DNA of 64,000 nucleotides, from NCBI GenBank assembly GCA_963828345.1, contig CAWHEZ010000035.1:7540-71539 (forward strand), given 5' to 3'. Under the pieces are notes generated by a model. That model saw nothing but the letters and a program-made list of their open reading frames with translations. It was not told the origin of the DNA and ran no database searches. The position numbers and the translations under genes are program-made. Positions 1-64,000 of this stretch are shown piece after piece; position 1 is the first letter of the stretch, and every line of letters begins with the position of its first letter. The DNA is from an uncultured delta proteobacterium. Lineage in GTDB: Bacteria; Desulfobacterota; Desulfobacteria; Desulfobacterales; SpSt-501.

Positions 1-128
1 TTTGGTCGGCGCGCTCGGTCGTGTCGACGATGCGAGCGCCAAGCGATGATCGACCGCCAGCACCGACTGCCGGTGGTCCGGCAGTACCGGATATCCGGTT
101 CAGAACCATCGACGCGATAGGAGCCGAC

Positions 129-1154
129 ATGAAGCGAGTAGCAATGAGTTTCGCGGGCTCGGGGCTGCTGTGGTTTTTCCTGACCGCACCTGTATTGGCT
201 GACGAGGTTTATCTGAAAAACGGCAACCACATGTCGGGCACCATAATTTCCATGAGCGAGGGCAAACTCATTCTGGAGACGGATTTCGCCGGCCGGCTGA
301 CCATCGACTGGGCCAGCGTTGAACGGCTTTCCACGGATGCGCCACTCACGGTAGTCTTGGAGGAGCAGGGGGCGACCTTAAGGGGGACCCCACGGCCCTC
401 CGCAGTGGCGAACCAACTGGTGCTGAACGAAGGATCGATTCAGGATCCCTTGATGATTGAGCTGTCCAGGGTAAAGGCCATCAATCCCCCGGATGAGCGG
501 CCGATCCTGCTCAACGGCCGCATCAACGTGGGGCTCAACAAGGCGAGCGGCAACACCGACCTAGAAAACGCCCACGTCGATGCGGAGTTCATCGCTCGCA
601 CGGTCAGCCATCGAGTATTCTTCGGGGGAGCCTACAACCGAGCATCCGAGGACAACCGCAAAACCGAAGACAACGCCATGGGCCGCCTGAAGCACGACTA
701 CTTTCTGACCCGGGAGCTGTATTGGTATTTGAACGGCTTGGCCGAACGGGACACGCTGAGCGACATCAACCTGAGAACCACAGTGGGGCCCGGTGTGGGT
801 TATCAGTTTTTCGAAGGAAGGCTGATGAACCTGTCGATTGAAGCCGGCCCGAGCTATGTGAGGACCGACTACGACCAGGCCGAAAGCAAGGATTCCCTTT
901 CGGGGCGCTGGGCGATGAACTTCGACCGTTTTTTCTTTGAAAAGCTTTTTCAGTACTATTTTACAAATGAGGGCTACATCAGTGCCTCGGACGCAAGTGA
1001 TGTGTTCATGTTCACCCGCACCGGCCTGCGATTTCCCATCCGCGGTGGTTTGTCTTTCAATGCCGGCTTCGAATGGGACTGGGACAACACTCCGGCCGAG
1101 CGCACCGACAAATCCGACTACCGCTACATCCTGTCCGTCGGCTATGGATTCTGA
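129..1154 (+). CDS. DUF481/YdiY-like outer-membrane beta-barrel protein
   Basis: In ORF 21..1154. Internal Met37 (ATG 129) is preceded by AGGAG and followed by a signal peptide, MKRVAMSFAGSGLLWFFLTAPVLA. The Gly/Asn/Tyr-rich C-terminal half ending in aromatic F is typical of the DUF481 family. Confidence 0.8.
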   Translation: MKRVAMSFAGSGLLWFFLTAPVLADEVYLKNGNHMSGTIISMSEGKLILETDFAGRLTIDWASVERLSTDAPLTVVLEEQGATLRGTPRPSAVANQLVLNEGSIQDPLMIELSRVKAINPPDERPILLNGRINVGLNKASGNTDLENAHVDAEFIARTVSHRVFFGGAYNRASEDNRKTEDNAMGRLKHDYFLTRELYWYLNGLAERDTLSDINLRTTVGPGVGYQFFEGRLMNLSIEAGPSYVRTDYDQAESKDSLSGRWAMNFDRFFFEKLFQYYFTNEGYISASDASDVFMFTRTGLRFPIRGGLSFNAGFEWDWDNTPAERTDKSDYRYILSVGYGF

Positions 1155-1658
1155 ACAAAACACCCCGTCGCCGTGGACGGGATGCTCTGACAACCGGCCC
1201 AATTATCCATAGCGGCCGCTCGTGTGGCTTTAACCTTTTTTTGTAAATGGTCACCCGATCTTCCTAAAATCGATATCCCCCCTCCACGTCCGTGCGCGCA
1301 AGCTGCACCTTGAGACGGTGGCCCATTCTTCTTCCAACAATAGTCTCTCGCCACGCCGGGGTAGGTAGAACCGATTTTAGCTCGATACGAACCTGAGCAG
1401 GGTCGGGAGCCGGCGGGTTCCCTCCGACCTCCGGGTGGCCAGAAGTTGTTCCGTCTCAAAACATCCACCGCCTTTCGTCTCCGGCTCAGAACGTGGCTTC
1501 GTCCTCGAAACTTGTTGCGCCTTCGATCCCGTGAGCCTAAGATTCCCCGGAAAATTTATGATCTGCAGGGTCGCGGCAGTTGGCCGTCCCATCCGATCCG
1601 ATGGGCGGCACGTTAGCGTCCCGAGCTGAGTCATCCCTTGCCGAGAAGGTTAGCGCTG

Positions 1659-3593
1659 ATGAACTTCTTTCCCCACCTGTTTCAGCCCATTCGCATCGGG
1701 CGCCTGCAGTCCAGGAACCGGCTGCTCATGTCCGCCATGAGCATCAACTTCGGCGTGGACGAAAAAGGCCACGTGACCGAGCAGCTGATCCGATACATGG
1801 CGGCGCGGGCCGAGGGCGGTGTGGGCATGATGCTGGTGGGCGGCGGCGGGGTGCACCCCACGGGCGTGGAGCTGCCCCACCTTCCCGCCTTGTGGGAGGA
1901 CGACTGCATTCCGGGGCTGAAGAAGATGGCCCGGGCGGTGAAACCGTATGCCGTCCCGCTCGGCATGCAGCTGATGCACGGCGGGCGCCAATCCTACCAC
2001 GACCGGAAAGTCGCCCCTTCGGCCATTCCGGCGCCTGCGCTGGCAAAGGGGACCCCGCGCGAGCTCCGGCTCGATGAAATCCCCACGCTGGTGGCGGCGT
2101 TTGGAGATGCAGCGCGGCGCTGCTTGGAGGCGGGCTTCGACTTCGTCGAAGTCCACGGGGCCCACGGGTACCTCATCAACCAGTTTCTGGCCCCCAACTC
2201 CAACCGGCGCACCGACCGCTACGGCGGCAGCTTCGAAAATCGAACGCGGTTCCTGCTGGAAATCCTCGAGGACATCCGGGGCAAATGCGGGGCGGGATTC
2301 ACCGTGGGCATCCGCATGAACGGCGAGGATTACATCGACGACGGGTGGGGCATGGACGAAGCGCTCCGGCTTGCGCCGGTGCTGGAGCAACACGGGGCCG
2401 ATTACCTGCATGTTTCAGCCGGCGTGTATGGCAGTCGACAGCTGACGATCCCATCCATGTATGTGGAGCAGGGGTGCTTTGTCCATCTGGCGGACGCGGT
2501 GAAACGGCGGGTTGCAATCCCGGTGGTGGCGGTAGGCCGTATAAAAAGCCCGGCAATGGCGGATGCGATTATCCGGGACCATAAGGCGGACATGGTCGCC
2601 CTGGGGCGCTCCCTTCTCGCCGATGCTCAGTGGCCCGACAAGGCGAAGAACGGTTCGACCCGAACCATCCGCCCCTGCATCGGCTGCTGCCTGGGGTGCA
2701 TCCATACCGTATTGAAACTGGAACCGGGCGGGTGCGTCGTAAACCCGGACGTGGGGCGGGAGTACCTGCTCCCGGCCGGCATCGAACCGGCCGCCGAACC
2801 GAAGACGTGCCTGGTCGTGGGGGCAGGGCCGGCCGGGTTGGCGGCGGCCCGCATGCTGGCGCTGCGCGGCCACACGGTTTTGGTTTGCGAACAGCAGGCC
2901 GAAGTCGGCGGCGCGCTGCGGCTGGCGTCCAAGCCGCCCGGCCGTGGCGAGTTGATGGATATCCTGGACTATTTCGTGGAAGAACTGGCCCGTTTGAAGG
3001 TCGCCGTCCGGTTGAACAGCCCGGTCGCGGAGGAGCTGCTGCAGGCGTTCAACCCGGACGACGTCGTTCTGGCGACCGGCAGCCTGCCCGATACGCCGAT
3101 GATCAAGGGCCTTTATCAGACACGCATGCAGGTCTGCACGGTAACGGAATTGCTGTCGGAGGCGCTTGACGTTGGGGATCGGGTCCTCATTTGGGGCGGC
3201 AATCAGGCGGGCCTGGTCCTGGCCGATCATTTAGCCGCAAGGGGCAAATGCGTCACGGTCCTGCACCGCAGAGAGCATTTTGGCGAGGAGATGTCCGGCA
3301 ACGATCGCTATTACCTGCGCGAACGCTTGAAACGTGCGGGCGTTATGCTGTACAAGAACGCGCACGTCCAATCGTTTCTCGCCGACGGCGTCCGCTTCCG
3401 TGCCGGCGACCGGGCGATGGAACTCAGGGAGTTCGAAAGCCTCGTTCTCGCCGACACCTTCGTCAGCCTGCGCGAAGCCTCCAATCTGATCAAACCGCAT
3501 CGCGCGCGAGTTCATTTCATCGGGGACGCGAAAAGCCCCCGGCACGTGATGTATGCCATCAGCGAAGGCGAGGAACTCGGGCGCACGCTATAG
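1659..3593 (+). CDS. NADH:flavin oxidoreductase (OYE-like TIM barrel) fused to an FAD/NAD(P)-binding domain; 2,4-dienoyl-CoA reductase-like
   Basis: ORF 1638..3593. N-terminal OYE motifs (HGAHGYLINQFL), a Cys cluster (RPCIGCCLGC) and a GxGxxG motif (VVGAGPAGLAAA). The ATG at 1659 (MNFFPHLFQP) has GAGAAGG upstream. Confidence 0.85.
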   Translation: MNFFPHLFQPIRIGRLQSRNRLLMSAMSINFGVDEKGHVTEQLIRYMAARAEGGVGMMLVGGGGVHPTGVELPHLPALWEDDCIPGLKKMARAVKPYAVPLGMQLMHGGRQSYHDRKVAPSAIPAPALAKGTPRELRLDEIPTLVAAFGDAARRCLEAGFDFVEVHGAHGYLINQFLAPNSNRRTDRYGGSFENRTRFLLEILEDIRGKCGAGFTVGIRMNGEDYIDDGWGMDEALRLAPVLEQHGADYLHVSAGVYGSRQLTIPSMYVEQGCFVHLADAVKRRVAIPVVAVGRIKSPAMADAIIRDHKADMVALGRSLLADAQWPDKAKNGSTRTIRPCIGCCLGCIHTVLKLEPGGCVVNPDVGREYLLPAGIEPAAEPKTCLVVGAGPAGLAAARMLALRGHTVLVCEQQAEVGGALRLASKPPGRGELMDILDYFVEELARLKVAVRLNSPVAEELLQAFNPDDVVLATGSLPDTPMIKGLYQTRMQVCTVTELLSEALDVGDRVLIWGGNQAGLVLADHLAARGKCVTVLHRREHFGEEMSGNDRYYLRERLKRAGVMLYKNAHVQSFLADGVRFRAGDRAMELREFESLVLADTFVSLREASNLIKPHRARVHFIGDAKSPRHVMYAISEGEELGRTL

Positions 3594-3607
3594 AAGGGAC
3601 ACCGATC

Positions 3608-4943
3608 ATGCCCAACGATCCGCTCCATTTCACGATCAAGGACATTTTGAAAACCGAGGTGGCGCTGGCATTGGGCTGCACCGAGCCGGTCGCGATCGCC
3701 TTGAGCTCCGCGGCGGCCGCGGCGCTGCTGCCCGGCAAGGAAATCGTGTCGATCCAGGTCTGGGTCGATCCCAACATCTACAAGAACGGGATCGCGGTGC
3801 TTGATACCCGGTTCGGACGATCTGAGAGGCCTTGACGTCGCAGGCGCGCTGGGCGCCTTCGGCGGCAATCCGCTGCTGCGCCTCGAGGTCCTGCAGCCGA
3901 TCACCGAGGAGATCGCCCAGCGGGCCAAACGGTTCGTAGCGGAAAAGAAGGTCGACGTTCACATCGTCGCCGACTCGAAAGGGCTTTACATCCGCACGGT
4001 CGTCCGGACGGCAACCGACGAGGCCGAGTGCGTCATCAAGGGGCTGCACGACAACATCGTCGCGCTCGCGCTGAACGGCGCGCCCGTCACCGACAGCCCG
4101 CTGCTGAGCGGCGCGAGTGGAAGCCCGTCCAAGGCCGATTTGCAGGAGGTCGAGAACTGGCTGAGGACCCTTTCCCTCAAACGGCTGGTGGAGATGATCG
4201 ACGAGCTGGATGCCGAGGACCTGGCGTTCCTGGAGGAGGGCATTCAGACCAATCTGCGGCTGGCCGAGCATGGTCTGAAATTCGGCTCCGGGTTGGGGGT
4301 GGGCAAGACACTGGAACGGTTGGTGCGGCAGAAGCTGATCAACAGCGACATGATCGTGGCCGCCAAGATCCTCACCTCGGCGGCTTCGGATGCCCGGATG
4401 GCCGGCGTGTCTCTGCCGGCGATGAGCTCGGCCGGGAGCGGGAACCACGGGTTGACCGCCACGCTGCCGATCTGGGCGGTAAAGGATTTTCTGCAGTGCA
4501 AGCCCCAGACGGTGCTCGAGGCCGTCGGCCTCAGCCACCTCGTCACCGCCTATGTGAAAGCCCATACCGGCAGGCTTTCCGCCGTGTGCGGCTGCTCGAT
4601 CGCCGCCGGGGCCGGCGCGACGGCGGGGATCACCTACCTGCTCGGGGGCGGCCTTCACCACATGGCCAGCGCCATCATGAATCTGACCGAGGACCTGGCC
4701 GGCATCATCTGCGACGGCGCCAAGGCGGGCTGCTCCCTGAAGCTGCTGACCGCCGCCGGCAGCGCCGTCCAGGCCGCCCTGTTCGCCATTCACGGGGTCC
4801 GCGTCCAGTCGACGGACGGCATCATCGGCTTTTCGCCCGAACAGACCATGCGCAACGTCGGGAGGCTGAGCTCGCAGGGGATGATCGAAACCGACCGCAC
4901 CATCCTGAAAATCATGCTCGACAAGAAATTCCAGGATGTGTGA
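3608..4943 (+). pseudogene. UPF0597/YhaM-type L-cysteine desulfidase family protein, reading frame broken near 3797-3805
   Basis: The N-terminus MPNDPLHFTIKDILKTEVALALGCTEPVAIAL...NIYKNGIAV is in the frame of ORF 3191..3835. The family continues as IPGSDDLRGLDVAGALGAFGGNP in ORF 3801..4943, one frame over. Confidence 0.8.
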
Positions 4944-5000
4944 GTGGCGGCGACCGCCGACTGATTAAGTGACGGTTGCCATGGATAGGAGCATGGGGTC

Positions 5001-5054
5001 GACCGCGGCGACCGGCGCTGCAGCCGGCGCCGCGGTCCGTCTTTCCGGTTTTGC
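5001..5054 (+). terminator. Rho-independent terminator candidate after the yhaM-like gene
   Basis: GC-rich inverted repeat GACCGCGGCGaCCGGC-gctgca-GCCGGCGCCGCGGTC, followed by the T-rich tail cgtctttccggtttt. Confidence 0.5.
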
Positions 5055-5297
5055 GTCTTCGTGTTTGAACCGTTGGCCCACGCCGCCTATTGGGCCGGCA
5101 GCAGCTTCTCGTCAGTCAGGAAAAAACCGATGATGCAAAAAAGGATGATGCCCATGCCAGCAGCGGGATGACACCCAGCGACGAAATCATCGCAGCCAAA
5201 GCGGCCTTGAGCTGGAGGGACTGGAAGCTCAATTTCGAAATGTCGAGAGTCAGATTTCAGTCCGTCGAGAATTGCGCATGGCGTTTGACAGAGGCCG

Positions 5298-5459
5298 TCA
5301 TCGCCCGCGGATCGAGAGCATGTAGACGCCGGCGACGATGAGGAGCAGGGGCCACCACTGGCGGAACAGATGGTCGACCCGCGGGATCAGGTTGAAATTC
5401 GACAGGAGAAACAGCGCCCCCAGGACAATCAGGATCACTGCGAGGAATTTCGAACGCAT
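5298..5459 (-). CDS. Small two-helix membrane protein (53 aa), hypothetical
   Basis: Hand translation of the minus strand: MRSKFLAVILIVLGALFLLSNFNLIPRVDHLFRQWWPLLLIVAGVYMLSIRGR, with ATG at 5459 and TGA at 5298-5300. It is too short for the ORF track. A G-rich stretch lies just upstream. Confidence 0.4.
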   Translation of the reverse strand: MRSKFLAVILIVLGALFLLSNFNLIPRVDHLFRQWWPLLLIVAGVYMLSIRGR

Positions 5460-5592
5460 AGGCCCCCCGGGAGTCGGTGTCGATCCAACGACTTCAGCGT
5501 GCGGTCAAGACACACGTAACCATCCCATCACCTGCAGCGGGCGGCCCGCAGAGCGCATGGCTCTATGGGCCGCCCGCTGCCACCTGAAGACC

Positions 5593-5850
5593 TCAGTTGA
5601 TCACCTGCTTGGGTTCCTCTTCCCAACCGTCATGCAGGACATCGCTGATGTCCGCATGGACCCCTTCCAGAAGTTCGGAGATGTCGCACAGGATCTTGCC
5701 GATGCCGCTGAAGAAGCCGGCATCGAATCTTTCCTTGCACTGCTGCGGGTCCAACGACTCAAACATCTGGCCGAGGGCATACAGCCGGGAATCCAGATCC
5801 GCCACCTGGTAAAACCAGTACTCGAGTTTTTCTTTTTGCTTTTCGTTCAC
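5593..5850 (-). CDS. Hypothetical acidic protein (85 aa)
   Basis: ORF track entry. GTG start with GGGAGG 7 nt upstream. Non-shadow amino-acid composition in a locally lower-GC stretch. Confidence 0.55.
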   Translation of the reverse strand: MNEKQKEKLEYWFYQVADLDSRLYALGQMFESLDPQQCKERFDAGFFSGIGKILCDISELLEGVHADISDVLHDGWEEEPKQVIN

Positions 5851-6249
5851 TTTGCGACCTCCCGTGACGCGGTGTGATGGGCGGGACGACGCTGGAAAGA
5901 TTCCTTTGCAGCGCCCGGCCCGCGCGCAGCCGTTCTAAAGAAAAAACCGTGGGCTGACGGAAACGCGCGTGCCGCCGGAGGACTCGAATCGAGGTTCGCC
6001 GAGCCCCCGGCGTTCGAACCATATCAGACTAAGCGGTCGAGTCAACGGAAGAAGGTGCGACGTCTCCGAAACGGATACGACTGCGCATGCACCCGCCCGG
6101 CGGGAAAATATGTTCCACCAAGGAGCGGCAGCGCCTCAACACGATGCAGAACAAGGCCGGCGGGGACATCTACACCCAGAAGCACGACGCGCAGAGCGTC
6201 CCGGTCCGGAAGAAGCCATAAATCTGGAGTCAGATATCTGAAAACCGCC

Positions 6250-6282
6250 ATGGCCCTTCTCTGAAGAGGGGCCATTTTCTTA
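6250..6282 (+). terminator. Rho-independent terminator candidate
   Basis: Hairpin ATGGCCCTTCT-ctga-AGAGGGGCCAT, followed by TTTTCTTAT. Confidence 0.45.
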
Positions 6283-6400
6283 TCCGTGGTGTTCGCATCG
6301 AACTCGTTTGCCGGAGGATATCCTCCCGGTTTATGTCGCAACGCGCGTTCGCGAATGTTCGGAATTTGATTCAATCCGGTACGCCGTTTATTTGTCGGGT

Positions 6401-6435
6401 TTGCAATTTACTTTTCGAAGAATTGGAATTAAAAT
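6401..6435 (+). promoter_or_regulatory. Sigma70-type promoter candidates for the 6487 gene
   Basis: AT-rich stretch containing two overlapping candidates: TTTACT-17 nt-TAAAAT, and TTGCAA-17 nt-TGGAAT. They sit about 50 nt upstream of the AAAGGAAA ribosome-binding site and the ATG at 6487. Confidence 0.35.
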
Positions 6436-6486
6436 GTTCGAAGGTATTCACCGCATTCATCACACTTCGCGAAAGGAAATGTACGC

Positions 6487-6819
6487 ATGCCGAAAAAGAA
6501 AATGGGCGATCCGGAAAAGCTGATCAAGATGATTGCAGATCAAATCCCGCAAGCGGAGATCATGAAAAAAATCGGGATCAAGACATCCACCCAGCTCAAA
6601 ACCGCATACGCCAATGCGTTGATTGCGGCCGGCAAAGTTCCCGCCATCATGGGGGGCCGGGGAGGCCAGAAAGCAGAATCCAAGAAGAAACTGGTCGGCG
6701 TGGGAAAGCGGGGCAGCATCATCGTTCCGGCGGACGTGGTTTCGGGACTGGGAGTTGGTAAGAATGAACGGTTCAGCGTCCGAAAAACCAAGGCCGGGCT
6801 GGCGCTGAAAAAGGTTTGA
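6487..6819 (+). CDS. Small basic putative DNA-binding protein (110 aa), AbrB/SpoVT-like C-terminus
   Basis: ORF track entry. Lys-rich with a Gly/Lys linker. The C-terminal GSIIVPADVVSGLGVGKNERFSVRKTKAGLALKKV resembles a swapped-hairpin AbrB-type motif. Confidence 0.6.
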   Translation: MPKKKMGDPEKLIKMIADQIPQAEIMKKIGIKTSTQLKTAYANALIAAGKVPAIMGGRGGQKAESKKKLVGVGKRGSIIVPADVVSGLGVGKNERFSVRKTKAGLALKKV

Positions 6820-6830
6820 CCTGCGTATCC

Positions 6831-6869
6831 GCGATGAAACCGGATCCTGGGCGGGTCCGGTTTCATCGC
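6831..6869. other. Perfect 14-bp hairpin between convergent genes, without a U-tract
   Basis: GCGATGAAACCGGA-tcctgggcggg-TCCGGTTTCATCGC. Confidence 0.5.
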
Positions 6870-7025
6870 AGGAATGCACCTGTATCGATCGACGTTCCCG
6901 GCGTTCGAGGCGGCCCGTTTGCCGCATAAACGGCGCGAGAATTCCGTCCGCATTTTTCGTAGTCCACCCGGATGGTCACGGCATCGCTTTTCCATTCCTG
7001 GATGGTCGACTCCACCTCTGTAGGG

Positions 7026-8093
7026 TCAGATGGTTCGGGCCCGTTCGTACGGTTCCGGCCAGCGAATGTCCGCGTGCAGGGTTGCGGCCGCGCGCAACGG
7101 CCAGTATGGGTCGCGCAGCAGCTCGCGGGCGAGGAAAACCGCGTCCGCCTGCTGGGTGCGCACGATCTGTTCGGCCTGCATCGGGTGGGTGATCAGGCCG
7201 ACCGCACCGGTGGGAATGCCGACCGCGCTGCGGATCGCAGCGGCAAACGGCACCTGGAAACCGGGGCCGGCCGGAACCTTGGCGAACGGCACCAGGCCGC
7301 CGCTCGAGCAGTCGATCAGGTCCACGCCCAGCTCTTTCAACATCCGGCAGAGCGCAATGGATTGCTCGAGGTCCCATCCCCCATCGACCCAGTCCGTGCA
7401 CGAAATGCGCGCGAAGAGCGGCAGGCGCTCCGGCCAGGTGTCGCGCACCGCCCGAGTCACCCGCAGCGCCAGCCGCACGCGGTTTTCGAAGGTGCCGCCG
7501 TACTCGTCCGTCCGCCGGTTGGACAGCGGGGAGAGAAACTCGTGCAACAAGTAGCCGTGCGCCATGTGGATTTCCAGGACCTCGAAGCCCGCCGCATGGC
7601 TGCGGGCCGCGCTCGCGGCAAACGCATCCGTCACAGCGTCGATGTCTGCGGCGGACATCGCGTGCGGGGTCGGATGCTCCTCGGCGAAGGCGATGGGGCT
7701 CGGGGCCAGCGGCTGCCACCCGCCGGCATCCGCCGCAAGAGGACGGCCTCCGCGCCACGGTGCGTCGGTGGAGGCCTTTCGGCCGGCGTGCGCCAGCTGG
7801 ATCCCTGCGACGCAGTCGAAGCCCTGCATGAAGGCTATCGTTCGCTCGAACGCACGGCCCTGCTCGTCGGCCCAGATCCCGCTGTCCCAGGGAGTGATGC
7901 GCCCTTCGGGGCATACGGCCGTGGCCTCCATCATCACCAGGCCGGCCCCGCCCACCGCCCGACTGCCCAGGTGCACGAAGTGCCAATCGGTCGGCACGCC
8001 GTCCACGCTCGAGTACTGACACATGGGGGAGACGAAGATGCGATTTTTGAAACGAACCCTGCGCAGTTCGAGAGGGGAAAAGAGCTTGCTCAT
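7026..8093 (-). CDS. NADH:flavin oxidoreductase / NADH oxidase (Old Yellow Enzyme, YqjM/NamA-like)
   Basis: Within ORF 7026..8330. MSKLFSPLELRRVRFKNRIFVSPMCQYSS starts at ATG 8093 with GGGGGAG upstream. HMAHGYLLHEFLSPLSNRRTDEYGG motif. Confidence 0.9.
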   Translation of the reverse strand: MSKLFSPLELRRVRFKNRIFVSPMCQYSSVDGVPTDWHFVHLGSRAVGGAGLVMMEATAVCPEGRITPWDSGIWADEQGRAFERTIAFMQGFDCVAGIQLAHAGRKASTDAPWRGGRPLAADAGGWQPLAPSPIAFAEEHPTPHAMSAADIDAVTDAFAASAARSHAAGFEVLEIHMAHGYLLHEFLSPLSNRRTDEYGGTFENRVRLALRVTRAVRDTWPERLPLFARISCTDWVDGGWDLEQSIALCRMLKELGVDLIDCSSGGLVPFAKVPAGPGFQVPFAAAIRSAVGIPTGAVGLITHPMQAEQIVRTQQADAVFLARELLRDPYWPLRAAATLHADIRWPEPYERARTI

Positions 8094-8354
8094 AAGATAC
8101 TCCCCCGGATGAATTCCATTGGGTGCCGCGAACCGAGGCCCAGACGCCTTCACGGGTCGAATCGGAAACGAGGGGTGCCCGGGTGTGAAGCGGAAGCCGG
8201 AATCACCGCTATCCGCAGGCAGGCGGGCGGGGAAGGGGGGAAGGACTCTACTAACCCCTGGGTGATTCCGGCTGAGGGCCTTGAGTTCTGTTTCTTTCAG
8301 CATCGTTGACATCGGGGTGAATGTCAACATCCGCCTCGATCGGATGGGATCCGG

Positions 8355-8660
8355 TCACGGAGTGCACTCGTTGATCGCGAAACACAAGGTGAACCAGTTG
8401 GCCGGCCGGCTTTTCACGGAATCGATGTTCTCCGCTTCGAAGCAGGCCACGGCCAGCTGGTAGGTGTGCTCGTCCAGCTCGACGTCTTTCCAGCCCAGGA
8501 AGGCCAGGCGCTGGTTGATGGCGGTGCGCGTCATATGCGGTTCGCCGAAGAACACGCTGACCATCTGCTTGAGGAGGCCCGGGATCAGGCAGGTCTCCAC
8601 CCCCATGTTCTGCAGGCGTTTGACCAACATGCCTTTGATCGAGCCGACTTTGCTCTCCAT
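8355..8660 (-). CDS. Hypothetical protein (101 aa)
   Basis: In ORF 8355..8744. Met29 (ATG 8660) has GGAGG 4 nt upstream. Non-shadow composition. No family recognised. Confidence 0.5.
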   Translation of the reverse strand: MESKVGSIKGMLVKRLQNMGVETCLIPGLLKQMVSVFFGEPHMTRTAINQRLAFLGWKDVELDEHTYQLAVACFEAENIDSVKSRPANWFTLCFAINECTP

Positions 8661-8811
8661 GCGACCTCCGACGGCGGAGGGAAGGCTCCGCCTGCGGGGC
8701 AACTCTGCAAGAAGCATGCATCGATCCCGCTTCATCGCAACCATCCGAAATTGCAGAAAAGCACTCGTCTCAGAGGAACGGAAAAAGATGTGCCAATGGG
8801 AAGGCGACTAC

Positions 8812-10146
8812 TCAGAACTGGGGAGGGTCTCCCACAAGCACACCCTGCAAACCGGCCGTGACGAGGGAGTCGATCGCGACGCGCCGCATCTGGCCCATGT
8901 GCTCGTTTCCGCCGTGAAAGAGGACGGGCAGATAGTTGTCGCTGACGCCCTTGAGCAGCCCGGTTTTCGGATCGCGGCGACTTTCGGTGAGCACCTCGAC
9001 CTCGCGGCCGACGAAGCGCGAGTGGAAGGCGTTGCGCTTGGCGTGGCCGAGCTGTCGCAGATGCCGGCAGCGGGTCTTGACCTCGGGGTGCGGGACCCGG
9101 TCCGGGAAATCGAAGGCGGCCGTCCCCGGGCGCGCGGAAAAGGGGAAGACGTGGAGGTAGGACAGGGGCAGGGTCTCTATCAGTTCACAGGTGTTGCGAA
9201 ACGCCTGATCGCTCTCCCCCGGGAAGCCGACCAGGACGTCCGCTCCGATGGCCGCGTCCGGCATGGACCGGTGGACGAGCTCGACCGCGGCCGCGAACTC
9301 CCCGGGTCGGTAGGGGCGCCCCATGCGCTGCAGGACGTCCGCATCGCCGCTTTGCAGGGGGATGTGGAGGTGGCGGCAAAACCGCCGCGACCCGGCGATC
9401 CGTGCAACCAGGTCGGGAGACACTTCAAGCGGTTCGAGCGAGCTCAGGCGCAGACGCACCCGCTCGGTGGCGGCCTCGAGCTCGCGCAGCAGCGCCAACA
9501 GACTCGCAGGCGGATCCAGGTCCTGGCCGTAGCGCCCGATGTGGATGCCGGTCAGCACCACCTCGTGAAACCCGGCTGCCGACAGGTGCCGGACCGATTC
9601 GGTGATGGCCCGGGGCGCAATGCTGCGGCTGCGGCCCCGTGCGTAGGGCACGATGCAGTAGGCGCAGAACGCGTCGCAGCCGTCCTGGATCTTGACGAAG
9701 GGCCGGGTCCGGCCCTGCACCGGGCCGACGGGATCGCCGGGCTCGTCCGGTGTCCGGGCCTCGGGTGCCGGCCCGCTCACCAGGACAGGATGCGCGCAGC
9801 CCTCCGTGCCGCAGGCCGCGATGATCCGCTCCAGTCCCGCCTTGCCGCACTGGTCGACGATGTAGTCGACTCCTTCAATCTTCGCGAGCGCCGCCGGGTC
9901 GGTTTCGGCATAGCAGCCGGTCACGGTCACGCACGCGCGCGGGTGCGCGTGGATCGCCTGGCGCACGGCCTGACGCGACTGCATGGCCGCCTTCTGCGTC
10001 ACGGTGCAGGTGTTGACGACGCAGAGATCGGCCTGCTCGGACGGTTCGGCCGGCCTCCAGCCGCTGCCGGACAGTCGCGCCGCAAGCGTGTCGGACTCGG
10101 CCTGGTTGACCTTGCATCCCAGGGTCACGATCCTGAACGTCTTCAC
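8812..10146 (-). CDS. mtaB: tRNA (N6-threonylcarbamoyladenosine37-C2)-methylthiotransferase MtaB (radical SAM, MiaB-like)
   Basis: C-terminal 444 codons of ORF 8812..10923: KTFRIVTLGCKVNQAESD...IQDGCDAFCAYCIVPYARG. The GTG start overlaps the mnmA stop (GTGA). Confidence 0.85.
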   Translation of the reverse strand: MKTFRIVTLGCKVNQAESDTLAARLSGSGWRPAEPSEQADLCVVNTCTVTQKAAMQSRQAVRQAIHAHPRACVTVTGCYAETDPAALAKIEGVDYIVDQCGKAGLERIIAACGTEGCAHPVLVSGPAPEARTPDEPGDPVGPVQGRTRPFVKIQDGCDAFCAYCIVPYARGRSRSIAPRAITESVRHLSAAGFHEVVLTGIHIGRYGQDLDPPASLLALLRELEAATERVRLRLSSLEPLEVSPDLVARIAGSRRFCRHLHIPLQSGDADVLQRMGRPYRPGEFAAAVELVHRSMPDAAIGADVLVGFPGESDQAFRNTCELIETLPLSYLHVFPFSARPGTAAFDFPDRVPHPEVKTRCRHLRQLGHAKRNAFHSRFVGREVEVLTESRRDPKTGLLKGVSDNYLPVLFHGGNEHMGQMRRVAIDSLVTAGLQGVLVGDPPQF

Positions 10147-11180
10147 CGCCGCCTCGCAATGAAGCCGCCCCCGAGCACCGCATCCCCGTCGTAGAAAACG
10201 GCCGCCTGGCCGGGCGTGACGGCCGACTGGGGGGTGTCGAACTCCACGAGCGCCGTTCGGGGGTCGAGCGGGGTCACCGTTCCCGGCGCCTCGGGTGTGC
10301 GGTAGCGCACGCGCGTGCGCGCGCGCATCGGCCCGTTCGGGGGCGGAGCGATCCAGTTGATGTCTTCGACGCGACAGCTCGCGGTGAGCAGGTCCTCGCG
10401 GGTGCCGACCACGAGGGTGTTGCGCTCGGGTTCGAGGCGAACCACGTAGTAAGGGGCCGCCGCCGGGCAGTTGATGCCGCGGCGCTGACCGACCGTGAAA
10501 CGGGCGAGCCCGGCGTGCCGTCCGACGACCTGGCCCGCCACCGTTTCGATGGGCCCGGGGTCCTGCGGTGCAGGCCCGTCGGGCTGCATGAAATCCGTGT
10601 AGGCGCTGGACGTGACGAAGCACACGTCCTGGCTTTCGGCCGTCTCGACCGGGTGCAGCCCGTTCAGCGCGGCCAGCGCGCGGACCCGGTCCTTGGTCAG
10701 AGCACCCAGCGGGAAGCGTGCCTGCGCGAGCTGATCCTGGCCGAGCCGCGCCAGGAAATAGGACTGGTCCTTGCGCGGGTCGACGCCCTTGTGAAGGCGA
10801 TAGCGGCCGCTGGAGTCCCGTCGAACCGTCGCGTAGTGCCCGGTCGCCAGGCAGCCGGCGCCGAGCGCTGCCGCGAAGCGCAGCACGGCCCCGAACTTGA
10901 TGGCGGGGTTGCAGATCACGCACGGATTGGGAGTCTGTCCGGACCGGTAGGCGGCCGTGAAATAGTCGACGACGTGCGTGCGGAACTCGACGCTCAGATC
11001 CACCACGTGCACCGCGATTCCCAGCCGGTCGCCGATCCCGTGGATGGGGTGACGGGGTCCCGTGTGGGGCGGCTCGAACCCGGTGAGGAAGTGCACGGCG
11101 AAGACGTCGGGCGTCTCCTGCCGGAGGAGATGGGCGGCGATCATGGAGTCCACGCCGCCGCTGACGGCTACCGCAATCAT
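10143..11180 (-). CDS. mnmA: tRNA 2-thiouridine(34) synthase MnmA
   Basis: In ORF 10143..11354. MIAVAVSGGVDSMIAAHLL PP-loop at ATG 11180, with family-typical sequence throughout. Confidence 0.9.
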   Translation of the reverse strand: MIAVAVSGGVDSMIAAHLLRQETPDVFAVHFLTGFEPPHTGPRHPIHGIGDRLGIAVHVVDLSVEFRTHVVDYFTAAYRSGQTPNPCVICNPAIKFGAVLRFAAALGAGCLATGHYATVRRDSSGRYRLHKGVDPRKDQSYFLARLGQDQLAQARFPLGALTKDRVRALAALNGLHPVETAESQDVCFVTSSAYTDFMQPDGPAPQDPGPIETVAGQVVGRHAGLARFTVGQRRGINCPAAAPYYVVRLEPERNTLVVGTREDLLTASCRVEDINWIAPPPNGPMRARTRVRYRTPEAPGTVTPLDPRTALVEFDTPQSAVTPGQAAVFYDGDAVLGGGFIARRR

Positions 11181-11338
11181 GTCGCGCAGGCGTCCCGGAT
11201 GGGACGGACCTCCATGGCCCTGGGCGGGCAGGCGGTCACGCACTGCTCGCAGATGCTGCACTTCTCCTGGTCGAACCGCACCTCCGGTTTCTGGGCGACG
11301 TCCTTGGAAAAGCGCAGGACCAGGATTTTTGAGTACAT
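11177..11338 (-). CDS. 53-aa single-cluster ferredoxin-like mini-ORF, translationally coupled to mnmA
   Basis: Hand translation: MYSKILVLRFSKDVAQKPEVRFDQEKCSICEQCVTACPPRAMEVRPIRDACAT. It contains a CxxCxxCxxxCP motif. Its TGA overlaps the mnmA ATG (ATGA). Confidence 0.4.
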   Translation of the reverse strand: MYSKILVLRFSKDVAQKPEVRFDQEKCSICEQCVTACPPRAMEVRPIRDACAT

Positions 11339-11633
11339 GCGTGCAGCCCCTCATGTTCCAGACGAAAGAATTTCACATGTTGCCGGACTAATAGATAGAT
11401 TCGGTGCGCCTGTCAACCGCGCAGGGCAGGGCTGCGCGACCGGTGAGCCTCCGGTCCGGGTTCGCGAATTCCCGGCTCGTTGTGCATCCCCGGGCGGCGG
11501 GTATCCGTTTCGTGGGCCGACATGAGCCAAGCCCTGCAAACGGGAGGTGGCGCCGGGAACAAAAAAATGCCGGTCAAAAATAGAAAAAACTATTTAATTC
11601 AGATAGTTGCACAAGCATTCCGGCCCTCCGTTT

Positions 11634-11662
11634 TTGACACCCTCCGGGAACTATTGTAGAAT
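11634..11662 (+). promoter_or_regulatory. Near-consensus sigma70 promoter
   Basis: TTGACA (11634-11639), 17-nt spacer, TAGAAT (11657-11662). It lies about 65 nt upstream of the lipoprotein gene start. Confidence 0.55.
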
Positions 11663-11726
11663 GAAATCCAATGGATCGAGTCTATATCGGCCGGCAGCCC
11701 AGTGCGGGCCGCCGTCGGGAGGCGAG

Positions 11727-12029
11727 GTGATCGGTCTGAGCCCAAGAGGACTGTTTCTGGCGCTGGCCCTGCTCGCGCTGAGCGGGTGTGCGTCCTTTCA
11801 GACGTACCGGGTGGCGGAAACCGAAGAGAAGCTCGTGGCCAACTGCACCTACATCGACACGGTCACCGCGTTCTCCGACATGGGACCCTTCCAGGTGCAC
11901 CCCATCCTGGTCGACGACGCCCGCGACAAGGTTCTGCGCCGGGCCGAAATGCTGAACGCCACCCATGTCGTCTGGGTGGGGGATTACTACTTCGGCGGCG
12001 CTGCCTTGGCCTATTACTGCTGGGAGTGA
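11727..12029 (+). CDS. DUF4156-like lipoprotein
   Basis: In ORF 11607..12029. GTG at 11727 follows GGGAGG. Lipobox LALLALSGC. The C-terminus resembles DUF4156. Confidence 0.65.
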   Translation: MIGLSPRGLFLALALLALSGCASFQTYRVAETEEKLVANCTYIDTVTAFSDMGPFQVHPILVDDARDKVLRRAEMLNATHVVWVGDYYFGGAALAYYCWE

Positions 12030-12105
12030 TCGGCCCCCGAACGATCCAAGAAACAGCCGCCTGATCGGTCGCTGCACGGTTCCAACCACCACACCGGGAG
12101 AGCGA

Positions 12106-12288
12106 ATGGATTTTATGGGTCTCGACACAGCGAACAGCGGGAAACGCAAGATGTACAACACGACGCTCGACTCGGATCTCATCCGGAAGATCAAGATACT
12201 TGCGGCCCAACTCGAAAAACGGCAGAACGACCTGCTGGAGGAAGCCATCAAAGACCTGCTCAAGAAATACAACCTCCAGGTCGGCTGA
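12106..12288 (+). CDS. Ribbon-helix-helix (CopG-like) protein
   Basis: In ORF 11965..12288. ATG at 12106 follows GGGAGAG. KRKMYNTTLDSDLIRKIKILAAQLEKRQNDLLEEAIKDLLKKY fits a beta-strand plus two helices RHH pattern. Confidence 0.6.
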   Translation: MDFMGLDTANSGKRKMYNTTLDSDLIRKIKILAAQLEKRQNDLLEEAIKDLLKKYNLQVG

Positions 12289-12302
12289 GGGCCCGTTGCG
12301 CC

Positions 12303-12920
12303 ATGGCGAACGAAAACCACGAAAACCGGACCTCCGTGCGGTTCACCCATGATTCCACGATCTCTCTCGAGCAGAACGAGGTCGGGATCCTGCACGAGGC
12401 CCGCATGTTCAACTACTCCTCGTCGGGACTCTACTTCGAGTCGGATTTTTACCTCATTCCCGGCACCGAGATCTTCATCGGTTTGAAGAGCTCGCCGTTC
12501 ACGTCCGCGCCCGGGGTTTACGAGTGCTATCGTTCGGCCATCAAATGGCGCAAGTACCTTGAGAACTCGGTCTTCGACTACGGGTACGGGGTCGAACTCA
12601 AGGGCAAGGCCCCGTCCCGGGGCGAGCCTCACCGCGCCCGCGCCCCGCGCCGCCACCCGCGGGCGTCCTGCACCATCCCCGCCCTGCTGCAGAACCAGAG
12701 CGAGAAGGCACGGGGCGTCATCCACAACGTGAGCCACGGCGGGGTGTTCGTCATGTGCGGCGGGACGTTCGCCGCCGGGCAGCGCCTGCAGCTCACCATC
12801 CCGCTGCGCAAACGGCAGAAGCTGATCACGCGCTTCGGCGAGGTGGTCTGGTCCGACCCCAACGGGCTCGGGATCAAGTTCGACGCCCAGGCCGCGGGCG
12901 AAACTCCCGACCCATCGTAA
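12303..12920 (+). CDS. Tandem PilZ-domain protein (putative c-di-GMP receptor)
   Basis: ORF track entry. Two RxxxR...(D/N)xSxxG signatures: RTSVR...NYSSSG and RRHPR...NVSHGG. Confidence 0.75.
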   Translation: MANENHENRTSVRFTHDSTISLEQNEVGILHEARMFNYSSSGLYFESDFYLIPGTEIFIGLKSSPFTSAPGVYECYRSAIKWRKYLENSVFDYGYGVELKGKAPSRGEPHRARAPRRHPRASCTIPALLQNQSEKARGVIHNVSHGGVFVMCGGTFAAGQRLQLTIPLRKRQKLITRFGEVVWSDPNGLGIKFDAQAAGETPDPS

Positions 12921-13008
12921 TCCAGCCTGCGTTCTTGACGGCCCATCCGGCACGGGTTAGCTTCACGTCGGTTCGACATCAAGCGACCCAACCGAACGGA
13001 GGACCGCT

Positions 13009-13626
13009 GTGACCACCCTGGAAATCTTCTCCGACTTCATCTGACCGTGGTGCTACTTCATTACCGTCGGTAGTGACCGGTTGACCCGCGAGTTCGAGAT
13101 CGACGTGCGCTGGGTGGCCTTCCCGCTGCACCCGGAAATCCCGCCCGAGGGCGTCACCCTCGAACGGCTGTTCGAGGGCCGCGGCATCGACATCGCTGCG
13201 GTGCTGAGCCGTCTCGAATCGGCCGCCCGCCAGTTCGGACTGCCGTTCGGGACGCGCCGCATGAGCTTCAATTCGCGCCGCGCCCAGGAGGGCGCCAAGT
13301 GGGCCGAGTCGCTGGGCCAGGCCGATGCCTACCACCGCGCGGTGTTCCAGGCCTACTTCGTGGACGGGCGGAACCTGCACGAGATGGAGACCCTCGTGCA
13401 GGCGGCCGAGTCGATTGGACTGGATGGCGCGGGCCTGAGCGAGGCCGTCCACACTCACGCCTACAAGGCCGCGGTCGACCAGGACTGGATGCGCTCGCAC
13501 CGGCTGGGGATCAGCGCCGTGCCCGCATTTCGGTTGCATGAAGAGGTGCGGGTCGGGGCGCAGCCCTACGAGCAGCTGGCCGCGTTCGCGTCGGCGCACC
13601 GTGTTCCCCGGCGCGCGGCCGGCTGA
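13009..13626 (+). CDS. DsbA/FrnE-like thiol:disulfide oxidoreductase with in-frame TGA (candidate selenocysteine) in a UPWC motif
   Basis: GTG at 13009 has GGAGG 6 nt upstream. Translation VTTLEIFSDFI-TGA(13042-13044)-PWCYFITVGSDRL runs in frame into ORF 13081..13626, which is DsbA family. The TGA sits where homologues have the first Cys of CPWC. Confidence 0.7.
13058..13076 (+). promoter_or_regulatory. Candidate bacterial SECIS hairpin
   Basis: 8-bp stem 13058-13065 / 13069-13076 (one G-U pair) with apical GUC. It begins 13 nt after the TGA. Confidence 0.45.
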
Positions 13627-13656
13627 CATCCGCATGAACGCCGGCGCCGCGGTCAT

Positions 13657-15528
13657 TCACGATGCGCAGGGGAGGGGAGAGCGGACCGGGACCGCCAGGC
13701 TGAGGAACTGGCCGTTTTCCTCGAACATCAGCCGCTGGGCGACCATGCCTCCGACGAAGGCGGAAACCCGGTCGGCGGACACCGACGGAAAGCGGGCGAC
13801 AATGTGCCGCAGCGGCCGGTGGTGGTCGCAGTAGAGGTAGATGGCGCGCGCGGTGCCTTCGAGCCGATGCGTGGCGGCATCGCCGGTGCGGCGGCGCTCG
13901 CGCAGGATCAGGAACTCCCCCCCGTCGCGGCAGGACAGGATCGGTTCGGGATCCGGGCCGCGCTGCAAGAGGTCGTAGCTGCGGGACCATGCGCGCAGCG
14001 CCGCCCGGACCGGCCGCCAGAGCCTTTCCTGGGCGGCCCCCGCGCCGCGGCCGGCTTGGACCACCAGGGGCAGGCGGCGAAAAACCGCGGCCGGAAAGAG
14101 GTGCGCCCAGTTGGGGTGGTTGCCGACCCGCTCCAGGCCGAAGGCGCCGGGGTCCGACCAGACCGGGCTGCCCAGGCCCAGCCAGAACCTGACCGGCTTC
14201 GGCGGGCGATAGGCGCGGGCGAACTCGATCGCATGCAGCGTTTCGCGCACGTCCTCGGCATCGCTCGCCGGAAAGTTGAGGATCAGGTTGGCGAGGTTGA
14301 CGATCCCCAGCTGTTCGCAGCGCTTCATGATCTCGAGGTTCTGAATGGCCGTGGTGCCCTTGTGGAGCTTGCGCAGCAGACGCGTGCTCAGGGCTTCGAC
14401 CCCGACCTGCACCCTGCGCATCCCCGCGGCGCGCATCCAGGACAGCTCCTCCGCGGGCGTGGTCGCGCGCAGCTCGGCGAAGAGCGACAGGTCCCGCGGC
14501 AGGCCTGCCAGCCCGCGCAGGATCCCGGCCGTTTCCGTCTTCGGCAGGACGTTGTCCACCACGGCCACCGACAGCGTCCGGTAGCGCGCGGTGAGCTGCT
14601 CGACCTCCGCGACCGCCCGGCGGGCGGACTTAAACCGGTATCCTCGCCACTGCAGGTTGAGATTGCAGAACCGGCAGCCGGTGCCGGACCCGGCGCCGCG
14701 TTTCCACCAGCACCCGCGCGAAAACTCCACGGGCAGGGTCGGGAAGAAACGGTGGTCCTGGGCGAACCCGGACAGGAGGGCGAAGTAGTCATCGTAGTCC
14801 GGAAGAGGCAGGCGGTCGAGATTCTCCAACTGGAAGAGGCGATCCCCGGCGGGGGCGGAATCTCTCGCGCCGCGCGTGAAGATGCCGCCCGCCGGCGGGA
14901 TGTCGGCCAGGCCGCGGCCTTCGATCACGTGGTGCTGGACGAGGTGCGCCAGGGGGAGCTCCCCCTCGCCGACGACCACGGCGTCCAGGTGCGGGAAGAG
15001 CTCGAGTGCCGTCGCGGCCGAGTGCGAGGTGATGGCGGGTCCGCCGATCACGACGGTCAGGTGCGGGTGCGCCTCCTTCAGGCGGCGAATCAGGTACAGG
15101 CAGGCGGTCAGCTGGCACAGGACGCTCGAAAACCCGACGAGACGGACATTGTCCCAGGCGACGGAGTCGGTCCACGCATCCATGGCGGCCTTGACCTGCG
15201 CGGTCAGCGCGCCGAAGGCGACCCCTTTCAGCGCGGATGCACCGACCGACTCGCGCCGGAACAGCCGCGCCAGGCGTTCAGTCCGTTCGGGGAAGAGCAG
15301 AGCGGCGCCGATCGATTCGGCCGGCCACGTGCGTTCCGAGACGGCGTGGTAGACGCGGTAGCCGATCGATGCGGCCACCCGCAGGTAAAGCGGGTGCGCG
15401 GCCACCTCGACTGCGGGGAACCGGGAGCGCACGAAGGCCTTGAGCGCCCCCAGCTGGATGGATGGACGCGTGTAAAGGGGCCAGGGCGGGGACACCAGCG
15501 CGATGGATGGCGGTGTGGGAAGTGCCAC
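13657..15528 (-). CDS. B12-binding-domain radical SAM protein, RiPP-maturation rSAM family-like
   Basis: ORF track entry, 623 aa, GTG start. The N-terminus IALVSPPWPLYTRPSIQLGALKAF and the unusual SRGCWWKRGAGSGTGCRFCNL cluster resemble the bacteriocin-maturation radical SAM protein 1 family. Confidence 0.7.
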   Translation of the reverse strand: MALPTPPSIALVSPPWPLYTRPSIQLGALKAFVRSRFPAVEVAAHPLYLRVAASIGYRVYHAVSERTWPAESIGAALLFPERTERLARLFRRESVGASALKGVAFGALTAQVKAAMDAWTDSVAWDNVRLVGFSSVLCQLTACLYLIRRLKEAHPHLTVVIGGPAITSHSAATALELFPHLDAVVVGEGELPLAHLVQHHVIEGRGLADIPPAGGIFTRGARDSAPAGDRLFQLENLDRLPLPDYDDYFALLSGFAQDHRFFPTLPVEFSRGCWWKRGAGSGTGCRFCNLNLQWRGYRFKSARRAVAEVEQLTARYRTLSVAVVDNVLPKTETAGILRGLAGLPRDLSLFAELRATTPAEELSWMRAAGMRRVQVGVEALSTRLLRKLHKGTTAIQNLEIMKRCEQLGIVNLANLILNFPASDAEDVRETLHAIEFARAYRPPKPVRFWLGLGSPVWSDPGAFGLERVGNHPNWAHLFPAAVFRRLPLVVQAGRGAGAAQERLWRPVRAALRAWSRSYDLLQRGPDPEPILSCRDGGEFLILRERRRTGDAATHRLEGTARAIYLYCDHHRPLRHIVARFPSVSADRVSAFVGGMVAQRLMFEENGQFLSLAVPVRSPLPCAS

Positions 15529-15660
15529 GTAGACTGCAGCCTCATAGAGTGGGTCTTCTGTGGGAGCGGCTTTCCAGCCGCGACGATCGAAGCGGAACGC
15601 CTCTCCGACAAAACCAAAACCGACTGGCGGATAACCTGAGGCCGGGCGTCATGGTCTGCG

Positions 15661-15719
15661 AAACACCCAAACACCAAAATACCCAAACACCAGACACGAA
15701 ACACCCAACACCAGACACT
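15661..15719. repeat. Tandem array of about eight 7-8 nt AAACACC-type units
   Basis: aaacaccc aaacacc aaaataccc aaacacc agacacg aaacaccc aacacc agacac, in the divergent rSAM/pyrD intergenic region. Confidence 0.8.
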
Positions 15720-15826
15720 TCCAGTTAGAGTATCACCGCATCCGGCCGCGCTGCAAGCGGGTTTGCGCCGTCCGGAGGCCGGGTGCCCGCCTTGACTTGG
15801 AGGGCGGCTGTGGTAAGTAGGTCCGC

Positions 15827-16753
15827 ATGTCGACCGCTCCCCCCCACCTGGGCGTGACCCTCGCCGGCTTGAAACTCAACAACCCGGTCATGACCGCTTC
15901 CGGGACCTTCGGTTACGCGCGCGAGTTCGAATCGTTGATGGACCTCAACCGCCTCGGGGCCATCGTCGTAAAGGGTCTGGCGCTCAAACCGGTCAAGGGC
16001 AACCCGCCGCCGCGCATCGTCGAAACCGCCTGCGGGATGCTCAACGCCATCGGTCTGGAAAACGTGGGCGTCGACGCGTTCGCGGCCGACAAGATGCCCT
16101 TCCTGCGCACGCTCACCCCGCCGGTCATCGCCAACATCTACGGAACGAGCGTCGAGGAGTACGCCGCACTGGCCGAGCGATTGGACGGGATCGACGGGGT
16201 GGCGGCCGTGGAGGTGAACATCTCCTGCCCCAACGTGAAGGCGGGCGGGGTGGTCTTCGGGGTCGACCCGGTGGCCGCCGAACGGGTCGTCCGGGCGGTG
16301 CGGGAGCGCACCCGCAAACCGGTCATCGTAAAGCTCTCCCCGAACGTCACGGACATCACCGTGATCGCCCGCAGCGCCGAGGCGGGGGGCGCGGACGCGC
16401 TCTCCCTGATCAACACGATCACCGGCATGGCGATCGACATCGAGACGCGGCGCCCCCGACTGGCCAACATCACGGGCGGGCTGTCGGGTCCGGCCATCAA
16501 GCCCGTCGCCTTGAGGATGGTCTGGCAGGTGGCACGCACGGCCCGGGTGCCGGTCATCGGCATCGGGGGGATCATGCGGGGGGAGGACGCCGTCGAGTTC
16601 CTCCTCGCCGGCGCGACCGCCGTCCAGGTCGGGACCGCCAATTTCGTGAACCCGCGCGCCGCGCTCGATATCGCCGCCGGGATCGAGGCCTACCTCAGCC
16701 GCCACGGGATCGCCGACGTCAACGAGATCGTCGGCAAGCTGCAGGTCGATTGA
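15827..16753 (+). CDS. pyrD: Dihydroorotate dehydrogenase, class 1B catalytic subunit
   Basis: ORF track entry. [16 protein letters not shown]...NISCPNV...GGI motifs. Confidence 0.9.
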
Positions 16754-16761
16754 CGGGTAAA

Positions 16762-16886
16762 GGGCTCAGGGATTCAGGGTTCAGAATGAAGCTTGCAGGG
16801 TTCGGGGTTCAGGAAAACCATGCGATCCTTGACTCCGATCTCATTTCCTGAACCCGGAACCCTGAAACCTGAACCCTCAATTCCCC
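16762..16886. repeat. GGGTTCA-type heptamer arrays arranged as a long imperfect hairpin
   Basis: The left arm has GGG-ctca-GGG-attca-GGG-ttca...GGGTTCGGGGTTCAGGAAA. The right arm has TTTCCTGAACCCGGAACCCTGAAACCTGAACCC. Core 19-bp pairing of 16798-16816 with 16844-16862, one mismatch. Confidence 0.8.
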
Positions 16887-16891
16887 CTACA

Positions 16892-18433
16892 TCACAGCGA
16901 CGCCGACGACTCCTCCAGCGGGTTCCGTTTCAGGTACTCGAGCCGGTTCAAGCCGTTGACGTACGCCTTGGCGCTCGCGGTGATGATGTCGGCATCTGCC
17001 CCCTTGCCGAGGGCCAACAGTCCGTTCTCGCTCAGACGCACCGTCACCTCCCCCATGGCATCCGTGCCGCCGGTGAGGGCGCTCACCGAGAAGCGCAGCA
17101 GCTCGGAGGCCGTGCCCGTGAGCTTGGCGATGGTGTTGAAGGCGGCGTCGATCGGCCCGTTGCCGTAGCCGGCATCCTGCGCGGGCCGGCCGTTGATGTT
17201 CAGGCGCACGCTCGCCATGGGCAGGACGGTCGTGCCGGCCGTGACGTGCAGGTAGTCGAGCTTGAAGACGTCCGCGGTCCGCAGGATGCCCTCGGTCACG
17301 ATGGCCTCCAGGTCCTCGTCCACCACGTGTTTCTTCTTGTCCGCCAGTTCCTTGAACTTGGTGAACACCAGATTCAGCTCATCGTCCGAGAGGTCGTAGC
17401 CCAGGTCCTTCAGGTGGGAGCGCAGGGCGTGGCGGCCGGAGTGCTTGCCCAGGACGAGCTTGGTGGCGCTGAGGCCGATCGTCTCCGGTCGCATGATCTC
17501 GTAGGTCATCGGGTTTTTGAGGATCCCGTCCTGGTGGATGCCGGCCTCGTGCGCGAAGGCGTTGGCCCCGACGATCGCCTTGTTCGCCTGCACGAGCATG
17601 CCCGTGACCATGCTGACCAGCCGGCTGGTGGGGTGGATGAACTCGGTGCGAATGGAGGTCTTCGCAGAGAGGTAGTCGCCGCGCGTGTGCAGCGCCATGA
17701 CCACCTCCTCGAGCGAGGTGTTGCCCGCGCGCTCGCCGATGCCGTTGATCGTGACTTCGGCCTGGCGCGCGCCCGCCTGGACGGCCGCGAGCGTGTTGGA
17801 GGTGGCCAGGCCCAGGTCGTTGTGGCAGTGGACGCTCAGCACGGCCTTGCCGATGTTGGGCGTGTGGCTGCGGAGGTAGCGGACCAGCTCGGCAAACTCC
17901 TGGGGGATGGCGTAGCCGACCGTGTCGGGCAGGTTCACCGTGGTCGCGCCCGCTTCGATGGCGGCCTCGAAGATGCGGCAGAGGTAGTCCCGGTCGCTGC
18001 GCGAACCGTCCTCGGCCGAAAACTCCACGTTCGGGGTGAGGGTGCGCGCATAGCGCACTGCCTCCACGGCGGCCCGCACCACCTCGTCGCGGTTCATCTT
18101 GAGTTTGTACTGCAGGTGGATGTCCGAGGTCGCGATGAAGGTGTGGATGCGCGGGCTCGCGGCGTGCTGCACGGCCTTCCAGGCGCGGTCGATGTCGTGG
18201 CGCGTGGCGCGCGCCAGAGCGGCCACCTCGGCCCGCTTCAGGCGGCCGGCGATCTGGCTGACGGCCTCCAGGTCGCCGTCCGAGGCCGCCGGGAACCCCG
18301 CCTCGATCACGTCGACCCCGAGCTTTTCCAGCTGCACCGCCAGCCGCAGTTTCTCCGCCGAGTTCATGCTGGCCCCGGGGCTCTGCTCCCCGTCTCTCAG
18401 GGTGGTGTCGAAGATGATCACGCGTTCGGTCAT
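16892..18433 (-). CDS. leuA: 2-isopropylmalate synthase
   Basis: ORF track entry. MTERVIIFDTTLRDGEQSPGASM..., full length 513 aa. Confidence 0.93.
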   Translation of the reverse strand: MTERVIIFDTTLRDGEQSPGASMNSAEKLRLAVQLEKLGVDVIEAGFPAASDGDLEAVSQIAGRLKRAEVAALARATRHDIDRAWKAVQHAASPRIHTFIATSDIHLQYKLKMNRDEVVRAAVEAVRYARTLTPNVEFSAEDGSRSDRDYLCRIFEAAIEAGATTVNLPDTVGYAIPQEFAELVRYLRSHTPNIGKAVLSVHCHNDLGLATSNTLAAVQAGARQAEVTINGIGERAGNTSLEEVVMALHTRGDYLSAKTSIRTEFIHPTSRLVSMVTGMLVQANKAIVGANAFAHEAGIHQDGILKNPMTYEIMRPETIGLSATKLVLGKHSGRHALRSHLKDLGYDLSDDELNLVFTKFKELADKKKHVVDEDLEAIVTEGILRTADVFKLDYLHVTAGTTVLPMASVRLNINGRPAQDAGYGNGPIDAAFNTIAKLTGTASELLRFSVSALTGGTDAMGEVTVRLSENGLLALGKGADADIITASAKAYVNGLNRLEYLKRNPLEESSASL

Positions 18434-18442
18434 GGTGGACTC

Positions 18443-20053
18443 CTATCGGGTGGTGGGGGATTCGGAATTGGCGCCGGAGACCGGCTCTGCGCCGCGGCTG
18501 AGCTTGTAGTGGAAGCTGTCCGCCAGCGCCTGCCAGCTGGCTTCGATGATGTCCTCGGACACGCCGATCGTGCTCCAGACGTGGTCCGGGTCGCGCGAGT
18601 CGATCAGCACGCGCACGCGCGCGGCGGTGCCGCGGCTGCCGTCGATCACGCGCACCTTGAAATCCGTCAGGCGCATGTCGCCCAGGTCCGGGTAGAAGCG
18701 GCCGAGCGCCTTGCGCAGGGCGTTGTCCAGCGCGCTGACGGGCCCGTAGCCCTCGGCCGCCGTGATTTCACTCCGGCCGTCGACCGCGATTTTGACCGTG
18801 GCGTGCGCCCGGCAGGGCTGATCCTTGTCCTTCTCGATCGTGACACGGAACGACTCGAGTTCGAAGAGCGGCCGGAAGGTCTCGGTCAGCTTCTGGATGA
18901 GCACCTTGAAGGAGCCGTCCGCCGCATCGAACTGGTAGCCGTCCTGCTCCATCTGCTTGATCTCGGAGACGATGCGGCGGCTGTCGGCGTCGGGCAACTC
19001 GATGTCCAGGCCGAGCTCGCGCGCCTTGTACTCCACGTTGCTGCGGCCCGAGAGGTCGGACACGAGCACCCGGCGGTGGTTGCCCACGCGTTCGGGGGCC
19101 ATGTGCTCGTACGCTTCCGGGTGTTTCATGATGGCGCTCACATGCACGCCGCCCTTGTGGGCGAAGGCGCTGCGCCCCACGAACGGCCGGCTGTGCAGCG
19201 GCACCATGTTGGCCGTCTCGCCCACGAAGCGCGAGAGGGACTTGAGCTTTTTCAGGTTCGCCTCGGACATGCAGGCCCGGCCCATCTTGAGCTGCAGGAC
19301 CGGGGCGACCGCCGTGAGGTCGGTGTTGCCGCAACGCTCCCCGTAGCCGTTGACCGTCCCGTGCACCATGACGGCGCCGGCCTGCACCGCGGCGATGGAG
19401 TTGGCCAGCGCCAGGCCGCAGTCGTTGTGAGCGTGGATGCCCAGGCGCACCCCGCTGCCCAGGTGGGCGCGCACGCGGGCCATGACCTCCGGGACGTCGA
19501 AGGGCAGGGTGCCCCCGTTCGTGTCGCACAGGACCACGGTGTCCGCCCCGGCCTGCGCGGCTGCGGCGATGGTCGCCAAGGCGTACCCGGGATCGGCCCG
19601 GAACCCGTCAAAGAAGTGCTCGGCGTCGTAGATGACGTCGCGCCCGTTTTGCCGCAGATGGCCGACCGTGTCCCGGATCATCGCGACGTTTTCGTCGAGT
19701 CGGGTGCCCATGACGGCCGTGACGTGAAAGTCCCAGCTCTTGCCGAAAACGGTCACCAGCGAGGTGCCGCAGTCGAGGAGTGCCCGCAGGTGCGGGTCGT
19801 TTTCGGCCGCCCGTCCCGGCTTGCGGGTGCAGCCGAAGGCGGCCAGGCGGGCGTGGGCGAAGACCGCCTTCCGGGCGAGCTCGAAGAACTGCAGGTCCTT
19901 GGGATTGGACCCCGGCCAGCCCCCTTCGATGAAGTGGATGCCGATGTCGTCCAGGCGCAGGGCGATCTTGAGCTTTTCCTCGGCGCTGAACGAGATGCCC
20001 TCGCCCTGGCTGCCGTCGCGCAGGGTGGTGTCGTAGAGAAGGACAGGGTCCAC
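18443..20053 (-). CDS. cimA: (R)-citramalate synthase
   Basis: ORF track entry. LLYDTTLRDGSQGEGISFSAEEKLKIALRLDDIGIHFIEGGWPGSNPKD, 536 aa, CimA-type LeuA paralogue. Confidence 0.85.
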   Translation of the reverse strand: MDPVLLYDTTLRDGSQGEGISFSAEEKLKIALRLDDIGIHFIEGGWPGSNPKDLQFFELARKAVFAHARLAAFGCTRKPGRAAENDPHLRALLDCGTSLVTVFGKSWDFHVTAVMGTRLDENVAMIRDTVGHLRQNGRDVIYDAEHFFDGFRADPGYALATIAAAAQAGADTVVLCDTNGGTLPFDVPEVMARVRAHLGSGVRLGIHAHNDCGLALANSIAAVQAGAVMVHGTVNGYGERCGNTDLTAVAPVLQLKMGRACMSEANLKKLKSLSRFVGETANMVPLHSRPFVGRSAFAHKGGVHVSAIMKHPEAYEHMAPERVGNHRRVLVSDLSGRSNVEYKARELGLDIELPDADSRRIVSEIKQMEQDGYQFDAADGSFKVLIQKLTETFRPLFELESFRVTIEKDKDQPCRAHATVKIAVDGRSEITAAEGYGPVSALDNALRKALGRFYPDLGDMRLTDFKVRVIDGSRGTAARVRVLIDSRDPDHVWSTIGVSEDIIEASWQALADSFHYKLSRGAEPVSGANSESPTTR

Positions 20054-20122
20054 GGGGCCTCCTGGCTCAGTTGGATGCTGGAATGCGCACGGGAGGATGC
20101 CTCGGCATGCTCGACCGGAATG

Positions 20123-20208
20123 CAGGGCTCGAGGAGCCAGGGTTCAAGGGGCCGAGCGAAGGATCGAGCATCGAGATCTTTACCCTCGAGCCCCGTGGAC
20201 CCTTTCCC
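20123..20208. repeat. Degenerate copy of the GGGTTCA-type hairpin element
   Basis: cagGGCTCGAGGagccaGGGTTCAAGGGGccgag ... taCCCTCGAGCCCcgtgGACCCtttccc, in the ilvC-cimA spacer. Confidence 0.55.
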
Positions 20209-21257
20209 TATTTGCGATTTTCCGGACGCAGCGAGCGCACGGCCGCACCGGCCCGCCACATCTCGGAGTCGTGCATCACGGCCAGCTCCTTATCGAGCTT
20301 CTCGCGGTAGTCGGGGGTGCTGTTGGCCGACAGGACCCGCCGGGTTTCCTCGCCGCTGCGCACGCGCTGGTAGAGTTCCGCGTAGAGCGGGGCGACGGCG
20401 TCGCGGAAGCGCGGGGCCCAGTCCAGCGCGCCGCGCTGGGCCGTGGTGGAGCAGTTGGCGAACATCCAGTCCATGCCCTTGGCGCCGACCAGCCCGATGA
20501 GGCTCTGGGTCAGCTCCTCGACCGTTTCGTTGAAGGCCTCGCTCGGGGTGTGGCCGTGTTTGCGCAACAGGGTGTACTGCGCCTCCATGACGCCGGCCAG
20601 CGCCCCCATGAGGATCCCGCGCTCGCCCGTCAGGTCGCTCACGACCTCGCGTTCGAAGGTGGTCGGGAAGAGGTAGCCGGAGCCGATGGCGATCCCGAGA
20701 GCCAGTGCCCGTTCGCGGGCCTTGCCGGTGTAGTCCTGAAAGACGGCAAAGCTCGCGTTGATGCCGCTGCCGTCCAGGAAATTGGTGCGCACGGTGCGGC
20801 CGGAGCCCTTGGGCGCTACGAGCACGACGTCGATGTTCGCGGGCGGGACGATGCCCGTCTGGTCCTTGTAGACGATGCCGAAGCCGTGCGAGAAGTACAG
20901 GGTGTCACCCGCCTTGAGACAGGCCTTGATCTTGGGCCACATGGCCACCTGGCCCGCGTCGGAGAGCAGGTACTGGACCACGGTCGCCCGCTCGGCGGCC
21001 TCCTCGGGCGAGAAGAGGGTCTCGCCCGGCACGAACCCGTCCGCGACCGCCCGGTCCCAGGACGCGCCGCCCTTGCGCTGACCCACGATCACGCGCAGCC
21101 CGTTGTCGCGCATGTTGAGCGCCTGCCCGGGGCCCTGCACGCCGTAGCCCACGACCGCCACGGTGTCGTTCTGCAGCACCTGCCGCGCCTGCTGCAGGGG
21201 GAATTCGTCTTCCGTCACCACCTCTTCCATCGTTCCGCCGAAATCGAACTGAGCCAT
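20208..21257 (-). CDS. ilvC: Ketol-acid reductoisomerase
   Basis: ORF track entry. VAVVGYGVQGPGQALNMRDNGL..., 349 aa. Confidence 0.93.
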   Translation of the reverse strand: MAQFDFGGTMEEVVTEDEFPLQQARQVLQNDTVAVVGYGVQGPGQALNMRDNGLRVIVGQRKGGASWDRAVADGFVPGETLFSPEEAAERATVVQYLLSDAGQVAMWPKIKACLKAGDTLYFSHGFGIVYKDQTGIVPPANIDVVLVAPKGSGRTVRTNFLDGSGINASFAVFQDYTGKARERALALGIAIGSGYLFPTTFEREVVSDLTGERGILMGALAGVMEAQYTLLRKHGHTPSEAFNETVEELTQSLIGLVGAKGMDWMFANCSTTAQRGALDWAPRFRDAVAPLYAELYQRVRSGEETRRVLSANSTPDYREKLDKELAVMHDSEMWRAGAAVRSLRPENRK

Positions 21258-21318
21258 GATGCGTTTCCTCTCTTTCCGCTGTTGAGTGTTTCGGTTGAAC
21301 CTACCGTACTTCCAATTT

Positions 21319-21419
21319 CCAGGGTTCCAGGGTTCGAGGGTTCGAGGGGTCGAGTGAAGGATGAAGGCCGTCTTTATATTTTCCTTGAACCCTCGACCCC
21401 TTGAACCCTTGAACCCCTG
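21319..21419. repeat. GGGTTCA-type heptamer arrays arranged as a hairpin, with G-quadruplex motifs on both strands
   Basis: The left arm is ccaGGGttccaGGGttcgaGGGttcgaGGGGtcgag. The right arm is ccttgaaCCCtcgaCCCCttgaaCCCttgaaCCCCtg. 21338-21354 pairs with 21392-21408 (17 bp, one mismatch). Confidence 0.8.
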
Positions 21420-21422
21420 CTT

Positions 21423-21911
21423 TCACGTCGGCTCCCGGATCAGGCCGATCGGCCCGGTGCGCGCCAGCTTCTTGATCCCGTAGGGCTGCAGCAGGTTCAG
21501 GACCGTCTGGACCTGTTCCTGCTCGCCGGAAATCTCGACGATGACGTGGGTCTGGCCCGCGTCGGCAATGCGACCGCCGGCGAGATCCACGACCCGCAGG
21601 ACCTCGGAGCGCTGCTCCGGCCGAATCTGCACGCAGGCGAGCGCCATCTCGCGCCGCACACAGCGCGGGCCGTTGAGGCTGCGCAGCTTGATCACGTTCA
21701 CCAGCTTGCGCAGCTGCTTCTCGATCTGCTCGACGACCGGCGGGTTGGCCTGGGTGACGATGGTGATGCGCGAAACCTTCGGGTCGTTGGTCGGGCTGCC
21801 GCAGATGCTTTCGATGTTGAACCCCTTGCCGCTGAACAGGCCCGCCACGCGCGAGGTCACCCCGGGTTCGTTGTCCACCAGCATCGTCATCACGTGCTTT
21901 TCTTCCGTCAT
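21423..21911 (-). CDS. ilvN: Acetolactate synthase small (regulatory) subunit
   Basis: C-terminal 162 codons of ORF 21423..22583 starting MTEEKHVMTMLVDNEPGVTSRVAGLFSGKGFNIESI (ACT domain). ATG at 21911. Confidence 0.9.
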   Translation of the reverse strand: MTEEKHVMTMLVDNEPGVTSRVAGLFSGKGFNIESICGSPTNDPKVSRITIVTQANPPVVEQIEKQLRKLVNVIKLRSLNGPRCVRREMALACVQIRPEQRSEVLRVVDLAGGRIADAGQTHVIVEISGEQEQVQTVLNLLQPYGIKKLARTGPIGLIREPT

Positions 21912-21931
21912 GCGCGCTTCCTCCTCTGAAT

Positions 21932-23617
<1,686 letters not shown>

Positions 23618-23644
23618 GGGTCGTCTCCTCGTCGTGTCACGCGC

Positions 23645-23680
23645 AAAAAAAAACCGTTACCGCCTCGGGGCTGGTAACGG
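23645..23680 (-). terminator. Attenuator terminator in the ilvB leader
   Basis: Minus strand: CCGTTACC-a-GCC ccga GGC GGTAACGG followed by nine T, about 27 nt upstream of the ilvB ATG. Confidence 0.7.
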
Positions 23681-23710
23681 ATTTTATTCTGCTCGGTTTT
23701 TTCGGGTGCG

Positions 23711-23806
23711 TTAGACCGCTACCAACCCCTTCGCATCATCGTCGAGGAGGCCGACGATGATGAGACTAATGAGGACGAGGTTGATAATGGCGGCTTTCGG
23801 GTTCAT
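23711..23806 (-). CDS. Putative ilv leader peptide (31 aa, 15 Ile/Leu/Val)
   Basis: Hand translation: MNPKAAIINLVLISLIIVGLLDDDAKGLVAV. The last codons (GGTAGCGG) can pair with the 5' arm of the terminator. Confidence 0.6.
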   Translation of the reverse strand: MNPKAAIINLVLISLIIVGLLDDDAKGLVAV

Positions 23807-23887
23807 CAGGTTCCAGTGGTTAAACGTTATCTTTAAAATTTCCCTAACAGCCGGACATGGGGAAGTCAAGCGATTTATTGCCTGCGG

Positions 23888-26179
23888 CTACTCCACCTGT
23901 TCCTTGAACCCGCAGTCCGGGTTGAGGCAGGAGTGCAGAGTGCCCTGCCGCTTGGTGACGCGCTCGACCAGGATCTTGGCGCCGCAGGCCGGGCAGTCGC
24001 GCGCGACCGGCTTGTCCCAGGTGGCGAACGTGCAGTCCGGGTAGCGGTTGCAGCCGTAGAAGGTTTTCCCGCGCTTGGAGGTCTTCTCGAGCAGCTCGCC
24101 CGTGCAGCCGTCCTGCGGGCATTTGACGCCGGTGCTCTTGCCGTTGCCGTTCAGCGTCCGCGACTGGGTGTTCCGGCACTCGGGGTAGCCGCTGCAGGCG
24201 AAGAAGTCGCCGAAGGGGCCGCGCTTGAGCACCATGGGCCGGCCGCATTTCTCGCAGCTCTTGTCGGTCGGTTCGTCGGCCAGCGGCTCCACCGGCTGGA
24301 TGTTGCCTTTTTCGTCGCGCGTGTAGTCCCGGGAGTACTTGCACTCCGGGTAGCCGCTGCAGGCGAGGAAGTGACCGTTCTTGCCGATCTTGACGTGCAG
24401 GGTGTGGCTGCACTCCGGACACTTGAGCTCTGTCGCGACGCCGACCCCCTTGATGCTGACCATCCCCTCGGCCGCCCGGTCGAGGTCCTTGCGGAACGGC
24501 GTGTAGAACCGGGTGAGCAGATCGAGCGAGTTGGCCTTTTCGGCTTCCACCTGGTCGAGGTTTTCCTCCATGCGGGCCGTGAACTCGACGTCGAAGATGT
24601 CCGGAAAGCTCATGACGAGCAGGTCGTTCACGATGAACCCGAGCTCGCTCGGCCGGAAGTAGCCCTTGACCCAGTCCACGTAGCCCTTGTCGCGGATGGT
24701 CGACAGGATCGCGGCGTAGGTGCTCGGGCGCCCGATGCCGTTTTCCTCGAGCTCCTTCACGAGCGAGGCCTCCGAGAAGCGCGGAGGGGGCTGCGTGAAG
24801 TGCTGCTTCGGCTCGAGGCGGTGCAGCGTGAGGCGCTGCCCCTCCTTCAGCTCCGGGAGCTGCTCGCGGGCCTTGTCGCCGTTGCCGTCCCCGTCGTCCT
24901 CTTCGGCGCGGTAGAGGGCCATGAACCCCGGGAACTTGACCGACGACCCGCTGGCGGTGAAGACGTAGGGCCCGGCGGCGATCGAGGCGGAGACCTGGTC
25001 GACGAGCGCCTCCTGCATCTGGGAGGCGACGAACCGCTGCCAGACGAGCTGGTAGAGGGCCAGCTGGTCGCGGCTGAGATGGGGCGCCACCAGCTCGGGC
25101 GTGTTCGCAACCGAGGTCGGCCGGATGGCCTCGTGCGCGTCCTGGGCCTGCTTGGAGTTCTTGAACACCCGCGGGCGGTCCAGGGCGTAGTCGCGGCCGA
25201 ACCGCTCGACGATGAGCTCCTGCGCCTCGACCGCGGCGGTCTCCGCGATGCGCGTGGAGTCCGTGCGCATGTAGGTGATCAGCCCGACCGGCTCCCCGGG
25301 CCCCAGGTCGATGCCCTCGTAGAGCTGCTGGGCAAGCATCATCGTCTTCTTGGCGGTGAAGCGCAGTTTGCGGATGGACTCCTGCTGGAGCTTGCTCGTC
25401 GTGAACGGCGGGGCCGGGTTCTTTTTGACGGTGCGTTTCTGCACCTTATCGACCCGGAACGCCTCTCCCTGGAGGACGGAGAGGATGTGCTGCGCGGCCG
25501 TCTCGTCCGGGATGGCGAGCTTGTCCTTGCCCTTCTTGACCAGCTTGGCCGCGAACGGCGGCGGCGAGTCGGCTTCGAGGTGGGCGGTGATCGACCAGTA
25601 CTCCTGCGGCACGAAGATCTGGATGGCGCGCTCGCGTTCGCAGATGATGCGCAGGGCGACGCTCTGCACGCGACCGGCGCTCAACCCGCCCTTGACCTTG
25701 CGCCACAGCAGCGGCGACACCTGGTAGCCCACCAGGCGGTCGAGGATGCGGCGGGCCTGCTGCGCCTCGAATTTGTTGCGGTCCAGCTCCTGGGGCCGGG
25801 TCATGGCCTGCCGGATGGCATCCTTGGTGAGCTCGTGGAACAGGACGCGGTGAAAGCGCCGCCCCTTCTTCTTGAGCACGTCGGCCGTGTGCCAGGCGAT
25901 GGCCTCCCCCTCGCGGTCGGGGTCCGGGGCGAGGTAGACCTCTTCGGCGTCGGCCGCGGCCTGCTTCAGGGCCTGGATCACCTTCTGCTTGCCCGGGATG
26001 ACCGTGTACTTCGGCGCGAAGCCGTCCTCCACGTCGATGCCCATCTCACGTTGGGGCAGGTCCTTGATGTGACCGACCGTGGCCGCCACGTTGTAGTCGT
26101 TGCCGAGGTATTTTTTGATGGTCCGGACCTTGGCCGGAGACTCCACCACCACGAGCGGTTTGGTCATTGCAGGTTTCAT
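23888..26179 (-). CDS. topA: DNA topoisomerase I
   Basis: C-terminal 763 codons of ORF 23888..27319: MKPAMTKPLVVVESPAKVRTIKKYLG..., with several C-terminal Cys4 zinc ribbons. An alternative start is ATG 26167. Confidence 0.92.
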   Translation of the reverse strand: MKPAMTKPLVVVESPAKVRTIKKYLGNDYNVAATVGHIKDLPQREMGIDVEDGFAPKYTVIPGKQKVIQALKQAAADAEEVYLAPDPDREGEAIAWHTADVLKKKGRRFHRVLFHELTKDAIRQAMTRPQELDRNKFEAQQARRILDRLVGYQVSPLLWRKVKGGLSAGRVQSVALRIICERERAIQIFVPQEYWSITAHLEADSPPPFAAKLVKKGKDKLAIPDETAAQHILSVLQGEAFRVDKVQKRTVKKNPAPPFTTSKLQQESIRKLRFTAKKTMMLAQQLYEGIDLGPGEPVGLITYMRTDSTRIAETAAVEAQELIVERFGRDYALDRPRVFKNSKQAQDAHEAIRPTSVANTPELVAPHLSRDQLALYQLVWQRFVASQMQEALVDQVSASIAAGPYVFTASGSSVKFPGFMALYRAEEDDGDGNGDKAREQLPELKEGQRLTLHRLEPKQHFTQPPPRFSEASLVKELEENGIGRPSTYAAILSTIRDKGYVDWVKGYFRPSELGFIVNDLLVMSFPDIFDVEFTARMEENLDQVEAEKANSLDLLTRFYTPFRKDLDRAAEGMVSIKGVGVATELKCPECSHTLHVKIGKNGHFLACSGYPECKYSRDYTRDEKGNIQPVEPLADEPTDKSCEKCGRPMVLKRGPFGDFFACSGYPECRNTQSRTLNGNGKSTGVKCPQDGCTGELLEKTSKRGKTFYGCNRYPDCTFATWDKPVARDCPACGAKILVERVTKRQGTLHSCLNPDCGFKEQVE

Positions 26180-26187
26180 CGCTCCTA

Positions 26188-27319
26188 TCAATCGTGTGCA
26201 TCGGCCTTCCCGTCGGCGGCCGAAAAGAATTTTCCGGGCTGCTGGGTGACGAGGCCTTTTAATTCCAGTTGCAGCAGGATGCCGGACAGGTCCCCGGCAT
26301 CGAGCGACAGGGTGCGCACCAGTTCGTCGATGTGCAAGGGGTAGGGGCCCAGGGCGCCGAGAACGTCGGACTCTTTCGCGGTCAGCGAGGGGTGCGTTTG
26401 CGAGCGGACCGCGCGGGCATCCGGCGGCGCCGCGGCGTACCCGAGCTCGGATAGAATGTCCTGCACGTTTTCGACGAGCTTGGCGCCCTCCTTGATCAGC
26501 GTGTGGGTCCCCGTGCTTTTGAAGGACTGCACGCTTCCGGGCACGGCGAACACCTCGCGGTTCTGCTCGGCCGCCAACCGTGCGGTGATCAGCGAGCCGC
26601 TGTTGCGGGTGGCTTCGACCACCACGGTCCCGAGCGACATCCCGCTGATGATGCGGTTGCGCACCGGGAAGTGGTGCGGTTCGGGGTCGGCGTCGATCGG
26701 GAACTCCGAGACGACGGCTCCCCGCGCGGCGATGCGGTCGAACAGGCGGCGGTGCTGGGGCGGGTAGACCTTCGCGAGGCCGCTGCCCAGCACGGCGACC
26801 GTGCGGCCCCCGCCCGCCAGCGCGCCTTCGTGCGCCGCCGCGTCGATGCCGACCGCCATCCCGCTGACCACCGTGAAGCCGATGGCGGCGAGGTCGGCGC
26901 AGAGTCGGTGGGTCGTGTCTCACCCCGTATGAGGTGGCGTGGCGCGAGCCGACCACCGCGATCGGCCGTTCGAGGCCCTCCAACTCCCCGTGCACATACA
27001 GCATCGGCGGCGGGTCCGGGATCTCCCTGAGCAGCCGGGGGTACGCCGGGTCGCTCAGGGTGACGATCCTGAATCCGTTGCGGCAGGCCCCTTCGATTTC
27101 GGCCCTGCCGGCGTCGGGCGCCCGGTGCGACCGCATGGCGTCCACCGTGCGGCGGTTGATCCCCTCCACGCGTCCGAGCTCGGCCATGGGCGCGCCCAAT
27201 GCGGCCTCGGGGGACCCGAAACGTTCGATCAACCGTTTGAAGAGGTGGTTCCCTACTCCGGGGACGCTCTTCAGCTCGAACCAGGGCAGGAGCTCGTCCA
27301 CGTGGTCGCGCGCGTTCAA
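26188..27319 (-). pseudogene. dprA: DNA-processing protein DprA (Smf), reading frame broken near 26918-26923
   Basis: TTG at 27319 has GGGGAGG upstream. The N-terminus ...IAVVGSRHATSYG is in one frame. The continuation DTTHRLCADLAAIGFTVVSGMAVGIDAAAHEGAL... is in ORF 26188..26871. Confidence 0.8.
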
Positions 27320-27337
27320 TCGGCCTCCCCAAGCAAG

Positions 27338-27365
27338 GCAAAACCCCCTTTCGTGCGAAAGGGGG
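27338..27365 (-). terminator. Rho-independent terminator after secF
   Basis: Minus strand: CCCCCTTTC-gcac-GAAAGGGGG followed by TTTTGCCTT. Confidence 0.6.
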
Positions 27366-27409
27366 TGAGTGTGCGGCGGTTGACCCCGGCCGGGCCGGGT
27401 CCCCGGAGG

Positions 27410-28450
27410 CTATTTCTTCTTCGCCCGTTCCTCCCAGGTCAGGACGATGGGGCTGGCGACATAGATCGAGGAGTAGGTCCCCACGACGAAGCCCACCAGC
27501 AGCGCCAGGGCAAAGTCGTGAATGATCGCGCCTCCGAGAAAATAGAGCGAGACCACCATGACCAGGGTGAGCCCCTGGGTCATGATCGTCCGGCTGAGGG
27601 TCTCGTTGACGCTGCGGTTGATGATCGGGCCTAAAGCGGTCTTGGACAGCTTGCGAACGTTTTCGCGAATCCGGTCGTAGACGATGATCGTGTCGTTCAG
27701 AGAATAACCGATGATCGTGAGCAGCGCCGCGATGACCGTGACCGTGAACTCTTTGTCCAGGATGGACAGCACGCCGGCCGAGATCGTGACGTCGTGGATC
27801 AGGGCGACGATCGCGCCCAGCGCGTACTTCAGACCGAAGATCCAGAAGAGGACCAGAGTCACCACCAGCGCGAGCGGGATGATCCAGTGCATCGGGACGT
27901 TGAACGTGTAGAGGAAATAGGCCGCCCCGCCCAGCACCGCCGCAACGATGCCGCTCTTGACCCACTTGAACTCGAACCGGCCGGAGATATAGATCGCCGT
28001 CAGCAGGAGCGAGATCAGGATGGCCAGCAGGGCCTTCTCCTTCAGGTCGCTGCCGACCTGGGGGCCGACCATCTCCAGGCGGCGGATGTCGACCGGGCTG
28101 CCGGTGGCGGCTTCCAGGCTCCGGTTCAGCCGGGAAGTGAAGTCGGCGCTGGTTTCCATCGCGTCGGTGCGCAGCAGGAACTCGTTTTCCCGGGCGTCCC
28201 CCACGCTTTGCACGGACACGTTCTCGATGTTGATGGCGCGCAGCCCCTCCCGGATCTTGTCGATCGCAACCGGCCCCGAGAATTTGACCTGGACGATGGA
28301 GCCCCCCGCGAAATCGACGCCGTAGTTCGGGCCGCGCAGGGTCAGCGACAGCAGGCTGAGCAGGATCAAGATGCCCGAGAAGGTGTAGGCGAACTTGCGC
28401 TTGCCAACGAAATCGAAGTTGATATTGGACTTGATGATCTCGAATGACAT
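27410..28450 (-). CDS. secF: Protein translocase subunit SecF
   Basis: ORF track entry. MSFEIIKSNINFDFVGKRKF...GVDFAGGS. Confidence 0.92.
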   Translation of the reverse strand: MSFEIIKSNINFDFVGKRKFAYTFSGILILLSLLSLTLRGPNYGVDFAGGSIVQVKFSGPVAIDKIREGLRAINIENVSVQSVGDARENEFLLRTDAMETSADFTSRLNRSLEAATGSPVDIRRLEMVGPQVGSDLKEKALLAILISLLLTAIYISGRFEFKWVKSGIVAAVLGGAAYFLYTFNVPMHWIIPLALVVTLVLFWIFGLKYALGAIVALIHDVTISAGVLSILDKEFTVTVIAALLTIIGYSLNDTIIVYDRIRENVRKLSKTALGPIINRSVNETLSRTIMTQGLTLVMVVSLYFLGGAIIHDFALALLVGFVVGTYSSIYVASPIVLTWEERAKKK

Positions 28451-28477
28451 GAACCGGTCCTCATCGAATGACGATGG

Positions 28478-30055
28478 TTAGATGCTGATGGATTTCACCT
28501 TCTGGGTGTTGAGGATGTAGTCGAAGACCACGCGCGACACCACCACGGCGGTGAAAATGCTGGCCACCACGCCCAGTGACAGCGTCACGGCGAAGCCCCG
28601 GACCGGGCCGGTCCCGAACTGGTAGAGCACCGCCGCCGCGATCAGCGTGGTCACGTTCGCATCCAGGATGGTCAGGGTGGCGCGGTCGAACCCCGCGTCC
28701 ACCGCCCCGCGCGGTGTCTTGCCCAGACGCAGCTCCTCGCGGATGCGCTCGTAGATCAGGATGTTGTTGTCGAGCGCCATGCCGACGGACAGGATGGTCC
28801 CGGCGATGCCGGGCAGCGTCAGGGTCGCTCCTAAGGCTGCGAGCCCGGCGCCGGTCAGCACCAGGTTGAGGAGCACCTCGAAATCCGCCAGGACGCCCGA
28901 AAGCCGGTAGTACAGCGCCATGAAGAGCAGGAGCAGGGCGCCGCCCACCGCCATGGCGATCAGCCCCTGGCGGATCGAGTCTGCACCGAGCGAGGGGCCG
29001 ACCGAGCGCTCTTCCAGGATGGTGACCGGGGCGGGCAGGGCGCCGGCCCTCAGGACGATGGCCAGGTCGCGCGCCTCCTCCATGGTGAACCGGCCGGTGA
29101 TGCGGGCCTTGCCGCCCGCGATCTTCTCCTGGATCGTGGGCGCGGAGTAGACCTTGTTGTCGAGGACGATCGCCAGGCGTTTGCCGACGTTCTCACCGGT
29201 GACGCGCTCGAAGGTGCGCGCGCCCTTGCGGTCGAATTCGATCGAGACGTAGGGCTCCCCGTACTGCGAGTCCAGCGCCACGCGAGCGTCCGTGAGCGAT
29301 GCGCCGGTGAGCAGCGTCCCCTTTTTAAGCAGGAAGGGGGTTCGAGTGCTGCGCCGGGTGGCGCGGTCCTCGTCGACCTTGTAGAGGACCTCGCTGCCGG
29401 GGGGAGGGGACCCCTGCACCGCGGCGTTGACGTCGTGCGCCTCGTCCACCAGTTTGAACTCGAGCAGCGCCGTGCGCCCGATCAGGTCCTTGGCGCGCTG
29501 CGTGTCCTGGATGCCGGGGAGCTGGACCAGAATCCGGTTCTCCCCCTGGCGGCGGATGTCGGGCTCGGAGACCCCGAACTGGTCGACGCGGTTGCGGATG
29601 GTTTCGAGCGCCTGCTCCACCGAGAGCTTGCGGATGTTGGCGGTTTCGGCGTCCGGCAGGTCGAGGGTCGCGGAATAGGATTCCGGGTCATCGCTCACCG
29701 AGCTCAGCCGCAGGTCGCGAAGCTCCTTGTCCATGAGCGCCTTGAACTTTTCGATGTTTTCCCGGCCTTGGACCTTGACGGCAATGCGGTAGGGGGTCGG
29801 CCGCTCGGCGCTCAGGCTCGCGATCTGGTTCTTGCGCACCAGCTCCCGCAGCTCCTGGTAGTTGCGTTCCACCGCGGCTTCGATCACCTTTTCGGTGTTG
29901 ACTTCCAGCACGAGGTGCATGCCGCCCTGCAGGTCGAGGCCGAGGTTGATCTTCTTGTGCGGCCAGACCTCGGGGGCGAAGGTCGGGATGCAGTAGACGA
30001 TGGCGGCGACGATCACCACCAGGACAATCACCAATCGAATGGAAAAGCGTTTCAA
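28478..30055 (-). CDS. secD: Protein translocase subunit SecD
   Basis: ORF track entry, 525 aa, TTG start with GAAGGGA upstream. LGLDLQGGMHLVLEV motif. Confidence 0.92.
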   Translation of the reverse strand: MKRFSIRLVIVLVVIVAAIVYCIPTFAPEVWPHKKINLGLDLQGGMHLVLEVNTEKVIEAAVERNYQELRELVRKNQIASLSAERPTPYRIAVKVQGRENIEKFKALMDKELRDLRLSSVSDDPESYSATLDLPDAETANIRKLSVEQALETIRNRVDQFGVSEPDIRRQGENRILVQLPGIQDTQRAKDLIGRTALLEFKLVDEAHDVNAAVQGSPPPGSEVLYKVDEDRATRRSTRTPFLLKKGTLLTGASLTDARVALDSQYGEPYVSIEFDRKGARTFERVTGENVGKRLAIVLDNKVYSAPTIQEKIAGGKARITGRFTMEEARDLAIVLRAGALPAPVTILEERSVGPSLGADSIRQGLIAMAVGGALLLLFMALYYRLSGVLADFEVLLNLVLTGAGLAALGATLTLPGIAGTILSVGMALDNNILIYERIREELRLGKTPRGAVDAGFDRATLTILDANVTTLIAAAVLYQFGTGPVRGFAVTLSLGVVASIFTAVVVSRVVFDYILNTQKVKSISI

Positions 30056-30167
30056 GGCGGTGTTCCCTTCTGATCCTTCGGACGCATTTCAACTCAGAGC
30101 ACGGCCGCCGGCCCCGGGTCGACCCTGCGGGGACCGGGCGGCGTGCCGTGCTCGCGCAAGGGGACGA

Positions 30168-30509
30168 TCAGCTTTCCTTGGTTTCGGCGGCGGCGGGCGC
30201 CCCGGCAATGACACCGGCGACGTTGGCGCGGCTGATCTTCACGCGCACCTTGTCGGCGATCTCGACCGTGAGCGTGACCTCGTCCAGGCCGGTCACGCGG
30301 CCGTGGAGCCCTCCGGTGGTGATGATGCGGTCGCCCTTCTTCAGGTTGGCGATCAGATTGCGGTGTTCCTTGCTGCGCTTCTGCTGGGGGCGAATGAGCA
30401 GAAAATAGAAAATGACGAACATCAGAACCAGCGGAATGAAACTGGCAAATCCCGCGGCGCCGCCCTCGGCGGCGCCTCCCATTCCCATGGCGTAGGCGTT
30501 GCTGATCAA
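30168..30509 (-). CDS. yajC: Preprotein translocase subunit YajC
   Basis: ORF track entry. FLLIRPQQKRSKEH...GDRIITTGGLHGRV. TTG start with AAGGAGG 7 nt upstream. Confidence 0.9.
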   Translation of the reverse strand: MISNAYAMGMGGAAEGGAAGFASFIPLVLMFVIFYFLLIRPQQKRSKEHRNLIANLKKGDRIITTGGLHGRVTGLDEVTLTVEIADKVRVKISRANVAGVIAGAPAAAETKES

Positions 30510-30631
30510 AGTGTGTCCTCCTTTATATTAATCGATCCGAATGCCCGAACACGTCCGGCCCGGGTCGCCCCGAGTCGGTCAAAAAGTGTCCTCTGATACA
30601 GGAAACGCTTAAGGGTGTCAACCGCAAGCGT

Positions 30632-32095
30632 TCAAGAGATGCACTCGATCCGGCTTTCGCCCGGCCCCAGTGCCGTATCCGGCTCGATCTCGATGGTGAT
30701 CTTCCGGCGGGTCTCGATTTCGACGAGGTCCTTGCGCTTGCGGTTCAGGAGGTAATCGGCCACGGCCGGGGGGACAATCCCCTTCACCCGCGTCGCGTCG
30801 CCCGCGATCACCTCCATCCCGATTTTGCGCAGGAAGGCGATGCCGAGAGTCTCGGTGGACGGGACCATGCCCTTGCCGCGGCAGCAGCGGCAGGTCACGT
30901 GACTGCCGAACTCGACCGAGGGGTGGATGCGCTGGCGCGACATTTCGAGCAGGCCGAACTTGGAGACTCGCCCCACCTTGGTGCGCGCCTTGTCCATCTT
31001 GACATGGTTCTTCAGCTCGCGCTCGACTTCAGCCCGGTGCTTGGACTCCTTCATGTCGATGAAATCGATCACGATCAGCCCACCCAGGTCGCGCAGCCGC
31101 AGCTGGCGGGAGATCTCTTCGGCCGCCTCGAGGTTGGTTTGGAACGCGGTCTGCTCGACCGATTTCTCGTGGGTGGATTTGCCCGAGTTCACGTCGATCG
31201 CGACCAAGGCCTCGGTCGGCGCGATGACGATGGACCCGCCCGATTTGAGCGGCACCCGGTTTTCGAAGATCGAGGCGATCTGCTCCTCGATCTGGAACTC
31301 GGAGAACAGGGGCTTCTCGCCCCGATAGAGCTTGACCTCCTGGGTGTGCTTGCTCGCGAAGATGGTGACGAGCTCCTGGGCCTCTTCGAACACGGCCGGC
31401 TCGTCGATGAGGATCTCGGAGACGTCCGGGCTGAAGGAGTCCCGGATGGTGCGCAGGACGAGGGCGCGTTCCTTGTAGAGCAGGGCGGTCTTCTTTTCTT
31501 TCGCAACCTTGCCCTTGATGGTCTTCCACAGCCGCAGCAAGTCCTTCAAGTCCTTGGAGATCATGGTCTTGGTGCAGCCCATGCCGGCGGTGCGCACGAT
31601 GACGCCGAAGCCGTCCGGGAGCTCCAGCTCGGCCACGATCTCCTTCAGGCGGCCGCGTTCGACCTCGTCCTCTATCTTGCGGGAGACCCCGCGCACGGAG
31701 TGTCCCGGCATCAGCACGACGTAGCGGCCCGGCAGCGAGATGAGCGTGGTGAGCATGGCGCCCTTGGTGCCGATCGGGTCCTTGCCGACCTGCACCATGA
31801 TCCCCTGGCCGCGCTTCACCAGCCGATGGAGGGGGATGCTGCCGTCGTCCTCCTCGTGGAAATAGTCGTAGTGGATGTCGTGCTTCTGAAGGAAGCCGTT
31901 GCGGTCCCCGCCGTAGTCGACGAACGCGGCCTGAAGGCTGGGCTCGACGCGGGTGACCACTGCCTTGTAGATGTTCCCCTGGGTGATTTCGCGTGCGGCG
32001 CTCTCGATACGGAACTCTTCGAGACGCCCGTCCTTCACGGTCGCCACCCGGATTTCCTCGGGATCGCTGGCGTTGATCAACAGTTTGATGCTCAT
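30632..32095 (-). CDS. rng: Rne/Rng-family ribonuclease (RNase G-like)
   Basis: ORF track entry, 487 aa. S1 domain GNIYKAVVTRVEPSLQAAFVDYG and the catalytic core. Confidence 0.9.
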   Translation of the reverse strand: MSIKLLINASDPEEIRVATVKDGRLEEFRIESAAREITQGNIYKAVVTRVEPSLQAAFVDYGGDRNGFLQKHDIHYDYFHEEDDGSIPLHRLVKRGQGIMVQVGKDPIGTKGAMLTTLISLPGRYVVLMPGHSVRGVSRKIEDEVERGRLKEIVAELELPDGFGVIVRTAGMGCTKTMISKDLKDLLRLWKTIKGKVAKEKKTALLYKERALVLRTIRDSFSPDVSEILIDEPAVFEEAQELVTIFASKHTQEVKLYRGEKPLFSEFQIEEQIASIFENRVPLKSGGSIVIAPTEALVAIDVNSGKSTHEKSVEQTAFQTNLEAAEEISRQLRLRDLGGLIVIDFIDMKESKHRAEVERELKNHVKMDKARTKVGRVSKFGLLEMSRQRIHPSVEFGSHVTCRCCRGKGMVPSTETLGIAFLRKIGMEVIAGDATRVKGIVPPAVADYLLNRKRKDLVEIETRRKITIEIEPDTALGPGESRIECIS

Positions 32096-32169
32096 GCGCC
32101 TCTTTCCATCGCCACAAGGCGATTATGGCGAATTAATTCGGTAACTTTCTTGAACTAAAAAAATGCTGC

Positions 32170-32198
32170 CTCATATGAAATTGGACATCACAAGTCAA
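32170..32198 (-). promoter_or_regulatory. Sigma70-type promoter candidate for rng
   Basis: Minus strand: TTGACT, 17-nt spacer, TATGAG, in an AT-rich stretch about 75 nt upstream of the rng ATG. Confidence 0.4.
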
Positions 32199-32408
32199 AT
32201 CATATTTTTTTTCGAGGCGCCGGATGCCGGCAGGGAACCCCGGGCCTTCATGCGCCCGGCCGTCAGGTTTCCCCGGCGGTGCCCGGCTTGCACTTCGTTG
32301 CATAGTATGGCAATAACCACAAATTCTCAACCATGACCGACATCCGGACCCCCGGCCGCGATGGGCCGGCGTGCCGCTCGGACGCCGGACGGAAAGGGAC
32401 ATCCGCAT

Positions 32409-34997
32409 ATGCAAGACCGCTATGACCCGCATGCCATCGAGCGCGCATGGCAGACCCGCTGGGAATCCGAAAACCTGTTTCGGGTCCGTGAGCAGACCGA
32501 CCGGCCGAAGTACTACCTGCTCGAAATGTTTCCGTATCCGTCCGGGAACATCCACATGGGCCACGTGCGCAACTACACGATCGGCGACGTGGTGGCCCGC
32601 TACAAACGCATGCGCGGGTTCAACGTGCTGCACCCCATGGGCTGGGACGCCTTCGGCATGCCGGCCGAGAATGCCGCCATCGCCAACCGGACGCACCCGG
32701 CGCGCTGGACGTACGCCAACATCGACACCATGCGCGCGCAGCTCAAGCGCATGGGGTTCAGCTACGACTGGGCGCGCGAAGTCGCGACCTGCCGCCCCGA
32801 GTACTACCGCTGGGAGCAGTGGCTCTTTCTGCGGATGTACGAAAAGGGCCTGGCCTACCGCAGGGAGTCCTACGTGAACTGGTGCGACCCCTGTCAGACC
32901 GTCCTCGCCAACGAGCAGGTGGAGGCCGGCCTGTGCTGGCGCTGCGGCAAGCCGGTGCGCCAGAAGAAGCTGCGGCAGTGGTTCTTCCGGATCACCCGGT
33001 ATGCCGAGGACCTGCTGCTTTACTGCGATCGCCTTCCGGGATGGCCCGAGAAGGTCATCACCATGCAGAAGAACTGGATCGGCAAGAGCCTGGGGGCCGA
33101 GATCCGGTTCCCGCTCGAAAATCAGGCCGGGGATATCCCGGTCTTCACCACGCGCCACGACACGGTGTTCGGGGCGACGTTCATGTGTCTCGCGCCCGAG
33201 CACCCGCTCGTGCCTCAATTGTCCCGGGGCACCGCCCAGGAGGCGGCCGTCACCGAGTTCGTCGACCGCATCTCGCACCAGGACCGCTCGGCCAAGGCCA
33301 TCGAAAGCTACGAGAAGGAGGGGGTCTTCGTCGGCGCCTACTGCATCAACCCGATGACCGGCCGGCGCATGCCGGTTTACACGGCCAACTTCGCTCTCAT
33401 GGAGTACGGCACGGGTGCGGTCATGTCGGTGCCGGCGCACGACCAGCGCGATTTCGAGTTCGCTCGCAAGTACGGCCTGCCGGTGGTGGTCGTGATCCGG
33501 CCGCCGGACGCCGAACTGGACCCCGCCACCATGACCGAGGCCTACGCCGGCGACGGGACCATGGCGAACTCCGGCAGCTTCGACGGCCTGCCGAACCGGC
33601 AGGCCATGGAGGCGATCGCGGCGCGCCTGGAGCAGGAGAACCTGGGTCGGCGCACCGTCAGCTTCCGTCTGCGCGACTGGGGCATCTCGCGCCAGCGCTA
33701 CTGGGGGGCGCCCATCCCGATCATCCATTGTGAGCGCTGCGGCGTCGTCCCGGTGCCCGACCGGGACCTGCCGGTCGTGCTGCCGGAGGACGCGGACCTG
33801 CTCGAAGGCGGCCAGTCGCCGCTGCCGACCCTCGACCGCTTCGTCAAGGTCGCATGCCCGCAATGCGGAGACCCCGACGCCCGCCGCGAAACCGACACCA
33901 TGGACACCTTCGTCGAATCCTCCTGGTACTTCGAGCGCTTCTGCAGCCCGGACTGCACCACGGGCATGTTCGAGCGCTCCGCCGTGGACTACTGGATGCC
34001 GGTCGACCAGTACATCGGCGGCGTCGAGCACGCGATCCTGCACCTGCTCTACTCCCGCTTCTACACGCGCGTGCTCAAGGACGAGGGCCTGGTGTCCTGC
34101 ACGGAACCGTTCACGCGGCTGCTGACCCAGGGCATGGTGTGCAAGGAAACGGTCGAGTGCCCCGAGCACGGGTTCCTGTTCCCCACCCAGGTCGAGACGG
34201 AGGGCGACCGGCGGGTCTGCACCCTCTGCCGCAAACCGGTCACGGTCGGCCGGGTGGAAAAGATGTCCAAGTCCAAGCGCAACGTGATCGACCCGAACAC
34301 GCTGCTCGACCGCTACGGGGCGGACACGACCCGCCTGTTCTGCCTGTTCGCCGCGCCTCCCGAAAAAGACCTCGAGTGGAGCGAGCAGGGCGTGGAGGGA
34401 GGCTTCCGCTTCCTCAGCCGCGTCTGGCGCCTGGCGGCCGACTGGATGCCGCACATCGGCGGCGCGCGGGCCTATGACGGGTCGACGGCGCTCGAGGGGC
34501 CCTTGAAGGAACTGCACCGCAAGACGCATGAGACGATCCGCAAGGTGACCCGCGACATCGAGGAGCGGTTTCACTTCAACACCGCCATCAGCGCGGTGAT
34601 GGAGCTCTTCAACGCCATGACCGCCATCCCGGCGGCGGGCGGCCCGGCCGAGACCGCGTCCGTGATGCGCCTGGCGCTCGAATCGCTGATCCTGCTGCTG
34701 TCGCCCATCGTGCCGCACATCTCCGAGGCGCTCTGGGCCGAGCTCGGCCACGCGGAGAGCATCCTGCTCGCGGCCTGGCCGGCGTGGCGCGAGGACGCGA
34801 TCGAGCGCGAGGAGACGCTGATCGTCCTGCAGGTGAACGGCAAGCTGCGCAGCCGGATCACGGCCGCGGTGGACGCGGCCGACGAGGAGGTGCAGCGGAT
34901 GGCCCTCGCCGACGAGAGCGTGCAGAAGTTCGTCCAGGGACGGCCGATCCGCAAGGTCGTGGTCGTCAAGAACAAGCTCGTGAACATCGTGGTGTGA
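32409..34997 (+). CDS. leuS: Leucine--tRNA ligase
   Basis: In ORF 32361..34997, starting at [27 protein letters not shown] and KMSKS motifs. Confidence 0.95.
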
Positions 34998-35013
34998 GGC
35001 GGGGAGGAGGCCC

Positions 35014-35571
35014 ATGGACAAGGCGCGCGTGGTGAGGCCGGCGCGGAGAGCCGGCGCCCGGTTGACCCGGCTGCTGCTGGTCGCGCTCGTGTGCGGGGGG
35101 CTCGCCGCGGGCTGCGGCTACCGCTTCCAGGGCAAGGCGCAGCTGCCCGGGGGGGCGCAGTTCCTCTTCGTCGACATCTTCGAAAACCGGACCAACCAGC
35201 TCGGACTGGAGACGACCGTGACCAACGCGGTGGTTTTCGAGTTCACCAAGCGCGAGCAAGCAGTCCATGGTGAGCGACCGCGAGTCGGCCGATCTCGTCA
35301 TGAAGGGGGTCATCCGCTCGGTCGAGCTGAGCACGGCCGTGGCCCGTTAGCGGGACCGGGCGGGGCCCGCGCGGTCTCCCTGACGCTCGACGTGCAGCTG
35401 GTCGCCCCGGACGGCAAGGTGGAGTGGTCGGCCGTCGGGCTCACCGACAGCGACAGCTACGTCGTGAGCGCAGACAAATTCCTCAGCCAGGACAAGCAGC
35501 GGGCGACGCTGGCGATCGTCGCGAGCCGCATCGCCGAAAAGATCTACAACCGCTTCACGGATAATTTTTAA
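35014..35571 (+). CDS. lptE: LPS-assembly lipoprotein LptE; about 32 codons appear out of frame between two compensating indels
   Basis: GAGGAGG lies upstream of ATG 35014. Lipobox LAAGCGYRFQG. It follows leuS as in many genomes. The middle segment reads as Arg/Gly/His-rich filler, while the +1 frame gives SKQSMVSDRESADLVMKGVIRSVELSTAVAR. Confidence 0.8.
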   Translation: MDKARVVRPARRAGARLTRLLLVALVCGGLAAGCGYRFQGKAQLPGGAQFLFVDIFENRTNQLGLETTVTNAVVFEFTKREQAVHGERPRVGRSRHEGGHPLGRAEHGRGPLAGPGGARAVSLTLDVQLVAPDGKVEWSAVGLTDSDSYVVSADKFLSQDKQRATLAIVASRIAEKIYNRFTDNF

Positions 35572-35577
35572 AGATAG

Positions 35578-35686
35578 TGTTGGGTGTTTTGTGTTTGGTG
35601 TTTGGCAGGAAATGGCGAAGGGCGAAAATCTGCATCCAGCCGGATGCCCCTCCCCAAACACAAAACACCAAACACAAAACACCAAC
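35578..35686. repeat. AAACACC-type arrays arranged as a hairpin (GT-rich arm and CA-rich arm)
   Basis: gtgttgggtgttttgtgtttggtgtttgg ... ccaaacacaaaacaccaaacacaaaacaccaac. The loop contains a small hairpin, GCATCC-agcc-GGATGC. Confidence 0.8.
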
Positions 35687-35687
35687 A

Positions 35688-35725
35688 AAGAAAAAACGGT
35701 GAGCCGGATCTCCCGGTTCACCGTT
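35688..35725 (-). terminator. Bidirectional rho-independent terminator (rpsT / lptE)
   Basis: 13-bp stem AACGGTGAGCCGG-atctc-CCGGTTCACCGTT, flanked by an A-run on one side and TGATTT on the other. Confidence 0.6.
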
Positions 35726-35758
35726 TGATTTCAGAGGGGCTGGGGGCTGGGTCGCGGA

Positions 35759-36034
35759 CTACTCGGCTTTCGCCTTGGAGGAGTTCACCACTTTGGCCAG
35801 ACGCGAGATCTTGCGGGCGGCGGTCTTCTTGTGGATGACGCCCTTTTTGGCCGCCTTATCGATCAAGGATTTGGCCGCGTTCAGGTTCTTCTGGGCCGCC
35901 TCCGGCGACTGGGTTGCGGATTCCTCCCGCACGGACTTGACGATGTTCTTCACCCGGGTCTTGACCGTCCGATTGCGCAGCTTGCGGGTCTCGTTCTGCC
36001 GGGCGCGTTTGAGCGCTGAGGGATGGTTTGCCAA
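35759..36034 (-). CDS. rpsT: 30S ribosomal protein S20
   Basis: In ORF 35759..36058. TTG at 36034 gives (M)ANHPSALKRARQNE. AAGGAG lies 8 nt upstream. Confidence 0.9.
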   Translation of the reverse strand: MANHPSALKRARQNETRKLRNRTVKTRVKNIVKSVREESATQSPEAAQKNLNAAKSLIDKAAKKGVIHKKTAARKISRLAKVVNSSKAKAE

Positions 36035-36186
36035 GCTGATTGCTCCTTTCTTTTTCAAATGCTAAAATGCGCTTTTTAATAGACACCCTGTAACCTGTCA
36101 AGCACTTTCTCACGATCGCTCCATTGAAACCGACCATCTCACTCCCATCGGCGGCCACGGTCCGCCCCGACGACGAGGCCCGGCGG

Positions 36187-37719
36187 ATGACCCGCGCGGC
36201 CGGCGTGGTCGCCGCCGCGACCCTGCTCAGCCGTATTCTCGGTTTCGTCCGCGACGCCGTGATCGCCTGGTATTTCGGTGCGGGCTTCAGCTCGGATGCC
36301 TTTCTGGCCGCCTTCCGCATCCCGAACCTGTTCCGGCGGCTGGTCGGAGAAGGGGTCCTGAACTCGGCCGTTGTCCCGGTGTTCGCCGAAACCCTGCACC
36401 GGGGAGGTCCGGAAGAGGCGCAGCGCTTGTTCGGCGCGGCCGCGCGCGTGTTCGCCGTGGCGTTGGCGGTGGTCTGCACGCTGGGGGTTCTCGGCGCCGA
36501 CTGGCTCGTGATGCTGGTCGCCCCGGGGTTTGCCGGCCCCAAGCTGGCCCTCACCGTGAGCCTCACCCGGCTGATGTTCCCCTATCTCATGGCGGCCGGG
36601 TTGATGGCCCTCTGCATGGGGGCGCTCAATGTCAGCGGCAGTTTCGCCCCGCCGGCCCTGGCCCCCGCGCTGCTCAACGTCGCCATCATCGCCGCCGTGG
36701 TCTTTCTGTCGCCGCACCTGGGCACCCCGGTGATCGGCCTCGGGGTAGGGGTGCTGGCCGGCGGCATCGCACAGGTTGCGGTGCAGCTGCCCTTTCTGCG
36801 GCGGCATGGTCTCGCCCCCTGGCGAGCGCGGGGGTTCCGGCACCCTGCTCTGGCGCGCATCGGCCGCCTGACGGTCCCGGCCATGATGGGCGGCGCGGTC
36901 TACCAGATCAACATTCTGGTCGGGACCCTGCTCGCCTCCACGTTGTCCGAAGGCAGCGTGAGCTACCTGTACTATGCCGACCGGCTGGTCGAGTTCCCCC
37001 TGGGGGTGGTGACCATGACGGCCGCCACGGCCGTTCTGCCGAGCATGTCCCGGGACGCGGCGGCCGGCAACCGGGAGAAGGTGGGGGAAACCTTCGGCGA
37101 TGCCATGCGCCTGGTCAGCTTCATCACCCTCCCGGCGACGGCCGGCCTGATTCTCCTGGCCGAGCCGATTGTGAGCATGCTCTTCCTGCGCGGCGAGTTC
37201 ACCGCCGGCGATGTGCGGTTGACGGCTCAGGCGCTTTCATACTATGCATCCGGCCTGTGGTCCTTCTCCATGGTGCGAATCGGCGTCTCCGCTTTTTTTG
37301 CACTGCAGGACGCGCGAACCCCCTTTCGGGCGGCGACGGTGTGCATTGCCGCCAACCTCCTCGTGGGTGTTCTGCTGATGGGGCCGCTGGCCCATGGCGG
37401 GATGGCGCTCGCGGCATCGATCGCCTCCACCCTGAACCTGGTCATCCTCCTGCTGGTCTTTGGGCGCCGGACCGGACGGATGCAGTGGGGTCCGGTGGCA
37501 CGCTCCGTGGCGCGGTCCGCCTTTAACGCAGCCGTCATGGCCGGCGGCTTGTGGCTGCTGAAGCGGGAGATGGCGGGGCAATTCGACGGCCGGGTGCTGG
37601 CCGTCGGCGCATGCGTAGGCGCGGGGATGCTTCTATACGGCGCAGCGAGCTGGGCCACCGGCAGCCCGGAGCTGCGCTCGCTGGTGTCGTTGGGCAGGGC
37701 GGGAGAGCGGGTTCGATGA
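36187..37719 (+). CDS. murJ: Lipid II flippase MurJ
   Basis: In ORF 36124..37719. MTRAAGVVAAATLLSRILGFVRDAVIAWYFGAG... Confidence 0.9.
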   Translation: MTRAAGVVAAATLLSRILGFVRDAVIAWYFGAGFSSDAFLAAFRIPNLFRRLVGEGVLNSAVVPVFAETLHRGGPEEAQRLFGAAARVFAVALAVVCTLGVLGADWLVMLVAPGFAGPKLALTVSLTRLMFPYLMAAGLMALCMGALNVSGSFAPPALAPALLNVAIIAAVVFLSPHLGTPVIGLGVGVLAGGIAQVAVQLPFLRRHGLAPWRARGFRHPALARIGRLTVPAMMGGAVYQINILVGTLLASTLSEGSVSYLYYADRLVEFPLGVVTMTAATAVLPSMSRDAAAGNREKVGETFGDAMRLVSFITLPATAGLILLAEPIVSMLFLRGEFTAGDVRLTAQALSYYASGLWSFSMVRIGVSAFFALQDARTPFRAATVCIAANLLVGVLLMGPLAHGGMALAASIASTLNLVILLLVFGRRTGRMQWGPVARSVARSAFNAAVMAGGLWLLKREMAGQFDGRVLAVGACVGAGMLLYGAASWATGSPELRSLVSLGRAGERVR

Positions 37720-38009
37720 GTCGCAAACAGGGCATCCTCGTTTCAGCCGCGGTGTTGCTCATCCTCTCGCTGCTGTTCTTCATCGTGTTCAGCGAGCGCG
37801 GGCTGGCCGACCTGAGCCTGATGAAAAAAGAACGGGATCGCCTCTCCTCCCAGAACCGCCAGATCATCCAGGAGAATATCAGCCAGGGGGTGGAGATCGA
37901 CCGACTCAAGAACGACCCCAGCTACATCGAGAGCGTCGCGCGCCGGGATTTCGGGATGATCGGGCAGGATGAGATCGTGGTGAAGCCGCAACGGCCGCCG
38001 GATCGCTGA
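37716..38009 (+). CDS. ftsB: Septum formation initiator (FtsB/DivIC family)
   Basis: ATG overlaps the murJ stop (ATGA). One transmembrane helix followed by a coiled coil. DPSYIESVARRDFGMIGQDEIVV motif. Confidence 0.8.
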   Translation: MSRKQGILVSAAVLLILSLLFFIVFSERGLADLSLMKKERDRLSSQNRQIIQENISQGVEIDRLKNDPSYIESVARRDFGMIGQDEIVVKPQRPPDR

Positions 38010-38015
38010 AGGGAG

Positions 38016-38288
38016 ATGACGATGCCGCACCATGAACCGCGGGGGACCGTTACGCTGGCCCGGCTATACGCCCAGCAGGGGCACTGGGATCGGGCGGCCG
38101 TCATCTACCGCGCGCTGTTGCAGGCGGACCCGGGGCGGCAGGACCTCCGGCAGGCGCTGGCCGAGGCCGAAACACACCGGTCTCAGCGCGCCATCGATGG
38201 CCTGGCGCCGCTGTTCCGGGAGTGGATCGAGCTGCTCTTCCGCCACGACCGGCTGCGACGGCTCAGGCGCTTAAGAGGCCGGCTGTGA
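38016..38288 (+). CDS. Small TPR-like hypothetical protein
   Basis: ORF track entry. LARLYAQQGHWDRAAVIYRALLQADP resembles one TPR unit. The second ATG at 38022 has better spacing from GGGAG. Confidence 0.5.
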   Translation: MTMPHHEPRGTVTLARLYAQQGHWDRAAVIYRALLQADPGRQDLRQALAEAETHRSQRAIDGLAPLFREWIELLFRHDRLRRLRRLRGRL

Positions 38289-38297
38289 ACGGCGCCC

Positions 38298-38897
38298 TCA
38301 CGGTTTTTCCGCCGGCTTGACCGCCTCGCCCTTGGATTTGACGTCGTGTCCGGCGTCCTTCTCTTTCGGCTCCGTGTTGAACACCGCCTTGACCCGCTCC
38401 GAACCGACGCCCTCCACCACGGCCTTGCCCTCCGCGCGCTGGAGGACGATCTTGGGCCCGGTGATGGTGTTCCCCCCGCTCACCACCCGCGAATTGGGGC
38501 CCGTGAGGGTCAGGATGTCGGTCGCCTGAACGTATTCGGCCTGTTGGGAGTCCGTGGTGTACTGGTCCGTGACGATGTGTACCCGCCCCTTGGCCACGAA
38601 CTTCTCGACGGAACTGCGCATGGGCTGGTCCTTGGGCGGGTTCATCAGATCGCCGGTGTAGAACACCCGCAAGGCGTCTGCGGTCATGGTGAATTTGCCC
38701 TGGACGGCCTTGACCGCACCCAGGAAATCCGCCCATTTCTCGGTGTTGTTCGTCACCAGGCGGTCGGCCGTGATTTCGATCGGCTCTTTGGAGCCCTGCG
38801 AGTCGGGCGCGAGCAGCCCGGCCGCCGACGCGGTTGCCGCCGCGAGCAGCCAGCCGAGCGCCAGCGCGCCTGCCGTGATGCGTCTGCCGGATTTCAT
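38298..38897 (-). CDS. lptA: LptA/OstA-family periplasmic LPS transport protein
   Basis: ORF track entry. Signal peptide, then EPIEITADRLVTNNTEKWADFLGAVKAVQGKFTMTADALRVFY. Confidence 0.75.
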   Translation of the reverse strand: MKSGRRITAGALALGWLLAAATASAAGLLAPDSQGSKEPIEITADRLVTNNTEKWADFLGAVKAVQGKFTMTADALRVFYTGDLMNPPKDQPMRSSVEKFVAKGRVHIVTDQYTTDSQQAEYVQATDILTLTGPNSRVVSGGNTITGPKIVLQRAEGKAVVEGVGSERVKAVFNTEPKEKDAGHDVKSKGEAVKPAEKP

Positions 38898-38957
38898 ATG
38901 ACCAGCCTCCCTGTCACACCATAGCTAAAACAGACCTGCGGATCAACGGGTAGGCGT

Positions 38958-39542
38958 CTATCCGAAGAGGTAGACGCAGGCCGCGATGCTGGCCGCAACC
39001 CCGGCCAGGTCGGCCAGCAGCCCGGCCGCAAGCGTGTAACGGATGCGTCGGACCTGCACGGCACCGAAATACACCGCCAGGACGTAAAAGGTGGTCTCGG
39101 TGCAGCCCTGGAGGGTCGACACCAGCACGCCGGTGTAGCTGTCGGGGCCGATGGCCGGGTCGTTGATGATGGCGGCCAGGACAGCGAACGCGCCCGAACC
39201 CGAGAGCGGACGCAGCAGCGCCATGGGCAGGGCCTCGGCCGGGAGCCCCACCCGGGAGGTCCAGGGGCCGAGCACGTGCACCAGGGCGTCGAGGGCCCCG
39301 CTCGCCCGGAACATCCCCACCGCCGTGAGAATGGCCACGAGGTAGGGGATGATTTTCAGCGCCACCTGGAACCCCTCCTTGGCGCCGTCCACGAAGACTT
39401 CGTACACCCGCACCCGGCGCACCAGGCCGAAGAGCAGGAATCCCGCCATGAGCCCGGGCATGATCCAGGGCGACAGGGCCTTGCCGCAGTAAATCGTCAG
39501 GGGGATGAGCGCCAGCACCGCGGCAAGGGCGAGGCCGCTCAC
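38958..39542 (-). CDS. spmB: Spore-maturation-protein-B-like nucleoside-recognition membrane protein
   Basis: ORF track entry, GTG start. LRPLSGSGAFAV...TETTFYVLAVYFG motifs. Confidence 0.8.
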   Translation of the reverse strand: MSGLALAAVLALIPLTIYCGKALSPWIMPGLMAGFLLFGLVRRVRVYEVFVDGAKEGFQVALKIIPYLVAILTAVGMFRASGALDALVHVLGPWTSRVGLPAEALPMALLRPLSGSGAFAVLAAIINDPAIGPDSYTGVLVSTLQGCTETTFYVLAVYFGAVQVRRIRYTLAAGLLADLAGVAASIAACVYLFG

Positions 39543-40249
39543 CCACCCGGGGTACGCCGCGGTCGAGCGCGTCGGCCAGGGAGTCGTCCGCGGCTTCGGC
39601 CTGCGGGGCCGGCGAGGTCACGGCCGCCGGGATCGAGCGGTCGCGCCAGACCCGGGCGAGAAGCTTGGCCGAGACCACCCCCACCACGGTGGAACAGGCG
39701 GTGGCGAACAGGGTCGTCGGGAAAATGGCGGCCGGGTCGGCCGAGCCCGCGGCCGCGCGCAGGGCGATGACGCCGGTCGGCAGCAGCGTCACGCTCGAGG
39801 TGTTGATGGCCAGAAAGAGCGCCATGGCGTCGGTGGCGGTGCCCGGCAGCGGGGTTCAGCCGGTTCAGCTCCTGCATGGCCCGGATGCCGAAGGGGGTGG
39901 CGGCATTGCCGAGCCCCATGACGTTGGCGGACAGGTTGAGGATCATGGCGCCCATGGCCGGGTGGTCGCCGGGGACGTCCGGGAAGAGCCGCACCATGAG
40001 CGGGCGGATCAGCTGCGCGATGATCCGCAGCAGCCCGCCGGCCTCGGCCACCTTCATCAGCCCGAGAAAGAGGGTCATGACCCCCACCAGACCGAGCGAT
40101 AGATCCACCGCGCCCGCGGCCGACTGCACCATGGCCTTGGAAAGCGCCTCCATGGGCGCTGCGGCGCCTTCCGCGGGCAGCGCGGTGAACTGCCCCCAGG
40201 CCGCGGCGGCGAACGCGATCAGGACGATGGCGAGAAAGACGGCGTTCAT
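39539..40249 (-). CDS. spmA: SpmA-like nucleoside-recognition membrane protein; central part appears out of frame between two indels
   Basis: MNAVFLAIVLIAF...GIRAMQELNRLNP (ORF 39539..40513 frame) continues as PGTATDAMALFLAINTSSVTLLPTGVIALRAA... in ORF 38914..39825. The stop that overlaps the spmB GTG (GTGA) is back in the first frame. Confidence 0.7.
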   Translation of the reverse strand: MNAVFLAIVLIAFAAAAWGQFTALPAEGAAAPMEALSKAMVQSAAGAVDLSLGLVGVMTLFLGLMKVAEAGGLLRIIAQLIRPLMVRLFPDVPGDHPAMGAMILNLSANVMGLGNAATPFGIRAMQELNRLNPAAGHRHRRHGALSGHQHLERDAAADRRHRPARGRGLGRPGRHFPDDPVRHRLFHRGGGGLGQASRPGLARPLDPGGRDLAGPAGRSRGRLPGRRARPRRTPGG

Positions 40250-40373
40250 GGGTGGGTTGCCTGTGATTGAGGTGCCCGGCCTGGGCCGTTGCCTTCCATC
40301 TCGCGCGTTCCGTGCGGCCGGCAGGCGTCCTGCTCCGATACCCCAAACCGACGGCAATTGAAAGAGAGCCCGG

Positions 40374-41606
40374 TCACTCTCTTCGGAGCGCCTCGATCGG
40401 GTCCAGCCGCGACGCCTTGCGGGCGGGGTAGAACCCGAAGAAGATCCCGACCACCGCCGAAACCGAGAACGCGACGAGCACCGCCTCCGGATAGACCACG
40501 GCCGGCCAGTCACCCATGGCGGTGAACGCGGCCGATCCCCCCACCCCGAGCAGAACCCCGATCAGGCCCCCGATCATGGACAGCGCCACGGCCTCGGTCA
40601 GGAACTGCGCGAGAATGTCCCTTCGGCGCGCCCCGATCGCCATGCGCAGGCCGATCTCGCGCGTGCGCTCCATGACCGAGACGATCATAATGTTCATGAT
40701 GCCGATACCCCCGACCACGAGCGAAACCGAAGCGACCGCCGCCAGCAGGAGGGCCATGGTCCGGGAAGAGGCGGCGCGGGACTCCAGGGCTTCGGCCTGG
40801 TTGCGGATCCAGAAATCGTTTTCCTGGTTCGGTCGCAGGCGGTGACGCTGACGCAGCAGCTCGCGGATCTCGCGTTCGGCCGACGACACCAGCTCGGCCG
40901 ACTTGACCTTGACGGCGATGCCGCTGACCAGCCGGCCGCTCAGGGCGCGTCCCCCGAGCACTTTCTTGCGCGCCGGGCCCATGGGGATCAGGACCAGGTC
41001 GTCCTGATCCCACCCGCCCATGGAGTATCCTTTCGCCTGCAGCAGGCCCGCCACTTTGAAAGGGACCCGGTTGACGCGCAGCACGGAGCCGGTGGGGTCT
41101 TCCTCGGGCAGCAGGTTCTGGGCGACCGTATTGCCGAGCAGCACGGTCTTGACGTTGCCGCGGAAATCTTCGGCCGCGATCGCCCGACCGTTTTCGAGGC
41201 CCCACTCCCGGGCTTCGAAGTATTCCGGGGTGACACCCAGGATGGTCGTGGACCAGTTGGAGTTGCCGGAGATGATCTGCCCGCGTCCGCGGATGTAGGG
41301 GGCCACCACCTCCACTTCCACGATTTCTTTTTGAATGGCCTCCGCGTCCTCCTCCGTGAGGGTGGGCAGCGATCCCGTGCCCTGTCGGATGCGCGCGGCC
41401 GTGGTGGTCCCCGGAAAAACGTAAATGAGGTCGGCGCCCATGCTGTTGATGATGTCCGCCACCTGCTCCTGCGCACCGGCGCCGACCGACACCATCACGA
41501 TCACCGCGCCGACCCCGATGATGATGCCGAGCGTGGTCAGCACGCTGCGCAGGATGTTCACGCGCAGGGCGCGGCAGGCGTCGCGGACCGGTTCGACGAT
41601 CGTCAT
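40374..41606 (-). CDS. ABC transporter permease (MacB/FtsX family)
   Basis: In ORF 40374..41642. The ATG at 41606 overlaps the ATPase stop (ATGA). MacB periplasmic domain and FtsX C-terminal helices. Confidence 0.88.
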   Translation of the reverse strand: MTIVEPVRDACRALRVNILRSVLTTLGIIIGVGAVIVMVSVGAGAQEQVADIINSMGADLIYVFPGTTTAARIRQGTGSLPTLTEEDAEAIQKEIVEVEVVAPYIRGRGQIISGNSNWSTTILGVTPEYFEAREWGLENGRAIAAEDFRGNVKTVLLGNTVAQNLLPEEDPTGSVLRVNRVPFKVAGLLQAKGYSMGGWDQDDLVLIPMGPARKKVLGGRALSGRLVSGIAVKVKSAELVSSAEREIRELLRQRHRLRPNQENDFWIRNQAEALESRAASSRTMALLLAAVASVSLVVGGIGIMNIMIVSVMERTREIGLRMAIGARRRDILAQFLTEAVALSMIGGLIGVLLGVGGSAAFTAMGDWPAVVYPEAVLVAFSVSAVVGIFFGFYPARKASRLDPIEALRRE

Positions 41607-42301
41607 ACGGCATCGTCCGAAGGCGGGGTCGCGGCGAGGCAACCGTCGCGGAAGGTCAAAATGCGTCGCGCGAATCGGGCGATGTCCGTTTCGTGGGTGA
41701 CCAGCACGATGGTGATGCCTTCGCGGTTCAGCGCTTGCAGCAGGTGCATGATCTCGACGCTCGTGCGGGTGTCGAGTGCGCCGGTGGGCTCGTCCGCCAG
41801 AATCAGCACCGGCCGGTTGACCAGCGCGCGGGCGATGGCCACCCGCTGCTGCTGTCCGCCCGAGAGCTGTGACGGGTGATGGTGGGCGCGGTCGCGCAAC
41901 CCGACGGCATTCAGGACCTCCAGCGCGCGGTCATGGCGCAAGGATCGCTTCATGTGCCGGTATCGCAGGGGCAGCTCGACGTTCTCCAGGGCGGAGGTGC
42001 GCGGCAGCAGGTTGAAGTTCTGGAACACGAAGCCGATCTGGCGGTTGCGGACCCCCGCCAGCTCGTCGGATGACAGCCGCGAGACATCCCGATCCTCGAG
42101 GAGATAGCGGCCCGAGGACAGGGTGTCCAGGCAACCCAGGATGTTCATGAATGTGGATTTGCCGGAGCCGGACGGGCCGGTGACCGCCACGAATTCGCCC
42201 GCGGCGATCTCCACCGAGACGCCCCGCAGGGCGTGCACCGCTTCGCCTCCCATCCGGTAATCCTTGCTGAGATCTTCGGTTTTCAGCAGCGGGGCCGTCA
42301 T
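41603..42301 (-). CDS. ABC transporter ATP-binding protein (MacB/LolD type)
   Basis: ORF track entry. GPSGSGKST, LSGGQQQRVAIARAL, ILADEPTGALD. Confidence 0.92.
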   Translation of the reverse strand: MTAPLLKTEDLSKDYRMGGEAVHALRGVSVEIAAGEFVAVTGPSGSGKSTFMNILGCLDTLSSGRYLLEDRDVSRLSSDELAGVRNRQIGFVFQNFNLLPRTSALENVELPLRYRHMKRSLRHDRALEVLNAVGLRDRAHHHPSQLSGGQQQRVAIARALVNRPVLILADEPTGALDTRTSVEIMHLLQALNREGITIVLVTHETDIARFARRILTFRDGCLAATPPSDDAV

Positions 42302-42305
42302 ATCG

Positions 42306-43928
42306 TCAGAACCCGAATCGCTTCGCGGCGCGGGCCGAGGGCTTGGGGGGGGGGATGTTCACCCCGAGAATGACCGACTGCCCTTGAGTCAACGGCCCGC
42401 TCAGCACTTCGGTGAAGGTCCCGTCGTTGATCCCGAGCGCGAGATCGAGCGGGACCGGTTTGCCTTTTTCGCCGACGCGGTAAACCCGTCCGCGTGCGAT
42501 GGAGATGGCGTCACCGGAGGACCAGCGGATGAATTTCTCGCGCTGCTCGGGCGAGAGCAGCGCACCGATGGCGATGCGGGTGCGTTCGCGTTGCGCCAGG
42601 GTTTCCCGGCGCTGCTCCTCGGGGGAGGCGTCCTGCTGCTTCATTGCGGACAGCCGTTCCCGCGCCTCCGACAGCACGACGGAGACCTGGTTCCGTTGCG
42701 CCTCGGTCAACCGGAGGAGGGCGCTCAGCTGTTTCACGCGCTCCTCGGGCATGATGGGGTCGGCCGCAGGGGCGGAGCGGGCGGCGCCGGGTTTTTCCTC
42801 GTCCGTCGGCCGGAACCTGAGCGCGGCGTTCGGCACTTTGAGAACGTCGGCGCGCTCATCGACGATGATCTGGATGTTGGCCGTCATGCCGGGGAGCAGG
42901 CGCAGGTCTTCGTTTTGCGCCGAAACCACGACCGTGTAGGTGACGACGTTCTGGACCACGTGCGGGTGTTTGCGGATCTGAACGACCTCGCCGTGGAACT
43001 CGCTGCCCGGGAACGCGTCGACCGTGAACAGCGCGCTCTGGCCCACGCGCACGCGACCGATGTCCGCCTCGTCCACGTCGGTTTCGACCTGCATCCTCCG
43101 CAGATCCTGAGCGATGGTGAAGATCTTCGGGGCCTGAAAGCTGGCCGCCACGGTCTGGCCGATGTCCACGGCCCGTTCGATCACGACCCCGTCCACCGGG
43201 GAACGGATGAAGGTGTTGTTAAAATCGACTTCGGCCTGGTGGAGCGAGGCTTCCTTGAGCCGCACCTGTTCGATGGCGTAGAGAACCTGGGCGCGCGCCG
43301 CTTTCAAGGCGGCTTCCCTGGATGCGGTCTGAGACTCAGCGGCCTTCTCCTCGGAGAGGTCGGACTTCAGCTGAGCCGCGGATTGTCCGTGACTCGTCTG
43401 GGCGTCGTCCGTCTGGCTCTCGGAAACGGCCCCCGACTGGTAAAGCGCTCGACGGCGGTCCATGTTGCGGCGCGAGTTTTCAAGCGTGACGCGCGATTTT
43501 TCGGTTTTGGCCTGGAGGCTGTTCAGGGTCGCGGCGGCGTTGGCAAGCTCCTTTTCGGCCCGCTCGATCCCGACCTGCTGGATCCGGACGTTGGCGCGCG
43601 CCACCTCGAGTTCGGCTTTTGCCTGCAGGACCTTGGCCTCAAACGTTTCAGGGTCGATGCGCGCAATCACCTCGCCCGACTTGACTTCGGAGTTGAAGTC
43701 GGCGCCCAGTTCCTTGATCTGTCCGGACACCTGCGATCCCACCTGGACCGTGATGACGGCGTTCAAGGTGCCGGTGGTTGAGACCTGTGCGACCATTGGG
43801 CCTCGTTCCACCGTGGCGGTGCGAAATGAAACCGCATCCTCCTGGCCGGTGTTCATTACGAAAAACCCGGACACCCCAAGAATCCCCAAGGCCACGGCGG
43901 CTGCGACTATCCAGTTCTTACGCGTCAT
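42306..43928 (-). CDS. Efflux periplasmic adaptor (MacA/HlyD family) with an extra helical insert
   Basis: ORF track entry, 540 aa. Lipoyl, coiled-coil and beta-barrel regions, plus an insert of about 100 aa containing LTEAQ and LSPEQ motifs. Confidence 0.85.
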   Translation of the reverse strand: MTRKNWIVAAAVALGILGVSGFFVMNTGQEDAVSFRTATVERGPMVAQVSTTGTLNAVITVQVGSQVSGQIKELGADFNSEVKSGEVIARIDPETFEAKVLQAKAELEVARANVRIQQVGIERAEKELANAAATLNSLQAKTEKSRVTLENSRRNMDRRRALYQSGAVSESQTDDAQTSHGQSAAQLKSDLSEEKAAESQTASREAALKAARAQVLYAIEQVRLKEASLHQAEVDFNNTFIRSPVDGVVIERAVDIGQTVAASFQAPKIFTIAQDLRRMQVETDVDEADIGRVRVGQSALFTVDAFPGSEFHGEVVQIRKHPHVVQNVVTYTVVVSAQNEDLRLLPGMTANIQIIVDERADVLKVPNAALRFRPTDEEKPGAARSAPAADPIMPEERVKQLSALLRLTEAQRNQVSVVLSEARERLSAMKQQDASPEEQRRETLAQRERTRIAIGALLSPEQREKFIRWSSGDAISIARGRVYRVGEKGKPVPLDLALGINDGTFTEVLSGPLTQGQSVILGVNIPPPKPSARAAKRFGF

Positions 43929-43962
43929 GCTCGTTCCTTCTTGGATCGATACGCACGCGGCG

Positions 43963-43991
43963 ATAGTATTGGGAATTTAACGAGTTGTCAA
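43963..43991 (-). promoter_or_regulatory. Sigma70-type promoter candidate for the efflux operon
   Basis: Minus strand: TTGACA, 17-nt spacer, TACTAT, about 35 nt upstream of the adaptor ATG. Confidence 0.45.
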
Positions 43992-44098
43992 ATCGGAACT
44001 GGGGGATAATCTGAGGAAATTTGAGGGGTTAATGCTTCAAGGCCGGGCCGGGGCCCCATCCGGCGACGGGGCCTCGGCAAGCAAAGGCGCATGCGCCT

Positions 44099-44422
44099 TC
44101 AATACTGAGCGGACCGAATGGCCTTGCCGGCGACGGGGTTGTAAAGCTTCATGATGGCGACCTTCATCACGTCGAGGACCTTCATCTGGGCGATGATGTC
44201 GAGCAGCTTCTTCTCGGCCTCCGGGGGCAGGACGCAGGCGTTGGACGCGTCGAACTTCAGGTCCGGGAACCCCTTGGCGAGCTTCTTCTGCTCCTTGTCG
44301 CTCACCGGGACCTGAATGGCCTTCTGGCCGTTGATGTCCTTGACCTGGCCGGCCAGGCCGGCACCCGCGATGACCTGCATCTTGGCGTCGTCCAGAAACA
44401 CGTTGATCAGATAATCTGCCAT
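44099..44422 (-). CDS. Hypothetical protein (107 aa)
   Basis: ORF track entry. GGAGGG lies 4 nt upstream of the ATG. Lys/Asp-rich non-shadow composition. No family recognised. Confidence 0.55.
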   Translation of the reverse strand: MADYLINVFLDDAKMQVIAGAGLAGQVKDINGQKAIQVPVSDKEQKKLAKGFPDLKFDASNACVLPPEAEKKLLDIIAQMKVLDVMKVAIMKLYNPVAGKAIRSAQY

Positions 44423-44591
44423 GCGACCCTCCTCTGTCCTGATGATATTGGGTGTGTGGAGAAAAACCGGGAATGTGGAAGTTACTTAGTTGGATTTTGG
44501 CAGGCTGTCAAGCCGGCCGTGGGTGGCTTCGCGCCTGCCGCCACGGCGTCGACGGAAGGCGCGAAGCAGGTTGATTTTAACACTCCGCCGG

Positions 44592-46265
44592 CTACGGGGT
44601 GATTCTCGGCAACCCCCGGGTGCCCTGGATCAGGTTGACCGCCTGCTGCGGAATGTAGGCCCGTTCCGTGTCCTTCGCGTACACGACCACCCCTTCCAGC
44701 GGGTAGACCTTCTCGCCCAGCTTGAGGAAGTTCTTGTTGGCGGGCAGTTCGGCCGTGAGTCCCGCAGCCGTCGCGATTTTCACGACCGGGTTGGCCGGCT
44801 GGCTCCGGTCGACTGCGACGCGTCCCGGGAAGGCCTGGGCCGCGTCCACGAACAGCCGGCGGTTCAGCTTCTCCAGTTCGAAGCCCATGGCCGCCGCGCA
44901 GACGCGGGCGATGTCCGGGGCGTCCACGACCCCGCCGGCGGGTTTGCCCGGGCCGAAGGCGTGCAGCGGGATGTCGCCGCCGGCATGCCCGTGGGTGGTC
45001 CAGCCGACGTACGTGTAGGCGGCGCACAGCACCTCGCCGAGCGCGTGGTAGGGTTCGTGCCGTTTGGGGGCAAGATCGATGACCTTCCGGGCGTCGGCCT
45101 CGGTGATCTCCATGCCCCAGAGCTCGCGCGTCGCTGCCTGGAGCGCGGCAGGGCTCTTCTCCGGGAGCGAGCCCCACAGGCGGTATCCGGAGGCCTTCAT
45201 GCGCCGGAACGGGTCGAGCAGGTCCTCGACCTTCATCTGGGGGTAGAGCTTGTCCGAGCGGTAGTTGCCGATCGAGAACCCACCGGTGTTGTGGTCCGAT
45301 ACCGCCAGCACCAGGGTGCGGCCGTCGCGGCGCGCGAATTCGAGCGCCGCCTCGACCGCCTGGTCGTAGGCGAGCAGGTCGCTCAGCAGGTGGGGCGGGT
45401 CGTTTGCGTGACAGGCCCAGTCCACCTGGCTGCCCTCCACCATCAGGAAGAACCCGTTCTTGTTCTGCGACAGGAGCTCGATCGCCTTACGCGTCATCTC
45501 CGCGAGCGTCGGCTGGCCGGGGTGCAGCGCCGGGCGGTCGATCTCGGGGTCCATGTGGTTGTCGGCAAACAGCCCGAAGACCCGTCCCTGTTTGATGGAC
45601 TGCAGTTCCTCGCGCGTCTCGGGCAGCGCGTATCCCCAGTCCTGGAGAGTCCGGAAGAGGTTTTCGCCGTCCGTCCGCGACCCCTTGATATCCTTGGGCA
45701 GCAGGTGCCGCCGGCCGCCGCCCAGGACCACGTCAAGGCCCTGGTGCACGGCCTGCTCCATGATGTCGTTCTCCTCGTCCCGCGCGGCCGTGTGGGCGAC
45801 GTAGGCGCCCGGGGTGGCATGGCTGACGCGTGAGGTGGCGACGATCCCGGTCGACTTCCCGACCAGCCGGGAGCCCTCCAGCACGGTCGCGAAGGGCCGG
45901 TACTGAACGTCTTCCGGCGGCACCGGGACGCCGGTGAGGGTTCGCCGGCGGGGCCCCACGCTGATGTGCTTGTCGCTGGTGCGGACCCCCGTGGCGAAGG
46001 CGCTCGCGGCCGGCGCCGAGTCGGCGATCACCGAGTCGGCGATGAAGGTCTTCACGGCGCCCACCCGGTAGGGGTCGAAGGACAGCGGTGCGCCCTTGTA
46101 CCAGCGGGCGAAGGTGTACTGCTCGGCCGAGCACCCGTCCACGATGAGCACGATCACGTTCTTGGCCGTCGCCGCCAGGGCCCGACCGGGGCTGCCGAGC
46201 GCGGCCGCAAGGCACAGGACCAGCGCCACCCGGAACGAAAATACCGCCGCTGTGCGTACCCGCAT
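44592..46265 (-). CDS. Alkaline phosphatase family protein with signal peptide and C-terminal extension
   Basis: C-terminal 557 codons of ORF 44592..47348. MRVRTAAVFSFRVALVLCLAAALGSPGRALA, then NVIVLIVDGCS...DSAPAASAFATG...SDHNTGG...HGHAGGD. AAGGAG lies 7 nt upstream. Confidence 0.85.
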   Translation of the reverse strand: MRVRTAAVFSFRVALVLCLAAALGSPGRALAATAKNVIVLIVDGCSAEQYTFARWYKGAPLSFDPYRVGAVKTFIADSVIADSAPAASAFATGVRTSDKHISVGPRRRTLTGVPVPPEDVQYRPFATVLEGSRLVGKSTGIVATSRVSHATPGAYVAHTAARDEENDIMEQAVHQGLDVVLGGGRRHLLPKDIKGSRTDGENLFRTLQDWGYALPETREELQSIKQGRVFGLFADNHMDPEIDRPALHPGQPTLAEMTRKAIELLSQNKNGFFLMVEGSQVDWACHANDPPHLLSDLLAYDQAVEAALEFARRDGRTLVLAVSDHNTGGFSIGNYRSDKLYPQMKVEDLLDPFRRMKASGYRLWGSLPEKSPAALQAATRELWGMEITEADARKVIDLAPKRHEPYHALGEVLCAAYTYVGWTTHGHAGGDIPLHAFGPGKPAGGVVDAPDIARVCAAAMGFELEKLNRRLFVDAAQAFPGRVAVDRSQPANPVVKIATAAGLTAELPANKNFLKLGEKVYPLEGVVVYAKDTERAYIPQQAVNLIQGTRGLPRITP

Positions 46266-46424
46266 CGTCGAACTCCTTTGCACGTAGAGACTTGCCGTCG
46301 CGCCGCCGCCGGACTCCCGGGCGTCTGGCGCCTGCGGGATAATCTGGTATACTAACCGCTCAGAAGATTCAAGGCCCGCAGCCGTGACCGCTGCAGATCC
46401 GAAGTGAAAGGAGATAAGGTCGAC

Positions 46425-47495
46425 ATGGCACATCGTGAGTCTCTGTTCGCCGGCGCGCCGGACATCGTTCCGCCCCGCCTGTCCAAGGGGATGAGCGTCC
46501 CCGCGCTGCTCGACGCCATGGGGCGGACATGCTTCGAGGCCCGCAACCTTTACAGCGCAGCGCGCCTGTACCAGCGCATGGTTGCGGAGGGCGACGTGAT
46601 CTGGCTGGGGATTTCCGGGGCCGGGATCGCGGGCGGCATGGGCGGCATGGTGGTGTCGCTGCTGGAGGCCGGGTTCATCGACGTCATCTGCTCGACCGGG
46701 GCCCAGGTCTACCACGATCTGCACTTCGCCTTCGGGCTGCCGGTCAAGGCCATTCACCCGCAGGCGGACGACGACCGGCTGCGCGCCCACGGCGACACGC
46801 GCATCTACGACATCGGCATCCGTGAGGAGGAGACCCTCATGGAGCAGGACCGGATCATCCGCCAGTTCGTGGCCGAGGCGCATGCCGATCTCGGTCGCGG
46901 TCCGGTCTCGAGCTGGGAGTTCAACCGTCGGCTGGGGCTGTGGGCCGCCGGGAAGGCTCGGCACCCCGAGCGCAGCTTCGTGATCGCCGCGGCGCGTTGC
47001 GGCGTGCCCGTTTTCTGGGATTCCCTCGCCAACCACTCGATCGCGATGAACCTGGTGATGTGCGACCGCGCGGGCTTCCCGGTGCAGCTCTCGGCTCAGC
47101 GCGACATCCTGCACTCCGCCGCGATTGCCTATGCCGCGCCGCAGACCGGGTTCGTGGAGCTGGGCGGCGGCGGGCCCAAGAACTTCATCCAGCAGACCGG
47201 GCCGACCATCAGCCAGATCCTCGGCATCGCGTTCGAAGGCGCCGAGCGCGGCCTGCAGATCGGGACGGCCATGGAGCGGGAGGGCAGCCTTTCGGGCTGC
47301 ACCTTCGCGGAGGCGGTCACCTGGGGCAAGTACCGCGGGGTCGACCACGCCAAGATGGTCCAGGTCTGGGGCGAGTACAGCATGCTCTTCCCGCTGCTGG
47401 CGGCCTACGCGCTCGACGAGTGCCGGCCGCGTCCGCTGCGGCGGGTCGCCGACCAGCTGCCGGGGTTCGTCGCGCGCATCGAGGCGGCCATCTGA
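46425..47495 (+). CDS. Deoxyhypusine synthase-like protein
   Basis: In ORF 46404..47495. WLGISGAGIAGGMGGMVVSLLEAGFIDVICSTGAQVYHDLHFA and the C-terminal TWGKY motif are typical of the DHS family. Confidence 0.8.
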   Translation: MAHRESLFAGAPDIVPPRLSKGMSVPALLDAMGRTCFEARNLYSAARLYQRMVAEGDVIWLGISGAGIAGGMGGMVVSLLEAGFIDVICSTGAQVYHDLHFAFGLPVKAIHPQADDDRLRAHGDTRIYDIGIREEETLMEQDRIIRQFVAEAHADLGRGPVSSWEFNRRLGLWAAGKARHPERSFVIAAARCGVPVFWDSLANHSIAMNLVMCDRAGFPVQLSAQRDILHSAAIAYAAPQTGFVELGGGGPKNFIQQTGPTISQILGIAFEGAERGLQIGTAMEREGSLSGCTFAEAVTWGKYRGVDHAKMVQVWGEYSMLFPLLAAYALDECRPRPLRRVADQLPGFVARIEAAI

Positions 47496-47638
47496 CCGGC
47501 GGTTGAAAAACGGCGTCTCGGTCCGTGATCCGGCGTTGCGCGGCTTTTGGCCATGCTCACATACGGGTCAGTATGCTGCGCTGTCCAAAAAGCCGCGCGC
47601 CTTGGCTGACGGCCCGACACGTGTTTCTCAACCGCCGG
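47495..47638. repeat. Nested long inverted repeat spanning the whole convergent intergenic region
   Basis: Outer arms CCGGCGGTTGA (47495-47505) and TCAACCGCCGG (47628-47638). Inner arms GCGCGGCTTTTGG (47547-47559) and CCAAAAAGCCGCGC (47594-47607). Confidence 0.6.
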
Positions 47639-48864
47639 CTAAGTGTGAGGTGCCGGAGCGGCCCAGCGCGTCCTCAAGGCGCGGTGCGGCGTCCGCGACG
47701 AGGTGCTCGGCGAAGCTGAAGGCGCAGGTGAAGGCGGGCGAGACGGCGTTCAGGACGTGGGTGGAGCGCTCCCGGTGCTCCACGAGGAAATCCATGACGA
47801 GTTCGTGCGTTTTCAAGTTGAGCAGCTGAGCCCGGATGCCCGGCCGGGTGTAGTCCCCGAAACGCCCCGGGTCCATGCGCTTCAACAGCGTGCGGGCCGC
47901 GCGGATGAAGAACGCCCGCTGGTACTTGCGCATCTCCTCGAGGGCCAGGCGCCGGAAGTGAAACCGGTCGGTCAGGAAGAGGAACGCCTCCCGGCCCGCG
48001 ATCTCGGCGAATTCGCGGGCATCGAAGCGGTGCCGGAAATCGTAGTTCTCCCTCCAGAAGGCCGGGATGGCGGTCGGCCCGATCTTCACGTGCCCGTCGA
48101 CGGTTTTCGTGAAGTGCACCCCCAGGAACGGGTTGCGCAGGTTGGGCACGGGGTAGACGTGCCGCCGCAACAGGCCGTCGTCCCGGTAGCGCAGGTAGAT
48201 GCCCTTGAACGGGATCATCGTATAGCCGCCCCCCGCCCCGAACTCCCGCGCGACGCGATCGGCGTAAAGCCCGGCCGCGTTGAACACGTACCGGCAGTCG
48301 ATGCGTTCCCGGTCGGTGCGCACCCCGTCGCCCGACCGCCCGATGACGCGCCGGCCCAGAAGCACCCTCACGCTGCGGGGGAAGCGCGATGCGAGGTGCG
48401 CGCACACCTGCTGCGGGTCGACCGTGGCGGTGGTCGGCGAGAAGAGGGCCGTTTCGACGGTGCGGGCGTTGGGCTCGATCGCGTTCAGCTCGTGGGGGTC
48501 GACCAGCGCCAGTTCGACCCCGTTGCGGTCCCCGCGCCGTTTCAGCTCCCGGATCCCGTCGACCTCCTCTTCGCACGAGGCCACCACGACCTTGCCGCAG
48601 CGGTTGATCGGCAGCCCGTTTTCAAGGCAGTAGTCGGTGAGCGCCCGGTTGCCGGCGCGGGTGAAGCGCGCCTTGAGGCTGTCGGCCGTGTAATAGAAGC
48701 CCGCGTGCAGGACCCCGCTGTTGCGCCCGGAGGCGTGCATGGCCACCGCGGGTTCCTTCTCGATGACGATCAGGGACGTGCCGGGATAGCGCTTCGACAG
48801 CTCGCGCGCGATGCTCAGCCCCATGATCCCGCCCGCCGATGACGACGATGTCCGCCTGCAGCAT
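47628..48864 (-). pseudogene. lhgO: L-2-hydroxyglutarate oxidase (FAD-dependent), reading frame broken near 48825-48836
   Basis: AAGGAG lies 6 nt upstream of ATG 48864. MLQADIVVIGG is in one frame, and GIMGLSIARELSKRYPG...HASGRNSGVLHAGFYY follows in ORF 47628..48938. Confidence 0.8.
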
Positions 48865-49011
48865 GCCGGCCTCCTTATCTGTCGTTCCCCATACACAAGC
48901 GTGCCGCGGAACGCAATCCCGGTTTCGAACCCCGGCATTAAAGCGCAAGGCCGAACCGGCCGATATTCGAGAGAGAAACCGAAGCGCGAACCTCAACCCG
49001 GGTGACCAGGC

Positions 49012-50466
49012 GTGTCCGAGACCGTCGACATCGTAAAGGAGACTGAAACCGCGGGGGGCTTTGCGGCCCTCGACCCGGGCGAGTTGGACGACCTCGTCTC
49101 GCCGGCGCCGGACGCCGTCCGCCCGGCCGAGGCCGCCGCCGTCGACGTCGCGGTTCCCGCGGCCGCCGTGCCCCCCGGGGTCGTACCGGTCGAGGCGGCC
49201 GCGGAAGCCGCGACGGTCGATGGTTCTGCGACCGCAGTCCCCGTCGCGCTGAAGGCCGTCGAGGCCCGGAGCCGATTGCGCCGGCACGGCCGGATGCTGG
49301 CCGTCGTCTGTGCCGCTCTTCTGGCAGCGGGCGGGGCGGCGTGGGTGGTCCAGCGCCATCTCTACCCGCCGCCCGGGGTCGAACATCCGGCCCCGGCCGT
49401 CTCCGAACCGGTCGCGGCCGACCTGGAGGCCGTCAGCTCGAGTGCGCCTGCGGCCATGGACCGGCTGGAGTGGGAGGCCGTGTTCCGCGAAATCGAGGCG
49501 TTCCGGCACCTGCTGTTCGACAAGCGGGACGAGATCCTGCGCTTGCAGCGCCATTACGACTACGGCATCCGCGAGCTCGAGGAGGAGGCGGTGCGGCTGA
49601 TCAAGGAGAGCGGGTGCGGGACGCTTGCGGCCGCGCTCAAGCACCCGCCGCTCGAGCTCCTGCTGCAGGGAATCCAGCGGCGTCAGGCCTACCGCGACGC
49701 ATTGGGCCAGCCCCTTCGCCGGCTGGAATCGGGGGCCGAAGAGCTGCTGTTCCTGCAGCGCCGGGCGTACATCGACCTGCAGGTGCTCGACGTCGCGCAG
49801 GGGCTCGACCTGCAGGCGCAACACCAGGCCATCCGGTCGGCCCTGCGGGCGCACGAGCCCACGGTGGAGAGCCTCTCGATTCGCGCGGCCGGCGCATCGG
49901 CGTCCCAGGAGCTGCTGTGGCGGCGCCTGGCCGAGCAGGCACGGCAGACGACCTTCAACGCGGAGGACCGCGTCAACCAAAGCATCGTCGCCGAAGCGTG
50001 CGCCGGGAACCTGGGCCGGCTGGCGGAGCTGACGACGCTCTCCCTGAAGGGCGCCGGCTGCCTTGCGGAGTCGGGCACCCAGGAGCTTTTCCTGAACCGG
50101 GTCAACCAGCTCTCGCCGCTGGCGGCGCAGAAGCTTGCGGAGTGGCCGGGCCGCTGGCTCGGCCTGAACGGGCTCAAGCGGCTGCCACCCGAAACGGCCC
50201 GGGAGCTGTTCGCCTGGCCCGGGGAGTGGATCTCGCTGAACGGCCTGAGCGAGATGGCGCCCGAGGCGGGTCGATACCTCGCCGGCTGGAGGGGGCGCCA
50301 GGTCGAGCTGATGGGGTTGCGCAGGCTGAGCGCGCTCGACGCCCTCCTGGAGTGGGAGGCGTCGGGCGGAAAACTCTTCGTGCCGGGGGACATTCGCCAG
50401 GCGATCGACACGCTGCGCCAGGCGGGCAACGCCCCCGGACGTCCCGCGACGGGACAGGCCAGGTGA
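49012..50466 (+). CDS. Hypothetical membrane-anchored protein with coiled coil and C-terminal repeats of about 24 aa
   Basis: ORF track entry, 484 aa, GTG start. One transmembrane helix (MLAVVCAALLAAGGAAWVV). Repeats WPGRWLGLNGLKRLPPETARELFA / WPGEWISLNGLSEMAPEAGRYLAG / WRGRQVELMGLRRLSALDALLEW. Confidence 0.6.
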   Translation: MSETVDIVKETETAGGFAALDPGELDDLVSPAPDAVRPAEAAAVDVAVPAAAVPPGVVPVEAAAEAATVDGSATAVPVALKAVEARSRLRRHGRMLAVVCAALLAAGGAAWVVQRHLYPPPGVEHPAPAVSEPVAADLEAVSSSAPAAMDRLEWEAVFREIEAFRHLLFDKRDEILRLQRHYDYGIRELEEEAVRLIKESGCGTLAAALKHPPLELLLQGIQRRQAYRDALGQPLRRLESGAEELLFLQRRAYIDLQVLDVAQGLDLQAQHQAIRSALRAHEPTVESLSIRAAGASASQELLWRRLAEQARQTTFNAEDRVNQSIVAEACAGNLGRLAELTTLSLKGAGCLAESGTQELFLNRVNQLSPLAAQKLAEWPGRWLGLNGLKRLPPETARELFAWPGEWISLNGLSEMAPEAGRYLAGWRGRQVELMGLRRLSALDALLEWEASGGKLFVPGDIRQAIDTLRQAGNAPGRPATGQAR

Positions 50467-50468
50467 CC

Positions 50469-51041
50469 ATGCACGCGCACCGCTTTCTGAACCACGTGAT
50501 CGGAGCCCTCGCGGCGCTGATGCTCACGGCCGGGATGTCCGTGGCCGACGGCGGGAAGCCCGCCGAGCTGCAGCGGGCCCTGGAAGACATCCGGCGCGCG
50601 GAGCAGACGGTCCAGGCGCGGGCGGTCCAGGCGGAGGCGTTGCGGTCGCATCTGCGGCAGGAAGGGGAGGGGCTCAAGGCGGAAATCCGGGACGAGCAGC
50701 GTCGCAACGGAGCCCAGCCATATCCCGGCGCAGTTCAGATCCCCCGCGTCGACTACAACCTGCGGCTCCTGCAGCGGCTGAACGGCTACCTCGAACAGAT
50801 CGACGCCCGGCTCGCGGAGTTCCAGGCGGTTTCGGCCGGCTTCGAGCGCCACCGCGAGCGGATCCGCGACGAGCTGCGCATGCTGCGGACTCTCAAGGAC
50901 GCGGACATCAGCGATCTGCTGCGGCAGCTGGCCGCTGCGCTCGAAGAGGCCGCCGCACGGTGCGCGGCGCCGCTGGTGACGCTGCCGGCCGTTCAGAGAT
51001 CGACCGAGTCGATTCGGGCCGATATCGCCCAAGGTCGATAG
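50469..51041 (+). CDS. Hypothetical secreted coiled-coil protein (190 aa)
   Basis: In ORF 49341..51041. The ATG lies 2 nt after the upstream stop. Signal-like MHAHRFLNHVIGALAALMLTAGMSVA. Confidence 0.55.
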   Translation: MHAHRFLNHVIGALAALMLTAGMSVADGGKPAELQRALEDIRRAEQTVQARAVQAEALRSHLRQEGEGLKAEIRDEQRRNGAQPYPGAVQIPRVDYNLRLLQRLNGYLEQIDARLAEFQAVSAGFERHRERIRDELRMLRTLKDADISDLLRQLAAALEEAAARCAAPLVTLPAVQRSTESIRADIAQGR

Positions 51042-51080
51042 GGGCGGTCGAAGAAGACACCGGCCATCCGCTTGGATGCA

Positions 51081-51125
51081 AAGGGCGTGTCCGGCTTCAC
51101 CATGGCCGGATACGCCCTTTTCATC
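51081..51125 (+). terminator. Terminator hairpin after the 49012-51041 gene pair
   Basis: 15-bp stem AAGGGCGTGTCCGGC-ttcaccatg-GCCGGATACGCCCTT followed by TTCATC. Confidence 0.5.
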
Positions 51126-51480
51126 AGAGCAGCTTTTCTCGGATCAGGAACTCCATCGAACGCTGGCCGATCGTGGTGACCCCGCTGATGGCCTGCACGA
51201 CGTGATAGGAGGCTTCCGAGAGCACCCCCGAGTTCATCATGACGAGCGCGGTGTTGAGGCTCTTGTCCACGCTCGCCCACAGCTCGGGGGAGGTCAGTTT
51301 CCGCGAGAGATGGATCTCGCTGGAGATCATGCCGAGCAGGGGCCTGAGAAAGCGCTCGGCCCCGTGCCGGTCGTGATCGGGCAGGCCGTGGTAGATCTCG
51401 AGCAGTTGGGCCGCCATGAGCAGCCCCGCCTTGGCCTTTTCGCTCTGCGCGTAGGCCATGATGGCCTCTTTGGTTTGCAT
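51124..51480 (-). CDS. Hypothetical protein (118 aa) downstream of larB
   Basis: In ORF 51124..51936. ATG at 51480 with GGGGGAG 5 nt upstream. Helical, non-shadow composition. Confidence 0.55.
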   Translation of the reverse strand: MQTKEAIMAYAQSEKAKAGLLMAAQLLEIYHGLPDHDRHGAERFLRPLLGMISSEIHLSRKLTSPELWASVDKSLNTALVMMNSGVLSEASYHVVQAISGVTTIGQRSMEFLIREKLL

Positions 51481-51509
51481 GCGGTCTCCCCCGGTGTCCT
51501 GGCCGCCGG

Positions 51510-52259
51510 TTACGGCCGGTTGATCATGGCCGCCACGTACCCCGCGCCGAACCCGTTGTCGATGTTGACCACCGCCACGTTCGAGCTGCAGCTGTTCAGC
51601 ATGGCAAAGAGCGCCGTCATGCCGCCGAGGCTCACCCCGTAGCCGACGCTCGTGGGCACCGCGATGACCGGCCGGCTGACCATGCCGGCCACGACGCTCG
51701 GCAGCGCCCCTTCCATCCCGGCCACCACGATCAGGACGGTGGCCTGCTCGATGGCGTCGCGGTGGCGAAATAGACGGTGGATTCCCGCGACCCCCACATC
51801 CACGATCCGTTCTACTGAGTGGCCCATGGCCTTGGCCGTGAGATAGGCCTCCATGGCGACCGGCAGGTCGGAGGTGCCGGCCGCGAGCACGAGAATGGTG
51901 CCCCGGCCGTTGACCGTCACCGGCGTCGTCTCCCACACCAGCATGCGGGCTTCGGCGTGGTAGCGGGCCTGCGGGAAACGTGCGAGCACGGCCTGGGCCT
52001 TGGCGGCGTCGACCCGGGTCACGAGGACGACCGTCTCCTGGACGGTCATTCGCTCCATGATCCCGCAGATCTGCTCGGCCGTCTTGCCCTCGCCGAAAAT
52101 CACCTCGGGGAACCCCTTGCGCAGGCTGCGGTGGTGGTCGATGTGCGCGAACCCGATGTCCTCGCAGGCCAGGTGCTGCAGCCGCTCCGAGGCGTCCGCG
52201 GGGTTGAGCGCCCCGGCGGCCACGTCCTGCATCAGTTTCAGCAACGCATCCCGGTTCAT
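51510..52259 (-). CDS. larB: Nickel-pincer cofactor biosynthesis protein LarB (PurE-like carboxylase/hydrolase)
   Basis: ORF track entry. ...HHRSLRKGFPEVIFGEGKT...ILVLAAGTSDLPVAMEA...VVAGMEGALPSVVAG... Confidence 0.85.
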   Translation of the reverse strand: MNRDALLKLMQDVAAGALNPADASERLQHLACEDIGFAHIDHHRSLRKGFPEVIFGEGKTAEQICGIMERMTVQETVVLVTRVDAAKAQAVLARFPQARYHAEARMLVWETTPVTVNGRGTILVLAAGTSDLPVAMEAYLTAKAMGHSVERIVDVGVAGIHRLFRHRDAIEQATVLIVVAGMEGALPSVVAGMVSRPVIAVPTSVGYGVSLGGMTALFAMLNSCSSNVAVVNIDNGFGAGYVAAMINRP

Positions 52260-52293
52260 GCCGTGGGCCTTTCCGCGCCGTCGTCTGCGCGAC

Positions 52294-53202
52294 TCATTCG
52301 AGCGGCTGTTCTTTGACGCCCCCGGTGAGCGGCGGGAGCGCGGGGGCGGAGGACCGCGCGCCGAAGGCCTTCTCCACCTGGTCCAGGCGGCGCTGCAGCG
52401 TGGTGAGCGAGCGGTCGATGCGGCCGACCTCCTGGTCGAGGGCCATCTGGTAGAGGCGCTTGGTCTTGAGGACCTCCAGGTCCATGGCCTCGCGGTCGAG
52501 CTTGCGGGTCTGCAGGGCGGCCACGTCGGCTTTGATCTTTTCGATGTCCCCCTTGGTGCGCTCGATGTACCCGGCCAAACCGGTCAGGTCCTTGCCGAGA
52601 CTGTTTTCGAGATTCTGCAGGCGCGTCGACACTTTCCCGAGGTCGCCGCGCAGGGCCGCGGCGCTGCCGAGCTCCTCGCGGAAGGGGGCGAGCGACTGCA
52701 CGTCCTTCGTGACGGCCTGGAGGTCCTTGCCGATGGCGGCCAGGGCCGCATCGGTGCGGGCGGTCAGCTCCGTGAGCTCCTTGCGGTCGGCTTTGCCGGC
52801 CGTGGAGGACTGGACACCCCCGTCGATGCTTTCGATGCGCGCCAGGGTCTTGCGCAGTTCCTCCTGCAGGGAGGCGACGAGCGTGCGGCTGCCCTCGATC
52901 CGGGCCGCCAGCCCGGCCTCAAACTCGCTCATGCGGGCGGCCATGGCACTCAGCTTCTGGTCGGTCTCGGTCGTCCTGCGGTCGAAGGACTGGATCTCGA
53001 TGGTCTGGACCTGGGTCGCCCGCAGGCGCAGGTCGCGGTAGGCCACGTAACCGCCGATCGCGAGCAGGCAGGGCAGCAGCAGGGTGAGAAAACTGACCCG
53101 TTGCCCCAGCTTGTCGACGCGCCGCTTGAGCTCTTCGTCGTGAAAGGCGACGTCGGGTTCCTCGTCGCCGATGTTGAAACGGAATCGATCCTGGTTTGCC
53201 AT
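52294..53202 (-). CDS. Hypothetical membrane-anchored coiled-coil protein (302 aa)
   Basis: C-terminal part of ORF 52294..54174. The ATG at 53202 lies 2 nt after the guaA stop. One transmembrane helix (VSFLTLLLPCLLAIGGYVAY), then long heptad-like sequence. Confidence 0.6.
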   Translation of the reverse strand: MANQDRFRFNIGDEEPDVAFHDEELKRRVDKLGQRVSFLTLLLPCLLAIGGYVAYRDLRLRATQVQTIEIQSFDRRTTETDQKLSAMAARMSEFEAGLAARIEGSRTLVASLQEELRKTLARIESIDGGVQSSTAGKADRKELTELTARTDAALAAIGKDLQAVTKDVQSLAPFREELGSAAALRGDLGKVSTRLQNLENSLGKDLTGLAGYIERTKGDIEKIKADVAALQTRKLDREAMDLEVLKTKRLYQMALDQEVGRIDRSLTTLQRRLDQVEKAFGARSSAPALPPLTGGVKEQPLE

Positions 53203-53204
53203 GT

Positions 53205-54734
53205 CTATTCCCACTCGATCGTGCTCGGCGGTTTGGAGCTGATGTCGTACACCACGCGGTTGACGCCGGTGACCTCGTTGATGATGCGGTTGGACACCCG
53301 CGCCAGGAACTCGTGCGGCAGGCGCGCCCAGTCGGCCGTCATGGCGTCGCGGCTGGTGACGGCGCGGATGGCGGCGATGTTTTCGTAGGTGCGGGCGTCG
53401 CCCATCACCCCGACGCTCTTGATGGGCAGCAGCACGGCGAAGGACTGCCACAGCTCCCGATAGTAGCCGTCGGCCCTGATCTCCTGCAGGAGGATGTCGT
53501 CGACCTGCCGCAGCACGTTCAGCCGTTTGGACGTGATCTCGCCCAGGATCCGGATCCCCAGCCCGGGCCCCGGGAAGGGCTGGCGCCAGACGAGCTCGTC
53601 CGGGAGTCCGAGGGCGGTCCCCAGTTCGCGGACCTCGTCCTTGAACAGAAAGCGCAGCGGTTCGATCAGCTTCAGCTTCATGCGGCGCGGCAGGCCGCCG
53701 ACGTTGTGGTGCGATTTGATGACCGACGTCGGGCCGCCAAAGGCCGAGACCGACTCGATCACGTCGGGGTAAAGCGTGCCCTGGCCGAGAAATTCGGCCC
53801 CCTGGATGCGCTTGGCCTCGGCCTCGAACACCTGCATGAAGACGCGGCCGATGATCTTGCGCTTGCGCTCGGGGTCGATCACCCCGGCCAATGCCTTGAG
53901 GAACCGTGTGCGCGCGTTGACGAAGCGGATGCGGATGTCGAGGTGCCGGTTGAGGGTGACCTTGAGCTTCTCGGCTTCGTCTTTGCGCAGCAGGCCGTTG
54001 TCCACGAAGATGCAGGTCAGCTGGCGGCCGATGGCCTTGTGGATCAGGACCGCGGTCACCGAGGAGTCCACGCCCCCGCTCAGCCCCAGGATCGCCTGCC
54101 GGTCGCCGACGCGCTCGCGGATCTCGGCGATCGACTGCTGCGCGAACGAGGCCATCGTCCACGACGGCTTGCACGCGCAGACCTTGAAGAGGAAGTTCTT
54201 CAGGATGACGCCGCCCTGCGGCGTGTGCGCCACCTCGGGGTGGAACTGGACGCCGTAGAGTTTGCGCCGCGGGTCGGCGGCCGCGGCGAAGTGCGTGTTC
54301 TCGGTCGAGGCGATCGGCTGGAACCCGCGCGGCAGCTTCTTGATCGAGTCCCCGTGGCTCATCCAGCAGGTGGTCGAGCGGGCGACCCCTTTGAAAAGAC
54401 CTTCGGGCCGGTCGACCGTCAGCCGGGCAAAGCCGTACTCGCGTTTGTCCGCGCGCTCGACACGGCCGCCGAGGCTGGCGCTCATGAACTGCATGCCGTA
54501 GCAGATGCCGAGGATCGGGATGCCCAGCGCGAAGATCCCGGGATCGACCTTCGGGCTGCCGGGCTCGTAGATGCTGGAGGGGCCGCCCGACAGGATGATG
54601 CCCTCGGGTTTCAGGCGCGTGACGGCCTCCAGGGCCTTGGCCGGCGGTTCGATCTGGCAGTAGACGCGGTTCTCACGCACCCGGCGCGCGATGAGCTGGT
54701 TGTACTGGGAACCGAAATCGATGATGACAATCAT
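53205..54734 (-). CDS. guaA: GMP synthase (glutamine-hydrolysing)
   Basis: In ORF 53205..54896. [21 protein letters not shown]...LSGGVDSSV...STIEWE. Confidence 0.95.
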
Positions 54735-55012
54735 GGGCGGCCTCGAGCAAGAGAGTCGGGTGAGTGTGCGCCGGACGACGTCTATCGAAAAGCTCCGCCG
54801 CAGGGGAACCCGTTTCGTCCCTCTGCGGCGGCGGCGCCCGGGCGGCGGGCGCGACGCACTCCGAAAGCGTCCTGAAACATACGGAATCCGCAGCAATTAC
54901 CGTTTGCTATGTGCATGCGAGTATGGTAAACACGCCCGCAAATGTCAACCGGAAAATGCATGTGGATTCAGGGTGATCGCCGGTCGGAGAGCCGCCGGCA
55001 GGTTGAGGACGG

Positions 55013-55765
55013 ATGAACAGGTGCAGCGTTCAGATCTACGAAATCCAGACGGCGGGCGAGGCCGAGGCGGTGGTCGCAGTCGGGGTGGACCGGGTCGGCA
55101 GCGTGGTGCTCTCGGCCGCGGACTGGAAGCAGCCCGAGCTGCAGCGCACCATCGCGCGCGTGCGCGCCTGCGGCGCCCGCAGCAGCCTGATCCCGCTCTA
55201 CCGGGACGAGGACGCCATCGCGCGCACCCTGGACTACCACCGGCCGGACATCGTCCACTTCTGTGACACGCTGGACGACGAGAGCTGCCGGCAATTGATC
55301 GAGCTCCAGTTTCGTGTTAAGCAGCGCTTCCCCGAAATCGCGGTCATGCGCTCGATCCCGATCGGGCCGGCCGGACATGCGGACCGGGTGCCCTCGCTGG
55401 AATGGGCGCGGCGCCTGGAGCCGGCGACCGACGAGTTCCTGACCGACACGCTGCTCCTGGGAGCCGGCGAGGCCGGGCAGGTCGACCAGCCGGTCGGGGG
55501 GTTTGTCGGCATCACCGGCCTGACCTGCGACTGGGACGTCGCCCGGCGCCTGGTGCAGCAGTCCCGCATCCCGGTGATCCTGGCCGGCGGCATCTCGCCG
55601 CTCAACGCGGGCGAAGCCGTCACGCGGGTCCGGCCGGCGGGGGTCGACAGCTGCACGCTGACCAACGCGCTGGACGCGGACGGCCGCCCCATCCGGTTTC
55701 AGAAGGACCTGCAGAAGGTGAAAGCCCTCGTCGCGGCCGTGCGCCGCGCCGAGATCACGTCATAG
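55013..55765 (+). CDS. Phosphoribosylanthranilate isomerase-like (TrpF family) protein
   Basis: ORF track entry. VQIYEIQTAGEAEAVVAVGVD...PVILAGGISPLNAGEAV fits the family pattern. It stands alone, away from other trp genes. Confidence 0.65.
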   Translation: MNRCSVQIYEIQTAGEAEAVVAVGVDRVGSVVLSAADWKQPELQRTIARVRACGARSSLIPLYRDEDAIARTLDYHRPDIVHFCDTLDDESCRQLIELQFRVKQRFPEIAVMRSIPIGPAGHADRVPSLEWARRLEPATDEFLTDTLLLGAGEAGQVDQPVGGFVGITGLTCDWDVARRLVQQSRIPVILAGGISPLNAGEAVTRVRPAGVDSCTLTNALDADGRPIRFQKDLQKVKALVAAVRRAEITS

Positions 55766-55782
55766 AGAGAGGATGCCACTCC

Positions 55783-56346
55783 ATGTATTTAAGCAGCGAT
55801 TTGCGCAAAGGCCTCAAGATCGAATACGAGGGCGACCCGTACATCGTCGTCCAGTTCGATTTCGTCAAACCGGGCAAGGGCCAGGCCCTGTACAAGTGCC
55901 GGCTCAGGAACATGCTGACCGGGACCCAGTTCGACCGCACCTTCCGCTCGGGCGAAAAGTTCGGGGAACCCAACCTGGAAGAAAAGCAGTTGGAGTTTCT
56001 CTACCGGGAAGGGGACAAGTTCGTCTTCATGAACTCCGCCAACTACGAGCAGGAGTTCGTGGGCGAGGAGCAGGTGGGTGAGGCGCGCAACTTCCTCAAG
56101 GAGAACACGGTCTGCTCGGTGCTCTTCTACCGGGAGCGTGCGATCGAGCTGACGATCCCGACCTTCATGAACCTGCGCATCGTCAAGGCCGACCCGTGGG
56201 TGAAGGGGGACACGGCCTCGGGCGACTCCAAGCCCGCGACGCTTGAAACCGGCTACGTCCTGCAGGTGCCGACCTTCCTCGAGGAGGGGCAGCTCATCCG
56301 CGTGGACACCCGCACGGGGCAGTACGTCGAACGCGTCAAAGAGTAG
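55783..56346 (+). CDS. efp: Elongation factor P
   Basis: In ORF 55402..56346. MYLSSDLRKGLKIEYEGDPYIVVQFDFVKPGKGQALYKCRLRNMLTG. Confidence 0.93.
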   Translation: MYLSSDLRKGLKIEYEGDPYIVVQFDFVKPGKGQALYKCRLRNMLTGTQFDRTFRSGEKFGEPNLEEKQLEFLYREGDKFVFMNSANYEQEFVGEEQVGEARNFLKENTVCSVLFYRERAIELTIPTFMNLRIVKADPWVKGDTASGDSKPATLETGYVLQVPTFLEEGQLIRVDTRTGQYVERVKE

Positions 56347-56357
56347 CGGTGGTCTTA

Positions 56358-56412
56358 AGAACAGCGGACGGCGTCGACCGGCTTCGGGCCTGTCGCCGTG
56401 ATCCGCTGTTCT
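56358..56412. terminator. Long hairpin between convergent efp and FHA genes
   Basis: AGAACAGCGGA-CGGCG...CGCCG-tga-TCCGCTGTTCT, then GGTTTGG. Confidence 0.4.
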
Positions 56413-56459
56413 GGTTTGGAGAGTTCTGGAAGACGGGTTCGGCCCCCGATGTCGGCCGC

Positions 56460-57188
56460 TCACGCCGGGGTTGAAGCGGGGTCTCCGAGGAAGAACTGCA
56501 GCTTGACCGGCCCGACCTCGATCACGTCCAGGTCCTGCAGCAGGACCGATTTCTGCACCGGCCGTCCGTTGACCCTGGGCTTGGACCATCCGCCGGCGTT
56601 GCTGAGGTGGAAGCCGTCCGGGCGGCGGCTGATGGTGGCCGTGGCCCAGCCCGACCGCCAGCCCTTCACGACGATGTCCGCCGAGGGATCCTTTCCGATC
56701 CGGATCAGGCCCCCGCTGAGTGCGACCCTCCCGTTCCCGCCGGCCACGTAGGACAGGTAGCCGGACATTTCCTCCTGGCGCTTCAACGGCTTGGGCAGTG
56801 GCGGCGCGCTCTTCTGCACCATCGAGCGGTAGCTGCTCGTGTCCATGATCATGGTTTTGTCGATTTCGGGCGCCTGCCCCTCGGCCGCTCCGCCCGCGTC
56901 CCCCGTCGAGAACACCAGCAGGTGCTTGCCGATGCTGATAACGTCCCCCTCCTTGAGCCAGTGGGAATTCACGATCTGCTCGTTGACGAACGAGCCGTTC
57001 TTGCTCTGAAGGTCCACGAGCACGAACGCATCGCCCACGGCGTCGACCTTGGCGTGGTGGCCGGAGACGGCCAGGTTGTCGATGACGATGTCGTTGTCCT
57101 TGCGGCGGCCGATGGTGAGGGATTTCCCCTTGAGGACCGGGAACCGGCCGATGACGTTTTCCTTGAACTTGAGCGTCAGGCTGGGCAT
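56460..57188 (-). CDS. Protein with two FHA domains
   Basis: ORF track entry. SLTIGRRKDNDIVIDNLAVSGHHAKV...NGSFVN, and a second FHA-like unit, IRIGKDPSADIVV...VNGRPV. Confidence 0.8.
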   Translation of the reverse strand: MPSLTLKFKENVIGRFPVLKGKSLTIGRRKDNDIVIDNLAVSGHHAKVDAVGDAFVLVDLQSKNGSFVNEQIVNSHWLKEGDVISIGKHLLVFSTGDAGGAAEGQAPEIDKTMIMDTSSYRSMVQKSAPPLPKPLKRQEEMSGYLSYVAGGNGRVALSGGLIRIGKDPSADIVVKGWRSGWATATISRRPDGFHLSNAGGWSKPRVNGRPVQKSVLLQDLDVIEVGPVKLQFFLGDPASTPA

Positions 57189-57207
57189 AGGGCTTTCTCG
57201 ACGGCTG

Positions 57208-58014
57208 TCATGATCCGATGGCCTTGAGGCGTCGGGTGGCGCGGGAGATCAGTTGCGCGATCACGGACCGCTTCGGGCCTTTGACGGCCGTGACCTGCAG
57301 GACGACCGCGGAGATGTTGTCGTCGCCCCCGCGGGCATTGGCCAGCTCGACCAGCGCGCGGCAGGCGTCCGCCGGGCGCCGCCCGGCGACGACGGACATG
57401 ATTTCCGGTGGGCTTGCCTTCGTGCTCAACCCGTCCGAGCAGAGGACGAGCACATCCCCCCGGTAGCAATTGATCTCGCAGACGTCGGCCTCGACCTGTG
57501 GGTGGGTGCCGACCGCACGCGTGAGGACGTGGCTCAGGCCGGCCATCAGGGGCTCGCCGGCGAGGTCGGCCTGCAGCGTGTGCGGCACCGACAGCAGGTC
57601 GATCGCGCCGTTGCGCACGAGGTAGATGGGGCTGTCCCCGACGTTGGCCGCTACCAGGGTGTCTTCGCCCAGGTAGACGGCCGCCACGGTGGAGCCCATT
57701 CCGCGGCAGTCGGGGTGGTCGCCGGCCTCCCGATGCACCACCCGGTTCGACCACTCGATCCCGGACAGCAGGCGGCGGGCCGCACGGGAGAGGGCGGCCG
57801 CACGCGCGCCGGCCTGCGAGTCGGGGTGTCCGTCGCGCAGGAACTCGCGCAGCGAGGTGACCACCAGCCGGCTGGCCACTTCGCCGGCCTGATGCCCGCC
57901 CATGCCGTCCGCCACGACGTACAGACCCTGAGAGTCGTCGACGAAGACGCAATCCTCGTTCGTGGTACGCTTGCGCCCGATGTCCGTCAGGCCGGCTGAT
58001 TCCACCGTGATCAT
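57208..58014 (-). CDS. PP2C-family Ser/Thr protein phosphatase
   Basis: ORF track entry. GLTDIGRKRTTNEDCVFV...YVVADGMGGHQAGEVAS...GGDDNISAVV. Confidence 0.88.
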   Translation of the reverse strand: MITVESAGLTDIGRKRTTNEDCVFVDDSQGLYVVADGMGGHQAGEVASRLVVTSLREFLRDGHPDSQAGARAAALSRAARRLLSGIEWSNRVVHREAGDHPDCRGMGSTVAAVYLGEDTLVAANVGDSPIYLVRNGAIDLLSVPHTLQADLAGEPLMAGLSHVLTRAVGTHPQVEADVCEINCYRGDVLVLCSDGLSTKASPPEIMSVVAGRRPADACRALVELANARGGDDNISAVVLQVTAVKGPKRSVIAQLISRATRRLKAIGS

Positions 58015-58169
58015 GGTGCGTCCATCTTATGCGGAAGCTCCCATTTGGTCAAGGCTACCAGAACCAACCATCTGTAATAATAATAAAATGCTGGGCTGTT
58101 TTGACAGCCGCCGTCTTCGCGTGCATAATGGTCCATCCACACGTCCTAAAATGGGGGGATGCCGGCCCG

Positions 58170-59381
58170 ATGCGCCATGTCGCCCGTATGCGAAACACCA
58201 TCCAGCCTTACGCCTGGGGGTCCACCACGTCCTTCGGCGAGCTGCTGGGCATCCCCAATCCGGACCGGAAGCCCCAGGCCGAAATCTGGATGGGGGCGCA
58301 CCCCAAGGCCCCCTCGAGCGTCGAGACCGACGGCGGATGGGAGCCCCTGGACCGCCTGATCGAGCGGCATCCCGAAGACATCCTGGGTCGGCGCAGCGCG
58401 GCGGCCTTCGGCCCGGGTCTCCCGTTCCTGTTCAAAGTGCTGGCCGCGGCCGAGCCGCTTTCCATCCAGGCCCACCCGGATGCCGCGCAGGCGGCCGAGG
58501 GCTTTGCGCGCGAAAACCGTCTCGGGTTGCCGCCGGACGCGCCGGAGCGCAACTACCGAGACCCCCACCCCAAACCCGAGTGCCTGTGCGCGCTGACCCC
58601 GTTCTGGGCCATGTGCGGCTTTCGCAGGCCCGCGGAGAGCCTCGAGCTGTTGCGGCGGATCTGCCCGGCGGCGCTGCAGCCCGAAATCGCCGCCTTCGAC
58701 GCAACCCCGGACACGGGCGGGCTGCGTCGACTGTTCGCCGGGCTCCTATGCCTGGACGCGCGGCGGAGGCGTGAGGTCGTGGCCGAAAGCATTGCGCAGG
58801 CGGACGCCGCGGGCGACGAGCGCCTGGAATGGGTCGGCCGGATCGGCCGCCACTACCCGGACGACATCGGGGTCCTGGCCCCGGCGCTGATGAATGTCGT
58901 GCGGCTGGAGCCTGGGCAGGCGCTGTTCCTGCCGGCAGGCGTGCCGCACTCGTACCTGCTGGGCACGGGGGTCGAGCTCATGGCCAACTCGGACAACGTG
59001 GTGCGCGGCGGGCTCACCTCCAAGCACGTCGACGTGCCCGAACTGCTGCGGGTGCTGAACTTCGAGCCCATGGCCCCCGAACCGGTGTCCACTCGGTGGG
59101 CGAATCCGTGCGAAATGCGCTACCTGACTCCGGCAGCCGAGTTCACCCTTTCCGTGCTGCGCCTGAACCCCGGCGAGGTGTTCCACAGCGCCGATCGGCG
59201 CGGGGTCGAGGTTCTGCTGTGCGTGGCCGGGAGCGCGCAGCTGGCGGAAGCGGGCGCCGCAGGGCGCAGCCTGGGCATGGCGCGCGGCGCATCGGTCCTG
59301 GTGCCGGCGAGCGCACCGGCGTACCGCCTCTCCGGGCCGGCCGTGCTCTACAAGGCCGGGGTGCCGGGAGACGACCGGTGA
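58170..59381 (+). CDS. manA: Mannose-6-phosphate isomerase, class I
   Basis: In ORF 58029..59381. IQPYAWGS...EIWMGAHP...LSIQAHPD motifs. The start is ATG 58170 or 58188. Confidence 0.85.
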   Translation: MRHVARMRNTIQPYAWGSTTSFGELLGIPNPDRKPQAEIWMGAHPKAPSSVETDGGWEPLDRLIERHPEDILGRRSAAAFGPGLPFLFKVLAAAEPLSIQAHPDAAQAAEGFARENRLGLPPDAPERNYRDPHPKPECLCALTPFWAMCGFRRPAESLELLRRICPAALQPEIAAFDATPDTGGLRRLFAGLLCLDARRRREVVAESIAQADAAGDERLEWVGRIGRHYPDDIGVLAPALMNVVRLEPGQALFLPAGVPHSYLLGTGVELMANSDNVVRGGLTSKHVDVPELLRVLNFEPMAPEPVSTRWANPCEMRYLTPAAEFTLSVLRLNPGEVFHSADRRGVEVLLCVAGSAQLAEAGAAGRSLGMARGASVLVPASAPAYRLSGPAVLYKAGVPGDDR

Positions 59382-59962
59382 ACCTCTTCCTGACCGGCTA
59401 CCGTGGCTGCGGCAAGACGGAGGTGGGGCGCCGCCTGGCCGCGATGCTGCAGCGCGAATGGGTGGACATGGACGCCGTCCTGGCCGGACGACTTGGGAGC
59501 AGCATCGCCGACCATGTGGCCGGGTCGGGCTGGGCCTCCTTTCGCCAGGCCGAGCGGCGCCTGCTGCGGGAGCTCTGCGGCCGGGACGGGCTGGTCGTCT
59601 CGACCGGGGGCGGGGTGGCGGCCGACCGCCAAAACGCGACGGAGATGCGCCGCAGCGGGCTGGTCGTCTGGCTGCGCGCCGATCCCAGGACCATCGCAGC
59701 GCGGATCGCAGCGGATGCGGGCGCATCCGGCCAGCGTCCGGCGCTGCGATCCGGGGCGGATCCGCTCGACGAGATTCGAACGGTTTTGGAGACCCGCACG
59801 CCCGCCTACGCGGAGGCGGCCGACCTGAGCATCGACACCGACCCGCTGTCGGTCGATGAGATCTGCGGCCGGATCGCCGCATGGCTGGCCACCGGCATCG
59901 GCGGCCCCGCCTCCAGCCGCCGCCCATTGTCCTCCCTTGACAAAACCAAACGATTTAAGTAG
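59378..59962 (+). CDS. aroK: Shikimate kinase
   Basis: GTG overlaps the manA stop (GTGA). LFLTGYRGCGKTEVGRRLA P-loop, and VVSTGGG. Confidence 0.85.
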   Translation: MNLFLTGYRGCGKTEVGRRLAAMLQREWVDMDAVLAGRLGSSIADHVAGSGWASFRQAERRLLRELCGRDGLVVSTGGGVAADRQNATEMRRSGLVVWLRADPRTIAARIAADAGASGQRPALRSGADPLDEIRTVLETRTPAYAEAADLSIDTDPLSVDEICGRIAAWLATGIGGPASSRRPLSSLDKTKRFK

Positions 59963-59965
59963 CTT
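59937..59965 (+). promoter_or_regulatory. Sigma70-type promoter candidate for ihfA
   Basis: TTGACA, 17-nt spacer, TAGCTT, at the 3' end of aroK and about 55 nt upstream of the ihfA ATG. Confidence 0.3.
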
Positions 59966-60019
59966 TCCGCGCTCAATTACCCCTAACTCTATCGGTCCGG
60001 CCACAGGAGTTGCGCTCGT

Positions 60020-60316
60020 ATGACGCTGACCAAGGCGAAAATCGCGGACACCATCCACCAGGAACTCGGGTTCGCCAAGAACCAATCGGCCGAGCTTCTG
60101 GAGCTTCTGCTGGAGTTGATGAAGAACAAGCTGGAAAACGGCGAAGACGTTCTGATCAGCGGCTTTGGAAAGTTCTGCGTCAAACGCAAGAAAGAACGCC
60201 GTGGGCGCAACCCGGCAACCGGCGCCGACATGCTTCTCACCCAGCGCCGGGTGATCACCTTCCGCTGCTCTCACCTGCTGAGGAAGCAAATCAACGGCGA
60301 ATCCGTGGCCGAATGA
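60020..60316 (+). CDS. ihfA: Integration host factor subunit alpha (HU/IHF family)
   Basis: ORF track entry. MTLTKAKIADTIHQELG...ISGFGKFCVKRKKERRGRNPATG. Confidence 0.9.
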   Translation: MTLTKAKIADTIHQELGFAKNQSAELLELLLELMKNKLENGEDVLISGFGKFCVKRKKERRGRNPATGADMLLTQRRVITFRCSHLLRKQINGESVAE

Positions 60317-60737
60317 CCCATCTGCTGGTCCGCTGGCTGACGCTGACGGTCGCCATTCTCGTCAGCGCCTATCTCATCGAAGGGATCCGCGTTGCGGGTT
60401 TCTTTTCGGCGCTGTGCGCCGCGGCCCTGCTCGGGATCTTCAACGCCGTCCTGCGGCCGGTTTTCCTCATCCTGACGCTGCCCGTCAACATCCTGAGCCT
60501 CGGCCTGTTCACGTTCGTCATCAACGCCGTCCTGCTCAAGATGGTGTCCGGCCTCATCCGGGGGTTCGACGTTTACGGGCTCTGGCCGGCCGTGGTCGGT
60601 TCGCTCGTGATCAGCCTGGTGAGCGGGCTGCTGAGCATGGCGCTGCGCGAACGGCGACGCGTCCGCCGTCGCCGAAACGCCCCGACGAGAGCGGCGTTGT
60701 CGACCTGCAGGACAAGGGCAACAATCGCTGGGAATGA
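60313..60737 (+). CDS. DUF360 / phage-holin-family-4-like membrane protein; C-terminus probably shifted near 60680
   Basis: ATG overlaps the ihfA stop (ATGA). MTHLLVRWLTLTVAILVSAYLIEGIRV...LRPVFLILTLPVNILSLGLFTFVINA. The current frame stays open to 61062 as Arg/Pro-rich filler. The -1 frame ends ...DESGVVDLQDKGNNRWE at 60737. Confidence 0.6.
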
Positions 60738-60865
60738 TGGCGCCGTAAAACGCCCAACCTCTGCGTTGCGCTGCGTCGCGCGGGCGCTGCGGCGTACGCG
60801 GAGTACGCCTCGCGCCGCGCGACTTGCGCGCCTTGATCTTGGCCGTTTTACGGCGCCATCATCCC
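60730..60865. repeat. 136-nt nested palindrome
   Basis: Outer arms GGGAATGATGGCGCCGTAAAACG (60730-60752) and CGTTTTACGGCGCCATCATCCC (60844-60865). Inner pairs GTCGCGCGG/CCGCGCGAC and GGCGTAC/GTACGCC. Confidence 0.75.
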
Positions 60866-60964
60866 GCACCGGCTCGGCCTGCGATGTCGATCCACTGCGT
60901 CTGAGACGGGTTCCCGCGATTCAACGTCCCCGTGTTCTCTTGAATGCTTTCGTTCGGAATTTCG

Positions 60965-61010
60965 CACCAAACACCAAACACGCAACACCAAACACTCTAC
61001 CGCCAACACG
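60965..61010. repeat. AAACACC-type repeat tract (single arm)
   Basis: caccaaacaccaaacacgcaacaccaaacactctaccgccaacacg, upstream of recC. Confidence 0.7.
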
Positions 61011-61100
61011 ACCACGTCTTCCCCTCCGAAGTTGCCAGCCGGGGGGTGATCGGCTAAGCTGAACCATCAGCAGTTCACCCTGGAGAGAGCTGTTCCGACC

Positions 61101-64000
61101 ATGCCCGGATTCCACGTCTTCACGTCCAACCGCACCGAGACGCTCGCAGCCCGCCTGGCCGAGGCCCTGCGCGAGCCGCTCGCGCACCCGCTGGCCCCCG
61201 AGGTCATCGTGGTCCAGAGCCGGGGCATGGAACGCTGGGTCGCCATGGAGCTGGCGCGCCTCAACGGCATCTGCGCCAACACGCGCTTCCCGTTCCCGAA
61301 TGCGTTCCTGAACGACATTTTCCGGGGGCTTCACCCGGAAGAAGAGGGAGCTGTCGGATTCGAACCCGATGCTCTCACGTTCCGGGTCATGCGCATCTTG
61401 GCCGAAGAACTGGGCCACCCGGACTTCAGGCCGCTGCGAGACTATCTCGCGGATGACCCCGGGCAGCTCAAACGCTACCAGCTCTCCCGCCGCCTGGCCG
61501 GGCTGTATGACCAGTATGCGGTGTTCCGGCCGGACCTGCTCCTGGAATGGGATCGCGGGCGGGTGGACGGCGACCCCGACCATTGCTGGCAGGCCCGCCT
61601 GTGGCGGCGGCTGAACGAGGCCCCGGGGCGCCACCGCGCCCGTTTCTGGAAGGATTGCCTGGACGAGCTGTCCCGCCGGACCGAGCGGCCGCCCGTGTTC
61701 CCGGAACGGGTCGCACTGTTCGGGGTATCGTACCTCCCGCCGAGCTACCTGCAGGCGTTCGAGCGCCTGTCCCACCTGGTGCGGGTCAATCTGTTTTTTC
61801 TCAACCCCTGCCGCGAGTACTGGGGCGGAATTCTCTCCGAACGTGCGATCGGCCGCCTGGCCGAGCGCCATCCCGGCACCGACCGGGCGTCTCTGCATCT
61901 GGAACGCGGCAATCGCCTGCTGTCCTCTTTCGGAGCGATGGGCCGCGAATTCATCGAGTTGCTCGCCGGCACCGAGGCCGCCGCATGGCGTGAGGATTTC
62001 TCCGCACCCGAGGACGGCTCGCTCCTGGCGCTCGTTCAAGCGGACATCCTCGAGCTGCGGGACCGCGAAGCCGATCCGCCCGTCCAGGCCGACGCCCCCG
62101 GCGACGGGTCGATCGCCGTCCACAGCTGCCACGGCCCCATGCGGGAGATCGAGGTTCTGCACGACCAGATCCTGAGCATGTTCGAGGAGGACCCGGGCCT
62201 GCGCCCGGCCGACATCGTCGTCATGGCGCCCGACATCGCCGCCTACGCCCCATACATCTCCGCGGTCTTCGGCGCGCCGGTCGACCCGGGGCAACGCATC
62301 CCGTTCTGCATCGCGGACCGGGGGCTCGACGGGCAGCAGGCGCTCGAAAGCGTCTGGCCCGCCATCCTGGAGCTGAAGGGCAATCGGATCCGCGCCGCGC
62401 AGGTCCTGCGCCTTCTCGAATTCGAGCCCGTTCGACGGCGGTTCGAAATTCAGGAGCCGGATCTCCCGTTGATCCAAGGCTGGGTGCAGCAGTCCGGCAT
62501 CCGGTGGGGCAGGGACGAAGGCGGCCGCGGCGCTCTCGGACTTCCGGCCGAGCGGCAGAACACCTGGGCGCACGGCCTGGATCGTCTGCTGCTGGGCTAC
62601 GCCATGCCCGCGCAGGAGGCAGCCCTCTTCGAGGGCATCCTCCCCTTCGATGCCGCCGAGGGGTCAAACTCCCAGGCGCTCTCGGGCTTTCTGGACTTCA
62701 TGGACCACGTGTTCCGGACCGCCGCGGAGCTGGACGAAATGCGCAGCCTGAGCGAATGGGGGCTGACCTTCCGCCGCCTCGCGGATGACTTTCTGCGGGC
62801 GGACGAATCCCTGGAAGCCGACGTGCTGCGGTTCACTGCGGCGATGGCGCGCCTGGAGGAAATGCAGACCGCTTCGGGCTTCGATCGGCCCGTGCCGTTG
62901 GAGGTGGCGCGCGAGTTCCTGAACGAGCATCTCGATGCCGCCCGCGCCGGGCGGGGGTTTCTCGCCGGCGGCATCACGTTCTGCGCCCTGCTGCCCATGC
63001 GGACCATCCCGTTCGCGGTGGTCTGCCTGATCGGGATGGACTACGACGCCTTCCCGCGCGACACGCCGCCCCTGGCATTCGACCTGGTCGCGCGCGCTCC
63101 CCGCACCGGGGACCGGTCGCGGCGCAACGACGACCGGTATCTTTTTTTGGAGGCGCTGGTCGCAGCCCGGCGGCGATTCTACGTCAGTTACGTGGGCCAG
63201 GACATCCAGGACAACGCCCGGCGGCCGCCGTCGGCCCTGGTGAGCGAGCTGCTGGACGCCGTCGAGAAGGGGTACGGCGTCGGTCGCGGCCGGCTCGTCG
63301 TCGAACACAAGCTCCAGGGGTTCGCGCCCGACTACTTCACGCACGGCTCGGGACATTTCAGCTACGCCCGCGAGGAGCTGAAGGGCTGCGTGGCCGCAGC
63401 CGGTCCGCGCACCGATCGACCCTTTTTCACCGGGCCGCTGCCGGAGCGCCCGGATGACGAGGACCCCGGACGTCCCATCCCTATCGGGCGGTTGCTGGCA
63501 TTCCTGTCGAACCCGGCGAGTTCCTGGCCCGCACCCGGTTGGGGATTCCGCTGCCGGAGGAGGATGCGCCTGCGGAGGAAAGCGAACCGTTCACGCTCGA
63601 CGGCCTGAACCGGTATCACATCGGAGCGCTGTTGCTGGACGGCTGTCTCGCGGGGCGGGATCCGGACGAGCTGTACCCGGCCGTGCGCGCGGCCGGCCGG
63701 CTTCCCCATGGTCCGGCCGGAGACGTCCTCTTCCGGCGACTGGGTGCGCAGGTGCGGCAGCTCGCGTCGACGGCCGGGAGGGCGCTGTGCGGCGCGGCAC
63801 CGGAAGCGCTCGAGGTCGCCTGCGAGATCGACGGGCGTCAGCTGACCGGGCGGCTGCCGCGGGTGACCCCCTCGGGGTGCCTGCAGGTGCGCTGTGCGAA
63901 GCTGAGCGCCAGGGATTTCCTGCAGGCCTGGGTCGGGCACCTCGTGCTCCAGGTCGCCCGCCCGAGCGTGCGCGAGCCGGAGAGCTTTCTGATCGGCCTG
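61101..64000 (+). pseudogene. recC: Exodeoxyribonuclease V gamma subunit RecC (3' end beyond the window), reading frame broken near 63512-63520
   Basis: ORF 61101..63608: MPGFHVFTSNRTETLAARLAEAL...VVQSRGMERWV. After ...RLLAFLSNPA the family continues in another frame as EFLARTRLGIPLPEEDAPAEESEPFTLDGLNRYHIGALLLDG..., which stays open to the window end. Confidence 0.8.

Follow-up and report, generated by a model that had tools for sequence, protein, structure and literature searches.

Here we describe a gene at positions 13009–13626 (+) of the window, the 64-kb stretch of DNA analysed here, that is very probably a genuine selenoprotein gene, with the UGA at 13042 decoded as selenocysteine (Sec), as judged from comparative sequence analysis. 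The full coding sequence would specify a Sec-containing FrnE/DsbA-like oxidoreductase of 205 residues with Sec (U) at position 12, and it ends at a TGA stop codon (13624–13626 (+)). A Shine-Dalgarno sequence, GGAGG, lies at 12998–13002 (+) and is separated by a 6-nt spacer from the GTG start codon at 13009 (+), in exact agreement with the initial annotation of this DNA. From the GTG the frame runs through eleven codons, V/M-TTLEIFSDFI, to the in-frame TGA at 13042–13044 (+), and this too reads as that annotation had it. The TGA codon, U12, aligns with the N-terminal Cys of a CxxC motif. Beyond it the translation continues as PWCYFITVG, PWCYFITVGSDRLTREF..., and stays open to 13624–13626. The TGC at 13051–13053 (+) encodes Cys15, the predicted resolving Cys of a UPWC motif; it is the sole Cys of the 205-residue protein, and the position is a Cys in all 77 distinct family sequences. 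An in-frame start 5' of the TGA that is linked to a Shine-Dalgarno sequence was found in 77 of 82 family members. In the mechanical ORF list the gene begins at a TTG (13081–13083 (+)) and yields a 181-aa product; we regard this start as a mis-call by which β1 and the active site are lost.

The predicted protein spans an almost complete DsbA domain. With Sec modelled as Cys, a Pfam search matched PF01323 (DSBA) at E=5e-30, with 105 bits against a cut-off of 25.6, over residues 3–191 and profile positions 1–187 of 191. Since the match begins at residue 3, the 24 codons before 13081 are part of the domain, including the active site, and a start at 13081 would excise that site. The initial annotation had made the same point about the 13081 start, and the Pfam profile, which needs residues 5' of 13081, bears it out. 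The D. radiodurans FrnE structure 5cnw aligned at an E-value of 1.3e-17, with query residues 4–191 matched to chain residues 14–212. Here U12 corresponds to FrnE C22 and C15 to FrnE C25, and the FrnE segment DIWSDIACPWCY stands opposite EIFSDFIUPWCY. Further along the same alignment, ISAVPAF stands opposite ITGVPFF of FrnE. The Pro of this AVP motif, Pro172 (CCC, 13522–13524 (+)), is an invariant column in the homologue alignment, and we take the motif, from general knowledge of thioredoxin folds, to be probably the cis-Pro loop.

Cys occupies the U12 position in the homologues P0020 (KIFSDYVCPWCYF) and P0087 (EIFSDFTCPWCYL) and in FrnE, at C22 (DIWSDIACPWCYI). The initial annotation had stated that Cys-containing homologues read (I/V)FSDxxCPWCY at the TGA, which is what these three show, and it had proposed an alignment against DsbA/FrnE homologues; aligned to such homologues, the TGA position is Cys in these three proteins, and it is TGA in all 80 genome loci. 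With its active site already at residue 12, the selenoprotein could not accommodate a signal peptide and is therefore likely cytoplasmic. Two other family identities were rejected. No NCBIfam model covers the protein, and the sole match, to the Rcas_1661 family thioredoxin-like (seleno)lipoprotein (NF041057), covers the C-terminal half only and, at 40.7 bits, lies far below the cut-off of 190. The missing model helps to explain the systematic truncation of these proteins in databases. An HCCA isomerase/GST-kappa identity was suggested by a weak 2imd match alone (E=8e-5), and to our knowledge these enzymes have no CxxC site.

Truncation is widespread among the deposited homologues. A protein database search returned 309 homologues at E≤1e-10, of which 120 were listed. 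In 117 of these 120, query coverage was at most 89%, the length was 140–202 aa and the N-terminus was missing, with truncated "start" positions that vary among homologues. The full-length homologues among the matches listed were P0020 (CPWC), P0087 (CPWC) and P0051 (WPWC). Eleven contigs encode precisely the 181-aa product, and it is this product that the databases hold, much as the initial annotation anticipated in saying that gene callers truncate the gene.

At the DNA level the picture is uniform. A genome scan with one genome per species gave 400 related stretches. The 80 best of the 400 were retained; these loci come nearly all from Desulfobacterota or "delta proteobacterium" MAGs, at 47–93% protein identity, and their tblastn matches extend to query residues 1–4. 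The aligned codon is TGA in 80/80 genome loci and in the metagenome contig L081; among the 80, no TAA, TAG or Cys codon occurs at this place. In these loci the TGA is preceded by (I/V)(F/Y)SD(Y/F)(I/V) and followed by PWCYF. Across the 77 distinct sequences, the codons 5' of the TGA carry 0.66–1.79 bits at third positions and near 0 at second positions, so that the 11 upstream codons, whose conservation the initial annotation had wished to see examined, are indeed conserved with a coding-type substitution pattern. That annotation had also named two observations that would speak against a selenoprotein: a conserved start at or after 13081 without conservation of 13009–13041, and TGC or TGT at 13042–13044. 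Relatives do conserve 13009–13041, and TGA is present in all four independent assemblies of the same gene, which come from different ENA samples and include one k141 short-read-style contig and two contigs with SNPs elsewhere in the gene. Within the window, 33 of the 51 ORFs listed by a composition filter terminate in TGA, and therefore UGA is not globally reassigned; as the commonest ordinary stop in the window, it leaves no place for that explanation.

Two of the records deserve separate mention. P0051 (ENA ERZ23498357 scaffold_468848, L081:333–335) was deposited with Trp at the Sec position, and its DNA has TGA. The L081 locus does not yield P0051 under table 11, and the caller evidently used a code in which TGA specifies Trp. 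L006 (JBLMXM010000245.1, Hyphomicrobiales bacterium MAG256) carries an alphaproteobacterial label and holds a Sec-form gene that is 68% identical to that of the window; mis-binning of the contig or horizontal transfer may account for this.

Directly downstream of the TGA lies a candidate SECIS element. Its core is a hairpin at 13058–13076 (+) with an 8-bp stem (13058–13065 / 13069–13076) and a GUC loop (13066–13068). The core begins 13 nt after the TGA and folds at −8.1 kcal/mol alone and at −16.3 to −19.3 kcal/mol with a lower stem; the extended stem-loop of lower stem and core occupies 13046–13090 (+), at −16.3 kcal/mol. The lower stem was predicted just for the window and its nearest relative and is not conserved family-wide. 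The criteria for bacterial SECIS (bSECIS) elements given in PMC13188914 are a loop of 3–9 nt, an upper stem of 4–16 bp, a G in the first two loop positions, a spacing of 16–37 nt between UGA and loop, and an MFE of −7.5 kcal/mol or lower. With its GUC loop, 8-bp stem, 21-nt spacing and −16.3 kcal/mol, the window hairpin falls within all of these bounds. An equally good SECIS-type hairpin arose in 4 of 200 codon-shuffled controls of the window sequence, and the 59-nt fold of the window alone has a modest z-score of −1.57.

The hairpin also covaries across the family. The SECIS alignment holds 81 sequences and is gap-free in codon register. In the helix columns 16–23 / 29–36, 88% of cells are paired, versus 22–61% when the partner strand is slid by 1–3 columns. 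At pair 21–31, 54 sequences have U-A and 27 have C-G, and none of the 81 breaks it. One base of this pair is the synonymous third position of an Ile codon and the other, ten bases away, the first position of an Ile/Val codon, and nothing at the protein level explains why the two covary. Pair 19–33 occurs as AU, GC, UA or UG. Both the covariation score and the count of double changes were reached in 0 of 500 shuffles, which ignore phylogeny, and RNAalifold independently predicts the same stem. Synonymous sites in the stem are also frozen, with TTC invariant and ACC and CGT nearly so. The hairpin reported by the initial annotation, with 8 bp and an apical GUC at 13058–13076, therefore has both the published features of a bacterial SECIS and compensatory changes among relatives. 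Most members differ in having a mid-stem U-U mismatch and a 5-nt CGGGC loop, because of which many of them fail a strict contiguous-stem reading: by MFE folding, 36/82 members pass the strict SECIS criteria i–iii, and 26 of these also reach −7.5 kcal/mol. Searches of Rfam gave no match of any kind over the whole window at the gathering threshold, and no SECIS match over 12950–13200 at a permissive E-value. Bacterial SECIS elements are family-specific, so this result is expected and uninformative.

The Cys forms differ from one another at the place of the SECIS. L083 has no hairpin there (−0.7 kcal/mol). The other, L082:846–893 (ENA ERZ27247228 k141_1508126, encoding P0020), has TGC and still carries a SECIS-like hairpin, one almost identical to that of the Desulfarculaceae Sec forms L010 and L020. 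L082 seems to have exchanged Sec for Cys very recently and to have kept its SECIS as a fossil, as PMC1794560 (Fig. 4) describes for recent conversions of this kind. Upstream of the L082 homologue, in divergent orientation, is a gene for a thioredoxin that carries a zinc ribbon.

We also looked for the Sec machinery and for genomic context. ARAGORN found zero tRNAs in the 64-kb window, hence no selC there, and Pfam scans of 40 window ORFs did not find SelA, SelB or SelD. When the window was scanned for other genes with an in-frame TGA flanked by high GC3 on either side, all candidates proved to be antisense or stop-codon artefacts, so the window holds no second selenoprotein as an independent sign that the organism decodes Sec. 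We infer Sec decoding in the host because the TGA and SECIS are conserved family-wide and because deltaproteobacteria are selenium-rich: in a 2006 survey (PMC1794560), 10 of 11 sequenced Deltaproteobacteria were selenoprotein-rich. Clustering of the neighbourhoods of 80 loci gave no conserved redox partner or substrate pointer. The sole recurrent neighbour is a PilZ-domain gene (window 12303–12920 (+)), which lies directly upstream and holds the same position in about 11 related loci; a functional link is not evident. The downstream neighbour is a convergent B12-binding radical SAM gene. In a scan of the gene's surroundings, no promoter or terminator signal rose above background.

Several other features of the window were recorded. 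The dprA gene (26188–27319 (−)) is apparently split over two reading frames, with Pfam DNA_processg_A positions 4–61 in the frame of the long topA ORF (about 26917–27079) and positions 78–211 plus the DprA winged-helix domain in the ORF at 26188–26871. The split, through a frameshift or an assembly indel, produces a spurious 1143-aa "DprA-TopA" ORF. A serine-dehydratase-alpha-like gene (3801–4943 (+)) is 444 aa long in L084:125–1459 and appears as a 75-aa fragment and a 380-aa ORF in L085:385–1720 and in the window; assemblies of one and the same organism differ here by an indel. Next to ilvC, ilvN and ilvB lies a tandem pair of LeuA/HMGL-like synthase paralogues of 513 and 536 aa (16892–20053 (−)), presumably a 2-isopropylmalate synthase and a citramalate or homocitrate-type synthase. 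A 484-aa ORF at 49012–50466 (+) has strongly coding-type composition (GC3 0.89) and no Pfam match at E≤1e-4.

Three other explanations for the locus have to be weighed. If the true start were the TTG at 13081, the product would be a truncated DsbA-like domain without CxxC, and 13009–13080 would be an untranslated leader. The mechanical ORF does begin there, and the databases hold many homologues that are similarly short beside the 181-aa product itself. However, the truncated starts fall at differing positions in different homologues, 81 relatives keep LEIFSDx(I/V) and PWCYF while varying mainly at third codon positions, and both the Pfam profile and the FrnE alignment run across the TGA. The GGAGG sequence, moreover, precedes GTG 13009, and the bases just upstream of 13081 contain no GGAGG-type Shine-Dalgarno sequence, all of which makes initiation at 13081 extremely unlikely. 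That an ordinary CPWC gene acquired the TGA by nonsense mutation, as a pseudogene, or through faulty sequencing or assembly is hardly credible at all. TGA is a single base from TGC or TGT, and signs of assembly indels do occur elsewhere in the window, in dprA and the serine-dehydratase-like gene; yet the codon is TGA in the four independent assemblies, the short-read-style k141 contig among them, and in 80/80 other species, with TAA or TAG in none, and the remainder of the gene is under purifying selection. Because conservation, coding signature, assemblies and genetic code agree, we consider sequencing error, pseudogene and truncated gene to be excluded.

The remaining explanation is readthrough, in which a near-cognate or suppressor tRNA inserts Trp, Cys or Gly at the UGA, for example after loss of the Sec machinery. 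This would fit with the machinery not being found within the 64-kb window and with the one database record, P0051, that renders the homologous TGA as W. That W reflects a mis-set genetic code in the caller, since the locus is mismatched under table 11, and UGA is otherwise the commonest ordinary stop of the window (33/51 listed ORFs). Readthrough of this kind would also give no role to a compensatorily conserved hairpin at canonical SECIS distance, and it would place Trp or Gly at a nucleophilic Cys position that is functional only with Sec or Cys. Given in addition the selenoprotein-rich Deltaproteobacteria of the 2006 survey (10/11; PMC1794560), we consider it highly unlikely, and decoding of the UGA as Sec is the reading we prefer.

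If the UGA is decoded as Sec, the gene would encode a 205-residue cytoplasmic FrnE-type (DsbA-family) thiol-disulfide oxidoreductase with the active site U12-P-W-C15. The hairpin at 13058–13076 would act as the SECIS and recruit SelB with Sec-tRNA(Sec) to the ribosome, and UGA 13042 would thereby be decoded as selenocysteine and not as termination. In the folded enzyme, the U12 selenolate, at the N-terminus of helix α1, would attack substrate disulfides, and Cys15 would resolve the mixed selenenyl-sulfide to give an intramolecular Se-S bond. This bond would then be recycled by a cellular reductant, for which the thioredoxin system is the obvious candidate. Because the C-terminal CXXXXC of FrnE is absent, recycling would have to use a reductant other than that tail. 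A Sec site, being of low potential, would favour reduction or isomerisation over oxidation.

Sec forms outnumber Cys forms 81 to 2 among the sequences found. A tentative reading, and one we think doubtful, is that these proteins make up a distinct, Desulfobacterota-wide cytoplasmic FrnE-type clade in which Sec is essentially fixed and the C-terminal CXXXXC tail is lacking. If true, this would imply a selenium-specific function and a further recycling partner, and the peptide YFITGR(I/V)E would be partly dictated by the overlapping RNA hairpin.

Biologically, the gene is an ordinary selenoprotein gene of a family described 20 years ago, and the value of the result is practical and incremental. 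For annotation, the active site is missing from 117/120 listed database homologues, another is mistranslated and NCBIfam offers no model. The 81-sequence alignment is one of the cleaner covariation-supported bacterial SECIS hairpins and could seed a family model, which in turn could serve automatic annotation correction. Within a large clade of anaerobic bacteria, sulfate reducers and syntrophs, the Sec form predominates, which adds to the picture of these organisms as heavy selenium users. As an uncharacterised, predicted cytoplasmic redox enzyme, the selenoprotein itself merits biochemical work.

By domain and motif, the window gene is a member of the known "DsbA-like" UxxC selenoprotein family (COG2761/PF01323), known since 2005. 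The "DsbA-like protein" selenoprotein family was described in PMC1088965 (Zhang, Fomenko & Gladyshev 2005) and PMC1794560 (Zhang et al. 2006); in the Sargasso Sea data it comprised 9 sequences of COG2761 with UxxC and a loop-G SECIS (PMC1088965). Later records add Anaeromyxobacter, Desulfovibrio desulfuricans and Desulfotomaculum as hosts, as well as the Olavius delta1 symbiont (PMC1976440), and a 2026 review lists "DsbA-like protein form 1, PF01323, UxxC" (PMC13188914). The initial annotation did not mention that this family was already described. The window protein and the published family share the same Pfam domain, the same UxxC with Sec for the first Cys, a SECIS directly downstream with a small G-containing apical loop, and an occurrence in sulfate-reducing and syntrophic deltaproteobacteria; nothing categorical differs. 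COG/Pfam assignment and motif point to subfamily identity with the published exemplars (AACY01178397, NIP15863.1). The difference is one of numbers: the early surveys held 4–9 sequences, whereas the Sec form is present here in 80/80 genomes (the best 80 of 400) and makes up most of the database hits, where 117 of the 120 listed are N-truncated.

The hairpin resembles the E. coli fdhF-type or consensus bSECIS in being an intra-CDS hairpin directly 3' of the UGA with a small apical loop starting G-U. We know of no sequence resemblance between the window hairpin and the E. coli fdhF element. In the wider family, the CGGGC loop and the mid-stem mismatch depart from the bSECIS consensus, which derives from Zhang & Gladyshev 2005 as summarised in PMC13188914.

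E. coli-type DsbA is a periplasmic disulfide oxidase with DsbB as its partner. The window protein shares with periplasmic DsbA a thioredoxin fold with a helical insertion (the same Pfam family) and a CxxC-type site, which is UPWC here versus CPHC there. Identity with periplasmic DsbA was rejected, since an active site at residue 12 makes a signal peptide impossible. Neither the window nor the related loci showed a DsbB-like gene nearby.

The closest solved structure is that of D. radiodurans FrnE (DR_0659; 5cnw/5cp1), a cytoplasmic DsbA-family disulfide reductase/isomerase. As in FrnE, the active site is near the N-terminus, there is no signal peptide and the (A/G)VP loop is conserved. Other features of the FrnE subfamily, whole-domain similarity and a CP(W/F)C-type site in that N-terminal position, are also present, with UPWC in place of the FrnE CPWC and Sec in place of Cys22. 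The window protein ends at residue 205, compared with 260 residues in FrnE, and, with Cys15 as its only Cys, lacks the C-terminal 239-CXXXXC-244 tail, which has been proposed to regenerate the active site (PMC8945050). The tail is also missing from the S. roseofulvus and D. maricopensis FrnE proteins, for which other recycling has been suggested (PMC8945050). In vitro, D. radiodurans FrnE reduces insulin and has isomerase activity, and the mutant is sensitive to cadmium and diamide (PMC8945050). By analogy with this enzyme, we infer a role for the window selenoprotein as a cytoplasmic disulfide reductase/isomerase.

Follow-up and report, generated by a model that had tools for sequence, protein, structure and literature searches.

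The 64,000-nt stretch of DNA analyzed here (the window) carries, on its minus strand, a small ORF followed by a GC-rich hairpin and a run of T residues. Upstream of these lies topA (TIGR01051), and the first structural gene after them is ilvB, which encodes the biosynthetic acetolactate synthase large subunit. The locus therefore raises the question of whether the ORF and the hairpin belong together as a device that sets expression of the downstream genes, or whether they are neighbors without a common function. We consider it very likely that they are parts of a classical ribosome-mediated leader-peptide transcription attenuator, which would sense charged Ile, Leu and Val tRNA together and control ilvB-ilvN-ilvC-cimA-leuA. 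This reading draws on sequence comparison and on modelled RNA folds.

Leader ORF and pairing segments between topA and ilvB

The first-pass annotation had listed four elements in this interval: a 31-codon ORF with 15 Ile, Leu or Val codons, a short antiterminator strand, a strong terminator followed by T9, and the ilvB ribosome-binding site. The ORF, the terminator and the ribosome-binding site are present on the minus strand where they had been placed (Table 1), and the antiterminator strand was found to be part of a longer pairing, described below. The leader peptide, MNPKAAIINLVLISLIIVGLLDDDAKGLVAV, contains 5 Ile, 6 Leu and 4 Val, with the ILV run spanning codons 7–21. Among all ATG-ORFs of 20–60 codons in the six frames of the whole window (n = 202), the leader ORF ranks first in ILV fraction (0.48; mean 0.13, sd 0.086); the ILV share in the proteins of the window's ilv operon is 22.6%. 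The ORF is thus enriched in cognate codons in the manner of a classical attenuator. It is also called by Prodigal-type gene calling on a near-identical ENA contig. Its Shine-Dalgarno sequence is a weak GGA (23814–23812), and none is visible in two relatives.

Table 1. Positions of the predicted leader segments and of the genes downstream, numbered from the first letter of the window.
Feature	Position	Strand	Details
Candidate promoter	23841–23869	−	−35 TTGACT 23869–23864; 17-nt spacer; TGt extension 23849–23847; −10 TAGGGA 23846–23841
Leader ORF	23711–23806	−	31 codons + TAA; ATG 23806–23804, TAA 23713–23711
Region 1 (anti-antiterminator strand)	23777–23794	−	GCCGC-cau-UAUCAACCUC; codons 5–10 (A-A-I-I-N-L); pairs with region 2
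Inner hairpin	23731–23765	−	CAUCAUCGUCGG (23762–23751), loop CCUCC, UCGACGAUGAUG (23745–23734)
Region 2 (antiterminator 5' strand)	23715–23729	−	GGGGUUGGUAGCGG(U); last leader codons, just before the stop
Region 3	23667–23680	−	CCGUUACCAGCCCC; common to antiterminator (with region 2) and terminator (with region 4)
Region 4 and tail (terminator 3' arm)	23645–23664	−	GGC-GGUAACGG (23664–23654), U9 (23653–23645)
ilvB with Shine-Dalgarno	21932–23630	−	GAGGAG 23630–23625, ATG 23617; TIGR00118, 836 bits
ilvN	21423–21929 at most	−	NCBIfam match
ilvC	20208–21257	−	NCBIfam match
Citramalate synthase cimA	18443–20053	−	NCBIfam match
leuA	16892–18433	−	NCBIfam match

The common strand and short gaps suggest that ilvB-ilvN-ilvC-cimA-leuA form one operon. 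Its products supply precursors of Ile, Leu and Val alike (cimA for Ile, leuA for Leu), which matches the mixed ILV codon run of the leader. Upstream of the leader, a TTGAC(A/T) box with TG-n-TA ~17 nt downstream of it is found 60–70 nt before the leader ATG in most relatives. The −10 hexamer of the candidate promoter in the window is poor by E. coli rules (the consensus used is that of E. coli), and its weakness is the reason why an E. coli-consensus scan missed the promoter. To judge by its sequence, this promoter would be the one used, with transcription starting ~28 nt upstream of the leader ATG. The promoter/terminator scan returned a single match, a plus-strand promoter-like site within the leader, which the AT richness of the ILV codons probably explains.

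The terminator reads, on the minus strand, CCGTTACC (23680–23673), A, GCC, the loop ccga, GGC and GGTAACGG (23661–23654), followed by T9: an 11-bp, GC-rich stem with one bulge and then U9. The stretch folds with −25.6 kcal/mol (z = −5.3), and the whole leader has z = −4.45, with none of 200 shuffles as stable. A simple terminator scan did not list the hairpin, probably because the bulged A splits the stem and leaves no gapless stem within the loop limit. The proposed antiterminator strand GGTAGCGG is indeed present (23723–23716) and complementary to the terminator arm; the pairing, however, extends over 14 bp rather than 8, joining GGGGUUGGUAGCGG (23729–23716) to CCGUUACCAGCCCC (23680–23667) by 12 Watson–Crick and 2 G–U pairs. 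This helix is mutually exclusive with the terminator.

Besides the full 14-bp antiterminator and the promoter, two further parts were absent from the first reading: region 1 and an inner hairpin. Region 1 lies within the ILV codon run and pairs with the antiterminator strand, and helix 1:2 is found in the minimum free energy (MFE) structure of all nascent transcripts ending before region 3. The inner hairpin (12 bp, −19.3 kcal/mol, z −4.5) pairs the Ile-Ile-Val-Gly codons with the Asp-Asp-Asp codons and, if the trp leader is a guide, may act as a pause hairpin. The Asp-Asp-Asp and Cys-x-Glu codons of the leader are dictated by hairpin complementarity.

Put together, these parts would work as follows. 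A ribosome would translate the 31-codon leader while RNA polymerase proceeds. When Ile, Leu or Val is scarce, it would stall in the ILV run and cover region 1, leaving region 2 free; region 2 would then pair with region 3 as soon as this emerges, no terminator would form, and the polymerase would enter ilvB. With Ile, Leu and Val all in good supply, the ribosome would reach the stop codon and cover region 2, region 3 would pair with region 4, and transcription would end at the U9 tract. If the leader is left untranslated, a 1:2 helix enclosing the inner hairpin would form, and the outcome would again be the terminator. Termination and read-through would in this way follow amino-acid supply.

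Conservation and covariation in related loci

A scripted upstream scan found an ILV-rich ATG-ORF together with a terminator near ilvB at 13 of 70 loci, the remaining loci having at most one of the two. The combination of ILV-rich ORF, CCGTTAnC terminator and T-run was found upstream of ilvB at L002–L006, L010, L012, L014, L025, L082, L083, L103 and L112. A covariance model (R1), built from 14 sequences (alignment A2), finds five loci outside the training set with 73–109 bits (L007, L008, L009, L011 and L017). At all five the element precedes ilvD, which in turn precedes ilvB, and it therefore stays at the head of the operon whichever gene is first; all five also have the 1:2, 2:3 and 3:4 complementarities and a stop codon in or adjoining region 2. 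In total, 18 related loci in genomes and metagenomes of Desulfobacterales type have the element at the head of their ilv operon, or 19 if the near-identical L001 is counted. The ILV mini-ORF and the terminator that the first-pass annotation had expected in relatives are both kept at these 18 loci, along with the antiterminator strand. Each of the 18 has an ATG-to-stop ORF of 27–34 codons whose translation is predicted from sequence; 12–16 of the codons encode Ile, Leu or Val, amounting to 40–59% ILV in every member. Absence of the element from L013, L015, L016 and L084–L087 is uninformative, as ilvB or ilvD is operon-internal there or the flank is too short.

Compensatory changes are seen in all three helices. 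Regions 1:2 and 3:4 jointly have 90.7% of cells paired, versus 27–51% with a slid partner, and 22 cells changed on both sides, a number reached by 0/500 shuffles. For helix 1:2 taken separately, 86% of cells are paired and 5 pairs have changed on both sides. Helix 2:3 is paired in 95.8% of cells (29–55% when slid), with 3 pairs changed on both sides among the 14 sequences, and helix 3:4 in 98.4%, where column pair 141/158 occurs as CG (6), UA (6) and GC (2). The seventh base of region 3 may be C, U or G; its region-4 partner covaries in 14/14 sequences and its region-2 partner in 12/14, so that a single position covaries across regions 2, 3 and 4 (G/A, C/U, G/A). RNAalifold on alignment A2 predicts helix 1:2 and the terminator unaided, and the predicted intrinsic terminator between leader ORF and first structural gene is conserved with covariation. 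The U tract after it is U7–U10 in all members except L007 and L017 (U6). Of 14 relatives, 12 have a hairpin of different sequence at the place of the inner hairpin, with folding energies of −17 to −25 kcal/mol.

Region 2 keeps the sequence GGGGYUGAUAAUGG. The stop codon falls inside it in L003, L004, L112, L009, L011, L017 and L007, and after it, in another frame, in L005, L006, L010 and L012. The C-terminal sequence of the leader peptide is not conserved; the underlying nucleotides are, across reading frames. Because these nucleotides are kept though the stop falls in different frames, the constraint on region 2, as read from the aligned sequences, is at the RNA level rather than the peptide level.

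Ribosome position and alternative explanations

Folds were predicted for each A-site codon with a ribosome mask of 28 nt. For the window leader, the probability of the antiterminator is 0.97–1.00 with the A site at codons 1–22, and that of the terminator is 0.99 with the A site from codon 24 through the stop; the predicted fold switches exactly where the ILV run ends. Both alternative structures are thus predicted, and ribosome position selects between them, as expected of a classical attenuator and here by in silico masking. In a model ending at region 3, a ribosome positioned at the stop or within the final few codons covers region 2 and abolishes 2:3 in 14/14 sequences. Masks between regions 1 and 2 let helix 1:2 re-form in silico, and these states were left uninterpreted because re-formation around the ribosome is probably sterically impossible. 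In free RNA up to region 4 of the window lineage, the antiterminator is preferred at equilibrium (−59.2 versus −54.5 kcal/mol, a gap within about 5 kcal/mol), and termination without translation would therefore depend on kinetic folding order. Little antiterminator is seen at any ribosome position in L003 and L025 when the full leader is folded at equilibrium, whereas it forms in the model ending at region 3. For several relatives the full-leader equilibrium result is muddled, the terminator being the favoured structure under those conditions; folding only as far as region 3, the decision point, gives a consistent result across relatives. Joint conservation, compensatory changes and the mask-dependent predicted fold together support the ribosome-position mechanism that the first-pass annotation had put forward.

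With topA directly upstream in the window and in L003, L004, L006, L010, L014, L083, L112 and L009, the hairpin and T-run might instead be the topA terminator and the small ORF an unrelated hydrophobic membrane protein or a chance ORF. The leader peptide does resemble a transmembrane helix, its weak, sub-threshold Pfam matches are to membrane segments, and the terminator may well stop topA transcripts too. We nevertheless regard this explanation as highly improbable: another gene lies upstream in L005, L012, L103, L025 and L007, where the element is still found with ilvB or ilvD, and a promoter-like box is conserved between topA and the leader. A plain terminator needs no two extra segments complementary to, and covarying with, its 5' arm. 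The frame-independent conservation of the nucleotides beneath an unconserved peptide C-terminus, and non-ILV residues (DDD, C-x-E) set by hairpin complementarity, likewise argue against a membrane protein.

It is also very unlikely that the leader is a ligand-, tRNA- or protein-binding switch (a riboswitch, a T-box, or a CodY/Lrp site on RNA or DNA) for which translation of the ORF would be irrelevant. No Rfam match was obtained (E up to 10 at the region, gathering score across the window) and no conserved complex aptamer-like core is seen; what is conserved is an in-frame, ILV-rich ORF with its stop codon locked to region 2, and the predicted fold responds to ribosome position at the very end of the ILV run. 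Several precedents would favour such a switch: a ppGpp riboswitch controls ilvB in some Firmicutes, the Corynebacterium ilvB-II motif was initially taken for a riboswitch (PMC11109978), and mutation of the candidate regulatory codons in a look-alike ilvB leader of Streptomyces coelicolor is reported to have left regulation unaffected (PMC1262725), a result that also counts against the attenuator reading; a terminator/antiterminator pair would, by itself, also suit a riboswitch expression platform. That the leader acts mainly on translation, whether through re-initiating ribosomes or through its codons pairing at long range with the ilvB Shine-Dalgarno, seems extremely improbable. A general role in re-initiation has been proposed for leader peptides (PMC4833913), and in the long-transcript MFE structure the leader segment CCUCGUC is paired with GACGAGG at the ilvB Shine-Dalgarno. 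This pairing was rejected, since L002, a 99% relative, already lacks it (CCUCAUC); across members, roughly 17 to 100 nt separate the T-run from the start of the first structural gene, and the strong hairpin with its U tract is kept in all of them.

Relation to catalogued families and known attenuators

No family in Rfam, Pfam or NCBIfam covers the leader element. A search of positions 23400–24100 against Rfam 15 with E up to 10 gave nothing relevant (best sX8 with 20.8 bits against a gathering score of 50, and mir-451, both spurious), and the whole window had no gathering-level match. Against Pfam PF08046 (IlvGEDA_leader), the window peptide reaches 13.5 bits over residues 7–18, below the cut-off of 25, and eight other family peptides have no match; NCBIfam NF007744 does not match the leader peptides. 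The control, E. coli IlvL, scores 61.5 and 81.9 bits with these two models. The first-pass remark that such attenuators are not generally annotated in genomes of this kind therefore holds. In the literature on Desulfo*/sulfate-reducing bacteria no description of such an ilvB leader was found, and an earlier computational mention is possible. Rodionov et al. 2004 (PMC545781), considered as a description of delta-proteobacterial ilv attenuators, was set aside as it deals with neither ilvB, leader peptides nor T-boxes, and PMC4833913 has no delta-proteobacterial or ilvB content.

The predicted mechanism is of a textbook kind, and the element leaves our understanding of attenuation unchanged; the family itself is previously uncatalogued in these three databases. 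It is a predicted complete four-segment, multivalent Ile/Leu/Val attenuator kept across Desulfobacterales-type genomes, mostly of uncultured environmental bacteria. On the evidence of the alignments and folding models, tRNA charging appears to govern, at the level of the transcript, how these bacteria make branched-chain amino acids, the citramalate route to isoleucine included. A family that RNA and leader-peptide catalogues could take up is defined by alignment A2 and model R1, and annotation pipelines would then no longer miss the leader ORF or label it a hypothetical protein. The element is also a clean teaching example of RNA structure dictating peptide sequence, both in Asp-Asp-Asp and Cys-x-Glu and in a region 2 that can be read in any frame.

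Most of what is known of classical attenuation comes from Gammaproteobacteria, Actinobacteria and a few Firmicutes. In the E. coli trpL attenuator, segments pair as 1:2, 2:3 and 3:4, with the regulatory codons in or next to segment 1 and the stop next to segment 2. The leader described here shares this four-segment logic, helix 1:2 being the first in the nascent RNA. It differs from trpL in the amino acids sensed, in the separate strong inner hairpin that helix 1:2 encloses and, in the window lineage, in a 3-nt bulge of that helix. E. coli ilvBN likewise has a leader-peptide attenuator directly upstream of an acetolactate synthase large-subunit gene. Its leader peptide, IvbL, responds to Val and Leu only, whereas the run in the window mixes Ile, Leu and Val, and ivbL has no sequence or structure similarity to the new family (R1 6.8 bits, E 0.5).

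Closer in design is E. coli ilvGMEDA (ilvXGMEDA), whose attenuator has a protector/preemptor/terminator arrangement of alternative helices. Its leader peptide IlvL (MTALLRVISLVVISVVVIIIPPCGAALGRGKA) also provides multivalent Ile/Leu/Val sensing, with 15 ILV among 32 codons versus 15 among 31 here, and a GC-rich hairpin with a U run again follows the leader ORF. E. coli ilvL gives a full-length but weak covariance-model match of 30.9 bits (members score 73–152) with many non-canonical pairs in both helices, and homology is not demonstrable. Its terminator sequence is unrelated to that of the window leader, and the genes controlled differ (here ilvB-N-C-cimA-leuA or ilvD-ilvB-..., in a different phylum). 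Near-equal length and ILV count, strings common to IlvL and the Desulfobacterales leaders (I-S-L-V, and I-I-(I/V)-P-C in L004) and the higher score of ilvL than of ivbL are what speaks for shared ancestry of the two attenuators, by ancient descent or by transfer with the ilv genes. We think such an ancestry unlikely; if true, it would make this a leader-peptide attenuator conserved across phyla.

The ilvB leaders of Actinobacteria, among them Corynebacterium ilvB-II/ilvBNC, have an ILV-rich uORF accompanied by an intrinsic terminator (P2) and an antiterminator of complementary sequence, and a stalled ribosome is predicted to promote read-through (PMC10272879, PMC11109978, PMC11857589, PMC1262725). 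The Corynebacterium ilvB-II motif thus has the same three parts as the present element and was, like it, discovered by comparative genomics. It has been reported only in Corynebacterium (PMC11109978) and is a separate, lineage-restricted family, whereas the Desulfobacterales-type leaders have their own conserved CCGUUAnC/GnUAACGG core together with an inner hairpin and a region 1 that falls within the ILV run.

Layout of the ilvB leader and its operon

The minus strand between the type I topoisomerase gene (upstream) and the acetolactate synthase large subunit gene (downstream), both as named in the first-pass annotation, does carry the Ile/Leu/Val (ILV)-rich ORF, the terminator hairpin with its T9 run and the ilvB ribosome-binding site claimed there. 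The antiterminator pairing claimed alongside them also exists, but its proposed length of 8 bp is wrong, and 14 bp were found. This length, region 1 and an inner hairpin are three additions to the first reading. A promoter-like box, the leader ORF, segments 1 to 4 and the U tract thus make up the complete textbook layout.

Features of the leader and its operon, in window coordinates
Feature	Position	Strand	Details
Candidate promoter	TTGACT 23869-23864; TGt-TAGGGA 23849-23841	-	17-nt spacer; promoter-like
Leader ORF	ATG 23806 to TAA 23713-23711	-	peptide MNPKAAIINLVLISLIIVGLLDDDAKGLVAV; 5 Ile, 6 Leu, 4 Val
Region 1	23794-23777	-	codons 5-10; GCCGC-cau-UAUCAACCUC; partner region 2
Inner hairpin, 12 bp	23762-23751 with 23745-23734	-	CAUCAUCGUCGG with UCGACGAUGAUG; between regions 1 and 2
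Antiterminator helix (2:3), 14 bp	23729-23716 with 23680-23667	-	GGGGUUGGUAGCGG with CCGUUACCAGCCCC; 12 Watson-Crick and 2 G-U pairs
Terminator hairpin (3:4)	23680-23654	-	CCGTTACC-A-GCC-ccga-GGC-GGTAACGG
Nine-T run	23653-23645	-	3' of hairpin
ilvB ribosome-binding site	23630-23625	-	GAGGAG
ilvB start	23617	-	ATG; biosynthetic acetolactate synthase large subunit; TIGR00118, 836 bits
cimA	18443-20053	-	citramalate synthase, adjoins leuA; TIGR00977, 717 bits

The leader ORF is not a chance feature: a six-frame survey of the window gave 202 ORFs of 20-60 codons with an ATG start (mean Ile, Leu and Val fraction 0.13, sd 0.086), and at 0.48 it ranks top; the ILV share in the operon's own proteins is 22.6%. 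Its codon choice (23711-23806, minus strand) is atypical for the genome: CUG and GUG, at 57% and 51% in the operon genes, are absent from its ten Leu and Val codons, AUU supplies two of the five Ile codons (vs. 5% in the operon genes), and local G+C is 49% against 66% window-wide. This choice is probably imposed by the RNA helices, or possibly results from selection for particular tRNA isoacceptors. The strands of the inner hairpin are Ile-Ile-Val-Gly and Asp-Asp-Asp codons, a pairing that accounts for the DDD, out of place in a peptide that is hydrophobic elsewhere, and in three sequences an Asn-to-Ser change accompanies an A-U to G-C change in helix 1:2. The sole sigma-70-like consensus match in 21000-26000 (ATGAGA-17-GATAAT, 23760-23788, plus strand) lies antisense within the leader ORF; the AT richness of the ILV codons most likely gave rise to it.

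Behind ilvB, the operon's further genes are ilvN, ilvC, cimA (citramalate synthase) and leuA (2-isopropylmalate synthase). The presence of cimA in an operon led by a predicted attenuator points to the citramalate route to isoleucine, which fits the Ile codons in the leader. Directly downstream of leuA is a RiPP-maturation radical SAM C-methyltransferase (13657-15528, minus strand; TIGR03975, 369 bits); the ORFs around it (15725-16705, 12979-13656 and 11682-12953, minus strand) had no NCBIfam match, and 11682-16705 may be a small peptide natural-product cluster.

Predicted switch and covariation

The leader (23620-23830) is more stable than its shuffles (z = -4.45), as is the terminator stretch (z = -5.3), although a simple terminator scan did not pick the hairpin up, probably because of its bulged A. 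The two alternative folds were compared and differ little in energy: for RNA ending with region 4, the 2:3 form has -59.2 kcal/mol and the form with 1:2 plus 3:4 -54.5 kcal/mol, and extension through the U tract and a few bases past it makes the terminator form the minimum (-63.2). Every nascent transcript that stops short of region 3 has helix 1:2 in its minimum-energy fold.

Ribosome position switches the predicted fold. When a 28-nt footprint was masked codon by codon and pair probabilities were taken on the transcript through region 4, an A site at codons 1-22 gave the antiterminator a probability of 0.97-1.00, codon 23 gave a mixed outcome, and codon 24 through the stop gave the terminator 0.99; the predicted switch point lies directly past Leu21, the final codon of the ILV run. 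In RNA extending only through region 3, a ribosome over region 2 (on the last few codons or the stop) abolishes 2:3 in all 14 leader sequences.

Pairing was counted on a MAFFT alignment of these 14 sequences, unfitted to any structure. Helices 1:2 and 3:4 jointly had 90.7% of cells paired, against 27-51% with the partners slid by one to three columns, and 22 cells with changes on both sides, a number equalled in none of 500 shuffles; helix 2:3 had 95.8% paired (29-55% when slid). Base seven of region 3 is C, U or G where its region 4 partner is G, A or C (six, six and two sequences), and with its region 2 partner it forms six GC pairs, six AU pairs and two mismatches (comparison loci L005 and L012). 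RNAalifold predicted helix 1:2 and the terminator unaided. The inner hairpin recurs in 12 of the 14 (-17 to -25 kcal/mol, z -3 to -6.4) with differing stem sequences.

Under the proposed mechanism, scarcity of Ile, Leu or Val would stall the ribosome on region 1 and the ILV run, leaving region 2 free and preventing termination; with all three plentiful, the ribosome would sit at the stop, over region 2, and allow termination; in an untranslated leader 1:2 would form first, again with termination. The masking results and the covarying helices led us to judge this ribosome-position interpretation, offered in the first-pass annotation, correct; its finding is real and the element richer than first described. 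We infer that the inner hairpin is a pause site, that the promoter is used and that the element responds to amino-acid supply. Judged by sequence, it is very probably a leader-peptide transcription attenuator.

Relatives and alternative explanations

The source of the window is an uncultured bacterium of Desulfobacterales type. An identical IlvB is encoded on an ENA metagenome contig (L001), and one with 99% identity in a MAG labelled 'uncultured delta proteobacterium'. L001 matches window 18938-26617 at 98.4% identity over 7.7 kb with 40 gap openings, and its gene calls have ilvC in two pieces and topA shortened. These differences point to indel noise of the sort usual in long-read assemblies, and homopolymer lengths such as that of the T9 tract may therefore be off by one base.

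Across ilvB loci sampled from one genome per species and from metagenomes, the element appears as an ILV-rich ATG-started ORF (27-34 codons), then a CCGTTAnC...GnTAACGG hairpin, then T7-T10. The upstream scan found it before ilvB at L002, L003, L004, L005, L006, L010, L012, L014, L025, L082, L083, L103 and L112. ORF and terminator are kept together in related genomes: 13 of 70 script-scanned loci have both near ilvB, and the others at most one of the two. Close relatives without a detected element are uninformative: the gene there was operon-internal or its flank too short. R1, a covariance model trained on 14 sequences, matched five loci outside its training set (L009, 108.6 bits; L008, 105.6; L011, 78.0; L017, 74.2; L007, 73.4). 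All five have the three complementarities, with a stop codon within or adjoining region 2. At these loci the element is found some 1.8 kb ahead of ilvB, before a gene whose product starts like dihydroxy-acid dehydratase (MKSD..GIERAPHRSLFKA); it therefore takes the operon-head position whether ilvB or ilvD comes first. R1 had no match within the flanks searched at more distant ilvB loci (Solidesulfovibrio, Desulfobulbaceae, Geobacteraceae, Nitrospirota and others).

A plain topA terminator beside an unrelated small protein is contradicted by loci that keep the element next to other upstream genes, by the covariation of the extra segments and by conservation independent of reading frame. The nucleotides of region 2 (GGGGYUGAUAAUGG) are kept where the leader stop (UGA or UAA) falls inside it (L003, L004, L112, L009, L011, L017 and L007) and where a different frame reads it as G-L-I-M-A with the stop after (L005, L006, L010 and L012), and C-terminal tails vary with that frame. 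Retention across frames, differing tails and atypical codon choice argue against a functional small protein and place the constraint on the RNA.

A riboswitch or T-box is likewise contradicted, since the ORF is conserved and its stop codon stays linked to region 2, and an Rfam scan of the whole window (1-64000) returned no family at gathering score (no tRNA, riboswitch or known sRNA). A translational role could be read from a complementarity between the leader's CCUCGUC (23771-23780, minus strand) and GACGAGG at the ilvB Shine-Dalgarno (23625-23634, minus strand), which pair in the long-transcript minimum-energy fold, but this pairing is already gone in the 99% relative L002 and is probably fortuitous.

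Comparison with known leaders

Leader-peptide attenuation is a classical mechanism, and the ivbL leader is annotated at E. coli ilvB. Leader-peptide control of ilvB is described in Corynebacterium (PMC10272879, PMC11109978, PMC11857589), other Actinobacteria (PMC1262725) and Staphylococcus aureus (PMC5794164); our reservation on the attenuator reading stems in part from a look-alike ilvB leader in S. coelicolor that did not behave as one (PMC1262725). Our literature search, with subscription-journal surveys outside it, found no paper on the element in Desulfobacterales.

Membership in curated leader-peptide families fails: against Pfam IlvGEDA_leader the window peptide scored 13.5 bits, under the cut-off of 25, eight relatives' peptides had no match, and an NCBIfam leader-peptide search of these peptides found none; the E. 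coli IlvL control scored 61.5 and 81.9 bits. Two metagenome loci with IlvB identity of about 61% (L105:1208-1400 and L108:1228-1425) have ILV-rich leader ORFs of another, unrelated class before ilvB. Downstream of these ORFs (peptides MDQVGLILVVVSVQLLGLLLVLVLRSCPLPGRRRVPV and MGQAGSILTVIILQLMGLLLVLVLKGCPLPGRGGDSTSS) come GC-rich hairpins (GGCCGUGGGCAG...GCCCACGGCC) with U-rich tails; R1 did not match them (best 17.9 bits), and they are probably another attenuator family.

As a kind of regulator the element is well known, and within that kind it is a new family that catalogues do not yet contain. It can serve annotation, makes a clean example and holds no surprise for a specialist. In design it comes closest to IlvL, the multivalent leader of E. 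coli ilvGMEDA (32 codons, 15 ILV). R1 matched E. coli ilvL (L162:815-979) over the full length, though weakly (30.9 bits, many non-canonical pairs), and scored only 6.8 bits against the ivbL/ilvBN attenuator (L163), and the Desulfobacterales and E. coli ilvL peptides have strings such as ISLV and II(I/V)PC in common. The resemblance to ilvL is worth noting, is not evidence of homology, and could reflect convergence or a distant common origin.
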